A stretch of DNA of 64,000 bases from Eledone cirrhosa (lineage: Eukaryota): assembly GCA_964016885.1 (NCBI GenBank), contig OZ024759.1:29140001-29204000 (forward strand), given 5' to 3'. The first letter of the stretch is position 1. Each line of letters begins with the position of its first letter. Below the pieces are notes generated by a model, which worked only from the letters and a program-made list of their open reading frames with translations, was not told where the DNA came from and did not search any database. Below, piece after piece: positions 1-64,000 of this stretch. The position numbers and the translations under genes were made by a program.

Positions 1-755
1 ATACATACCTGTTTGTATTATATATGAATACACACATACATATATAGTATATAAACACAAATATATACATACGTACACATTTAGACATGTATATGTGTGT
101 ATACATACATGTTTGTATTATATATGAATACACACATACATATATAGTATATAAACACAAATATATACATACGTATACATTTAGACATGTATATGTGTGT
201 ATACATACATGTTTGTATTATATATGAATACACACATACATATATAGTATATAAACACAAATATATACATACGTATACATTTAGACATGCATATGTGTGT
301 ATACATACATGTTTGTATTATATATGAATACACACATACATATATAGTATATAAACACAAATATATACATACGTACACATTTAGACATGTATATGTGTGT
401 ATACATACATGTTTGTATTATATATAAATATATACACACATACATATATAGTATATAAACACAAATATATACATACGTACACATTTAGACATGTATATGT
501 GTGTATACATACCTGTTTGTATTATATATAAATATATACACACATACATATATAGTATATAAACACAAATATATACATACGTACACATTTAGACATGTAT
601 ATGTGTGTATACATACTTGTTTGTATTATATATGAATACATACATACATATATAGTATATAAACACAAATATATACATACGTACACATTTAGACATGTAT
701 ATGTGTGTATACATACATGTTTGTAGTATATATAAATATATACACACGCATACAT
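1..755. repeat. Tandem repeat, 100-104-bp unit, about 7.5 copies visible
   Basis: Unit restarts at 1, 101, 201, 301, 401. Confidence 0.95.
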
Positions 756-1116
756 GAATCCCTGTCCTATATGGTCTGTATTCTTGTTCTGGTGAAAACT
801 GGCATAAGCAATGAAAGATAGTCAAAGAACTGTCCAATCCAGAAAGTTCTAACAATCATTTATAAAAGACACTTCAAAATTATATATGTATATATATCTA
901 AACTGTGTGTGTCCCAAATGACCATAATAATAAAAATAAAAATGATAGTCAAGCACTGTAAATAATAGTTGGAGAATGGAAAAAGTTGACCAGAGTTGAA
1001 CCCTGTTTCTCAGACATGAGTTGAATGCATTAACCACTAGGCTAAAGAAACACTGGGCACCAATGCTGTCTTAGAAGAATTTAAGCCTATAGTTAGAAGT
1101 ATAAACAACAGTTGGC

Positions 1117-1369
1117 TTAACCCTTTAGCATTTACATTACTCTATATTTACTATTGTATTTTTGTGGTAAAGGTGTTATCTCACAACATTTACATTACTC
1201 TATATTTACTATTGTATTTTTGTGGTAAAGGTTTTACCTCACATAATATCGAAGCTTCGAGATTTTGAGAACAATACATCAGTATAAGCAGTCGGTTATG
1301 GGTGGTTTGAACAGAAAGAAGTTAGAGAATGTTGGCCAGATATGGCCGGTTTAAATGCTAAATGGTTAA
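1117..1369. mobile_element. piggyBac-type MITE
   Basis: TTAA target sites and CCCTTTAGCATTTA terminal inverted repeats; other copies 2204-2422, 14806-14999, 16512-16724, 21307-21646, 32879-33078, 39324-39552, 50104-50681, about 53349-53564. Confidence 0.88.
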
Positions 1370-3539
1370 GAAGCATTGCTAGAATTGTGCAGATAATCAT
1401 GATAATAATTGTCAATCTTTATAAATGATAAAGAAAAATGTATAACACAATACTCCTACTTTACAGCAATTCCCCACCACACACACACATTCATTTATTT
1501 AATGTTTGACTCTCATTTTTACTGCTCTCTTGTTGTAAAATTATCAATTGGTGATATCATGATGTCAGCAAAATATAATAGGTATAATAATTTATGGTGG
1601 TGGACCTATTGAAGAACAAATTGTAGGATTTGTTTATTTAGAACTGTTCCAGTTAACCACAGAATTGTGTTGATATGGGCAACTTTTGAAATCCAAACAA
1701 AGCTAAGATATATATATAACATTTACATTGACCCTGTATTTATATATGGGTTAAATTGTGTCACCTAGTCTGAAAAAAACAACAACTCCCAAATATTGAA
1801 GAATTTTAAAACCATGTTATGAGATATATTTTTGGTCGACCCCTGACTGACATAGTTAAAATATTATAACTATGGCCACAACATAAACCAAGATGAGATG
1901 CAATTTTTTTCAAAGTTTGGCTACATCAAATAAGGAGAGGGGTGTCTCTTTAAAATCTGTCTGGGGTTTATGTATGGTACCTGGAAAAGAGAAACCAAGA
2001 ACACCCCAATGGTAGATAATGAGACCAGATACTAAAATGGCCTCGGTATCTATCAGGGTCATAATTCAACACAATGACAATAAACATGTGGGGGTAGGGT
2101 CGCTCTACCTGGAAAGATGGAAAGACCAGATCTTAAATTGGTCTCAATGTTGATTAAAAGGAGACAATGCAATGACAATAAACAAGAAAAAGGACAACAA
2201 CAGTTAACCCTTTAGCAGTTACATTACTCTATATTTACTATTGTACTGTCACAGTAAAGACTTTATCTCACATAGTATCGAAGCTACGAAATTTTGATGA
2301 TGTTATTTATTTTGAGAACAATACCTTAACATCAGTATGAGCAGCTGGTTACGGCCAGTTTAAATAGAAAGAGGTGAGAGAATTCTGGTCAGATATGGCC
2401 AGTTTAAATGCTAAAGGGTTAAATGTCTAAATAATAATATCAAACTTACCTGGGTAGTCTCTCTCTCTCTTGTATTAAACTCCAAACTTTAAGTATAAAG
2501 CTTAGTTTCCGTATTTTTCCAAAATAGAACAGACAAATCTATGCTATCCACCACGCAACATTGGAATTCCTCTTCCAGATTTTACACATCTCTAAAAGAA
2601 GAAAAAAGACTGTATCATTACATTATTATTATTAATGTGGAAAGTGATAGAAGGTTAATGCAAAATGGACTGTAAGATAGAGATAATGAAAAAATAAGTT
2701 ACCTTTGTTTTGTTTTTTGTTGCTGTTGATGAAAGAAACAACAGCAACAACAAAAAAAGAAAAAGATTACCAGGTAACTTATTTTTTCAATATCTCTATC
2801 TTACAGTCCATTTTGCATTGTTTGGCCTTATATCATTTTCCACATTTTATATTATATACAATGTTTCAAGCAAACTACAACATTTTATTATTATTATTGT
2901 TGTTAACCTTGCCTTTCATCCTTACGGGGTCGATAAAATAAAGTACCAGTAATGCACTGAGATAATTGCTAGCCTTGTGCCAAAGTAGAAACAATTGTTA
3001 TTGTTGTTGATGGATTGATGGCGCCATATATAAAGTGCTTTATTATTTATGAAGGTGTGGAGCTCAGTGGTTAATTGGTAAAATGTTGTTTAAAATGCAA
3101 TTGCAGTCTTTGTTCTGACTCTTTACATTCTGGGTTCAAATCGCACCAAAGTCAACTTTGCTTTTCATTCTTTCGAAGCTGATAAAATAAAGTAACAATT
3201 AACTATTGAGATTGATTTAATTAAATTTCTCCTCCCCATATATTACTGGCCTTGGGTGCCTAAATTAGAAATAATTATTAAACTATTATGGTTATTTGCA
3301 TTGGAACACACACACTTCAAAATATGATCCATCATTAAACGTCCATATTTCCACGGTACAATGTGTTTGACAAATTGTCCCATTGTGAGTCAAGTCAGAT
3401 CAGATGACAGTGTTTTGCTCATACAGAACTGTTTCTGGCTTGGTTTCTACAACTGGATACTCTTCTTAATGCCAACCAAGCACATTTACAGTGGGGGGAA
3501 CAGAGTGCTTTTTATCGTGGCACCAAAACAAACTATATA

Positions 3540-3627
3540 CAGGGAGTCCAAAAAAATATATACACTTTGATTACCTGTACATGCAATATTTCTTAGAATG
3601 GTGTATACATTTTTGGGGGCCACCCTG
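3540..3627. mobile_element. Tc1/mariner-type MITE
   Basis: TA-flanked CAGGG...CCCTG with ~28-bp imperfect TIRs; related ends near 53137 and 54000. Confidence 0.65.
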
Positions 3628-4384
3628 TATTTATATAAATACAAAAACAAAAAATATATGTATATATAGCTGAAGTGTCTTTAAGAAATTTGTTAGAACT
3701 GTACTGGCTTGCGGGAGACCTTCCTTTACTCTCATTCATTGCTCTCTTATAATTAATTAAAAATTTTTTTATTATTATTATGAATTTTTGTCTTGTCAAG
3801 GAATGCCTTTACTGCTGCATCCTAGCAGCTCCTAGTAGTGTTCTGCTGACTGATATGGCGTAGAATGCGACACAGACGTCATGTAAATGCAATGATTTCT
3901 GATTTCTCCCTTTCTTTCTTTTTCTCAAGATTAAAGATTTCTTCTTTCTCTTTTTTTTTTTTTTTTTACTTTTTTTTTTTTAAATAAATTTCTTGTCTTT
4001 TTGAATCAAATCCTAATTCTTTTCTCTTTTTTTCTTTCTTTCTTTCTTTCTTTCTTTCTCTCTCTAATTTTTCTCCACCATTTTTTTCTCCCCCAAAACA
4101 TAAATCAAGCATCATTCCTGCAGTTTCCCTGCAACTCTCCTATCTTCAGATGACTTTTATTTTCCATATTCCGCATCAATTCAAATTTTTATCAATGCAA
4201 ATTTATTAATTTTTTAAAAGATTATTCTTATTCTTATTATACATGTTCTTGCTGCTAACTTGGTGACTTTTCCCTCAAAACCTTCTCAAATTCTGAACTC
4301 AATCTCATGATATATTATATATATTAATATATATATATATAATGTATTTATATATATATATATATATAATGTATTTATATATAT

Positions 4385-4439
<55 letters not shown>

Positions 4440-4531
4440 TATATATATATATTCATATATATATATTCATATATATAATGTATATATATATATAGAGATA
4501 TATATAATATATATATATTCATATATATATA

Positions 4532-4729
4532 CAAGGGTCGGCTGAAAAGTTCATAGACTGACCAAGATACTCTCATGGAATGACAAAATGAGGTTTACTT
4601 TTCAACACAGTCCCTAGAAAGAGACAATGCAGTTATTAATAAGAAGAGTTGAAATTAATACATGCAAGATTTCGCAGTTCTAGCATCACTCCTTCATAAT
4701 CCGCCTATGAACTTTTCAACCAGCCCCCG
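4532..4729. mobile_element. mariner-type MITE within (TA)n
   Basis: TIRs gggtcggctgaaaagttcatag / ctatgaacttttcaaccagccc, TA flanks. Confidence 0.7.
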
Positions 4730-4786
<57 letters not shown>

Positions 4787-5120
4787 TAAATGATCTCCTT
4801 CATCTATTGATTATGCCTGATATATTCTACTCTTGCTGCCCCAATACCCCCAACTAATAACTTATGCCTACTTTTAAACTCTCTCCCTGTTCAATTGTCT
4901 TCCATCTTATATCCCCTCTACTATTTCTGTTGTCTATACCTATATATATGTGTATATGTATTCCTCTTCATCTTTTTCCCATATCTATGTGTGTGTGTTT
5001 ATGTTTCTCTCCCATATATATGTATACATATATTATATATATATATACATATATATATTATATATAGATATATATATTATATATACATATATATATTATA
5101 TACATATATATTATACATAC

Positions 5121-5152
<32 letters not shown>

Positions 5153-5171
5153 TATATATACATATAATAAG

Positions 5172-5360
5172 GGCGGTGGATTGGCAGTATCGGTAGAGGG
5201 TCGGACGCCATGCTTTCCAGCATAGTTACGTCCCTTTACGATCTGAGTTCAAATCCCGCCGAGGTTGACTTTGCCTTTCATCCTTACGGGGTCGATAAAA
5301 TAAAGTACCAGTAATGCACTGGGTGATTGCTGGCCTTGTGCCTAAAGTAGAAACAATTAT
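5172..5360 (+). mobile_element. tRNA-derived SINE, full length (family 1)
   Basis: A box TGGCAGTATCGG, B box GAGTTCAAATCC, central GCCTTTCATCCTTACGGGGTCGATAAAATAAAGTACCAG (resembles the MetaSINE domain as recalled), AT tail. Further copies near 2905, 3055, 16788, 18975, 32390, 32630, 39094, 55990 (+) and 21378, 34945, 37125, 37327, 53620 (-). Confidence 0.9.
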
Positions 5361-6093
5361 ATATACATATATATATTATACATACATATATATATATTAT
5401 ACATACATATATATATATTATACATACATATATATATATTATACATACATATATATATATTATACATACATATATATATATTATATATATAATATGTGCG
5501 TATGTGAGTGATGAGAAAGGATTTGTTCCTCATTGATCAATTCCAAAAACATTTAACCCAACCCCATACCATTCTAGCCTGCCCCTTCTCTATTTTTCTC
5601 TATCTTTTTCCTCATTCTATGTCTCTCCTGCATGAGTAGTAGTAAATTAACTGAATGAATGAGCAGGTGACATGGGTAATTACTGGTAGTCAACTGCATG
5701 ATGTAGTAGCAGAATGGAATTTGAACACATAGACTGATTGACTACATTTTTATTCTGTTTATTATTATTTTTTTTTATTATTATTATTGTTGTTGTTATT
5801 ATTACTGGTAATGAACTGCAGTATATACAGGTATATATGTATGTTGTGCACACTGGTGTTATAGATGTAATCCCACTTTGATGTGCAAAATTGTACGCCA
5901 AGTGGTGGTTGATGAGGTACAGATGCAGTTGTCCGTTCATCATATATAATTGTTTTTCAGTGTGCATTTTTCTGCTGATACTCTGTATGTGTATGTGTGT
6001 ACATATAAATACATATATGTATGTGTATGTGTGTGTGTGTGTTCTTTTCTTTAAGACCAACTTGATGCCCTGGAGTTTTTCCTGTGGACTTAT

Positions 6094-6142
6094 CTTGTCT
6101 GATGACCCTGTGAGTACACAGCAGGAACTCCAGAGTAACAAG
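6094..6142 (+). ncRNA. Degenerate type I hammerhead (family C)
   Basis: CTTGT-CTGATGA-stem II ctgtg/cacag-GGAA (for GAAA)-CTC ca GAG-TA-ACAAG; sister copy at 37082-37127 retains GAAA. Confidence 0.45.
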
Positions 6143-6214
6143 CAGGGTCAATAAAAAATAAAGTACCAGTCACGTACGGAGGTCAATGTAATTATTATTA
6201 GGCCAGTGCTTGTT

Positions 6215-6692
6215 TTTGTACTTTATTCTCTGAAAGCCAAACTCAGTCTTCAATTCAGTTTTCGTGCCAACCCTTACTTACGGTCATGAATCTTGGGTAA
6301 TGAACAAAAGAATATAATTGCGAATAAAAGCGGCCGAAATGGGATTCCTCTGAACGGTCTTTGGAGTAACATTACTCGATAAAATGCATAGCTCAGAGAT
6401 CAGGGAGTCACTCCAGGTAGAGTCACTACTACTCCGAATTGAGAGATCACAGCTCCAGTACTATGGGCATGTGGTTAGAATGTCTCAGGAAAGAATCACT
6501 GGACAGATTTTACAACCAAAACCAACTGGCAAGAGGCCCAGGGGAAGACCCTGAGCAAGACGGTTGGATAACATCCATGAGCTTGGCTGGTCTTGCTTGG
6601 GGAGACGGTTGCTTCTGATAGGACCCGCTGGAAGGAGTGTTTGAGGACTCTGCCCCCACGGCCCTCTCCGGAATAAATGGGTGAAGAAGAAG
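6215..6692 (+). mobile_element. RTE-clade LINE 3' fragment
   Basis: Degenerate PTLTYGHESW, AAEMGFL, YGHVVRM, KPTGKRPRGRP, then GAAGAAGAA tail. Confidence 0.85.
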
Positions 6693-7388
6693 AATACTCT
6701 GTGTTGAAGTATCACCAAGGTCATCTTTGCCTTTCATCCTTCATTTGAGATTGATAAAAATCATAGAACACCAGTGATTTACTGGGGGGTTCATTTAATG
6801 TTTAGTTAGTGCGGGTGTTGTTTTCTAAACGCACCCACCCCTTCTATACTCTATTCCATTAAAAACTGGGGTGAATTACAGCTCTTATTTCAACATACCT
6901 TTACAATAACCCCCTACAACCACTACACCTCATCAGCAACAACAACAAGGTATCATCCCTCTGCCCTACCTACCTACCATCCACTTAGTTTCATGTTTAC
7001 CTGATAACAATTTTAATAGGATTATCATGTATGCAATTCCTTGGGACATTTGGCACACCACCACCGCCACCGCCATCACTAACCCCACCCGACTACAACA
7101 ACACTGCCACTACACCCCCCACTTACACCAACACTGCCACCACCATCAACCACACCATGTAATCTTTCACTTGATAAATTAGACTTGGGTAAACTTATCT
7201 TATATCTTGAGAGGGGTAAATGTGTGGGTGGGTGGCTGGGTGGCAGGCATGGGGGAGCAGGTACTACAAAGTAGGAGCAACCAGATATATATAGAGAGAG
7301 AGGGGGATACATATACGTTCACATACATTTATCTCTTCCTTTATTAATATATATATATATATATATATGTGTCGATATTATGTATGTG

Positions 7389-7438
<50 letters not shown>

Positions 7439-7544
7439 CATATACATTCACATACATTTATCTCTTCCTTTATTAATATATATATATATATATGTATATG
7501 TCGATATTATGTATGTGTATATATATATATATATATTGTGTGTG

Positions 7545-7578
<34 letters not shown>

Positions 7579-7689
7579 TACATATACATATACATTCACA
7601 AGCATACATCTATCTCTTCCTTTATTAATATATATATATGTGTGTGTGTATATATATATATACACACACACATATATGTATACATATTG

Positions 7690-7723
<34 letters not shown>

Positions 7724-8461
7724 AGTATATATATGTGTGTGTGTGTGTGCAAGGGATTCTCGTCATGCATGCTTTATACTACTTAAAATGCCTTTTTTAT
7801 CTCTCTCTTCATGTGTGTATATGCATATATGTGCGTGTGTATGTATGTATATGTGTGTGTATGTATGTATATGTGTGTGTGTGTATATGTGTGTATGTAT
7901 ATATAAAAAATTCTGTACCTGAGCATGTATTTTTCCATTTTCTTGAGGATCATGCTATTTTATTGTTGTTGTTGTTAATATTTCAAACAGGGGGTGGGGT
8001 GGGGCTTATTTCCATAAACCTTACCCAGTCCCAGGTGGATGTAAAACTTTAATTAATACCTGGCAAACTTTCATCTCCAATTAGCTACTGATTAGTTTAC
8101 AAAATTAATCTTGTTTGGATTCCTAATACTAGCTCTCCGCTATATATTATCCTCTCCTCTATATATATAAATATGTGTATATGTGTATATATGTGTGTAT
8201 GTGTATAGATCTATCTATATGTTGTGTGTAAGTTCTTACTAACCAGCAGGAATATATGTAGCAGGATAGTCAAAGACAGAAATATATAAAGTTTATCCCA
8301 GGTTCAATCGGGAGTAACCACAGTAAATAAGGTATTCAATACATATATTTATATTAATTTGTTGGAAGTCCGACAAATATAAATGTTTATAACTGATTTA
8401 GAGCACTCAACAAGTTACTGGAGTAAATATTCAATGATATTAAATAAATGGAAACTATATT

Positions 8462-8524
8462 TATTTTATTATATATATTTCAAGGGTACCAAGACACATT
8501 GGTACGCTTTCATCAGATAAAATA
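8462..8524 (-). ncRNA. Minimal type I hammerhead ribozyme (family A)
   Basis: Minus strand: stem I TATTTTAT, core CTGATGA, stem II AAGCGTACCAA/TTGGTACCCTT (10 of 11 pairs), GAA, palindromic ATATATAT stem III, A17, stem I' ATAAAATA. Confidence 0.75.
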
Positions 8525-8629
8525 CAAAGTTTGTTTCATAAATAGAGACATACCCATGAAAATCATACCTTATCGGTTGCATATCCAGTGATTTTCATGG
8601 GTATGTCTTTATTTATAAAACAAACTTTG

Positions 8630-8682
8630 TATTTTATCTGATGAAAGCGTACCAATGTGTTTGAAATATATATAATAAAATA
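8630..8682 (+). ncRNA. Second family-A hammerhead copy, inverted, with shortened stem II
   Basis: TATTTTAT-CTGATGA-aagcgtaccaatgtgttt-GAA-ATATATAT-A-ATAAAATA. Confidence 0.55.
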
Positions 8683-9928
8683 AATATGGTTTTATAAATA
8701 TAGTAATATAGAAAGACTTCTACAGGACTAGAACTGTTTCATTCTACCGAATGAAACAGTTCTAGTCCTGTAGAAGTCTTTCTATATTAAATATATATAT
8801 ATATATTTATTAAAATAACAGATCAAAGTTTAAGCAAAGAATTGCTGCTTTCACCCTTAACAGGATCTTCTGAAACTCTATATATATAATAATTAGTTAC
8901 AACAGTGGCATATGTAGGTATTTAAGTTTCATTGGCTTATACATCCAAACTCATTTAGCCTGTATATTCAGACAGGTAGATTGATACTGAAGTCAGGTCC
9001 ATAGCTTCTGCAGGTGACCTTGAGCCAGTCCTCTGCGAAATACACTCAAGTCGATACACAATAAATACATGTAAACGAAACTTCATCGCTTTTCTTAGTG
9101 TGTGTATACATACATACATATATATATAAATATAGTAGTATATAAGGCACAGAGAAACTGAAGCCCATTGGATGTGTCTTAATATGATATTATTGAGACC
9201 AGTACTACAGCAAAGACATAACAGGGGCCGTTGGCTGGACCAGAAATGCATGTTCCTGTTATGTCTTCGTTATAATACTGGTCTTGATAACATATATATA
9301 TATATATAGTATATAGTTGTACATGTGTAAATGCCTTCTGGTGTTGGATTTTGTGCTTTTATGTTTTGAGTTCAAATTCCACTGATGCTGACTAATCATT
9401 CTTATCCGAGTGTTAATAAAATTAACGTACCAGTCATGCACTGGGGGCAGTTCCAATTAATTAAGCCTTGCTACTTTCTTCCCTAAAACACTTCTTGTCC
9501 TTATGTCAATGTTAAATAACCACCATTACTACTATTATTACATCTGTTGAAGGGGAAAAACATTTTTTTTTTTCCATGGCTTATTTGTTAATATTCTAAG
9601 CAAATGTGGACAAAATCATTTTCGCAATTTTATATTCATTTATCGATAAAATTTTTATTTTATAAATAATATTTAACGATGAATTATATTTATGAAATGT
9701 AAAATATTGATCAAATAATTTTTGTATATTTAATTGCTGTTTTTCAAATATGTTTATTTTTTAAATTTTATTAAATTAATTTTGGTCTCTTGTTGCAAGT
9801 TTTTTTCACATCTTCCCCTCCGTGATTCTTCCCAAAGAATAATGTCTATCTTCCTCAGTCTTCTGGTCTTATGCATGAACCATCTGTCTTTCCTCTCGAA
9901 TGTGTTCTTGTTGATGTGTATGTGTATA

Positions 9929-9984
<56 letters not shown>

Positions 9985-10640
9985 CATATATATATAAGGG
10001 AGTGTTGGGGTTTGCTTGAAGCATTGTGGAATAAGAAAAATAGTCAGTTTGGAAGCCTCTACAATGCAGATGGGTAAATCTTCTGGCAACGAAATCCAGG
10101 GAGGAAACCCAAGAGAAGGAAAAGGAAAACAAACAAATAAACATTTATTTACGTTTGTTTTCCTTTTCCTTCTCCTATTGCCATCGGATTTTGTTGCTAG
10201 AAGATTTACCCATCTGCATTGTAGAGGCTTCCAAACTGACTTTTATATATATGTGTGTTTGTGTATGTGTATATACATATATGTGTATGCACAGGGATAT
10301 GGAAATTCTTGGTTTGGTGCGAGAGGTAGCTAACCTCACACACACTCACACACATATATATATATATATATCCACATATATGTCAAACAAGAACGTGATG
10401 GCGATATTTCGGAATGTTGTATACCTGATATATTATAGCCCAAAGTCTCATTATTATTATTATTATTATAACATCTTTCTGTCTCTGTCTATTCATATTG
10501 TATTTTGTTTATACAAATTATTTCCTTATTAATCAATCTTTGGAATGTCAACCATTAACAAGTAGTAGTTTGCAAAGGGCAAGATTTAAAAGCATCTTCT
10601 TTCATAGTATTCTATTATCTTCCTTTCAACTCGACATCCT

Positions 10641-10691
<51 letters not shown>

Positions 10692-11559
10692 GAAAATGAA
10701 GGGAATTCCTTGGTACAATAAACTATATTTGAAAAAAGAGAAGGAAGACTTCACTGGTGGTTGGTATTCTTTAACAATTCCTATCTTTACAGTAAGTTAT
10801 TAGTCATATTAATCCTTTTTAACTTTTTGGAGAACTTTCTCGCATTCGGCAATGATTGTCAAAAATTTATCTACAAAAGTTAACAATGGCTTACCAGAAC
10901 TAATATCGATAATGACTTACTGTAAAGATTTGAACTATTAAAGAACACCAACCACCGGTGAAACCCTTCTCTTTTTTCAAATATATATATATTAACAGTT
11001 GCACTAACATAGCGCTGATTCATAATAGAGGTGTATATGAAGGCATATATGATATATTTATGTATAATAAACATCCATATGTCTCACTGAATGTTTTAAG
11101 CTCTAAATCTTACTGATGATGCTTAAAAATCCAGAAACAGAAGGGTGACTGACGTAGCTGTGATATATATATGTTTATGATACATAAACATATATATATG
11201 CCTTCATATATATACCTCTATTATATATATATATAATGTTTATTATTCATCGGAGTTCAATGACTATTTGGTACACTATCTATAAAGACTTTTCTTTCCC
11301 CCTCCTCCTTCTTTGTCTTGTTTCTCTGTTGTTGTGTTGTTGAGTTCAAAACCTAGATCTTTAGTAGATGCACCTGGTAAGTACAGATGTTTTAAACAAT
11401 CTATCTGAATCCCAGCCCTGCTCTTCTTGTCTCTTGATTCTTCTCTGTAAAACTAAATCACAGCTTAACCATAGAGCAAAGAATCCATTTAATAATATCT
11501 ATAATCTACATTTTTTAAGTACAGAGTACTATATATATATATTAGTAATATTGTTACTA

Positions 11560-11955
11560 TTTCCACAGTGATAATATCTAGCTAATATTTCTTCAACTGT
11601 GGTGTAGTTCCCAATATTTCCACTATAATGGTGCTTTTGTCAATATTTCCACAAAGATAGTTCTGGCAATACTTCCACAGTGATAGCCTTGTCGATACTT
11701 CCACAGTGATAGCCTTGTTAATATTTCCACAAAAATAGTTCTGTCGATACCTCCACAGTGATAATCTTGTCAAAATATCAACAAAAATAGTTATGTCTAT
11801 ACTTCCACAAAGATAGTTCTGTGGATACTTCCACAGTGATAGTCTTGTCAATATTTCCAGTGATAATACAGTTGTCAATATTTCCACAGTGATAGTACAA
11901 TCATGTCAGTATTTCCACAGTGATAGTATAGTCTTGTCAATATTTCCACGGTGGT
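11560..11955. repeat. Degenerate ~26-30-bp tandem repeat (caatatttccacagtgatag)
   Basis: About a dozen ttccaca cores. Confidence 0.85.
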
Positions 11956-12164
11956 AATCTAAACTATGCTATATGTGAGATAACTTTCTTAAAGCTATAC
12001 CCTTCCCTCTTTGTTACTCCATAATTTTACATCCCTACATGTGTCACAACCCTCTCACTCTGTGTTACACTATAATTCTACGGTCCTACATGTGTTGCAA
12101 CCCTCCCTCTCTGTTACTCTATAGTTCTACATTCCTACATGTTAACATATTATTTCTATTGCAG

Positions 12165-12312
12165 CAATCCGGACTGAACATCTCCAATCCCGAAGTGCTT
12201 TATCTTCCTAATGTCACTTACGAAGACGCTGGTTGGTATACATGTGTAGCTTCAAACTCCATGGGTGTCACTTACCAAAGCGCCTGGCTTACTGTTGTTG
12301 AACCTCCAGATA
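12165..12312 (+). CDS. FGFR: FGFR exon: C-terminal half of Ig domain III (QSGLNISNPEVLYLPNVTYEDAGWYTCVASNSMGVTYQSAWLTVVEPPD)
   Basis: ttgcag acceptor, gtaagt donor, 148 nt, phase 0 to 1; DAGxYTC and SAWLTV motifs typical of FGFR Ig3. Upstream exons lie before the window. Confidence 0.95.
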
Positions 12313-12675
12313 GTAAGTACCTACTTATTCTTATTCTTCTTACGGTTATCTAACTCTTTAAATGCCAACCTGCCAGCAAGTATCTATTAACTCTTAATAC
12401 CCTGTAATGATTTAGCAGAAAATATCTAAAAACAGGTTTGTTAATTGAAATGTTTTTAGTATCTTTACTAGTGGATAGATCATTATGAAAATTTGCAGTA
12501 AACTAATATTTAATGTGATGCAGTCATAGTGCTGTTTTGTAGTTTTCAATAAGGTCTTGCTAATGTGGTTTCATGTGGTACAGGACATTTTAATGTTGCT
12601 GTTGTGCTTATTTTCCAACTCCCAGCCAACTTAACCAGTTGGCTGTTATATCTAGCATGTGAAATAACCCACTTA

Positions 12676-13175
12676 GTGGGCTCCCTTCTTCGCCCACTTA
12701 TTCCTGAGAGGGTTGTGGGGGCAGACTCCTCAAACACTCCTTCCAACGGGGGGGGGGGGGGGGGGGCTCTTGTCAGAAGCAACCATCTCCAACTGATCTG
12801 GCTGGATCTCCAAGCATGACCAGCCAAGCTCATGGATGTTATCCAACCTCTGGGTCTCTTGCCAGTTGGCTTTGCTCGTAAAATTGTGTGTGCTGGGTGG
12901 CCTGGATCTCTGGAAAGCATTTAAGCAATGGCAATCGGGAGCGATAGTCCCAATTTTCAAAAAGGGGGACAAGAGAGATTGTTCCAATTACAGAGGGATC
13001 TCCTTGTTAAGCCTCCCCAGTAAAGTCTATGCTAAGTATCTGGCAAAGAGATACAGTGAGATTGTTGAGTCCAAGCTAGCTGATGAACAGTGTTTTTCAC
13101 TCTGGATGTAACACAGCCAACCAAATATTTATACTGTGGCAGGTCTTTGAGAAACCGTGGGTGTATTGCTAAGAA
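12676..13175. mobile_element. RTE-clade LINE fragment with internal inversion
   Basis: 12676-12900 is the element 3' end on minus (KPTGKRPRG); 12900-13175 on plus encodes WQSGAIVPIFKKGDKRDCSNYRGISLLSLPSKVYAK (RT N-terminal region). Confidence 0.85.
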
Positions 13176-13242
13176 GTATATTCTTGTGGGCTCCCTGTTG
13201 TTGTTATTGTTGCTAAAGTGTGTTGTCTTATTTATTTTCCAG

Positions 13243-13430
13243 CTTCCAGCCAACCTAACCTGTTAGCTGTTAATCAAGATTTAACGAAATTACATTTACA
13301 CATTTTGGTTGGTGTCATTATGACGTTCTTCTTTATTCTCACCTTCATCATAATAATCTTCTGCCTCAGACGTAAGAAGCAGCACCACGGAGGCACTGAC
13401 TACAAGAAAAGGGTTATTGTTATGAAACCA
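13243..13430 (+). CDS. FGFR: FGFR exon: transmembrane helix (ILVGVIMTFFFILTFIIIIFCL) plus stop-transfer RRKK
   Basis: ttccag / gtaagt, phase 1 to 0, in frame with both neighbours. Confidence 0.92.
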
Positions 13431-14107
13431 GTAAGTTATTCCTCTCTCAACTCCTTATATACTCAGAAACTTCAACCTTTTTCAAAATAGACCACCCAAA
13501 CTTCCCCTAGTTCTATGATACAAAATTGTTTATGCCCTTAATCAACAACAGAGACCATTTTAAGATGTGGTCTCACCATACATACACCCCAGACATATTT
13601 TAAAGAGATCCTATTCCCCATTTGTTTAGTGTCATTGAGTTCTACCCACAGAGGCCATTTTAACACAGAGACACAGAGGCCATTTTAAGATCTGGTACCA
13701 TCATTTACCATTGGGGTGTCCTTGGTTTCTCTTTCTCAGGTATCATACATACACCCCAGACAGATTTTAGAGGGACCAACTCTGGTTATACAATATAAAT
13801 CTTTCTATTTTAAAATGACTATATTTATCATAATTTTATATAAGAACCTTTATTAAGTTATTTCCAAACACCAGTTAAATCCTTTTGATACCAAACTGTC
13901 TCACACCACTCCTGGTTCTACGATACAATACTGTTTATTTTTAAATGTTTATATTTATTTAAAAACCTTCCATCATAATTCAAGATGATGATGATGATGA
14001 AGATGATGATGATAGTGATATATCCACTACTACAGCTTTGTTGCCCCCCCCCCCCCCCCATCCCATCTCTAGAATGACCTATGTTGCCAGAAAAAAGTTA
14101 TATATAT

Positions 14108-14138
<31 letters not shown>

Positions 14139-14614
14139 GGAGGGCCCTTTAGTTTGGTCAAGGACATGACAACCTCCCTAGTGCTGGTGTGGTGATCTAC
14201 GCAATCAAAGCATCCAATACATGCTGTAAAGTGGTTGGTGTTAGGAAGAGCATCCAGCCGTAGAAAGCTTGCTAAACAAGGCTTTGGGAGGACCCTGCAA
14301 TTTGTGTAAAAAAAAGACACAACTTCTCCTGTGCATTTAATAGAAAGTATGACTGTACATAAGCGAGATGCAGACCCCCCTCAGCATCTCTGGGAGGTCA
14401 ATAGCCCCATTTCAGAACTGTCTTGGTCTAATGTCCTTACTAGCAGGGCTAGGGGACATTAAACGATGATGATACACACGCATTTCCACTACTAAATCTT
14501 TGTTATTCCTCCTTCCGCCATCTCTAGATTATAACCAGAAGAAACTATACATCTCCCCACACTATACTCATATCCCCTACTAAATCTTTATAATTTTTGC
14601 CCTTCAATCTCTAG

Positions 14615-14772
14615 AACGACCTTTATTACCAGAAGAATCTCCAGAATGTTATGCAACCACTTGTGCCTCAAGTCCGAATTGAAGGTCCAAGACGGAGACT
14701 GTCTTCGGAGTTGACCACTATGTCTGAATACGAGATACCTTTGGATAAAAACTGGGAATTTCCTCCAGATCG
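14615..14772 (+). CDS. FGFR: FGFR exon: juxtamembrane (NDLYYQK...RRRLSSELTTMSEYEIPLDKNWEFPPDR)
   Basis: ctctag / gtgaga, phase 0 to 2; RLSS and SEYEIPLDxxWEF match the FGFR juxtamembrane. Absent from the ORF track; translated manually. Confidence 0.93.
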
Positions 14773-14805
14773 GTGAGAATACAATATTTCTATCTTTTGT
14801 TATTT

Positions 14806-14999
14806 TTAACCCTTTAACATTTAATCTGGCTAGAAATCTCTCGCCTCTTCCTGTTCAAACCAGCCATAACTTATGCTAAGGTGTTGTTCTCAAAATAAAT
14901 AATATGAAAATCTCATAGATTCGATATTATGTGGGATAAAGTGTTTACCGTGAAAACAACAATAGTATATATAGAGTAATGTAAATGCTAAAGGGTTAA
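14806..14999. mobile_element. piggyBac-type MITE, reverse orientation, 33 nt downstream of an FGFR donor
   Basis: TTAA-CCCTTT...AAAGGG-TTAA. Confidence 0.85.
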
Positions 15000-15502
15000 C
15001 TTTTCACCCTTATAATTCTCCACAATTACCAATATTATATACAATAATAAACACTAGATTAGTTCATATATTCACCAATATTATATACACAGCATGGCAG
15101 AATAGTTAAGGAGTTTTCTCAACAATCATTTGGTTCCCAGTTCAAACCCACTACATGTCAGATTAGACAAGTGTCATTTACAATAGCCTCGGGTCAACCT
15201 ATGCTTTGTAAATGAAATAAGATAGTCAGAAACTGTGAGGAAACATGTACCCTACAGCTCAGAGGGCCAGAGATGCTGTACTTTACCCTGTTTTTCTCAA
15301 CTATAATTTATAGTGATTGACAACTGTTATAGTTTCCTGCATTGTGACAACTACATTTTAAATTTCTAATCAATTAAGACTCAATATTATCTAAAACCTG
15401 CCTATCTTTGTCAGAAATTGCCCCTCTATATTTCTGTGTTGTGTAAAACCTCTACCTGACATTTTAAATTTAATGCTCACCCCCATCTTCTCTATTTTCC
15501 AG

Positions 15503-15618
15503 TTTAATTATGGGTAAACAGCTGGGATCCGGAGCCTTTGGCGTCGTTATCAAAGCTGAAGCTATCGGTATTGGAGGATGTAAGGGAAGAGTTCCGGTGG
15601 CTGTGAAAATGTTAAAAG
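15503..15618 (+). CDS. FGFR: FGFR kinase exon: P-loop GSGAFG and VAVKMLK
   Basis: ttccag / gtaatt, phase 2 to 1. Confidence 0.96.
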
Positions 15619-16001
15619 GTAATTTTTGTTTTTATGTATACGATGATGATGATGAGGTTGTTTGTGTAGTGTTGTTGTTGATGTTGTTACTTATGTAGTT
15701 CTGTTTTTGAGAGAATGTGGAATGGTTTTTAATTATTCTTCAAATTGCAACTGGTAGATAATATCTGCAATGGAAAAACCAATGGAAACATTGTCCGATA
15801 TGACAATCGGCACCTTTCTTCTGCCACAATTTCTGACTGACAGATAGTATCAGCAATAGAAAGACTGATGGAAACATTGTTTCCTTGGTCCGATATAACA
15901 ATCAGTACCTTTCTTCTGCCAGATAAAATTGGCAATGGAAAGACTGCTGGAAACACATGGTATGTTATTATGTTTGATGGTATGTTATCTGTTATTTGCA
16001 G

Positions 16002-16112
16002 AGGATGCTACAGAAAGAGAATTGGCTGATCTTGTGCAGGAGATGGAAGTTATGAAAGTTATCGGGGCCCATAAAAACATTATTAACCTGTTGGGCTGTT
16101 GTACCCAGAATG
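16002..16112 (+). CDS. FGFR: FGFR kinase exon: helix C ([18 protein letters not shown]) and [13 protein letters not shown]
   Basis: ttgcag / gtaagt, 111 nt, phase 1 to 1. Confidence 0.97.
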
Positions 16113-16511
16113 GTAAGTAATTCTTGAGGTTCTTCTTCATTGTAGCATGGATATCACTACATCACTGCCCCTTACTTATAACTATCTCGTTCAGCCATAG
16201 AAACCACACCAAAATAGAGAATGTATGAGTAAGATGTAAAATGGTATGGTATGCTCCTGTAATTTCCCGGGGAGTCGTAGGAACCCCTTATTGACATACA
16301 GCATTTCTAGGGCATTTTTTTAACTTGGCGGAACCTAGAGAACCCTAACCTCTGTAGCAAGTGAGAAAGAGATATAGAGGAAGAATCGATCCCAGTATTA
16401 GACTGTTTGTCGACCTTGACTAGATGAAAGGCAAATTTGAACTCAGAGAGCTGGAACAAATACCACAAAGCATTCTATCCAATGTTCTAAAGATTCTGCC
16501 AGTTCGTTGCC

Positions 16512-16724
16512 TTAACCCTTTAGCATTTACATTACTCTATATTTACTATTGTATTTTCACAGTAAAGGCTTTATCTTACATAATCATCTCACATATCAAG
16601 TCTACAAGATTTTGATATTTATTTTAAGAACAATACCTTAACGTAAGTATGAGTGGCCTATTACAGCCAGTTTGAACAGAAAGAGGTGAGGGAGTTCTGG
16701 CCAGTTTAAATGCTAAAGGGTTAA
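16512..16724. mobile_element. piggyBac-type MITE
   Basis: TTAA-CCCTTTAGCATTTA...TAAATGCTAAAGGG-TTAA. Confidence 0.88.
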
Positions 16725-16787
16725 GATGTAAAATGGTGATGATAAATTAATGAAATGTCTCCTTTCCTTACATTATTCATTATTCCA

Positions 16788-16975
16788 GTGGGTTGGCAGT
16801 ATTGGTAGAGGGTCTGACGCCATGCTTTGCAGCAAAGAGTTACGGCCCTTTATGGTCTGAGTTCAAATCCCGCTGAAGTTAACTTTGCCTTTCATCCTTA
16901 CGGGGTCGATAAAATAAAGTACCAGTAATGCACTGAGTAATTGCTGGCCTTGTGCCAAAAGTAGAAACAATTATT
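16788..16975 (+). mobile_element. SINE family 1 copy in FGFR intron
   Basis: Near-identical to 5172-5360. Confidence 0.88.
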
Positions 16976-17518
16976 CATTATTCCTTATTCCTTTATTACC
17001 ATATCACTAATGAAATCAATGCCTGTGATTTTCAAATGATTTTGAAAACAATCAAATAATGAAGAATTAGAATAGATCTCAGCGTTAAGTTGGTGTTTGT
17101 ATAACTTGTCTGAAATACAGCTTAACAGGAGTTCTTAAATGGTTATTTTTTAGATAAATATAAACACGTAAACCCTTTCGTTATCATATTTCTAATGAAA
17201 GACACTGTGTATGATTTACAAATAATTTTTTAAATGATATAGAATTTTGTGAGATTTAATAATATAACTTTCTCTATTAATCTGATGTTTGGAACATAAC
17301 TTAATAATGGTTCTTATATAAAATCTCTATGGCTGGATGCCCTTCCTATTCATCAGCCACTTTACAGAGTCTACTAGATACATTCTATTGTGGCACCAAT
17401 ACTAGAGAGGCTGGTGTGCCCTTGAGCCCTCTCAGCCCTTTTTGCCATGGTTTTCTACATTAAAAAAATATATATATTTATTTCATGTTTCCCTCTTTAT
17501 TTCCTTCTCTCTTTGCAG

Positions 17519-17709
17519 GACCCTTAATGGTTATTGTTGTGTATGCACCCCATGGTAACCTTAGAGATTTTCTACGTGACCATCGACCCGCTGTATGGTC
17601 AGGAGATACCTATGAAAGGCCCTTAGCTACCAGATCTCTCACTCAGAAAGACCTCATTTCATTTTCCTATCAAGTAGCTAGAGGAATGGAGTATTTAGTA
17701 TCAAAAAAT
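17519..17709 (+). CDS. FGFR: FGFR kinase exon: hinge, kinase insert, helix E ([20 protein letters not shown]...[13 protein letters not shown])
   Basis: ttgcag / gtaagt, 191 nt, phase 1 to 0. Confidence 0.96.
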
Positions 17710-18768
17710 GTAAGTTGACAAATATTCTTCTTCTTGTTTCCCTCCTTCCCTCAACTTTTTTTTTTCTCTCATTTTCTTTTGCTGTTGTACCTTGAGCAAG
17801 TGTTAGAAATGGGATTTTGTAGAGAGAAACTGTGTGGAAGCCTGTCGTCTATGTCTGTTTATTGATTAAAAAAACGGTGCATAAATTGGTGTTTCAAAGA
17901 TTGTCTTATGCAACTATATGTGTATGTGAGTATGTCAAACAAAAGTCTTATACATAAAACCATATGTGTATATATATGTATATCTATCTAAGGCGGGTAA
18001 AATTCCCGAGATCCATGGACGAGTTCTCTCCAGCGGTCTCTGTCCCTCATTATTGCTGCCATATCCTGCATCTCCAACAGACCAGTGTCTGTCCTTAGGG
18101 CATCAACATATGTTAACCTTGGTCTTCCTCTTCTAGTGTGTCCATGTATATGTGTCTGTTTATTGGCAAAGATTCATGTGTAAATTGGTATATCGAACAA
18201 AAGTTGTCTTATAATACATGCAACTATATGTGTATATATGTGTGTGTGTGTGTGTGGCAGTGAAATATAGATATTAGGCCATCAGATTAAAAATACCAGT
18301 GTATTTGTTCAGGCACACTTTACTCTGAGGTCAATTACCGTACTCTGAGGTCAACTTCACCATTCATCCTTTCTATGACTGGTGTCAATTCTCTCTTTCT
18401 TGAAGAAATCAGCTGTGTTCCAACCTGGATTGTGGTTGGGCATTTTAAACCTGCCAGGTTTAAAATGCCCAAAACACACCATCAGGACAATGTGCTATCA
18501 TATTAGGAAATAAAGACTCCTTTCCCCTTTTTTTTATGTATGTGTAAGATTTGTGTGTGTGGTCTTGTCTGAATTTGTGTAAACATTTGATGAGCTAGTT
18601 GAATCGGAGTCGAGCTATATGTTTGCAATGGCATTACATAACTAGAAGTAGCTTTGAACCATTCAATTGTGAAACATGTGTCATGTGAGTATGCTAATAA
18701 AAACCTGTTAAACTGAAATTTCATTGTCTATATCTCCCTATGTGTGTGTGTACATATAATGTGTATGA

Positions 18769-18990
<222 letters not shown>

Positions 18991-19633
18991 TAAAGCTTTG
19001 GACAAAATGCTTTGTAGCATTTAGATACAAGCCATTACATTGGGGCTTTAGTTCAACTGGGGTCAACTTTGCCTTTCGTCCTTCCGGGATCGATAAAATT
19101 ATGTGCCAGTAAAGCACTAGGGTCGATCTTATCAACTTTCCCCTCCTGCCAAAATTGTTGGCCTTGTGCCAATGTACGAAATAGTTATTATTATTAGGGA
19201 GGTGGGTTGGCAGTATCAGTAGGGCATAAAACAACATGCTTTGCGGCATTACAGTTACAGCCCTTTACGTTCTGAGTTCAAATCCTGATGAATATCCAAT
19301 GTTACACTGCCCCACAGGTCTTTGTGTTCCTCCCTTGTGTCCAGTTATTAACCCTTTCAATAACACGCCACCAGGGACTGGCTGTTTTTCTACGATATAA
19401 AATATCTTATTTCAAATTGAATGTTTTCAATTTAAATTAAAACCTTCCATCATAAAAACATGTAGTTATATTCCAAACACAAGTTTGATAATGGAAGAGT
19501 TAAATATTTTACTAAATTCATCTAAATTTTTGGATATTTTCAAAAGAATTTGCAACACATAGGCAGCATTATTTTATTACAAATATGGTCCCAAATGGAT
19601 TAAAGATTTTTCATGTTTCTTCTCTTCTAATAG

Positions 19634-19704
19634 GGTCGACTGCCAGTGAAATGGATGGCACCAGAAGCTTTATTTGACAAAAAATATACCACAAAAAGTG
19701 ATGT
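19634..19704 (+). CDS. FGFR: FGFR kinase exon: GRLPVKWMAPEALFDKKYTTKSDV
   Basis: aatag / gtaagt, 71 nt, phase 0 to 2; manual translation. Confidence 0.97.
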
Positions 19705-20229
19705 GTAAGTATTTCTTCCAAATTCCTTCAGATACTAAACCACCTAAAACAACCCTGGTTCTAAAATAGAAAATTGTTTTTAAATGTTTCTGTGTCCCTC
19801 TAAAAAAAATTTCTTTGTAATTTTATGTAAGAACCTTTGTTAAGTTATGTTACAAACATCAGATTAATAATGAGTAAATTACCCTATTAAATCTCTCAAA
19901 ATTCTTAATTATTTGAAAATCAGTGACCTTCATGAGAAATATGGTAATGAAAGAGTTAAAGTGTTTATATTTATCTAAAAACTTTCCATCATAATCTTAT
20001 ATACGAACCAGATTAATAACGAGATAATAGTTAATTATATTAAATCATATAGTGCCTTTTAGTACCAGTCCAGTACTGAGGTCGATTCTTCCTCTATATA
20101 TCTCTATTACTCTCTCTCTCTCCTTCTGTGGAAGAAATCAGTTGTGTTCAAACTTGGAGAGGAGATGGATTCTGCCATGCTTAAAATGTCCAAGAAAGAT
20201 ACATAAATTGTTGTGTCTGTCTTTTATAG

Positions 20230-20367
20230 GTGGTCCTATGGAATTCTTCAGTGGGAAATCTTCACGTTAGGAGGCAATCCATACCCATCAATCCCAGTAG
20301 AAGAACTGTTTAAGTTGCTGCGAGACGGCTACAGAATGGAACAACCTCCGTATTCTTCAGATGATAT
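20230..20367 (+). CDS. FGFR: FGFR kinase exon: [39 protein letters not shown]
   Basis: ttatag / gtaagt, 138 nt, phase 2 to 2; manual translation. Confidence 0.97.
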
Positions 20368-20379
20368 GTAAGTTACCAC

Positions 20380-21115
20380 AATACCACTCTACTACCTGTC
20401 TCTCGTCATACATCTACACTACACAACTGCCATACCACTGTACCTCTATACCAGTGTCTTGTCATACATCTACATTACACAACTGCCATACCACTGTCCC
20501 TCTATACCTGTCTCTCGTCATACATCTACACTACACAACTGCCATACCACTGTACCTCTATACCTGTCTCTTGTTATACATCTACACTACACAACTGCCA
20601 TACCACTGTACCACTATACCAGTCTCTTGTCATACATCTACACTACACAACTGACATACCACTCTACCTCTATACCTGTCTCTTGTTATACATCTACACT
20701 ACACAACTGCCATACCACTGTACCACTATACCAGTCTCTTGTCATACATCTACACTACACAACTGACATACCACTCTACCTCTATACCTGTCTCTTGTTA
20801 TACATCTACACTACACAACTGCCATACCACTGTACCTCTATACCTGTCTCTTGTCATACCACTGTACCACTATACCAGTCTCTTGTCATACATCTACACT
20901 ACACAACTGCCATACCACTGTACCACTATACCAGTCTCTTGTCATACATCTAACTGCCATACCACTGTACCTCTATACCTGTCTCTTGTCATACATCTAC
21001 ACTACACAACTGACATACCACTCTACCTCTATACCAGTGTCTTGTCATACATCTACACTACACACCTGCCATACCACTGTACCACTATACCAGTCTCTTA
21101 CATCTACACTACACA
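20380..21115. repeat. 56-bp minisatellite, about 13 copies, starting just after an FGFR donor
   Basis: ccataccactgtacctctatacctgtctcttgtcatacatctacactacacaactg. Confidence 0.95.
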
Positions 21116-21764
21116 ATTAACACAGACCAAAGATAAACTTATGAAAACAGCATAGGTACAGTAGTCACAATTTATATTTCTCTGCCTCACACTACTGTAT
21201 ACCATCACAGATACACACACTTTATCAAAAATCTGTCATGTACTGTGTTCATTTAATCCATAAAAAATGTTTATGTATCTCTAAATATCATTATCATCAT
21301 CATCGTTTAACCCTTTAGCTAGCATTTAAACCGGCTGTAACCGACTGCTTATACTTATGTTCAGGCATTGTTATAAATAATTGTTTCTACTTTTGGCACA
21401 AGGCCAGCAATTATCCCAGTGTATTACTGGTACTTTATTTTATCGACCCCGTAAAGATGAAAGGGAAGGTTAACCTCGGCGGGATTTGAACTCATCATAA
21501 AGGGAGGTAACTCTATGCTTCAAAGCATGGCGTCCGACCCTCTAAAATAATATCAAAATCTCATAGCTTCGATATTATGTGAGGTAAAGCCTTTACTGTG
21601 AAAATACAATGGTAAATATAGAGTAATGTAAATGCTAAAGGGTGAACATCCACTTTCCACGCTAGCATAGGTTAGACAGGTTGTCCCATTAGAGGCAAGC
21701 TGAGTTGGGTGATCTTGTCTTGTTCATATAAGACTGTATAAATGTTTTCCTCTTTTCAACATTC

Positions 21765-22290
21765 ATGAATCTATCTCGCTATCCGATCCGGTTGACCACC
21801 GAGTCTATTGTAACGATTAAGCCGCCTCCCCTCTTCAAAAACGAAGGAGAGGCATTTCTGTGCATAATAGCCATGGTGAAGGGGGTTGTATGGTGGACGC
21901 GTCTGAAAGGACTGAGGTCAGACACCTTTCTCTCTGGCCAACAACTGGTCCGTTTCTTCCGATATCATTTCGGAAGAAGGATCAGGATGGAGAGAGAGGT
22001 GCTGCACCCCAGCCGTTTTTATGAAAGATGGGTGAAAGTGGCGAGAATGGCCCATGTGAATGGGCCTTCACTCTACATCAGACTGTAGGTGAGAAAGATA
22101 AAAGATCAAGGGAGCACTCTCTTTCTGTGCTCCTGAGGAGAAGGGTTGTTGCACAAGAGGATTTTGTTATTCAATTTATTTTATATTTTTATATTTTGTT
22201 ATTGCCTCCTCCTTATTGAGGACGCCTTTTTATGTAAACTCCCCTCTTTGTACTTGACCCACTCTTTGATGCCCTGGTGGCAAATAAAAA
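21765..22290 (+). mobile_element. L1/Tx1-like LINE 3' fragment
   Basis: ORF KGVVWWTR...FRYHFGRRIRME...FYERW resembles Tx1-type ORF2 C-terminus; ends in AATAAAAA. Confidence 0.5.
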
Positions 22291-22360
22291 GCAAGTTATC
22301 TATCCATCCATCCATCTTTCTACCTACCTATCTATCTCACTATCTCTCTCTTTCCTGCAG

Positions 22361-22466
22361 GTATAATATAATGCAAAAATGCTGGGTACAAAAGCCGGAA
22401 GACCGGCCTACATTTTCAACACTGGTGCAAGAAATTGACAAGATCCTCACGTCATTACTAAACGAG
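22361..22466 (+). CDS. FGFR: FGFR last kinase exon: YNIMQKCWVQKPEDRPTFSTLVQEIDKILTSLLNE
   Basis: ctgcag / gtgtgt, 106 nt, phase 2 to 0; CW...RPTF motif. Confidence 0.95.
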
Positions 22467-22644
22467 GTGTGTGTGTCTCCTCGTAACTTTGGCAACAAGG
22501 ACGGGACAGTGTTGCAGATAATATTAAGGGTGTGTCTGATTATAGAGGTAGTGGGGTGGGCAGGGGAAAAAAAAAACAAGAATGGCAGTAATGTAGTTTG
22601 ATCAGTGTATGTGTGTGTGTGTGTTTGTGTGTGTTTAAAGATCT

Positions 22645-23425
22645 GTATGTTGTATAACCTGTAAGTCTGTATGTATATGTTGTATAACCTGTAAGTCAGT
22701 GTGTGTATGTATATGTTGTATAACCTGTAAGTCAGTGTGTGTATGTATATGTTGTATAACCTGTAAGTCAGTGTGTGTATGTATATGTTGTATAACCTGT
22801 AAGTCAGTGTGTGTATGTATATGTTGTATAACCTGTAAGTCAGTGTGTGTATGTATATGTTGTATAACCTGTAAGTCAGTGTGTGTATGTATATGTTGTA
22901 TAACCTGTAAGTCAGTGTGTGTATGTATATGTTGTATGCCCTTGAGTCAGTGTGTGTATGTATATGTTGTATAACCTGTAAGTCAGTGTGTGTATGTATA
23001 TGTTGTATGCCCTTGAGTCAGTGTGTGTATATGTATTATGACCTGTAAATCTATGTGTGTGTGTGTGTGAGTGCTTCATTCAGTATGTTAGTAGAAATGT
23101 GTCAGTATATATGTATGTGTGCATGCTTCAATCAGTGTGTGTAACTTGGTGTATAACAGTATGTGTGTGGTATGGTGTGATCGTCAGTATGTATGTATTG
23201 TATCCCGTAAGTGTGTGTGTGGGTGCATGCATGTATGTATGTATTATGTCCCGTAAGTCAGTGTGTATATATGTATGTTGTCCTGTAAGTCAGTGTGTAT
23301 ATATGTATGTTGTCCTGTAAGTCAGTGTGTATATATGTATGTTGTCCTGTAAGTCAGTGTGTATATATGTATGTTGTCCTGTAAGTCAGTGTGTATATAT
23401 GTATATGTCCTGTAAGTCAGTGTGT
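22645..23425. repeat. 36-bp and 32-bp minisatellites containing CTGTAAGTCAG
   Basis: tgttgtataacctgtaagtcagtgtgtgtatgtata repeated; explains CVCICCITCKSV ORF. Confidence 0.92.
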
Positions 23426-23631
23426 GTGTGTATGTCTGTTGCAGTGTGTTGGTATATGACAGCATGTAAGTATGTTTTTTTTTTTATATATATATATTGT
23501 TTATTAAATATTAATTTAGTTGATCAGGAAACTGTCAGAAATTATCATTATCATTATTATTATTATCATTGTTATTATTATTAGGGGACAAAATAATACT
23601 TTTATTTCAATCTTCCTCATAATTCTACCTG

Positions 23632-24028
23632 TTACCCTTTTGATACCAAACAGCCCATGATTCTACAATTCTACAATAGAAAGTTGTTTGTTTTCAAGTG
23701 TTTATATTTATCTTTAAAAAAAAACAAAAAACCTTTGTTAAGTTATGTTCCTGGCTCCAGCTTAATCTTTTTGATACCAAACCATCTGAAATTTACCTTG
23801 GTTCTATGATAGAAAACTATTTTTAAATGTTTATGTCTATCTAAAAAAAAAAACCTTCCATCATAATTTTATGTAAGAACCTTTGTTAAGTTATGTTCCA
23901 GACAACAAGTTAAGAATAAGAAATTTAATTATATTCTTAAATTTCTCCTAATTCTTGATTATTTTCAAAATGATTTGAAAACCATAAGCAGTGTCTTTTA
24001 TTAGAATTATGATAAAGGAAAGGGTTAA
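23632..24028. mobile_element. Second, older piggyBac-like MITE family (CCCTTTTGATACCA end)
   Basis: Ends in AAAGGG-TTAA; related degenerate copies near 13876, 17170, 19348, 19730, 27750-28130, 63880. Confidence 0.6.
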
Positions 24029-24178
24029 AGGGTTTATATTTATGAATATAATATAATATAATATAATAAGGTTCAATGGGGTCTCCCCTTTCTGAGAAGA
24101 TAGCTGTTTCACTTGCTGCTATTATTATTGTTGTTGTTGTTGTCAGCATGTGTGTACCGAACTGTTTCTTTCAAACAG

Positions 24179-24220
24179 CCTGACGAGGACCAGTCCGTGT
24201 TTGAAATGCCGTGCTACTGA
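24179..24220 (+). CDS. FGFR: Candidate alternative terminal FGFR exon (PDEDQSVFEMPCY*)
   Basis: tgtttctttcaaacag acceptor, open phase-0 frame, DQSVF resembles vertebrate FGFR tail DDSVF, AATAAA at 24505-24510 followed by a GT-rich tract. Confidence 0.5.
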   Translation, partial: PDEDQSVFEMPCY

Positions 24221-24577
24221 CCCTGGATGTGGGCACCATGCAGAATGGGAAGACGACAAAACGAGGTCACACATTTCACACGCGCACAAAAAAAAATACA
24301 AAATACATTAACGCAAACAAAATGGTGCTTCTGTTGCCAAAAGACAAGGGGCTGCTTGCTGCCATTGCAATATTTAATTTGAAGACAGAAATTTGCCACA
24401 GTTTTATACCAGATTTAGTCGTAGTTGGTAGGTGTTCAATCCCCCCAACAACCAATAACAAAAAAAAAATAATAATAATCAATTTGATTTTTATTTCAAA
24501 AAATAATAAAACCTTTGTGTTGCTGAATGAATGCATGTCGTGCAAATTAGACTGATTATTTCAGTTATTTTTTAGGC

Positions 24578-27136
24578 TGTATCTGGTTTACAATAGGTAC
24601 ACTGTATCTCTGTGTGTATCTGGTTTACAATAGGTACACCATATCCCTGTGTGTATCTGATTTACAATAGGTACACTGTATCTCTGTGTGTATCTGATTT
24701 ACAATAGGTACACTGTATCTCTGTGTGTATCTGGTTTACAATAGGTACACCATATCCCTGTGTGTATGTGGTTTACAATAGGTACACCATATCCCTGTGT
24801 ATATGTGGTTTACAATAGGTACACTGTATCCCTGTGTATCTGGTTTACAATAGGTACACTGTATCCGTGTGTATCTGGTTTACAATAGGTACACCATATC
24901 CCTGTGTATCTGGTTTACAATAGGTACACCATATCCCTGTGTGTATCAGGTTTACAATAGGTACACTGTATCCCTGTGTATATGGTTTACAATAGGTACA
25001 CCATATCCCTGTGTATCTGGTTTACAATAGGTACACTGTATCCCTGTGTATCTGGTTTACAATAGGTACACCATATCCCTGTGTGTATCAGGTTTACAAT
25101 AGGTATACCATATCCCTGTGTGTATCTGGTTTACAATAGGTACACTGTATCCCTGTGTATATGGTTTACAATAGGTATACTGTATCCCTGTGTATATGGT
25201 TTACAATAGGTACACCATATCCCTGTGTATATCTGATTTACAATAGGTACACTGTATCTCTGTGTGTATCTGGTTTACAATAGGTACACCATATCCCTGT
25301 GTGTATGTGGTTTACAATAGGTACACCATATCCCTGTGTATATCTGATTTACAATAGGTACACTGTATCTCTGTGTGTATCTGATTTACAATAGGTACAC
25401 TGTATCTCTGTGTGTATCAGGTTTACAATAGGTACACCATATCCCTGTGTATATGTGGTTTACAATAGGTACACCATATCCCTGTGTGTATCAGGTTTAC
25501 AATAGGTATACCATATCCCTGTGTGTATCTGGTTTACAATAGGTATACTGTATCCCTGTGTATATGGTTTACAATAGGTACACCATATCCCTGTGTGTAT
25601 GTGGTTTACAATAGGTACACCATATCCCTGTGTGTATCTGATTTACAATAGGTACACTGTATCTCTGTGTGTATCAGGTTTACAATAGGTACACCATATC
25701 CCTGTGTATATGTGGTTTACAATAGGTACACCATATCCCTGTGTGTATCAGGTTTACAATAGGTATACCATATCCCTGTGTGTATCTGGTTTACAATAGG
25801 TATACTGTATCCCTGTGTATATGGTTTACAATAGGTACACCATATCCCTGTGTGTATCAGGTTTACAATAGGTATACTGTATCCCTGTGTATATGGTTTA
25901 CAATAGGTACACCATATCCCTGTGTATATCTGATTTACAATAGGTACACTGTATCTCTGTGTGTATCTGGTTTACAATAGGTACACCATATCCCTGTGTG
26001 TATGTGGTTTACAATAGGTACACCATATCCCTGTGTATATGTGGTTTACAATAGGTACACCATATCCCTGTGTGTATCTGATTTACAATAGGTACACTGT
26101 ATCTCTGTGTGTATCAGGTTTACAATAGGTACACCATATCCCTGTGTATATGTGGTTTACAATAGGTACACCATATCCCTGTGTGTATCAGGTTTACAAT
26201 AGGTATACCATATCCCTGTGTGTATCTGGTTTACAATAGGTATACTGTATCCCTGTGTATATGGTTTACAATAGGTACACCATATCCCTGTGTGTATCAG
26301 GTTTACAATAGGTATACTGTATCCCTGTGTATATGGTTTACAATAGGTACACCATATCCCTGTGTATCTGGTTTACAATAGGTACACTGTATCCCTGTGT
26401 GTATCAGGTTTACAATAGGTACACCATATCCCTGTGTGTATCAGGTTTACAATAGGTACACCATATCACTGTGTGTATCAGGTTTACAATAGGTATACCA
26501 TATCCCTGTGTGTATCAGGTTTACAATACGTACACCATATCACTGTGTGTATCTGGTTTACAATAGGTACACCATATCACTGTGTGTATCAGGTTTACAA
26601 TAGGTACACCATATCACTGTGTGTATCTGGTTTACAATAGGTATACCATATCCCTGTGTGTATCAGGTTTACAATAGGTACACCATATCACTGTGTGTAT
26701 CAGGTTTACAATAGGTACACCATATCCCTGTGTGTATCAGGTTTACAATAAGTACACCATATCCCTGTGTGTATCAGGTTTACAATAGGTACACCATATC
26801 ACTGTGTGTATCAGGTTTACAATAGGTACACCATATCACTGTGTGTATCTGGTTTACAATAGGTATACCATATCCCTGTGTGTATCAGGTTTACAATACG
26901 TACACCATATCCCTGTGTGTATCTGGTTTACAATAGGTATACCATATCCCTGTGTGTATCAGGTTTACAATAGGTACACCATATCACTGTGTGTATCTGG
27001 TTTACAATAGGTATACCATATCCCTGTTTGTATCTGGTTTACAATAGGTACATCATATCCCTGTGTGTATCTGGTTTACAATAGATATACTGTATCCCTG
27101 TGTATATCTGGTTTACAATAGGTACACCATATCCCT
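24578..27136. repeat. 35/37-bp satellite, roughly 70 copies, in last FGFR intron
   Basis: ggtttacaataggtacaccatatccctgtgtgtatct with variants. Confidence 0.97.
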
Positions 27137-28847
27137 TCCTGACTAAAAGGGGGACTGCAACAGGAAAGGTATCTGGCCATAAATAAAACATTGTTTCAAA
27201 AAGGACCCCATGATGGGTATGAAGTCAAGTAGAGCTACTGACTTCACAAAATCCCCACACTCTACATGGTACCAGCACAAGGGAGGTTTTATGTCTTTAA
27301 CATAGCAGATGAGTTTTCCTGAACCCTTCCTATCACCAACCACTTTACAGAGTGTATTGGGTGCATTGTGTAGTTATTTTAGTCTGGCATATCTCTGATT
27401 ACCTTAGCCAGTATGTCTCTTCTTTTTTAAGAGAGTACAGTGTGAAATGGAGGAGATTTATGTGTTATTTCTAGCAGGTCAAGTGACCACTTAGAGGCTC
27501 CTAGAGCAGTTATTGTGTGCAGTGAAATCTTTAAAACAGGAGTATCCAACTTTTTCACTACCAAGACCAAGAACTCCTTTCATTTAAATGACCCCCCACC
27601 CCCACCCCACCCCACCTCTTCAGGGTCCCCCTCTGCTACAAATACTCCCTTCTCTAATAGTTGTAAGGCAGACAAGAATAACAATGGAAAGAGAGAAATG
27701 TTTATATTTAGGGGACAATGGCTACCCAATAGTGTGTGCTTGTTTTTAATCCTTTTGATGCCAGGTCAACTGAAGTATTTATATTTATCTGAAAATATTT
27801 TTATTATAATTCTATGTAACAACTTTCGTTAAGTTATGTTCCATATTCCAACGTAGTAATGAGAAAGATCTATTATTAGATACTTCAAAATGATTTTGAA
27901 GATCACTAGCAGTGTCTTTGATTAGAAATATGGTAACAAAAGGGTTAAACTGTTATATTTATTTAAAAACCTTCCATTATAATTCTATGTAAGAAGCATT
28001 GTTAAGTTATGTTCCAAACGCCAACTAATAATGATAAAGTTAGTTATTTTACTAAATCCCTCCAAATTCTTGATTATTTTCGAAACCATAGGCAATTTCT
28101 TTCATTAGAAACATGGTAGCAAAAGGCTTAACATTATATCAGATATAGAATTTATTCTGTATTTAGGAAATAGATAGCAAAATCTGTAAATTTTCTTAAG
28201 TAATAAATAATTTATAAAGGTGTATATGGACATATACTGCATTTTTATGTATAATAAACATACATATAGACTCACTGCCAAATTAATGTCTGTTTATTGT
28301 AGAGTTAAGGAGTTCAACTCTCAATTGTAAGACTGAGTTCAATTCTTGGTTGCACATTGTGTCCTCGAGCAAGTCATTTTATTTCATGTTGCTTCAGTCT
28401 TTGCAGCTGACAAAAATGACTTGTACCTGTGATCCAAAGGGTATGTCTTGTAACACAGTCTGTGTCATGCTGAATCTCCCTGAGTACTACGTTAAGAGTG
28501 TAAGTGTCTATGGAATACTCAGCGTCTTACACCTGAATTTCACAAGCAGGCTGTTTTGTTGTACAAACAACCAGAAAATTCATCATGAGAACCAATTGAG
28601 GTTAAACATATACCTGTTATTCAAAGGGTCAGTCTTGTTACACACTGTGGAATACTCAGCCTTTTGCGCCTGAATTTCATAAGCAGGCTGTATGTTTGTT
28701 TAACAATAGCATTGTACATAAATATAATGTATATGAGTCTCTATACACCTTTATTCTGCTAATTAGAAATAAATAATTATATTTTACTATGTATGTCTAA
28801 TTCTGTGGCTGTCAAATAATATATATTTTTTTCTTTGTTTCTTACAG

Positions 28848-28961
28848 AAATATCTTGAAATTGAAAGCCCAACTAGTACAACGTCTGACAGCCAGTATTC
28901 ATCTATGTCACATAGCAGCACTAGTAGTACCGAAGGTGTGTCTCGTGCAGAGAGCCAGTGA
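28848..28961 (+). CDS. FGFR: FGFR terminal coding exon (KYLEIESPTSTTSDSQYSSMSHSSTSSTEGVSRAESQ*)
   Basis: Long pyrimidine tract + ttacag, phase 0; NE|KYLEI aligns with the PLC-gamma-docking EEYLDL motif of vertebrate FGFRs; TGA at 28959-28961. Confidence 0.9.
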   Translation, partial: KYLEIESPTSTTSDSQYSSMSHSSTSSTEGVSRAESQ

Positions 28962-29117
28962 TTGGTCTATATATATATGTATGTCTGTGTGAAGCTCGAA
29001 TTTTCGAACTTAGGAAGTGCTGGGAAGATAAATTTATAAGATGTAGGGTGCCCAAGCGCAGAAAATAACTGCAATTACAGTCAGTTGCTGTAAAAAAATC
29101 AAGTAAAGACCTTTAGA

Positions 29118-29206
29118 GGTCCCTTAACTCCATGGTTAGAGCACCTAGCCGGTATCTGGGTGATACCAAGTTCGATTCTTCGTAGCAATCACTGGCAACA
29201 TTTTTT
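29118..29206 (+). mobile_element. tRNA-like Pol III head in FGFR 3' UTR
   Basis: A box-like TAACTCCATGGTTAGAGC, B box AAGTTCGATTC, T6 at 29201-29206; no convincing cloverleaf. Confidence 0.55.
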
Positions 29207-29458
29207 CCATCTCTATGGGTCTTTACTGTTTTATAGTAACTGGCTGTAATTGCTGTAATTTTCTGAGCTTAAGCACCCTACATCTTCTCATATATATACG
29301 TATATGTGTATATATACACACATGTGTATATATGTATATATATTTACTCATACATATAAACATTACATTACATATTATCAATGCAATGTTTAACTCTAAA
29401 ACATGTACGCTCCTGCTGCTACCACTACTGTTGTCCAAACTTTATCGCCAACTCTTCT

Positions 29459-29497
<39 letters not shown>

Positions 29498-30220
29498 AGC
29501 TACTACTCGTGTTCTCATCAACCCACACAAGTTGTCATGGCTACTACTACTACAAGTTCGTGGTACCTTCGTTCATCTACCTACACAAGTCAGGATTACC
29601 ACTACAAGGACATGGCACCCTCTCCCCGCTCCCTCAACCCACCAACACACAAGTTGTCATGGCAACTACTACTATCTTTACAAAGACATGATCCTTTCTC
29701 TTTCCCTACCCCTGTCTCATTCACCCACCGATGCTATTGTGATGTGACTACAAAGATTCCTCACCCTACCATCCCTCCCCTCTCTCATGTTTTTGAAGTA
29801 ACTGTTTACCTAGGGGTGCCTTCCTCTGGGAAATGTCCACTTGGGCTACCTTCCTTTCGGAAGTGTACACCTAGGCTACTTTCCTCTGGGTACTTTCCTC
29901 TCATGTCTTGTTTCCACCTGGGTATACCTTTCCTTTCATCTATATAGTTTCCACTTAATTAATACCTACCCTTTGAACTCACCTTTCACCTGTATAAAAT
30001 GTTCACCTAATTATTGCCGACCTTTCATCTGTATAAAGTGTGTTTACCTGGTGCTTACCTTCCTCCCGCCCCTCATCCATGAAAGGGTCCACCTAATGCC
30101 TACCCTTCCAACTACTCAATAACTCAGCCCCTCCCTCTATTTGCTAGAGATATCAGCCGTGGATTTATACCCTATGGTCAGTGATGATACTTAGGACTTT
30201 TGACCAACCGACAAACACTG

Positions 30221-30254
<34 letters not shown>

Positions 30255-30422
30255 CAACGCCACTACCACCAACTTCATCATCATCATCATGGCTTGTAGT
30301 AAAATGAAGAAGAAGAAGAAGAAGATATGTGATATAAATGGATTGTGGTGTTTTTTAGTCTGGCTTTTCACCTTTTTTTTTTTTTTTTTTATTTAGCCAA
30401 GACTTCCTTTCTGCATATTGCA

Positions 30423-30910
30423 AATAAAGACCTGATGATGAAAATATAAGCTATATATATATATACATATATGTATTTATATATATGCATGTATGTGTAT
30501 ATCTATACATATATATGTTGTTTTTATTTCATCGCTTATGTTAGTCAAATCAAATACATATACACACACACAATGAAAGAAAAAGACTTAATAAATATAT
30601 TAAAACATGACTTTCAAAAAAGAAAAAGCAGGGTGGAGGAAATAATGAAAAAAAAACCACCCCCTTTATGAAAGAAATTCAATAAAATAAAACAGATATT
30701 AAAAATAAACTTTGACCAACTTCGGGGCAATTTTTGAGGGGTGGCACAAAAAAGTGCTCCTCTGAACAATTGACAAAGATTCCTGTGCTTTTTAGAACTC
30801 TTTTAAAGTCACACTTGTATTATAATAAACATTATTACAAAAAAATGTGTAATAATAATAATAATAATATTAATAATGATGTTGTTTTTAAATGAGAGAT
30901 AAAATAAAAT
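30423..30910 (+). terminator. Cluster of candidate polyadenylation signals ending the FGFR 3' UTR
   Basis: AATAAA at 30423, 30681, 30824 and about 30903 with T-rich sequence downstream; AT-rich background makes the true site ambiguous. Confidence 0.4.
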
Positions 30911-31534
30911 TTAAAAAAAGACATTAGAAAATTTTGATTAAAGAATATTTTGTTTTGTTTTTTCAAGAGAGAACAGCAGCACACATTTTAGGGTCTTTTT
31001 TTTTCTTGTTTAAGCAAGGGTTTATTATAGGGACGTTGTTGAAACAGGGGTTGTGAGGTCCCTTGAGTTATGTATAGATCAAGAGAAGCAAGTAAATAAA
31101 AAGTAAAAAAAGAAGACGTGGTGGACCAGAAATATGAACAAGAACATAATGTGTGTAGAGTGAAAATATTAACACTGAGTGCAAAAAGATGAAAAGGATC
31201 TGATGTTTTGGGATAAACCCTTTATCGAAGTAGAGTAGGAGATGGAAAGTGTAAGAATAAAATAAGAAGTGTTAGAAGGATATCAGGCTGAAGAACAGTT
31301 GTGTTTCAAAGTGGTTGTGCTGGTGACAAGACAAAAAACACCCAGTCCACACTGTAAAGTGGTTGTGTTGGTGACACATTCCACACTGAAAATGTGGTTG
31401 GCATTAGGAAGGGCATCCAACCATAGAGACCAACCCAGAAGCTGTTCTTAATAACCAAGACACAGTCATCTGATCTGACTTGTCTAACCCATGCTAACAT
31501 GGAAAAATGGACATTAGATGATGATGATATCCTT

Positions 31535-31920
31535 TTTCATCATCATCATCATTTTATGTCCGTTTTTCCCTGCTTGCAAGGGTGGGACGGGTCTTATTCA
31601 GCACAGCATCTCTCCACTTGTCACTCTCCTTCGTCATCTCCACTGTGAGCTTCAGCGATCTGAAGTCTGTTCTCACCACCTCCGCCCATGTTTTCGTGGT
31701 CTACCTCTACCACGTCTTCCTTCAACTGGCATTTCCTGGCACTTCTTCACCCATCGGTCATCCTCCATGCACATCACATGTCCATACCACTGCAGTCTCC
31801 TCTCTCAACACATCCATGCTGGGTCGTTCACACACATTGACATTGCACATCCAACGGAGCATGCTTGCCTCATTTCTCTCCAACCGTCGCATATCCTCTG
31901 CAGTTGCTGTCCAAGTCTCT
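31535..31920 (-). mobile_element. RTE-clade LINE 3' fragment (second family)
   Basis: Minus-strand RLQWYGHVM, GRGRPRKTW; related pieces at 46000-46560, 58500-58690, 61110-61300, 62380-63140. Confidence 0.8.
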
Positions 31921-32050
31921 TTTTAGATGTCATCATCATCATCATCATCACCGTTTTAATCTTCCACGCTAGCATGTAGAAATAGATAATCATTTGAATG
32001 ATGCCATAGGGATAGATGTGTTTCAAATTGCTACATTCTATTGAGTGTGC

Positions 32051-32100
<50 letters not shown>

Positions 32101-32141
32101 ATATATATAAACATGCAGAACAGGATTGAAAGGTAACTTAC

Positions 32142-32208
32142 ATAATTCCACAACAGGTTCTGTGATCTGCTTCAAGTCAACAATATTTTCAGCAGTGGTG
32201 GCAGCCAT
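32142..32208 (-). CDS. Candidate minus-strand exon (MAATTAENIVDLKQITEPVVEL), product unknown
   Basis: ttttttcggtgttcttcaacag acceptor, gtaagt donor, open frame from first base, non-repetitive. Confidence 0.45.
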
Positions 32209-32629
32209 CTGTTGAAGAACACCGAAAAAAAATCAATAAAAATTAAAGAAATAAACCAATCTTCTTGTGAAGAATGTGGAAACTCTTGGAGAAGGAGAAG
32301 AAATCTTTAATCTTTATTTATTATTATCATAATGCACTGGGGTCGATTTAATCAACTCCCTCCCTGCAATAAAAAATTTGTTGACCTTGTCCCTTTACGG
32401 ACTGAGTTCAAAACCCGCCGAGGTTAACTTTGCCTTTCATCCTTAAGGGGTCGATAAAATAAAGTACCAGTAATACACTGGAAAATTGCTGGCCTTGTGC
32501 CAAAAGTAGAAACAATTATAATAAAGTCAGTACCTGTAATGCACTGGGGATGATTTAATTGATTTTTTCACTCGCCTCAAAATTGTTGTGCTTGTGTATA
32601 AATCAGGAACCATTATTATTATATTTCTT

Positions 32630-32822
32630 GGGCGGTGGATTGGCAGTATCGGTAGAGGGTCGGACGCCATGCTTTCCAGCATAGTTACGTCCCTTTACGA
32701 TCTGAGTTCAAATCCCGCCCAGGTTGACTTTGCCTTTCATCCTTACGGGCTCGATAAAATAAAGTACCAGTAATGAACTAGGTAATTGCTGGCCTTGTGC
32801 CTAAAGTAGAAACAATTATTAT
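32630..32822 (+). mobile_element. SINE family 1 copy
   Basis: Very few differences from 5172-5360, suggesting a young subfamily. Confidence 0.9.
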
Positions 32823-34614
32823 TATATTTCTTATTTCTAATTTTTGCCACAAAACCAACAAATTTGGGAAAAGGTTACTTAACCCTTTAGCATTTAAACT
32901 GACTTATCCAGCCAGAATTCTTTCACCTCTTTCTGTTCAAACTACCATAACCAGCTGCTCATACAGATGTAAAGGTATTGTTCCCAAAATAAATAATATC
33001 AAAATCTCATAGATTCGATAGCCTTTACCATGAAAATATAATAGTAAATATAAAGTAATGTAAATGCTAAAGGGTTAAATCAACCCAAGTATTTGAATGG
33101 TGGTACTTTATTTTATCCATCTCGAGGATTTACGTGAAAATTTCCATTAATGTGATAGTCATAGTATTTTGTACTTTTCAAGTATGTCTGGCTAATGTGA
33201 TTTGATAATTCAAATGTTTATAGTATCTTTACTAGTTGCCAGATCATCATCATTTAATGTCCACTTTTCCTTGCTTGTGGAAATTTACAGTAAACTAAAG
33301 TCTTATTTAATGTAATGCAATCATATTGCTGTTTTTGTAGCTTTCAAGAATGTGCTAATGTGGTTCCATGTGATTTGTTAATTCAAATATATATAGTATC
33401 TTTACTAGTAGACAGATTGTAGTGAAAATGTGCAATAAACTAAAATAAGTAAAGACTACAATTTTTATTGTGATGGAGTCATAGTGCACTTACAAGAATG
33501 TGGTTATGTAGTTTCGTATATCTGGCAATAAAAACTGTTTTGTGGAATAGGAAACCATGAATGTTATTTATCGTTTATTCTAAGATAACCCACTAAAATT
33601 TCTCCTCCCATCTTTCATTCTGTTTGTTTGCTTTATTAAAAACAATACCAGTCTTTATGTAGTCTTCTTGTTAAAGTAAAGATACTATTGAAATATATAA
33701 ATATATATATATATGTGTGTATGTGTGTGTGTGAGAGAGAGCACAGGCGTGTATATAAATGTCTTGCTAATGTGGTTTGTTAATTTAGATGTTTATAGTA
33801 GCTTTAGTAGTTGACAGCTTGTGAAAACTTACAGTAAACTAAAGAATTTATAATGTGTTACATTATATATACATATACATTAATATCTAGCAACTGGAAA
33901 GACTGGCGAAAACATTGTTTACTCGGTCGGATTTTACGAAAGTCAATCGATATCATCATCATCATCATTTCATTTTACGTCCACTTTTTCCCTGCTTGCA
34001 AGGGTGGGACGGGAACTGATTCTGGCTTGATTTCTACAGCTGGATGCCCTTCCTAACACCAACCTCATTTACAGTGAGTGCTGGGTGCTTTTTTGCCGTG
34101 GCACCTCCACGACCACTTTGCAGTGGAATGATATGGACCTCAGTCCCTATCATCTCATTTCTACAGCTGAGTAAACTGGAGCAATGTGAAATAAAGTGTC
34201 TTGCTCAAGGAAACAACACATCACCCGGTCTGAGAATTGAACTCACAACCTTTCGATTACAAGGCCAATGCTCTAACCACTAATATATCATCATTATCAT
34301 CACTGTTTAATGTCCATTTTCCATGCTAGCATGGGTTAGACCAGTTGTCCCGTTGTGAGATAAGTCAGATCAGATAACTGTGCCTTGCTCACACACAACT
34401 GTTTCTGACTTGGTTTCTATGGCTGGATGCTGTTCCTAATGCCAACCACAATTACAGTGTGTACTGGGTGCTTTTTATTGTGGCACCAAACGATCACTTT
34501 ACATATATATATTATTCAGAATATTAATAACTCCAGAAAACTTCCTGTAGAGTGCTTTTAATCTAATGTAAAATATATTCATTGAGTAATCAATGAACCA
34601 TATTAATCTTTGGT

Positions 34615-34646
<32 letters not shown>

Positions 34647-37011
34647 CACATGGACATGATTATAGACAAGTGCATGTGTATATGTCTGGCTCATGTGGTT
34701 TGTTAATTCAGATGTTTATAGTATCTTTAGTGTGGACAGATTGTTGTGAAAATTTGCAGTAAACTAAAGACTTTATAATGTGCAACATATATGTGTGTGA
34801 ATGTGTATATATATATATTATATATATATATATCAGTAGACCTCATGTAGATTATGATCTCAAAAGGTGTAAGGAATGTGCAAACATGGGAGGTCTTAAA
34901 AGACATGAGAGCACACAGTCAGAACCAAGCAGTGGAAAGTTAGTATAGGCACAAGGCCTGTAATTTGGGGGAAGGGAAAGTCGACTAAATCGATCCCAGT
35001 ACATTACTGGTACTTTATTTTATCGACCCCGCAAGGATGAAAAGTAAAGTTAACCTTGGCAGGATTTGAACTCAGATCATAAAGGGAAGTAACTATGCTT
35101 CAAAGCATGGCGTCCGACTCTCTACTGATACTGCCAATCCAGCGATATATATATATAATGAACAAGAGAGACGGGTTTTCAGATCATAAAGGGAAATAAC
35201 TGTGCTGCAAAGCATGGTGTCTGACGCTCTACCGATACTGCCAATCCACCACCCTTATATATTTTATGTAAAGAATGGAGTGCTCAAGCACAGAGATTCT
35301 ATAAAATAGAATGAAGACCCTTAAAGACAAAAAAAGTAGTTGCCATTGGCCATTATGAGGAATAGAGCCCCATATATCCCATATACCAGCTAGATGATTT
35401 AAATCATTAAGCTACGTAAAAGACTGAGAGATCGGCTTAGTATACATGATATATATGTATAGATATAGATATATTATGTATACAGTAAGGTGAGATAAAT
35501 CTGAACAATATTTATGTTTATGATATATAGTCTCCACTTTACCTAGACATACAGTAGCGGTATAATGGTCCTGCTTATGATATATGTACATATTCCTCGA
35601 CAGCATTGCAAAGATTGGTGCGGAGATATTCCGGTTGTGACGTATATGTGTTGCTTCCATGGGCAACAGCTTCATTGTTTATCAGTGTGTCAATCAAATC
35701 TGTACACTACAACTACAACAACAACTATTTCTATCTTGGATTAGCTGCTGACAAGACAAAACAGAAGGTATGGCACAAGCCATGTGTTCTGTGAAACTAC
35801 AACAGTAACAACAACACTGGGGAGAGAGGTTTTATCAAACAACTTATCATATATACAACATTTTCTGGGTAAATGTATATATAAAGAGGGATGCCTGCTG
35901 TTTGTGGTTCCTCTTCTCACTGAGTTACTGACATTGCATTTTAATGGGTGGGTGGAGGTGAGGAACGGTGAGATAGACAGCCATCACCATATGGAAACAG
36001 CACATCAGGTGTGTATATAAACACACACTCGCACACTCTCACAACATATGTTTCATGAGAGTGTATAATATTTAAATGTTAATAACATCCTGTAATCATT
36101 TAGCAAAAAAATGTTTTACCAATGTTGTTTGTTCATCCAAATGTTTATAGTGATTTTCCTAGTGGACAGATCGTTGTGAAAATTTGCAGTATTAGAGTAA
36201 CGGAATGAGAATTGGGACTTTATTTTCTAATGTGATCAATCATAGTGCTGTTCTGTACATTTCATGAATGTCTTGTTTTATATATATATATATATAATAT
36301 AAAAGAAACAAAGAACACTGGTATTTAAGTCAATGTCTAGCACACTCAATGAAGCTGCCGAATTGCAGTAATGCAACTGCAAGTAGCTGTTCAGAGTGTT
36401 GACATTTAATTAATAGCAGTTATGGTGGCTGCATTTTAATAATAATAATAATGAAATATTGTGTACAGTGCTCAGGTGCAACTCATCAAAAAGTGTATGT
36501 ATAGTACATAGGGTAATGTACAAACATCAGGAAAATGAACAGTGCATGAGTCATGATACACACATGTCTGCATGTGTATGGAAGGGGTACATCAGGTGTA
36601 GTTTTGGCGTATTTCGGGAAGCATGAGTGTCTTAAAGGATGCAGTGTCTCGGCAGCTAACAACTGATGCAGGCAGTTTGTTCCATGCTTCAGCAACTCTG
36701 AGCGTGAAAAAAAAATATTTTGGTAGAGATAAAAGTAAAACTCTCAACTCCTGGATGATATCGTTTCAATATATATGTGTATGTAAATGTTTTGATTGAG
36801 TCCTCACTATGAAGGAGTCAGGTCTATCATATCAATCAAGATCTTGAGTCAATCATCTATGAAACATATGTAACGGTTGATATACAATAAAAATATTTTA
36901 AAATGGAACTTCATTATATTATATATATATATATAATGGTGGAGAGTTTGAGGGTTTAAAGTTGAGAGATGAAGGGAGATTGTGGAGCATGGCCTATTAT
37001 ATATTTAATAT

Positions 37012-37550
37012 ACATTTTACGAAGGCTAAATAGTGAGTCTTGTTACTCTGGAGCTTTACCTGTTTATCACAGGGGCATCATCTTGTCTGATGACCCTGTG
37101 ATAACAGGCGAAATTCCAGAGTAATAATTGTTTTTACTTTTGGCACAAGGCCAGCAATTACCCAGTGCATTACTGGTACTTTATTTTTATCAACCCCGTA
37201 AGGATGAAAGGCAAAGTTAACCTCGGCAGGATTTGAACTCAGAATGGCAAGGGCCGTAACTATGCATCAAAGCATGGTGTCCGACCCTCTACCAATACTG
37301 CAAATCCACTGCATTTACTGCCAAGTAATAATTGTTTCTACTTTTGGCACAAGGCCAGCAATTACCCAGTGCATTACTGGTACTTTATTTTATCGACCCC
37401 GTAAGGATGAAAGGCAAAGTTAACCTCGGCGGGATTTGAACTCAGAATGGCAAGGGCCGTAACTCTAAGCGTCAAAGCAAGGCGTCCAACTCTCTACCGA
37501 TACTGCCAATCCATAAGTAATAATACTCACTATTTAGCCTTAATAAAATG
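37012..37550. mobile_element. Palindromic family-C hammerhead element interrupted by two tandem SINEs
   Basis: aaggctaaatagtgag near 37022 is mirrored by ctcactatttagcctt near 37526; two minus-strand SINEs at about 37125-37512 bounded by agtaataat repeats. Confidence 0.65.
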
Positions 37551-38768
37551 AATGTGTATATATACATATATTTATATATATATATATTATTATTATTATT
37601 GATTAAAATGACAGGAGGGCTCAATAATAATTAACTCCGTTCTCGCACCACCAACAAGATTCAACATCAAAGATGGATGAGATGCATAACGTTGAGTGCT
37701 TTTCCTAACATTACATCATGGTTAACTATACGGAATGACCAGTTCTATCCAGTGGTGAACCACCTAACTTAAATATATATATATGAAAAGATTCGGGACC
37801 CTGACAGCTGAGCTACGGCCAGAGCTCAGCCATCGGGGTCCTGAATCTTTTCATATTACCCACTCTACTACCCTAAGTATCGAGTACTCTGGTGGGTTAT
37901 GGTCCACCTGGTATTTTACCACACCCTTTCTCATATATATATATATATATAAAAAAAAAAACACAGTCTACGCTGTAATGTGGCCGTGTAGGCAACACGG
38001 TAAAAACCTGCGAGCCCCACACTGTAAATGTGGTTGGTGTTAGGAAGGGCATCCAGCTGTAGAAAACCCGCCAGACAGTCCACGCTGTAATGTGGCCGTG
38101 TAGGCAACACGGTAAAAACCTCCCAGCCCCACACTGTAAATGTGGTTGGTGTTAGGAAGGGCATCCAGCTGTAGAAAACCCGCCAGACAGTCCTATGCGA
38201 GCAAGACAATCACTCTTGCCTCAAGTGGGAAAACCCCCGTCCAAACCCATGCAAGCGTGGAACACGGACGTTAAACGATGATGATGATGATGATGATGAT
38301 GATATATATATATATATATAATTTAGACGCACACATTTTAAATGTTAATTATTTGACATTAGAAAATATTAAAGTACATGGCACTCACAGACACTTGTGT
38401 GTGTGTGTGTGTGTGTAACAATTAGCTTAGTGACTTCATTATGTTGATAATGATCACCATTCCAGTAAGTGCTGAAATATCTCTTCTATATATTTACCAA
38501 CATTCACCAACCAGTCACCACACTAAGGTTATTTATAACAACTGTTAAACTCATTTACTATATATTACTATAGATTATTACATTATATAATTACAGATTA
38601 ACCAAAACACTTTCAAATACAAAGCTTCTAACATGCCCCGTAAATACTCTGCTAATGAGAAACATACATGTATACACACATACACAGAGGCATGTTTTTC
38701 ATTACTACAGTTTTTAGGGTATTATATATATATCTATGTGTATATACATATAGACACACACATATATA

Positions 38769-38800
<32 letters not shown>

Positions 38801-38858
38801 AACACTATTAAATGTATACTAATGAATAATTAAATGCTTCACAAACAAGATGACTATA

Positions 38859-38898
<40 letters not shown>

Positions 38899-40744
38899 CA
38901 ATACAGAATGATTCATTCCGTCATTAAAATAACAGAAGTCTGACAAGCTTTTGATTCCATAGTCGGGTCCAATCGATATAGATTGAACCTTGAGCTGATC
39001 AATCACGAAACGCGCATCACACCTCGATAAATGTAATGAAACCTCGTCCATATTATTATTATTACACTCTTTATTATTACTACACGACCCCGTGCCTTTC
39101 ACCCTTACGGGGTCGATAAAATAAAGTACCAGTGATACACTGGGGTAATAGCTGGCCTTGTGCCAAAAGTAGAAACAATTATTATTATTACACTCTGCTT
39201 AGTACAACCCCAACATTCATACTGGAAACTATGCATAGAGTGCTCACTTTGGTGAACCTACGGTAACTTGACTTTACAATCCCTAAACTATATAAACAAG
39301 TACATAGCTGGAAAAATTATCTTTTAACCCTTTAGTATTTAAACCAGCTGTATCCAGCCATAATTCTCTCACCTCTTTCTGTTCAAACCAGCCATAACCA
39401 GCCACTCATACCAATGTTAAGGTATTGTTCTTAATATAAATAAGATCAAAATCTCGTAGATTCGATTTTATGTAAGATAATTATGAGAGATAAAACCTTT
39501 TCTGTGAAAACATAACAGTAAATATAGAGTTCTGTGAATGATAATGGGTTAAATCATATTTATTTCCTTACACATGTTTCAAGAGTGTTGTACATCAAAT
39601 TATTTGAAATGTTATGAAACAATTTGCATCATCAATATAAGCATTGATATATATGTATATACATATATGATGTATATGTATATACATATATGATATATAT
39701 GTACGCATCTTATCACCTTTGTGCATATAGTTTTACCTTTACTGTATAGATCATCATCACTGTTTAACGTCCATTTTTCCACACTAGCATGGATTAGAAG
39801 GGTTGTGTCCCGTTTAAGGCAAGTTGGGTCAGGTGACCATGTCTTGCTCACACAGAACTCTTTCTGGCTTAATTTCTATAACTGGATGCCCTTGCTAACA
39901 CCAACCACATTTACAGTGTGGGCTGGGTCTTTTTTGTCATGACTCCTACAAGGGCACTTGGGTAAAAAAAATTGTTAGGAAGCCTGTCAGATCAACTACA
40001 CCAGTAATTCAAAGGGCCATCCTTGTCATACACGGTGTTACAATGAATGTTCATGAAAATTAAATTAAGGAATACTCAGCCATATACTTTATAATACAAG
40101 ATGAACTATATTTGTAAGTCAAAGGGCAGGCCTTGCCATACACACTGTTATGCTGAATCTCCCTGAGATCTATGTTAAGGGTATATGTGTCTGTGGAATG
40201 CTCAACCACACACATGCTAATTTTATGATCAATATATATATAATATATATATGTCCAACCCATGCAAGCATGGAAAAAAACGGACATAAAAACAATGATG
40301 ATGATATATATATTATATATATAATATATGTAATATATATATATGATATATAACTATATACATAATATATAATATATAACTATATACATAATATATATAT
40401 ATATATAACTATATACATAATATATATATATATATATATATAACTATATACATAATATATAATATATTATATATATATATATAATACACACATATATACA
40501 CACACTGATACATCACAACACAGACATTCATATAAACATTAATATCGACATACTCATAAATTACAATTATGCGCTTTTCTATGTATCTAGATTATATATA
40601 TATATATACACATATATATATATACATATATATATATATACATATATATATATACACACACGTGCGTGCGTCTAACCCATGTGAGCATGAAAAAGTGGAC
40701 ATAAATGGATAATGAAGATGTGTGTGTACATGCACACATATAGA

Positions 40745-41120
40745 CACGACACACACACATATATACAGACACATATATAGACATACATACATATAGACAC
40801 ATACACACATATTTACAGACACTCATATACAGACATACATATACAGACATACATACATATAGACACATACACATATACAGACATACATACATATAGACAC
40901 ATACACTCATATACAGACACACATATACAGACATACATACATATAGACACATACACATACGTATAGACACACACACACATATATATATACAGACACTCAT
41001 ATACAGACACCCATATACAGACATACATACATATAGACACACACACACATATACAGACACACATATATACAGACACTCATATATACAGACACACATATTC
41101 AGTCACACACACACACACCG
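40745..41120. repeat. Compound (AC/AT/AGAC) microsatellite
   Basis: Direct inspection. Confidence 0.85.
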
Positions 41121-41802
41121 ACATATATGTGTATATACAAACACATGCCCTCCACTCAATATATATATATATACATACATGCAGTCTGTATGTGCAATTC
41201 TTTAATATTCATTAAATTTCGGCAAAAATTGCATGACACAACCGGAAATTTTGAAACTAGTAATTGTGATGGTGTTAGGAGGGGGTAGGTCAGACTGGAT
41301 TGTCTGCCTCTTTTATTGTAGGCCATTGATAATGGAAACTATTGTTGATGTTGTTGTGTAACAACCTCGTCCTCCATATCCACCTTCTGATGCTACTCCC
41401 CCCCACCTCTTTTCCTCTCATACAACACATACATTAGTGGTAGTGGTGGTGAAGGTGGTGGTGGTGTTGGTGGTGGTAATGGTGGTGCTGGTGGTGGTGG
41501 TGGTAATGGTGGTGGTGGTGTTGAAGGTGGTCAATGGCATGTTTGTGGTTATGTAGTAACTACAGTGGAGAGTTAGTGGTGTAATGGTGGTGGTGGTGGT
41601 GGTGGTAGTGGTGGGGGTGGAGGCGTAATTGTGGTGGGGGTGGGGCTAGGGTTAACATTGTTGTTATTGTTGCAGCCAAGTTAGTAATTACAATAGTATT
41701 GTACATTTTATATATATATATATATATATATACTCATATACATATATATTATATATAGGCATGTATGTATGCATATACATATATATATATATGTATATAT
41801 AG

Positions 41803-41841
<39 letters not shown>

Positions 41842-42957
41842 GATAGATAGATATACATGTGTGTGTGTGTGTGTATGCATATAGACACACACACACATAT
41901 TTGATTGACTTTCCCACTGAGAAGAACATGAGCATCCAGTTGTTTGATCAACTGAACAACCTACTCATTGAATTAACATAAAAAGTGGCTGAGTATTCCA
42001 CAGACACGTGTACCCTTAATGTAATTTTCTAGTTAAATCAGCAATACAAAGCTGTATCTTTGAGTTACAAGCAAATTCCATCTGGCAGATTTCTATATAG
42101 TTCAGTCTGCCTTGAGGTCCCAGCCAACAGGATGGAGAAGACAATCCCCCCAGAGGATGATGGGGGAGACACATTGGAACAGCCACTACACCTTGCTGGG
42201 TTTGCACTTGTGGGTAGCCAACTCCGCTCTGATAGTTGTGGGTAGGGCCAAGAATCTCATAAGTATCCACTGCCACAGGCACAACACACACTTTTACAAT
42301 CATCCCATCATGCCTCTTTATCACCCTTTTGTAATTTGACCATTGAAGTGGTCAATTCACCTAGCTTTTTCTTCTTTTTCTCTTAATATTAGTTACAGGC
42401 CTTTACGTTACCAAACTTAGACCAATTACATCAATTGTCAAGTCAAGAGTACTCAAACTATACAGCCATATAAAAAGATCAACTCGTGGTGTGAGTAGGT
42501 TACGCCAAGAAAGAAGGTTGGCTGGCAAGAGAAGCAGAGGTGGGCAGCCAAAATGATGGCTTGATAATGTCAACTTAAGGACTGGACTTAATCTTTGCTC
42601 TTTGAACTCTGTTGCTGGTGATCGAAGGGTATTATATGCCTGGAAGGAAGGTTGGCTGGTAAGAGAAGCGGCGGCCGGCAGCCAAAATGATGGCTTGATA
42701 ATGTCAACTTATGGACTGAACTTAATCTTTACTCTTTAAACTCTGCTGCTGGTGATCGAACTTTGTGGAGAGTGATATCACGTTGATGCGCAGTCTGCAA
42801 CTAGCGGAGTTTAGTGTCACAACAACATGTTCTGAGTTCAAATCCCACTGAGGTTAACTTTGCCTTTCATCCTGACTGGGTCGATAAAATAAAGTACTAG
42901 TAATGATAATGATGATGATAGCTACAACTTCAATCAACCAAAAGTATATTTATTTCA

Positions 42958-43640
42958 CTACCACCACAACAACACCACCACTACCACCACCACAACACTA
43001 CCACCACCACCACCACCACCACTACAACACCATCACCATCACTACCACCACTACCACACTACCACACCACTACCACTACTACACCTCCACCACCACCACC
43101 ACAACAACACCTCCACCACTACAACACTACAACACCACCACCACACCACAACACTACCACCACCACTACAACACTACCACCACCACCACCACCAGCACTA
43201 CACCACCACCACCACTACCAACACCACCACCACCACCACTACCACCACCACCACCACCACCACAACACCTCCACCACTACAACACCACCACCACACCACA
43301 ACACTACCACCACAACACTACCACCACCACCACCAGCACTACACCACCATTACCAACACCACCACCAACACCACCACTACAACACTACCACCACCACCAC
43401 CACCACTACCAACACCACCACCACCACCACTACCACCACCACCACCACCACCACAACACCTCCACCACTACAACACCACCACCACACCACAACACTACCA
43501 CCACAACACTACCACCACCACCACCAGCACTACACCACCACCACCACCACTACCAACACCACCACCACCACCACTACCAACACCACCACTACAACACTAC
43601 CACCACCACCACCACCACCACTACACCACCACCACCAGTA
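42958..43640. repeat. Degenerate (CAC)n trinucleotide array
   Basis: Produces the spurious His/Thr/Pro ORF 42903-43646. Confidence 0.92.
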
Positions 43641-44204
43641 GCCTGAGTGTATAAATCTACCCCCACCTCACCCATTACTTTAAACAAACATTCCATCCAG
43701 TAATATTGTAAAGAGATATCAAAACGTAGTTGTTGTTCTAGTTGTTGTTGTAATAGCAGCATTAGTAGTAGCAGCAGTAGTAGTAGCAGCAGTACACTAT
43801 GTAATTAAGGACCATAATTAATTGATTCTGTCCCCTTTATTTTAATTAGTTATTTTTTTGTTTTCATATGTTGTTGTGCCCTCAATTTTTCCTATTCTAT
43901 TTGATATATTTTCCCAGGGGTGGGGGAAACACAAACACCCTCCACCCACTAAACCAACCCTACTTTGCCCCAATTTTTTCTATGCTATTTGATATATATA
44001 TTTTTTTTTTTAGATTTTCCCAGGGGTTGGGATGGGGGGAGGGAGCAGGGGGCTAGGGCAAAGACCCCACCCCCTTCCACCCACCCACCTAGGACACACT
44101 GTCCCTTACATACACATTGTTAAGTAAATGATGACAGAACAGCACCCTTTTCCAATCCACCAAACTGTGGAGGTGGGGTGGGTAGACTTATCAGATGGCT
44201 ATAC

Positions 44205-44500
44205 TGATAACGATGATGATGATGATGGTGGTGATGGTGATAATGAGGGCAGTGGTAATGATGATGGTGATTGTGGTGTGGTGATGGTGGTGATGGTGAC
44301 GGCAATAGTGATTATGGTGATGATGGTGGTGATGATTGTGGTGGTGATGGTGATGATGATGACTGTGGTGATGATGATGGGGGAGGTGGTGATCGTAATG
44401 ATGATGGCAGTGATGGTGGTGAAGGTGGTGGTGGTGATAGTACTGCTGATGACAATGATAATGTTGGTGGTAGTAATGGTGATGACAATGATGATGATGA
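44205..44500. repeat. Degenerate (GAT/GGT)n array
   Basis: Direct inspection. Confidence 0.9.
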
Positions 44501-44761
44501 ATATTTAATATGTACACATGCTACTCAAGGAAGGTGGTGGTGGTGCATTTGTATAGGGTTGCAGAGCAGAGCCTGAAAAAAAAAAAAAAAAAAAGGGAGC
44601 TGTATATTTGATATCCTCATCAGCAGATTATAAGGGATCAGAGTGGATGGATGGATGGCTGTTTATGGACTCAAACATAGAACTGTGTGTGTGTGTGTGT
44701 GTGTGTACCATCATCCACCATATACATCATCATCATTACCTTTTATATATATATATATATG

Positions 44762-44945
44762 TGAAAAGATTCAGGACCCCGATAGCTGAGCTCCGGCCAT
44801 TTCGACAGCTAGATCCGATCTAGCTGTCAAAACGGCCGTAGCTCAGCCGTCGGGGTCCTGAATCTTTTCATATTACCCACTCTACTACCTCAAGTATCGA
44901 GTACTCTGGTGAGTTATGGTCCACCTGCTTTTTTACCACACACTA
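44762..44945. mobile_element. Fold-back element (about 50-bp arms, 44762-44870) with conserved tail
   Basis: tgaaaagattcaggacccc...ggggtcctgaatcttttca; other copies 37781-37930 and 57955-58070, adjoining (TA)n. Confidence 0.7.
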
Positions 44946-44947
44946 TC

Positions 44948-45475
44948 TGAAATTACCAGGAGTTAAATTACTGGCAGTCAAATTACTGGGAGTCAAATTA
45001 CTGGAGTCAAATTACTGGAGTCAAATTACTGGGAGTCAAATTACTGGAGTTAAATTACTGGGAGTCAAATTACTGGAGTCAAATTACTGGAGTCAAATTA
45101 CTGGGAGTCAAATTACTGGAGTTAAATTACCGGGAGTCAAATTACCGGGAGTCAAATTACTGGAGTCAAATTACTGGGAGTCAAATTACTGGAGTCAAAT
45201 TACTGGAGTTAAATTACCGGGAGTCAAATTACTGGGAGTCAAATTACAGGGAGTCAAATTACTGGGAGTCAAATTACAGGGAGTCAAATTACTGGAGTTA
45301 AATTACCGGGAGTCAAATTACTGGAGTTAAATTACCGGGAGTCAAATTACAGGGAGTCAAATTACTGGGAGTCAAATTACTGGGAGTCAAATTACTGGGA
45401 GTCAAATTACAGGGAGTCAAATTACAGGGAGTCAAATTACTGGGAGTCAAATGTACGGGAGTCAAATTACTGGCT
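44948..45475. repeat. 14-15-bp minisatellite (gagtcaaattactgg), about 35 copies
   Basis: Direct inspection; abuts the fold-back element. Confidence 0.95.
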
Positions 45476-45999
45476 ACCCAATTATATATACATATAATAA
45501 GGCGGTAGTCTTCTAGTACCACTACCATCCTTTACATAAAATAAGGGGGTAGACTGCCATCCATCACCACCACCACCATCACCCTTTACATGAAAAAGGG
45601 GGTAATACTCCCACCACCACCATTTACATAAATGTGGGGGTAGGATTCTTACTACCACCACCATCACCCTTTACATAAAAGAGGGTTAAGACCCCCACCA
45701 CCACCACCACCACCTCCACCATCCTCATCACATTTATTCCAATCTAGTTACTGACTCATTTCAATTGTATTCAGGTAATGTTGTTAATTGACAATCTGTG
45801 AGACTCTTAGATGGCAGTACCACTTTCACACGGCCTAGTAGTTAGAATGTTGATCTTATGATTGTAAGGTTGATTGAGAGAGAGAGCAATACGGAAACTT
45901 CATTTCACATTGCTCCAGTTCACCAGTGATTATTTTAATGTGCAGTTGGGCCCCCTATCATTAACCCTTCAGAGGTTGAGCTGGCTCTTTAGTTGCATC

Positions 46000-46562
46000 A
46001 AAGATGGGCTGAGAGAGAAAGTGGATATTAGAAGAATCTGATGTTGTGTGCAGGAAAGGAGGCCGCACAGGTATGGACATGTGATGTGTCTGGATGTTGA
46101 CTGCTGAGTGAAGAATTAAGTATAAGAGGAATCCAATGTAGTGTGCAGGAGAGGAGAATGCACTGGTATGAACATGTGATGCACATGGATGATGATTGTT
46201 GGGTGAAGAATTAAGAGGAATAAGATGTAGTGAGCAGGAGAGGAGTCTGCACTAGTATGGATGTTGACTGCTGGATGAAGAATTAAATTTAAGAAGAATC
46301 AGATATAATGTGCAAGAGAGAAGACTGCACTGGTATGGACATGTGGTGTGTATGGATGTTGGCTGTTAGATGAAGAAGTGCCAAGAAATCCCAGTGGAAA
46401 GAAGCCACAGTAGAGGAGGACCAAAGAAGACCTGGGCTGATCTCAAATCACTGAAACTCACAGAGGATGATGGACTGCAACAAGTGGAGGGATGCTTAAG
46501 TGGAAAAGACCTGTCAAACCCATGTAAGTATAGAAAAATGGAGGTAAAACAATGACGATGAT
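46000..46562 (+). mobile_element. RTE LINE fragment with internal tandem multiplication
   Basis: Segment GAGAGGAGA..CACTGGTATGGACATGTG repeated 3-4 times, then KKCQEIPVE..GPKKTW. Confidence 0.75.
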
Positions 46563-47004
46563 GATATATTGAAAGCAGCCTGAGAAGACTTGGAGATAGT
46601 TGTACTAATTCTACATGACACCTTTGAATGTATATTTCATCCTACCAATCCATGTGTATATATATATATACATATATATTATATATATATACATATGTGT
46701 GTGTGTGTGTGTGTGCACATGTATATTTACAAGCATACACACAAATATATTTATATACATACACCTATATTCATACATTTTTATATTCATCAGCCTGTAT
46801 ACATATTCTGACATATACATACATGTGTGTGCATATACATATATTTGTGTGTGTGTGTGTGTGTGCATATATACACATACATATGTATATATGTGCGTGC
46901 ATATACGTATATACATATATATGCACACACACCTAGACATCCCTGACTACATTATTTTTCATCACAACAGCAAGAGAGATAAACAGACGCAGAAAGAAAG
47001 GAGG

Positions 47005-47040
<36 letters not shown>

Positions 47041-47244
47041 AAATAGCGTCCATATTTCCAATTCCTCCAGAACATCTGTTGGTATATAGACAGGAACCGT
47101 CTATGAAAGAGCAACACAGCAACAACAACAACAACAACATACTACATACATTCAACACATTTCATTTCACACACTATGACTATATTCCATGCTTCATTTA
47201 ATTCAGCTGAGAGAGGATATAGAAGCTAGAAACCTATTCAATGG

Positions 47245-47905
47245 ACTCAGCCCAGCCCAGCCCAGCCCAGAGCAGAAGTACCCCACCTCCACTCTTTATA
47301 CACCCACTTCTACCCCCATCTACCCTGCTTACCTTCCCACTTACCTCTTCTCTATCCCCTACACCCTGATTACCCCTACATTAAAAAGGAATGGGTTAAG
47401 CCCAGTCCAGACCTCCCCCATCACCACCCCTCTCTCTATACACCCACTTCTCCCCCCATCTACCCTGCTTACCTTCCCCTTACCTCTTCTCTATCCCCTA
47501 CACCCTGATTACCCCTACATTAAAAAAGGAATGGGTTAAGCCCAGTCCAGACCTCCCCCATCACCACCCCTCTCTCTATACACCCACTTCTCCCCCCATC
47601 TACCCTGCTTACCTTCCCCTTACCTCTTCTCTATCCCCTACACCCTGATTACCCCTACATTAAAAAGGAACGGGTTAAGCCCAGTCCAGACCTCCCCCAT
47701 CACCACCCCTCTCTCTATACACCCACTTCTCCCCCCATCTACCCTGCTTACCTTCCCCTTACCTCTTCTCTATCCCCTACACCCTGATTACCCCTACATT
47801 AAAAAGGAACGGGTTAAGCCCAGTCCAGACCTCCCCCATCACCACCCCCCTCTCTCTCTACACCCACTTCTCCCCTGCTTACCCATACATTATAAAAGAA
47901 GGGTT
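47245..47905. repeat. ~140-bp pyrimidine-rich tandem repeat, about 4.5 copies
   Basis: gggttaagcccagtccagacc at about 47393, 47533, 47672, 47811. Confidence 0.92.
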
Positions 47906-50103
47906 AGGGTAGAGTTCGAAGCTATTTAGAATACATTTGCACACTGAATATAGTTTTATTTTTATTATTATGTTTATTTTATTTTATTTCAGGTATGTTT
48001 CAAAGATTATATATACATGCATACTTGGCATATATATATAATTGTGTAAGTGTGTATATATGAATATGTCTGTGTATATATATATGAATATGTCTGTGTA
48101 TATATATATGAATATGTGTATGTATTATATATGAATATATGTGTGTGTATATATATATATATATGAATATGTGTGTGTATATATATATATGAATATATGT
48201 GTGTATATATATATATATGAATATGTGTATGTATATATATGAATATATATATATATATATATAAATATGTATATAGATGTACACTAGCAGGGAAAACAAA
48301 TGTTAAATGATGTTGATAGATGATTATATACATATACTGATATACACACACATGCATAAAATTGCTGGGTGATATATATACGTACACATCTAAGACGCAT
48401 TTATGTACATTATATATAAGTGTGTGTCATCATCATCGTTTAACGTCTATCTTCCACGCTAGCATGGGTTAGACACTAATATATATGTGTATATATGTAT
48501 ATATATATGCACACACACAAGCATAAAAACAATTATATATATACATATAAGAGGCATATATGTATATTATATACGTGTATATATATATATATATATACAT
48601 AAAGTATATATATATATATACACATACTCATGCATAAAAAAGCTGGTATATCCTAAACGGACGGTAGTCCGTTTAGTAATATTGTTGTGGTCGTGTTTTC
48701 GTTGGCAATCGTCTGTTTACGACAGTACAGCGCGGCTCTACTTTATTTAACTGAGATAAAACTTATATGAGCATGAACAGTAGATCATTACGCATCTTTT
48801 GGCTTAAAAATCTAGAAATTTGGTCCAGCGGGAAAAAGTTTATAATCAAAGTTTGCTGATAAATCTTGTGTTCAAGTGAGTGAGTAGTAAGCGTGACGCT
48901 AGGGGAGGTAATTACGAGGTAATTACAAGGGGAGGTAATCTAATATATTTCAAATTGTATTTTTAACTAAATTCATTTATCATAGTCTAATATTTTAAAA
49001 ATAGATGAGTGCTCCACGATGATGACCCATGTCTCCGTCATGTGGAGGGGATGCTTAGGAGCCATCCAGATATCATGTGATCATTTTTGGTTCGCGGTGT
49101 CCACATGATATCTGGATGGCCCTTTATACTAATTAGTCATTTATCTGCATAAAAATTATACCAGATCATTCTGATTATTGGCTTGAAATCTTTTACAAAA
49201 TTAGTATGAGCAACTAAGAAGCATCAATAGAAATAGAATTACTTTTTGAAGTTTTCATGCACAGCATTTTGGGGGATTTTAAATAAAAGTTAATATCATA
49301 ATTCTTATTTTGTATACCCACATTGCAGATACAGAGAAACATGACAATCCTATATAAAGGTCGTAGACAGCAGTATCAGTTTTTATCCGTAACACCATTG
49401 AAATGCACAAGTTTCACCAATTCACTATTATGCACTAATCATCTCAAATGCATTCATGATTTACTAGCTTTGTCATTAAGCCAGTTGCCTCAACTAGATT
49501 GTAAAATTTTTTATTTCTTGTCAATTCTTTAAAGTTTTATCTTAGTTTCTTGTCCTATTCTTTTAAAGTTTTATTTTAGTTTCTTGTCCTGTTTTTTTAA
49601 AGGTTTATATTCCAACAATATTACTTTTTTTTGCTGTACGCATTTTTCTATCTGGTATACATATACGTATACATGTATAAAGATGCATATATGTGTATTA
49701 TATACACTCACATACACATATAAGATGTACATATGTATACAATCTCAGGTCTTGGCTTTATAGTTAAGAAGTTTGCTTCACAACTACAAGGTTTCATGTT
49801 CAGTCTCTCTCTGTGGCATACTTTAGGTGAGTGTCTTCCACTATAGCCACATGAGCGAACATTTGGTAGATGGAATGTGCCATGCTGATTCAGTCAGATA
49901 ATTAAAACCTTTTGATACCAATCTATCCCAAACCAGCTCTGGTTCTATGAAACAAAAACACCCATTTTAAAGGGTTCCTATTCAATTTAAAACCTATCCA
50001 TCCTCTGGCATCCTCAGTCCCTGAATTACCATTTTCCCCTGCAAAATTTCTAAACCAGCTCTGGTTCTATGAAACAAAACCACCTACCTTAAAGGGTTCC
50101 TTT

Positions 50104-50681
50104 TCAACCCTTTAGCATTTAAACCAGCCATATTCAGCCAGCATCTCTCATCTCTTTCTGTTAAAACCGGTTGTAACCTGCCACTCATACGAATGTTTAG
50201 GTATTCTCAAAATAAATGATATCAAAATCTCATAGATTCGATATTATGAGATAATTATGTAAGATAAAGCCTTTACAGTGAAAATACAATAGTATATATA
50301 GAGTAATGTAAATGTTATGTGAGATATTATGTGAAGCCTTTACTGTGAAAATATAATAGTAAATATAGAGTAATGTAAATGTTATGTGAGATATTATGTG
50401 AGGTAAAGCCTTTACTGTGAAAATACAATAGTATATATAGAGTAATGTAAATGTTATGTGAGATATTATGTGAGGTAAAGCCTTTACTGTGAAAATACAA
50501 TAGTATATATAGAGTAATGTAAATGTTATGTGAGATATTATGTGAAGTAAAGCCTTTACTGTGAAAATACAATAGTATATATAGAGTAATGTAAATGTTA
50601 TGTGAGATATTATGTGAGGTAAAGCCTTTACTGTGAAAATACAATAGTATATATAGAGTAATGTAAATGCTAAAGGGTTAA
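50104..50681. mobile_element. piggyBac-type MITE with internal ~72-bp tandem amplification (about 6 units)
   Basis: Intact TIRs; unit gcctttactgtgaaaatacaatag... recurs from about 50270 to 50670. Confidence 0.85.
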
Positions 50682-51940
50682 ATTAAAACCTATCCATCCT
50701 CTGGCATCCTCAGTCCTTCAACTACCATTTTCCCCTGTAAAATTTCTAAACCAGCTCTGGTTCTAAGAAACAAAACCATTTTAAATTAAAATTCATCCTC
50801 TGGTGTCCTTGGCCCCCAAATTACAATTTTCCTCTGCAGAATTTCCATCTACAAAATTCAGTAATAAAGCATTACTCAGTAATATGTTAAAAGTATTTAA
50901 CTAATTAAGAACAGGTAACAGGTAAATCATTGTTCAAAATAATCATATAAAAAACCCTTTACAAGGTAAGAGATCAATAATAATAATTTTATTACTGTAC
51001 AGATACATATACATATTAACAAACATACACACACTTCTTCCCACTCCTATTACAAAACACACACATACCTTAATATAATCGCATAAACTCTCTCTCTCAC
51101 ACACGCACATTCTCTACCACCTTTACTAGCCTCACACACACACAGTTAACTTTCACACACACACACACACACACAGAAACTAACACATCAACTTTCACTC
51201 AAACATACACAGACACACACCATTAACATTGACCAACACACACACACATTAGCTTTTACTCACACATGTACACAAACACACACACAGACAGACTAACACA
51301 AATTTTCACTTGCATACACACACAGACTAATGCATTAACTTTCACTCACACATACATAGACACACGCCATTAACTTTCACATACACACACCGTGAACTTT
51401 TATACACACACACAAACTAACGCAAACTAACACATTAACATTCACTCACACATACACACTTTAGCTTTCACTCACATAGACACACACCATTAACTTTCAC
51501 ACACACACACACATATCTTCTTATTACCTACCCCCATCCTATATTACACTGTCACACACATCACATGCATCTATTTTCTATCAACCACCACCACCCAGTC
51601 CCCCACAACATAACAGTGATTCCTTTCTTTACCGTATCAATAAAATCATAACAGCTGCCCCACCCCATAACAATCTGACCAGTGGACCTTTACCATAGAT
51701 ATTTTGGACACAGTCACTGAACAAGCCAGCCACGACCACTACACACATCTCCAACAAACACACCAGTCTTATATTATAACAAACACCTCAGTGATCAGTA
51801 CCTGATCAATAATTGATTAATTAATTAATTGGTCTCACCCCACCCCCACCATAACTCCAGTCTACCTCAAATTGTTCAGAATATACAAAGACAGTCTTTA
51901 TTGCAGTTTATAATGGAAGTTCTTTCACATATGCACACTG

Positions 51941-51975
<35 letters not shown>

Positions 51976-52344
51976 ATGTATGAGAATGTACATATCTATA
52001 TATATATATATATATATATACACATACACAGTGAATAATAATAAATAATAATGAAATTATTGTGTAAAGTGCTCAGGTGCACTACAACTCGTCAAAGGTG
52101 CATGTATAATACATAGAATAATATACAAATGTCAGGGAAGTGAATAGTGTACGAGTCACGATATACATGTGTGTATGTGTATGGAGGGGGAACATTAGGT
52201 GTAGTGTTGGCGAATCTCGGGAAGCATGGAGGCCTTAAAGGATGCAGTGTCTCGACAGCTAACAACCGATGCAGGTAGTTTGTTCCATGCTTCAGCAACT
52301 CTGAGCGTGAAAAAATGTTTCCGAAAGTCATGGGAACTGTGCTA

Positions 52345-52720
52345 GGCGCATAGCTTAGTGGTTAGAGCATTGGGCTTGCAATCGAAAGGTTGTGTGTTCA
52401 ATTCTCGGACCGGGTGATGGATGTATTGTTTCATTGAGCAAGACACTTTATTTCACATTGCTCCAGTTTACTCAGCTGGGGTCCCTATCATTCCACTGCA
52501 AAGTGGTCGTGTAGGTGCCACGGAAAAAAATGCACCCAGTACTCACTGTAAATGAGGTTGGTGTTAGGAAGGGCATCCAGCTGTAGAAATCAAGCCAGAA
52601 TCAGTTCCCGTATGAGCAAGACAAGGTCAGCCGACCAGACACTGCCCACAACAGGACAACCCGTCTAACCCATGCTAGCGTGGAACAACGAACATAAAAC
52701 AGTGATGATGATGATGATGA
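52345..52720 (+). mobile_element. tRNA-derived SINE family 2 with (GAT)n tail
   Basis: A box TAGCTTAGTGG, B box GTTCAATTC, CORE-like TTGAGCAAGACAC, middle GTTAGGAAGGGCATCCAGCTGTAGAAA, end AACCCATGCTAGC..(GAT)n. Reverse copy at about 33955-34282; 3' fragments near 3330, 14220, 31390, 34290, 37960, 39750, 58105, 63450. Confidence 0.85.
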
Positions 52721-52749
52721 TATATATATTATATATATATGTATGAGAA

Positions 52750-52783
<34 letters not shown>

Positions 52784-52823
52784 CGATATTAATAAATGGA
52801 AACTATATTTATAAAACCATATT

Positions 52824-52888
52824 TATTTCATTATACATATTTCAGGGTTACCAAATTAAATTATGGTATGCCTTCATCAGACAAAATA
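52824..52888 (-). ncRNA. Minimal type I hammerhead ribozyme (family A, diverged)
   Basis: TATTTTGT-CTGATGA-AGGCATACCA..TGGTAACCCT-GAA-ATATGTAT-A-ATGAAATA; A-T to G-C covariation in stem II and G.U substitutions in stem I versus the 8.5-kb copy. Confidence 0.72.
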
Positions 52889-53095
52889 CAATATATAACA
52901 GTTTTATAAATAAGCTTTGACGTACCCTATTAAAATGCAACCATTATTTTTGGAAGCCATGAGGATGGCTTCCAAAAATAATGGTTGCATTATATTACAG
53001 ACATAGAAATTGTTTTGTTTCAGTAATGTGGCCTATGGTAAGGGCATGGGACTTACGATCATAATGTCATGGGTTCAATATATGGACTGTGTGTG

Positions 53096-53138
<43 letters not shown>

Positions 53139-53212
53139 GGGATGTCCGCCCCAAAAATGTATATACAGTTTGATAAAAACAACGATTATATATACATTCC
53201 AGTAGTCCATAC

Positions 53213-53898
53213 CTTCAATAAAGATGATATTGACGGGAGAGTTGGATTTTGTTGAGTGGTCCCTGGCGAAATATGATTGAAAGAGATTGCGCCCAAATAA
53301 CAAATGTAATGATTCACCAAGTCATCATCAAATCCATCCATCTTTTATCAACTCTAGCATTTACATTAATCTATATTTACTATTGTATTTTCACGGTAAA
53401 CACCTTACCTAATTATCTCACATAATATCGAATATACTTTGATATTGTTTATTTTGAGAACAATAATTTTAACATAAGTATAAGTGACCGGTTACAGCCG
53501 GTTTGAAAAGAAAGAGGTGAAGGAATTCTGGCGGGATATGGCTGGTTTAAATGCTAAAGGGTTAAGTGGTATGTTTATGAAATAATATATATTATATACA
53601 TAAATAACATTACAAATATAATCGTTTCTACTTTTGGTCACAAGGCCAGCAATTATCCCAGTGTATTACTGGTACTTTATTTTATCGATCCCGTAAGGAT
53701 GAAAAGCAAAGTTTACCTCAGCGGGATTTGAACTCAGAACGTAAAGGGTCTTAACTCTATGCCGCAAAGCATGGTGTCCGACACTCTACCGATATTGCCA
53801 ATCCCCGCCTCTTACAAATATAATGTCGTCGATAAACACAAATAAATTGTCAACATTACCTGGATCAGAACGATCAATATTTTGAACACCTGCCATAA
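53213..53898 (-). CDS. Two candidate minus-strand exons, 53860-53898 and 53213-53262 (MAGVQNIDRSDP|GTTQQNPTLPSISSLLK)
   Basis: ttgttcag/gtaatg and ttcgccag/gtatgg; phases compatible and frame open; no recognised homology. Confidence 0.35.
53620..53810 (-). mobile_element. SINE family 1 copy
   Basis: Reverse complement of the family consensus. Confidence 0.88.
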
Positions 53899-54197
53899 CT
53901 GAACAAAATATTCTAAGCCTGTCTAATTTGTTTTGAATAATAATAACTTTGAGATTATTCTATATAATCATTGCTTTTATCACTATTCAAAGTGTGTATA
54001 CATTTTTGGGGGGAGATATTGTTATACTTTGGGAGGGTCATGTTGCTAATAAAAACACACGCACCTCCCAATGTATAACAATATATATATAATAAAATAG
54101 AGATGATATAAAGTATATATATCTTTCGTTTATTACTATTATTATTATTATTACCAGAAATCATTATTATTATCATATATATATATGTGTGTATCCC

Positions 54198-54249
54198 GGC
54201 TTTCCTGATGATTTCCTTTAAATGAAACAGTTCTAGACCTGTAGAAGCC
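54198..54249 (+). ncRNA. Type I hammerhead-like motif (family B)
   Basis: GGCTTTC-CTGATGA-weak stem II-GAAA-CAG ttctagac CTG-TA-GAAGCC; GUA cleavage triplet. Related copy at about 57519-57563 has lost stem I. Confidence 0.55.
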
Positions 54250-54429
54250 ATTTCTATATTAAATATATGTGTGTGTGTCTGTGATAAAGATATATATATA
54301 TACTCTGTGAAGTTGTAAAACTACAGCGATTTAAAATTTACCTGTTGGGTTAAACTCTGATCTGTCTCTTACCTATCTTGCTGTGGACTATAAAGTGACA
54401 TTGAGCTTTTCCTTTATATGGTTGTATCA

Positions 54430-55215
54430 TCTATCGTCTACAATGGCCTCTCTTCGATAAACAATCTTTATCGTCCCATCGACGTTCCACTTTTTTTCTA
54501 GCTTATTACTGAGTTATCTTGGATGTTCAATGAATGTTTTTCAGCTGTTAAGGTGAAGAACGAAGACTGGCAGATATGATCTTGTCGTATGTCTTACATA
54601 ACAACACCATCTTGACGTTAGCTTAAAAACTACGAATAGCGCGTACCCTCATTCGGCATATTCCGTAATCATTCCTTTTCTTTCGGCGTCTTCCGTAAAT
54701 CATCACAACCCCTATCTCCCTTCTCTTTTGACTTCTTCCGTAAATGATCACGACCCCTATTTCCCTTTTTCTTCGATCTCTTCCGTAAATCACCACCATT
54801 CATATCTTCCTTCTCCTTCGATCTCTTCCGTAAATCACCACCATCCATATCTCTCTTTTCTTTCGATCTCTTTCGGAAATGATCACCACCACTATCTCCC
54901 TTCTCCCTCTTCCGTAATCACCAGTCCCTTGTCCCTTGATCTCTTACGTAATCATCTCTTTCGCCTTGGCCAACTTCCGTATTAACCCCTCTCAACCTTG
55001 TCCTTCGCCATCTTCCATAATTAACCCCTCTCATCCTTGTCGTTCGGTGTCTTCTATAATTAAATTCTGCATCTCCTCTCTTTTTTTTTTATCTTTGGCG
55101 CCTTCAACCTTTTATCATTATTAACTCATCTCCTCCATAACTAATTAATCCCCCGTCTCAAACGTGTTCATCTCATTAACTCTACACGTCTTCCACCATC
55201 TCTAACATCTGTACA
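54430..55215. promoter_or_regulatory. CpG-enriched putative (bidirectional) promoter / 5' leader of CCDC172-like gene
   Basis: Local CpG excess in a CpG-poor background, TGACGT half-CRE near 54613, degenerate ~60-bp repeats (tcttccgtaaatcacc) at 54690-54950. Confidence 0.45.
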
Positions 55216-55300
55216 ATGGAACCATCGTTTGACAAACTTTTCAACCAAATTCTTGAAGCAGAACAGATTGCAGAGAAAATAAGAAACGATTGGCTTCAAG
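55216..55300 (+). CDS. CCDC172: CCDC172-like coiled-coil protein, first coding exon (MEPSFDKLFNQILEAEQIAEKIRNDWLQ)
   Basis: ATG in acaATGG context, donor aag|gtgaaa, phase 1; resembles human CCDC172 N-terminus as recalled (SLESLFQHIIFTEHQAEE). Confidence 0.7.
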
Positions 55301-55320
55301 GTGAAAAACAAAGCGATGTG

Positions 55321-56730
55321 TATTTTATTTATTTATTTATTTTATTATTCAATATATACTTTTATTACAATTGTATAAATTTACAGTAGAATAACGTTGC
55401 AAGTATGTTTTAAATATATACATGAATAACATAACAAATGCGTAAACAACATTATAAATTGCTCACAATTCGTTCAGGACAAATATGTCTAAATCGCCAG
55501 CTCTAGACCTGTGGGGATATTTACCCGAGCCAAGGCCCGTTTGATGATCAGGTTTAGCTCGGTGTGACGGGCAAAACGATCAGCATTCAGGCGGGAGGAC
55601 AAACCATGTAAACCTGTGGAGTCGAGGAGTCTACCACAGCGGCATCTCAGACCCCCCACAGACGTCGTCTCCCACACGAAGTGCAATGGAGATACGGAGT
55701 TCTTCCTGACTGAGAAGGCCACCAATGTTTTTACTTATCTACTGAGAGAAACAGGAGAAAGGGGGAGAGAAAAAGAAGAGAGATGAGAAAGAAAGGGAGA
55801 GAGAAAAAGAGGAGAGATGAGAAAGAAAGGGGGAGAGAAAAAGAGGAGAGATGAAAAAGAAAGAGAGAGAGTAGAAGGAAAGAGAGATAGAGAGTTTTAG
55901 GGACTAAAGTGTATTTTAGCGGCGTAAAAATCTTCAGTGACATCTTTCGAGTTTTTTTCTTTTTCTTTGTGTGGTCATATAGAAATAACGAGGCTGTGAA
56001 ATGACAGAATCGTTAGAACATCAGATAGAATGCTTTGTGGTATTCGTTCCGGATCTCTGCTTTCTGAGTTCAAATCCCACCGAGATCAACTTTGCCTTTC
56101 ATCAATTTGGGGTCGATAATAAAAGTACCAATCTAGTACTGGGGGCGGATTCTTCCTTTATATCTCTTTCTCACTTTTAGATTCTTCCACCGTCTCTCTC
56201 TCTCTCTCTCTGTCTGCTTCTCTGGAAGAAATCTGCTGTATTCAAACCTGGAAAGAAAATGGGATCAGCCAAGTTTTAAAATTATATTACAGTTGTATAA
56301 ATTTACAATAGAATAACGTTGCAAATATGTTTTAAATATATACATAAATAACATAACAAATGCGTAAATAACACCAATTATTGCTCGCAATTAGTTCAGA
56401 AGGACAAATATAATGTCTAAACCGTGTGTAACACAATAATATAAATTCACGAACAAATATTATAAAGAAAAGGAAACGGGGGGGGGGGGGGACAAGTCAC
56501 CCCCAAGTGTGATAATCGGCCGCACCTCACCCCTTAAGGGTTAACTACGCACTTTCAGGCAAGCCAACACGCTTGCAGCATTACAACAGGTGATGGCGAG
56601 GCTGAGGCACTGAAATAACCAGGCACCCTCGCGGGCATCACCTGACACCTCAGTAAGGAGAGCCGCCAGTGAAGACAAGAACTTCACTGTCAGCGGCCCA
56701 ACTCCATCGAACGTCTCAAACCCCACAGGC
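55321..56730 (-). mobile_element. Two CRE-clade (RLE) non-LTR retrotransposon remnants in CCDC172 intron 1
   Basis: CRCG..GLHGLS..ARH (zinc-knuckle region, 55489-55725) and FETFDGVG..LFQCLSLAI..NAASV (RLE C-terminus, 56541-56726); shared 3' UTR at about 55362 and 56287. Confidence 0.75.
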
Positions 56731-57058
56731 TGGAAAAAATAAATATTTGATAAGTCCTGAATATGTCTAACGTAGTAATAACTGGTGCTATGGCGCCCCT
56801 ACGACTCCACCACCAGCAGTTACAGGACAATACTATGTATAGAAACAGCGAGAGATCGTTGACATCGAAGCTAAGAAATAAGAAACATGCGTCGGACATT
56901 CTCATACGGCTGCTGCGATAGATGCGACACGATCACAGCTTAAAATATTCATAGCGAGACCCTTGTATGTTTATTATTCATAAACATCTGCCCTAGTGGA
57001 CAATAATAACATCCTGCTACATAAACATATCGTATATGAATTAATATACACCCCAATT

Positions 57059-57137
<79 letters not shown>

Positions 57138-57300
57138 AACATATTCTCTCCCTTTCTCTCTCTATATATATGTGTATGTGTAATGTCTGACCCCTATTTC
57201 AGTGTAATTATATGTTTGATATAGTAGGGGACGATACAAAGGTTTTTCATAATTGTATATTTTGTGTGGGAAAGTTTTAGAAAATGTCCTGCTTTCTGTC

Positions 57301-57352
<52 letters not shown>

Positions 57353-57455
57353 AATGGCGTTGAACTCAATTCACCATCTTTCTTAAAACAATTATATAAC
57401 AATATCTTTTGTTGTGTGTCTAATAACGAGACAGCAGTCTATTTTTGTCTGTGTA

Positions 57456-57487
<32 letters not shown>

Positions 57488-57737
57488 TAATCAACTATAC
57501 CCCCTTCTATACACCCCCCTGATGATTTCTCTTGAATGAAACAGTTCTAGTCCTGTAGAAGCCATTTCTATATTAAACTTGATATATACTTACATACACA
57601 CACACATATATATATATATATATAAATGTAGTAAATTTGAATACTACAGCTACTAATGATACTACAACTACTACTAATACTAATACTACTACCATAACAC
57701 CACCACCACCACCACTACTGGTATTTTCTCTCAACAG

Positions 57738-57814
57738 AAATAGAACAGTATGAGAATCTGATAACAGAACAAAACCAGAAGAATTCTTTAGTTGAACACA
57801 AAATATCTTTAATG
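57738..57814 (+). CDS. CCDC172: CCDC172-like exon 2 (EIEQYENLITEQNQKNSLVEHKISLM)
   Basis: ctcaacag / gtaagt, phase 1 to 0, in frame. Confidence 0.75.
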
Positions 57815-59652
57815 GTAAGTATTTCTGGATTTGGAAGAGAAAGTCTCCATTCTAGGCTAGTATATATATATATATTATAAAGAGCCATGACCCCACTTGC
57901 CATTTCAATAGCCAAGTTTCAACAGCTAATTCTAGACTGGAACTCGCTGTTGAAACAGCAAGAGCTCAGCCGTCGGGGTCCCGATTCCTTATAGTACACT
58001 TTATAATACATCCATACTTTACTACCCCAAGTATCGAGTATTCTGGGGAGTAATGGTCTAACCAGTTTCTAACTGAATCCATCCTGATTTATATATATAT
58101 ATATCATCATCATCATCTTCGTTTAACGTCCATTTTCCACGCTAGCATGGGTTAGACGGGAGTTGTCCCACTTGAGGCAAGGTTGGTCGGGTGACCATGT
58201 CTCGCTCATATAGGACTATCTGGCAGGTTTTCTATGGCTGGATCCCCTTCCTAACACCAACCACATTTACAGTGTGAAACTGGGAACTTTTTACCGTGTT
58301 ACCTACACGGCCACATTACAGCGTGGACTGTGTGTTTTTTTTTCTCGTGACACCTACACGATCTCGATCTCATTATCTCATTTATTTGGACTGGATGTTG
58401 TGGTACCAACTTTACAGAGAGAGAGGGTGGTGTTGGTGGGAGTGGGAGGATGGAGTAAGGGTAGTGGGTTGTGGTGTATATTTGGTTAAGAGGTGCCTAC
58501 TGACTGTAGGTTTCGCTTTGTACATTGGCAAGGCGGGTCTTCTGTATTACTGCATAGCGCCAAAGATCTTGGTCCAGTGACATTGTCTTAGAGAGGTGCA
58601 AGTATGTAAGGTCGGAATTTATCAAATCGTCCCAGGTTTTTCTGGGTCTACCTACTCTGTAACTACCATCAATTTTGATCACCCTGTATATACACACATA
58701 TACAGAGACACACACACATATATATATATATATACCCACACTTTATATAAATACATATAGATATATGAAGTGTTTGTTGTACAAAAACAGGGAAGACCAC
58801 AGATGAGGGTAGTATTCAATACATGTTTAGGTAATGTTGGTAATATATTTACTATATATATATATATATATATCATCATCATCGTTTAACGTCCATCTTC
58901 CACGCTAGCATGGGTCTATATATATATATGTGTGTATATATATATATAAACAATATATTTACTATATATATATATAATACATTAACGACTTCAGTTCTTC
59001 ACTGGATAATTCTTTATCTTCCTCAAAGACTCTTTTAATGTCTTGAGAGGTTTTCTGCATTAGTATTTCACTATATATATATTGTTATACTTTGGTAGGG
59101 TCATGCTGCCAATAAAAACACATGCACCTGTTGGTTTTCACTTCAATTTATTATAAATTTCCGATTTGTTTGTTGGTTGGTTGGTTTGATAACTGGAAGT
59201 TTGTTTATATATTGTCAAAGCTCTTTCGTCACATACTCTGTGACTTCCTCAGTGATTGGGTTTTTATTTTGTGTCTCTCCTTTGTTCTGTCCTACACCAT
59301 GGTAAAGATTTTACCTCATAATTATCTCACATAATATCGAATCTATGAGATTTTGATATAATGTATTTTGTGAACAAAACCTTAACATCAGTATGAGCAG
59401 CCAGTTTGAACAGAAAGAGGTGAGAGAATTCTGGCCAGATACAGCCGGTTTAAATACTAAAGGGTTAAGGGCGGAACCATCAAGCAAAGTAAGCGATTTT
59501 ACATTTCCCATCTACATTACCTAATTATCCTCTACCTCAAAGAAAATTTAAAGGTAATGAGATATTTTATATGTGTTTGGTTAATTAGTTGGTAGTTACC
59601 ATTAATGATTTAACAATTTAATGTTCAACATTATTTTGTAATGTTCTTGAAG

Positions 59653-59769
59653 AAACGACAGCTGCTGGAGGAAGTTTTACAGTCGAAGTATTGGCAGATT
59701 AAATCTGACACTTTGAATAAACAGAAGAGAGATCTACAACATAGATATGACGACTATATACACATACTG
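59653..59769 (+). CDS. CCDC172: CCDC172-like exon 3 (KRQLLEEVLQSKYWQIKSDTLNKQKRDLQHRYDDYIHIL)
   Basis: ttgaag acceptor (alternative cag at 59661 is also in frame) / gtatgt, phase 0 to 0. Confidence 0.72.
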
Positions 59770-60416
59770 GTATGTTTACCAAACTGGCTATATATATTAT
59801 ATGTATTCTACATACATACATACATGCATACGTGTGTCTGTGTCTGAGTGTATGTGTGTATGTGTATATATATAGAGAGAGAGAGAGACAGGGAATGTAG
59901 GGAGGAAAGAGGTATATGTATAAGTATATATAGTATTTAGCTATATATATATATATAGCTAAATGTGTGTGAACGCATATATTCATATATATATATATAC
60001 ACACACATACACAGATACACACACACACACATATATATATATATAAAAGAAAGAGAGTGAGATAAAGAGGGTGATCCTTATCATTATTTCCATGTTAGTT
60101 TCTCCATGTTTGCATGGGTTAGACAAGTACATCTCCCACATACCATCTTTCCACTGGTCTATTTCCTTTGTCATCTTGTTTATAGGGAACAGCCTCCTGA
60201 GATCAGCTTTCACCACCTTGGCCTAACTAATGTTGTGTATGTGCATATATGAATATATCATCATCATCGTCACCACCACATCCATCCACATATGAGTGTT
60301 GAAAAGTGGCAGTGCTGATGTCACAATAGAATGTACAGCTCAGTCCACTCTGTTAAGTTGTAGTATTAGTGCCACGATAAAAGATAAAATTCACTCCATC
60401 TAACCCTGAAGGTGAA

Positions 60417-60797
60417 GTTGTTGAAGCATGGAACAAACTACCTGCATCAGTTGTTAGCTGTCGAGACACTGCATCCTTTAAAACCTCCATGGAACAAACT
60501 ACCTGCATCAGTTGTTAGCTGTCGAGACACTGCATCCTTTAAAACCTCCATGGAACAAACTACTTGCATCAGTTGTTAGCTGTCGAGACACTGCATCCTT
60601 TAAAACCTCCATGCTTTCTGAGATTCTCCAACACTACACCTGATATCCCCCCTCCATACACACGCACACATGTATATCATGACTCATACACTATTCACTT
60701 CCCTGACATTTGTACATTATTCTATGTACTATACATGCACTTTTGATGAGTTGTAGTGCACCTAAGCACTGTACACAATATTTTCATTATTATTACT
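60417..60797 (+). mobile_element. CR1/L2/Jockey-like LINE 3' end with 61-bp triplication
   Basis: EAWNKLPASVVSCRDTASFK motif; unit at 60428, 60489, 60550; reverse copies at 36450-36710 and 52045-52342 (RKHFFTLRVAEAWNKLP). Confidence 0.75.
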
Positions 60798-61382
60798 ATG
60801 AAACCACAAAACACACTGATCTTTTTGTTTCATAGATACCATTTTGTTAGTGAAAATTACAACTACTTCCTGTAGAAGAGAAAATGTAAAACATGTTAGA
60901 CAAACTTTAAACTTGAAATTTATAAATTAAAACAATGAAGTAGTAAAATCTCAAATATTATCAGAGATATGATATTTTATAATCAGGGAAAGACTTTATG
61001 CTTGCCCTGTATATGTCACTGTTGTGACTAATTATATTGATTAATTAATATATATATATATAACCCATGCTAGCATGGAAGAACGGACGTAAAACGAATG
61101 GATATATATGCTAGTGGAAGGAAGATGCAGTAAAGGAAGACCACAAAAAACATGGGCAGATGTGATGGGAGCTGACCTCAGATCGCTGAAGCTCACAGAG
61201 GAGATGATGAAAGACTGTGACAAATAGAGAGATGCTGTGCTGAAGAGGACCCTTCCCACCCTTGCAAGCAGGGAAAAGCAGATGTAAAATGATGATGATG
61301 ATGATATACGAACGAGTATATAAAATATAAATATATATATCATCATCATCATTTAACATCCATTTTCCACACTAGCATGGGT

Positions 61383-61420
<38 letters not shown>

Positions 61421-62096
61421 ATCATTCTATGCAATCATTAAACAATTTTGTCTTGTACTCTCAGGAGAATTTTTGTGTTGTCTTGGTTTATATTTAACTC
61501 TTTCATTGCCACAGATAAGGCAATTTTGTATTTCAAAAGAAGACAGTCTCTTACTTACCTACCTAGCCCCCTCTGTGAGGTGCCAACCTCTTCTTTTTAC
61601 CATTTGTTTCTTTGTTTCAATTGAATTCCTGCAGATAAACCTGTCTCAGTCTTTGGGTTTTTTTATTTTTCAACCATAAACTTAGAAGATAGTTTTTATA
61701 TTCAGAATCATTGTTTAATCTACAATTTACAACCCTCAACCCTTAGATAGATGACTGCTTCTTTGATTCCTTTCTTCTTTTACATTCTTAGAATCTTGTT
61801 TATGTGTGTGTGGGGGGTGGGGGGGGGGGGGGGTAATGTGTATGTGAGTTAGTGCATGTTTGTATATGTGTGTGAGTGTGCTTGCATGTGTGTCTGCCTC
61901 TGTGTATGTGTGTGTATGCCTCTGATTCTGAATTTGTGTTATTGTATGTGTATGTTTTTGTGTGTATATATGTGTGTTTGTATGTATTTGTGTGTACATG
62001 TGTATGTTATTGTTTGTGTTAGTATGTGTGTATTAGTGTCAGTGAAGGTGTTTGTGTTAGTATGTTTGATAGCTAACTATATCTGTCTATCTGTAG

Positions 62097-62262
62097 AACA
62101 ACACCAAACAAAAATGGAGACAAGAGTTTGTTGAGTTCTGTAATGCTGTACCAAACTTCCTCAACACATACGGTCTGTTGGCTTCTGAGAGAGAAAATGG
62201 TAAAGCTGTTACTAAGAGAGAAATGGACAAACTAATTGAAGAGGAAAAACTATTGAATGCCA
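62097..62262 (+). CDS. CCDC172: CCDC172-like exon 4 (NNTKQKWRQEFVEFCNAVPNFLNTYGLL...EMDKLIEEEKLLNA)
   Basis: ctgtag / gtaaga, phase 0 to 1, only open frame; FxxxxxxFxxxYxL matches recalled CCDC172 FIKEITDFNNDYEI. Confidence 0.78.
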
Positions 62263-62379
62263 GTAAGATTTTGACTCTTGTGAAATCTGTGATTATTTTT
62301 ATGATGAGGGTGTTATTTGTGTCATTTGGCTGCTATTTCTAGCAGGCCGAGTCACCATATTTCATCATCAATATCATTG

Positions 62380-63140
62380 TCATTGTTTTATGCCTGTCTT
62401 TCCACCCTTGCAAGGGTTGGATGGGTCTATCCTTTACAGTTTTCTTTCACTCATGGTGTTCTTTTATCATCTCCTCTGTGAGCTTCAGTGATTTGAGATC
62501 AGCTCTCACATCTGCCAAGGTCTTTCTTAGTCTTCGTCGACTGCTATTTACTTCCACTGGGATTTCTTAGCAGTTCTTCATCCATGTGCATCACATGTCC
62601 ATACCAGTGCAGTCTTCTCTCCTGCATACTATATCTGATTTCTCTTATACTTAGTTCTTCATTGAACAGTCAACAACCATACACATCACATGTCCATACC
62701 AGTGCAGTCTCCTCTCCTGCACACTACATCTGATTCCTCATATACTTAGTTCTTCACCCAACAGACTACATCCATACACATTACATGTCCATTCCAGTGC
62801 AGTCTCCTCTCCAGCACACTACATCTGATTCCTCTTATATCCAGCTTTTCTCTCAGACCATCCATGTTTTGTTGTTCACACATATTAAGATCGCATATCC
62901 AGCGAAGGATGATCACTTCATTTCTCTCCAGCCTTCACATATCCTCTACATTCGCTGCCCATGTCTCACTACCATGCAACATCACACATCACACATAAGT
63001 AGGAGGTATCATACAGTTGGCCTTTTGCTCATTGCGAGAAGCCAGTTGTTGTCAACACAGATAGTTGTTCCCTGACCCTTTTCCATCCTGTTCTTATTCT
63101 AGTTACTTTACTCTCCGAGCAGCCCACCTCACTGCTAATT
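62380..63140 (-). mobile_element. RTE LINE fragment with triplicated segment
   Basis: cacatgtccataccagtgcagtc recurs near 62592, 62687, 62783. Confidence 0.75.
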
Positions 63141-63290
63141 AGATTACCTTCATTTGTTTAATATCTGCATTATATTTTTGTTTTTGTTTTTCTGTCAGCT
63201 TTCATTAAACTTAACCATTTTTAAAATCTGTGATTCTCTTAATCCTTCATTCTGCCACAATTATTCTCTCATTCCTATATTGTGTAAAAG

Positions 63291-63392
63291 ACTTGAAGCA
63301 TTATGAAGATAAATCTGAAAAGCTGAATATTTTGAACAACCAACATCAACAACTTCAACACCAATTTGAAGAACAAAATAAGGAACTTGAAG
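63291..63392 (+). CDS. CCDC172: CCDC172-like exon 5 (NLKHYEDKSEKLNILNNQHQQLQHQFEEQNKELE)
   Basis: aaaag / gtatgt, phase 1 to 1, heptad-like. Confidence 0.78.
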
Positions 63393-63949
63393 GTATGTTT
63401 AATCTTACTTCCACACACATACATACTTAAATACATATACACATCATCCTCATTATTGTTTTAACATCTGATATCCCCACTAGCAAGGGTTGGACAGGTC
63501 TACATAGACTAAGTCAGTACTGAAGCGATGGCTACTAATCTCCCAGACAAGCCAGGGATCTGCTGTCTCACATTTTACCAAGTGCACAGGAGAGGTTGTC
63601 ATTTCTTTAACATGATTGAAGGGTCCTTTCAAACGTTTGTTTGGCAAGCTTTCTACAGCTGGATGCCTTTCCTAACACCAACCACTTTACAGCATATTCT
63701 GGGTGAATTTATCATGTAGATCATCACCAATTGTAGGGAAGTTGTCATATCCTTCACACGACTGAAGGGTCCTCCCTCCCATATATGAAATGTGTATGTC
63801 CTAACCAAAATTACCATAATAGTTGGTCACTATAAATAATCCTTCGCCCACTTGTTCCTGAGAATAAACCAAAATAGCTTAGTGCCGCAGAACGAGGGTC
63901 AATATCTGGTGGTTTGGTATCAAAAGGGTTTAATTTTGTCACTTTACAG

Positions 63950-64000
63950 ATCTGGAGCTGGAGAAGGAGAAGTATTTTGACAAGTTAGAGAAGTTAACTG
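63950..64000 (+). CDS. CCDC172: CCDC172-like exon 6, truncated by window end (DLELEKEKYFDKLEKLT)
   Basis: ctttacag acceptor, phase 1, in frame. Confidence 0.75.

What the first reader, a model, noticed from the sequence alone, without database searches (positions are those of the whole stretch)
52790..52991. Diverged sister hammerhead with compensatory changes, next to a perfect 27-bp hairpin
Seen: relative to the 8.5-kb copy, stem II base AAG/CTT becomes AGG/CCT, the stem II loop is replaced, and stem I changes are G.U-compatible, while CUGAUGA and GAAA are unchanged. It shares the flank ataaatggaaactatattt and is followed by aatgcaaccattatttttggaagccat-gagg-reverse complement (52934-52991). 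Inference: selection on the RNA fold in the source elements; the best internal evidence that the ribozymes are real.
Basis: partly seen in the sequence, partly recalled or inferred. Interest (0 to 1): 0.75.

Follow-up and report, generated by a model that had tools for sequence, protein, structure and literature searches.

The report
Dimer-type hammerhead of Hydra retrotransposons
This is one of about 65,000 matching copies in an animal genome of a small RNA motif, predicted to cut itself, carried by a known kind of jumping gene; paired sequence changes show its fold has been preserved and suggest that two copies likely pair up to cut, while the neighbouring hairpin is likely just a copying scar.

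Summary
Window 52824-52888 (-) is a minimal type I hammerhead in the 3' end (pseudo-LTR) of a young Penelope-like retrotransposon. Its ORF, found in other genomic copies, has Hydra-clade motifs and a telomerase-like RT model. The lineage's hammerhead pattern has 65,284 exact genomic matches (control 0).

Across 28 picked lineage representatives all 9 stem II pairs change on both sides, and a G.U intermediate family bridges AAG/CTT and AGG/CCT. The four-base helix III loop stays self-complementary (AUAU, AUGU, ACGU, GCGC, GAUC; U.G 25,601 vs C.A 545 matches), as expected for dimer cleavage.

Limits: the first stem II pair is A-U, not G10.1-C11.1. Rfam finds no hammerhead. This truncated copy has a rare A.A mismatch. 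Copy ends do not pile up at the cut site, and cleavage is untested.

The 27-bp hairpin is not part of the ribozyme. It is an inversion junction at the 5' truncation; 58 genomic sites fold back at the same point.

This is a known kind (Cervera 2014; Craig 2021). The scan earlier noted related Hydra/Penelope hammerheads on other DNA. Interest 0.3.

The parts
52776..52960 (-). 5'-truncated copy (last about 185 nt, pseudo-LTR end) of a young Hydra-type Penelope-like element ('family B'); no ORF in the window
   Evidence: 98% identical to the 3' end of full copy L033; 41 genomic places match all 146 query nt at 99-100% among 40 scored of 1024 candidates; tblastn of the ORF finds nothing in the window
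52824..52888 (-). Minimal type I hammerhead: helix I 8 bp (2 G.U), CUGAUGA, stem II of 3 bp + C.C + 5 bp (6 in the family), GAAA, helix III 2 bp + AUGU loop, UA
   Evidence: covariation
52831..52832 (-). Predicted cleavage site AUA|A (after A17)
   Evidence: Position from hammerhead numbering; not shown experimentally
52833..52840 (-). Self-complementary helix III octamer AUAUGUAU, the predicted dimer interface
   Evidence: Loop variants AUAU/AUGU/ACGU/GCGC/GAUC; genome counts; energy model
52848..52848 (-). Rare variant making an A.A mismatch in upper stem II (the family has A-U)
52934..52991 (.). 27-bp perfect DNA inverted repeat: the element's own sequence plus a short inverted copy at the 5' truncation point (loop GAGG; the inverted arm carries no hammerhead)
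52720..52783 (.). (TA)n-rich target site at the element's 3' end
   Evidence: 40 of 81 family 3' ends run into (TA)n at this point
8462..8524 (-). Sister hammerhead ('family A': AAG/CUU, loop AUAU) in another truncated copy
   Evidence: an ORF piece in locus L056, fetched through a family A hammerhead match, is 72% identical to the family B protein
8589..8704 (+). Inverted second arm of the family A insertion, with a 10-nt deletion in stem II

Best explanation
The motif is a minimal type I hammerhead in the pseudo-LTR of a young Penelope-like retrotransposon with Hydra-clade motifs, its fold is kept by paired changes across the lineage, and it likely cuts RNA only as a dimer, while the 27-bp hairpin is likely a fold-back scar of this one insertion. 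Shown: identity, copy number, covariation, self-complementary helix III, insertion anatomy. Inferred: a transcript through pLTR-ORF-pLTR carries two hammerheads about 4.2 kb apart (L033). They pair their helix III octamers and swap helix I strands. Each then cuts at AUA|A, slowly and probably with help from the element's protein, to release a unit-length RNA with a 188-nt leader before the ATG. Insertion is inferred to be by target-primed reverse transcription into (TA)n from two fixed start points 3' of the cut site, on uncut or re-ligated RNA. In this copy the cDNA is inferred to have stopped after about 185 nt at a small palindrome of the element (ATCCGGAT-type) and been copied back on itself for 29 nt. 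This single truncated copy is probably inert. My odds by step: identity 0.95, selection on the fold 0.9, hairpin as junction scar 0.9, dimer cleavage in cells 0.65.
For: Element: L033 holds pLTR-ORF-pLTR with a 743-aa open frame carrying RWR, DKT, YRDD, CxCx5C, CxxC and CxH, matching the Hydra description. Its AlphaFold model (pLDDT 82) best matches TERT structures (E 7e-9). Covariation. G.U intermediate family AGG/CTT: 2,619 G.T against 810 A.C matches, and 47 of the first 100 A.C rows are artefacts of a nested second CTGATGA (by eye). Helix III inner pair: U.G 25,601 against C.A 545 of 65,284, and 76 of the first 100 C.A rows are TGCACA, the CpG-decay product of TGCGCA (by eye). No general A>G bias in 30 ORF copies (shared A/G 172, C/T 170). 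At 52 pLTR ends found by flank alone only N7 varies as shared states, and other core changes occur once or twice. Family C is 51% identical in protein yet keeps core and fold. Dimer model -20.6 against 2 x monomer -9.0 kcal/mol. Hairpin: 58 sites fold back at the same point; the arms share the C/T variant in 48 of 50 listed sites (by eye); in 10 of 15 fetched sites the arms match for 178-182 nt. Two fixed 3' ends, 92 nt apart.
Against: No cleavage test. No Rfam hammerhead match at E<=10. The first stem II position is A-U here and is loosely kept in the lineage (28 rows: A-U 14, G.U 6, G-C 5, U.U 2, A.C 1), and A.C is fixed in at least one subfamily, whereas G10.1-C11.1 is reported as highly conserved in PLE hammerheads (PMC4209133). 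Helix I is mostly invariant and A/U-rich, partly fixed by my search pattern, and RNAalifold did not predict it. The family B helix III duplex is weak (-2.2 kcal/mol). 5' ends show no pile-up at the cut site: among 30 loci about 12 are true truncations and 1 lies within 1 nt of it (by eye). In a Poseidon PLE, hammerhead mutants did not affect insertion in vitro (PMC11167929). Genome counts are copy counts from few independent events. Representatives were hand-picked, and several came from searches that selected mutated positions. The GAGG loop is not among the 50 listed junction loops, so its origin is unexplained.
Confidence: 0.75

Rival explanations
1. The hammerhead fold is selected for a role other than releasing unit RNA for insertion, such as cap-independent translation of the ORF 188 nt downstream of the cut, or self-limiting destruction of tandem read-through transcripts.
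For: Insertions read straight through the cut site and start 3' of it; no pile-up of 5' ends at the site; hammerhead cleavage was dispensable for insertion in vitro in another PLE (PMC11167929, passages); 5'-UTR hammerheads drive translation in some RNA viruses (PMC13725137, abstract only).
Against: No direct evidence in this element. The sequence constraints (core, palindrome) are the same under either role, so this is an alternative purpose rather than an alternative structure.
Confidence: 0.3
2. The RNA is a structured but catalytically dead or near-dead hammerhead relic whose stem II is kept as a protein-binding or packaging signal.
For: A-U, G.U, U.U or A.C at the 10.1-11.1 position; low in vitro rates reported for metazoan minimal hammerheads (PMC4209133); no Rfam hit.
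Against: The core varies as shared states only at N7. The core is kept between families 51% identical in protein. Self-complementarity of the helix III loop is kept through double changes, which a stem II binding role does not explain.
Confidence: 0.12
3. The apparent compensation comes from mutation bias (A-to-I editing or reverse-transcriptase error) and shared descent, not selection.
For: The one-sided changes between the two window copies are all A>G on the RNA strand; few independent events; editing local to RNA stems is not excluded.
Against: No A/G excess in the ORF. The second steps are U>C. Transversion-type swaps occur (U-A against G-C or A-U at the third stem II pair; loop GAUC). 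Slid controls are far lower.
Confidence: 0.06
4. The 27-bp hairpin is a functional RNA element (miRNA precursor, terminator or ribozyme partner).
For: Very stable fold (z -11.9); sub-threshold Rfam miRNA matches (37-42 bits against gathering scores of 86-140).
Against: Both arms are element sequence, and intact elements hold only one arm. Arm length and loop differ between insertions. The Rfam hits are generic hairpin matches.
Confidence: 0.04

Closest known systems
Minimal type I hammerheads in pseudo-LTRs of metazoan Penelope-like elements (Cervera and de la Pena 2014, PMC4209133; parts 1-2 of 4 read)
   Same: Type I topology, location in the pLTR, long helix II, tiny palindromic helix III, many families with covariation, mostly lone copies in truncated elements, proposed dimer action.
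   Different: First helix II pair is A-U (or G.U, G-C, U.U, A.C) rather than the highly conserved G10.1-C11.1; there is a conserved pyrimidine-pyrimidine mismatch at the fourth position; helix I is 8 bp; the cleavage triplet is AUA; there are 65,284 pattern matches in one genome against about 2,000-9,000 reported there.
Hydra clade of C-terminal EN+ PLEs, e.g. Hydra-1_Obim (Craig et al. 2021, PMC8557442; section 11, passages and supplementary files S1/S2 seen)
   Same: RWK-like and DKT motifs, CxCx5C linker, CxxC and CxH in the nuclease, (TA)n targets, hammerhead present, tandem and inverted 5'-truncated arms, tail extension.
   Different: Unit about 4.2 kb rather than under 3 kb; tail 92 nt rather than 30-40; the hammerhead sequence differs from every Hydra row in file S2, where helix III has 3-4 bp plus a 1-3 nt loop.
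Poseidon element PAc of Anolis (Frangieh et al. 2024, PMC11167929; passages)
   Same: Two reverse-transcription start points that define the tail, A/T-rich targets, copies that read through the hammerhead site.
   Different: Different PLE clade; there the ORF starts inside the hammerhead, and protein-assisted cleavage was shown in vitro. Nothing has been shown here.
Amphibian non-LTR retrozyme hammerheads (Cervera and de la Pena 2020, PMC7229834; passages)
   Same: Short helix III, dimer-dependent cleavage (shown there), very high copy number (126,247 in axolotl).
   Different: Those are short non-coding tandem repeats; this lineage has coding, ORF-bearing members.

Membership tests
Type I hammerhead ribozyme | Core C3-U4-G5-A6-N7-G8-A9 and G12-A13-A14-A15.1 | tested here: met
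   only N7 varies as shared states at 52 flank-anchored ends
Type I hammerhead ribozyme | U16.1-H17 cleavage site opposite A15.1 | tested here: met
   AUA|A at 52832/52831; A-U in 27 of 28 rows, with this column favoured by the search pattern
Type I hammerhead ribozyme | Helices I, II and III around the core, ends in helix I | tested here: met
   Helix II 9 of 9 pairs covary; helix I 92.9% paired but mostly invariant; helix III 2 bp as a monomer
Type I hammerhead ribozyme | G10.1-C11.1 pair (typical; reported as highly conserved but not part of the minimal descriptor) | tested here: not met
   A-U in the window; G-C in 5 of 28 lineage rows. Published Hydra hammerheads also often lack it (file S2), so it is treated as typical rather than defining.
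Type I hammerhead ribozyme | Loop 1-loop 2 tertiary contact of canonical fast hammerheads | not tested
   No analysis made; the apical loop of helix II is not conserved
Type I hammerhead ribozyme | Self-cleavage | not testable with these tools
   Needs an in vitro assay
Rfam hammerhead models | Match to a curated covariance model | tested here: not met
   No hammerhead family among 20 matches at E<=10 in 52760-53020; not filed under an Rfam family
PLE minimal (dimer-type) hammerhead | Lies in the pseudo-LTR of a PLE, sense to the ORF | tested here: met
   L033, L031, L032, L034
PLE minimal (dimer-type) hammerhead | Very short helix III with palindromic loop | tested here: met
   AUGU here (palindromic with G.U); AUAU, ACGU, GCGC, GAUC in relatives
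Hydra-clade PLE | Single ORF with telomerase-like RT | tested here: met
   743-aa open frame with YRDD; top fold matches are TERT; Pfam scan gave no significant hit
Hydra-clade PLE | RWK motif, DKG modified to DKT, CxCx5C linker, CxxC and CxH near the nuclease E and N | tested here: met
   RWR, SDKTNN, CNCRNKSNC, CDLC..E, CRH read in P0001 against the description
Hydra-clade PLE | C-terminal GIY-YIG endonuclease lacking CCHH | tested here: inconclusive
   VVY...YVG motif by eye and a folded C-terminal domain in the model; the domain was not searched on its own
Hydra-clade PLE | Insertion into (TA)n | tested here: met
Hydra-clade PLE | Phylogenetic placement of the RT within Hydra | not tested
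   No named reference proteins were available as session sequences

The most novel reading that the evidence does not exclude
One retrotransposon lineage has filled an animal genome with about 65,000 dimer-type hammerheads whose intermolecular helix is kept by stepwise compensatory change (AUAU, AUGU, ACGU, GCGC). That is genomic evidence that hammerhead dimerisation itself is under selection. Because the palindrome differs by family, it could also act as a self-recognition code that lets each family's RNAs cut each other in trans but not those of other families, even though reverse transcription uses RNA that is uncut or re-joined.
Probability: 0.3. Interest if true: 0.6.

Novelty: new member of a known kind. 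Interest (0 to 1): 0.3.

Why it matters
Why Penelope-like elements keep slow, dimer-type hammerheads is open: published in vitro work finds low activity and no need for cleavage in insertion. This lineage offers young families with intact ORFs, a ladder of natural compensatory variants in helix II and in the dimer interface, and a non-canonical first pair. That makes it a ready natural series for testing dimer dependence and family specificity. The existence of such hammerheads, their palindromic helix III and their covariation are already in print, so the gain is better evidence, not a new class.

Tried and rejected
(1) Rfam: whole window at E<=1 (150 of 208 rows shown, all miRNA-type) and the region at E<=10 gave no hammerhead. 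(2) Pfam on P0001 and 3 homologues, and PDB by sequence and by profile, gave nothing significant. (3) Expression: no RNA holder listed, so no evidence either way. Contigs of 4 runs of unrecorded kind were laid; one X4 contig matches 52965-53070 without differences, and none bridges the hairpin loop. (4) A genomic footprint of cleavage (5' ends at the cut site) was looked for among 4,297 matches, 100 listed and 30 fetched, and not found. Two arms starting near the site (L015, L134) are within scatter. (5) General A>G editing bias: not seen in the ORF. (6) The T variant shared by both hairpin arms is a common family polymorphism (9 T, 7 C), so it is not diagnostic on its own. (7) An alternative stem II register with a bulged A and G10.1 was rejected because the unshifted register pairs in all families. 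(8) Rows dropped: one search left out 8 named hits (nested CTGA, chance or deleted copies) and short ones (241 of 255 kept). One search kept 24 clusters and left out 76 one-locus clusters, and its cluster 1 was ignored as unrelated. The alignment used 28 hand-picked rows out of 351. (9) Lunse et al. 2017 (PLE hammerhead dimers) is not held; I saw it only as cited in PMC6765202. (10) Literature searches found no paper on this lineage's hammerheads or on A10.1-U11.1 rates. PMC13282606 has no 'Hydra' or 'ribozyme' in its main text. Subscription papers and bioRxiv supplements were not visible.

Full report
OBSERVATION. The features described are in the sequence. On the minus strand 52888-52824 reads as a type I hammerhead: 8-bp helix I, CUGAUGA, helix II, GAAA, U-AUGU-A, UA, with the cut predicted between 52832 and 52831. 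The fold energy alone is unremarkable (z -0.20), and Rfam has no hammerhead match.

WHAT IT BELONGS TO. The window lies in a 3.0-Gb genome. The 146-nt region has many near-identical copies (41 full-length places at 99-100%, 40 of 1024 candidates scored). Pairs of copies 3-4 kb apart flank an ORF. L033 is pLTR-ORF-3'UTR-pLTR, with hammerheads 4,234 bp apart on the coding strand and a 743-aa open frame. The protein has RWR, DKT, YRDD, CNCRNKSNC, CxxC and CxH, which match the description of Hydra-clade Penelope-like elements (PMC8557442 section 11). Its model best matches telomerase RT. Many genomic copies have open frames at 84-100% identity. A loose lineage pattern has 65,284 exact matches against 0 for the control; one family alone has 17,053, with a protein 51% identical to P0001.

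COVARIATION. I aligned 28 hand-picked representatives out of 351 extracted hammerheads. With the hammerhead structure, 91.5% of cells pair and 13 of 21 pairs change on both sides. No shuffle of 500 reaches this, and slid structures give 35-53% pairing. RNAalifold, unguided, returns helix II with 9 of 9 covarying pairs but not helices I or III. Genome-wide, G.T at that pair has 2,619 matches that form clear families, whereas A.C has 810, about half of the listed ones artefacts. These are copy counts, not independent events, and the shuffle ignores descent. The ORF shows no A>G bias that could mimic wobble pairs. At 52 ends located by flank only, N7 is the only core position with shared variants. 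Against: the first helix II position tolerates G.U, U.U and A.C, and helix I says little because it hardly varies.

DIMER SIGNATURE. The four loop bases of helix III are self-complementary in the multi-copy families seen: AUAU, AUGU, ACGU, GCGC, GAUC. Only 36 of 256 tetramers have this property. U.G in the centre has 25,601 matches and its strand mirror C.A has 545, mostly CpG decay of GCGC. A nearest-neighbour model favours the swapped dimer (-20.6 against -9.0 kcal/mol), though the family B duplex is weak. Palindromic helix III and dimer action are published for PLE hammerheads (PMC4209133; PMC6765202 passages).

THE HAIRPIN. The window insertion is (TA)n, then 185 nt of the element end, then 'ga', then 29 nt of the same sequence inverted. 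The same fold-back point occurs at 58 genomic sites. In the 50 listed, 40 have a 4-nt loop formed by the element's own ATCCGGAT-type palindrome, and 48 have matching variants in both arms (by eye), which points to copying from one molecule. In 10 of 15 fetched sites the arms match for 178-182 nt; the window's second arm stops early and has no hammerhead. Inverted 5'-truncated arms are a known PLE feature. The GAGG loop itself is unexplained.

HOW IT WORKS. Copies have two fixed 3' ends: 40 of 81 end about 50 nt after the cut site and 20 end 92 nt further on. This resembles the two RT start sites of the Anolis element (PMC11167929). cDNAs therefore cross the cut site, so the template is uncut or re-ligated, and I found no pile-up of 5' ends there. 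The best reading is slow, dimer-dependent, probably protein-assisted cutting of tandem transcripts into unit RNAs. Whether that serves circularisation, translation or self-restraint is open. The window copy is a lone truncated insertion and probably inert.

VERDICT. It is a new member of a known kind. Interest 0.3. The bold reading, family-specific dimer recognition, has probability 0.3 and would deserve 0.6. Papers seen: PMC8557442 (passages, section 11, supplement rows), PMC4209133 (parts 1-2 of 4), PMC11167929, PMC6765202, PMC7229834 and PMC13282606 (passages), bioRxiv 10.64898/2026.07.22.740005 (part 1 of 5), PMC13725137 (abstract). Earlier scan notes on other DNA describe Hydra/Penelope hammerheads and a twin hairpin beyond the two ends; I checked the twin motif in part.

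Noticed in passing
L033 / L076, just 3' of each of the two fixed element ends (not in the window copy): A twin motif ACTCC...GAGTGC after the first end and GCTCC...GAGCGC after the second. The first is also present in families A, C and the GGAC family. It may mark reverse-transcription start points; the lead came from earlier scan notes.
   Followed up: partly
window 54192-54262 (+), 57506-57590 (+), 8704-8789: A second hammerhead-like family: CUGAUGA-U...U-GAAA, helix III ACAG/CUGU around a UCUAG-containing loop. The 54.2-kb copy folds with all three helices. Its 3' part forms the 41-bp fold-back at 8704-8789.
   Followed up: partly
window 37075-37135 (+): A third hammerhead-like motif (CCUG/CAGG helix II) with an inverted partial copy directly upstream.
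   Followed up: partly
window 39551-39582 (-): Decayed fragment of the same lineage (GAAA, helix III hexamer and helix I 3' strand); no core upstream.
   Followed up: no
window 51977 and 52740: A 17-nt duplication flanks a roughly 700-bp repeat ending in (GAT)n just upstream of the finding; possibly a target-site duplication.
   Followed up: no
L033 2657-2768 and relatives: The family B 3' UTR carries its own internal (TA)n run of variable length about 710-825 nt from the end.
   Followed up: no
L138, L168, L249 and others (GGAC...CTCT family): One subfamily has a second CUGAUGA inside the helix II loop.
   Followed up: no
alignment A1 columns 23 and 59: A pyrimidine-pyrimidine mismatch (mostly C.C) at the fourth position of helix II is kept across nearly all families, including the most distant, which suggests a structural role.
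   Followed up: partly
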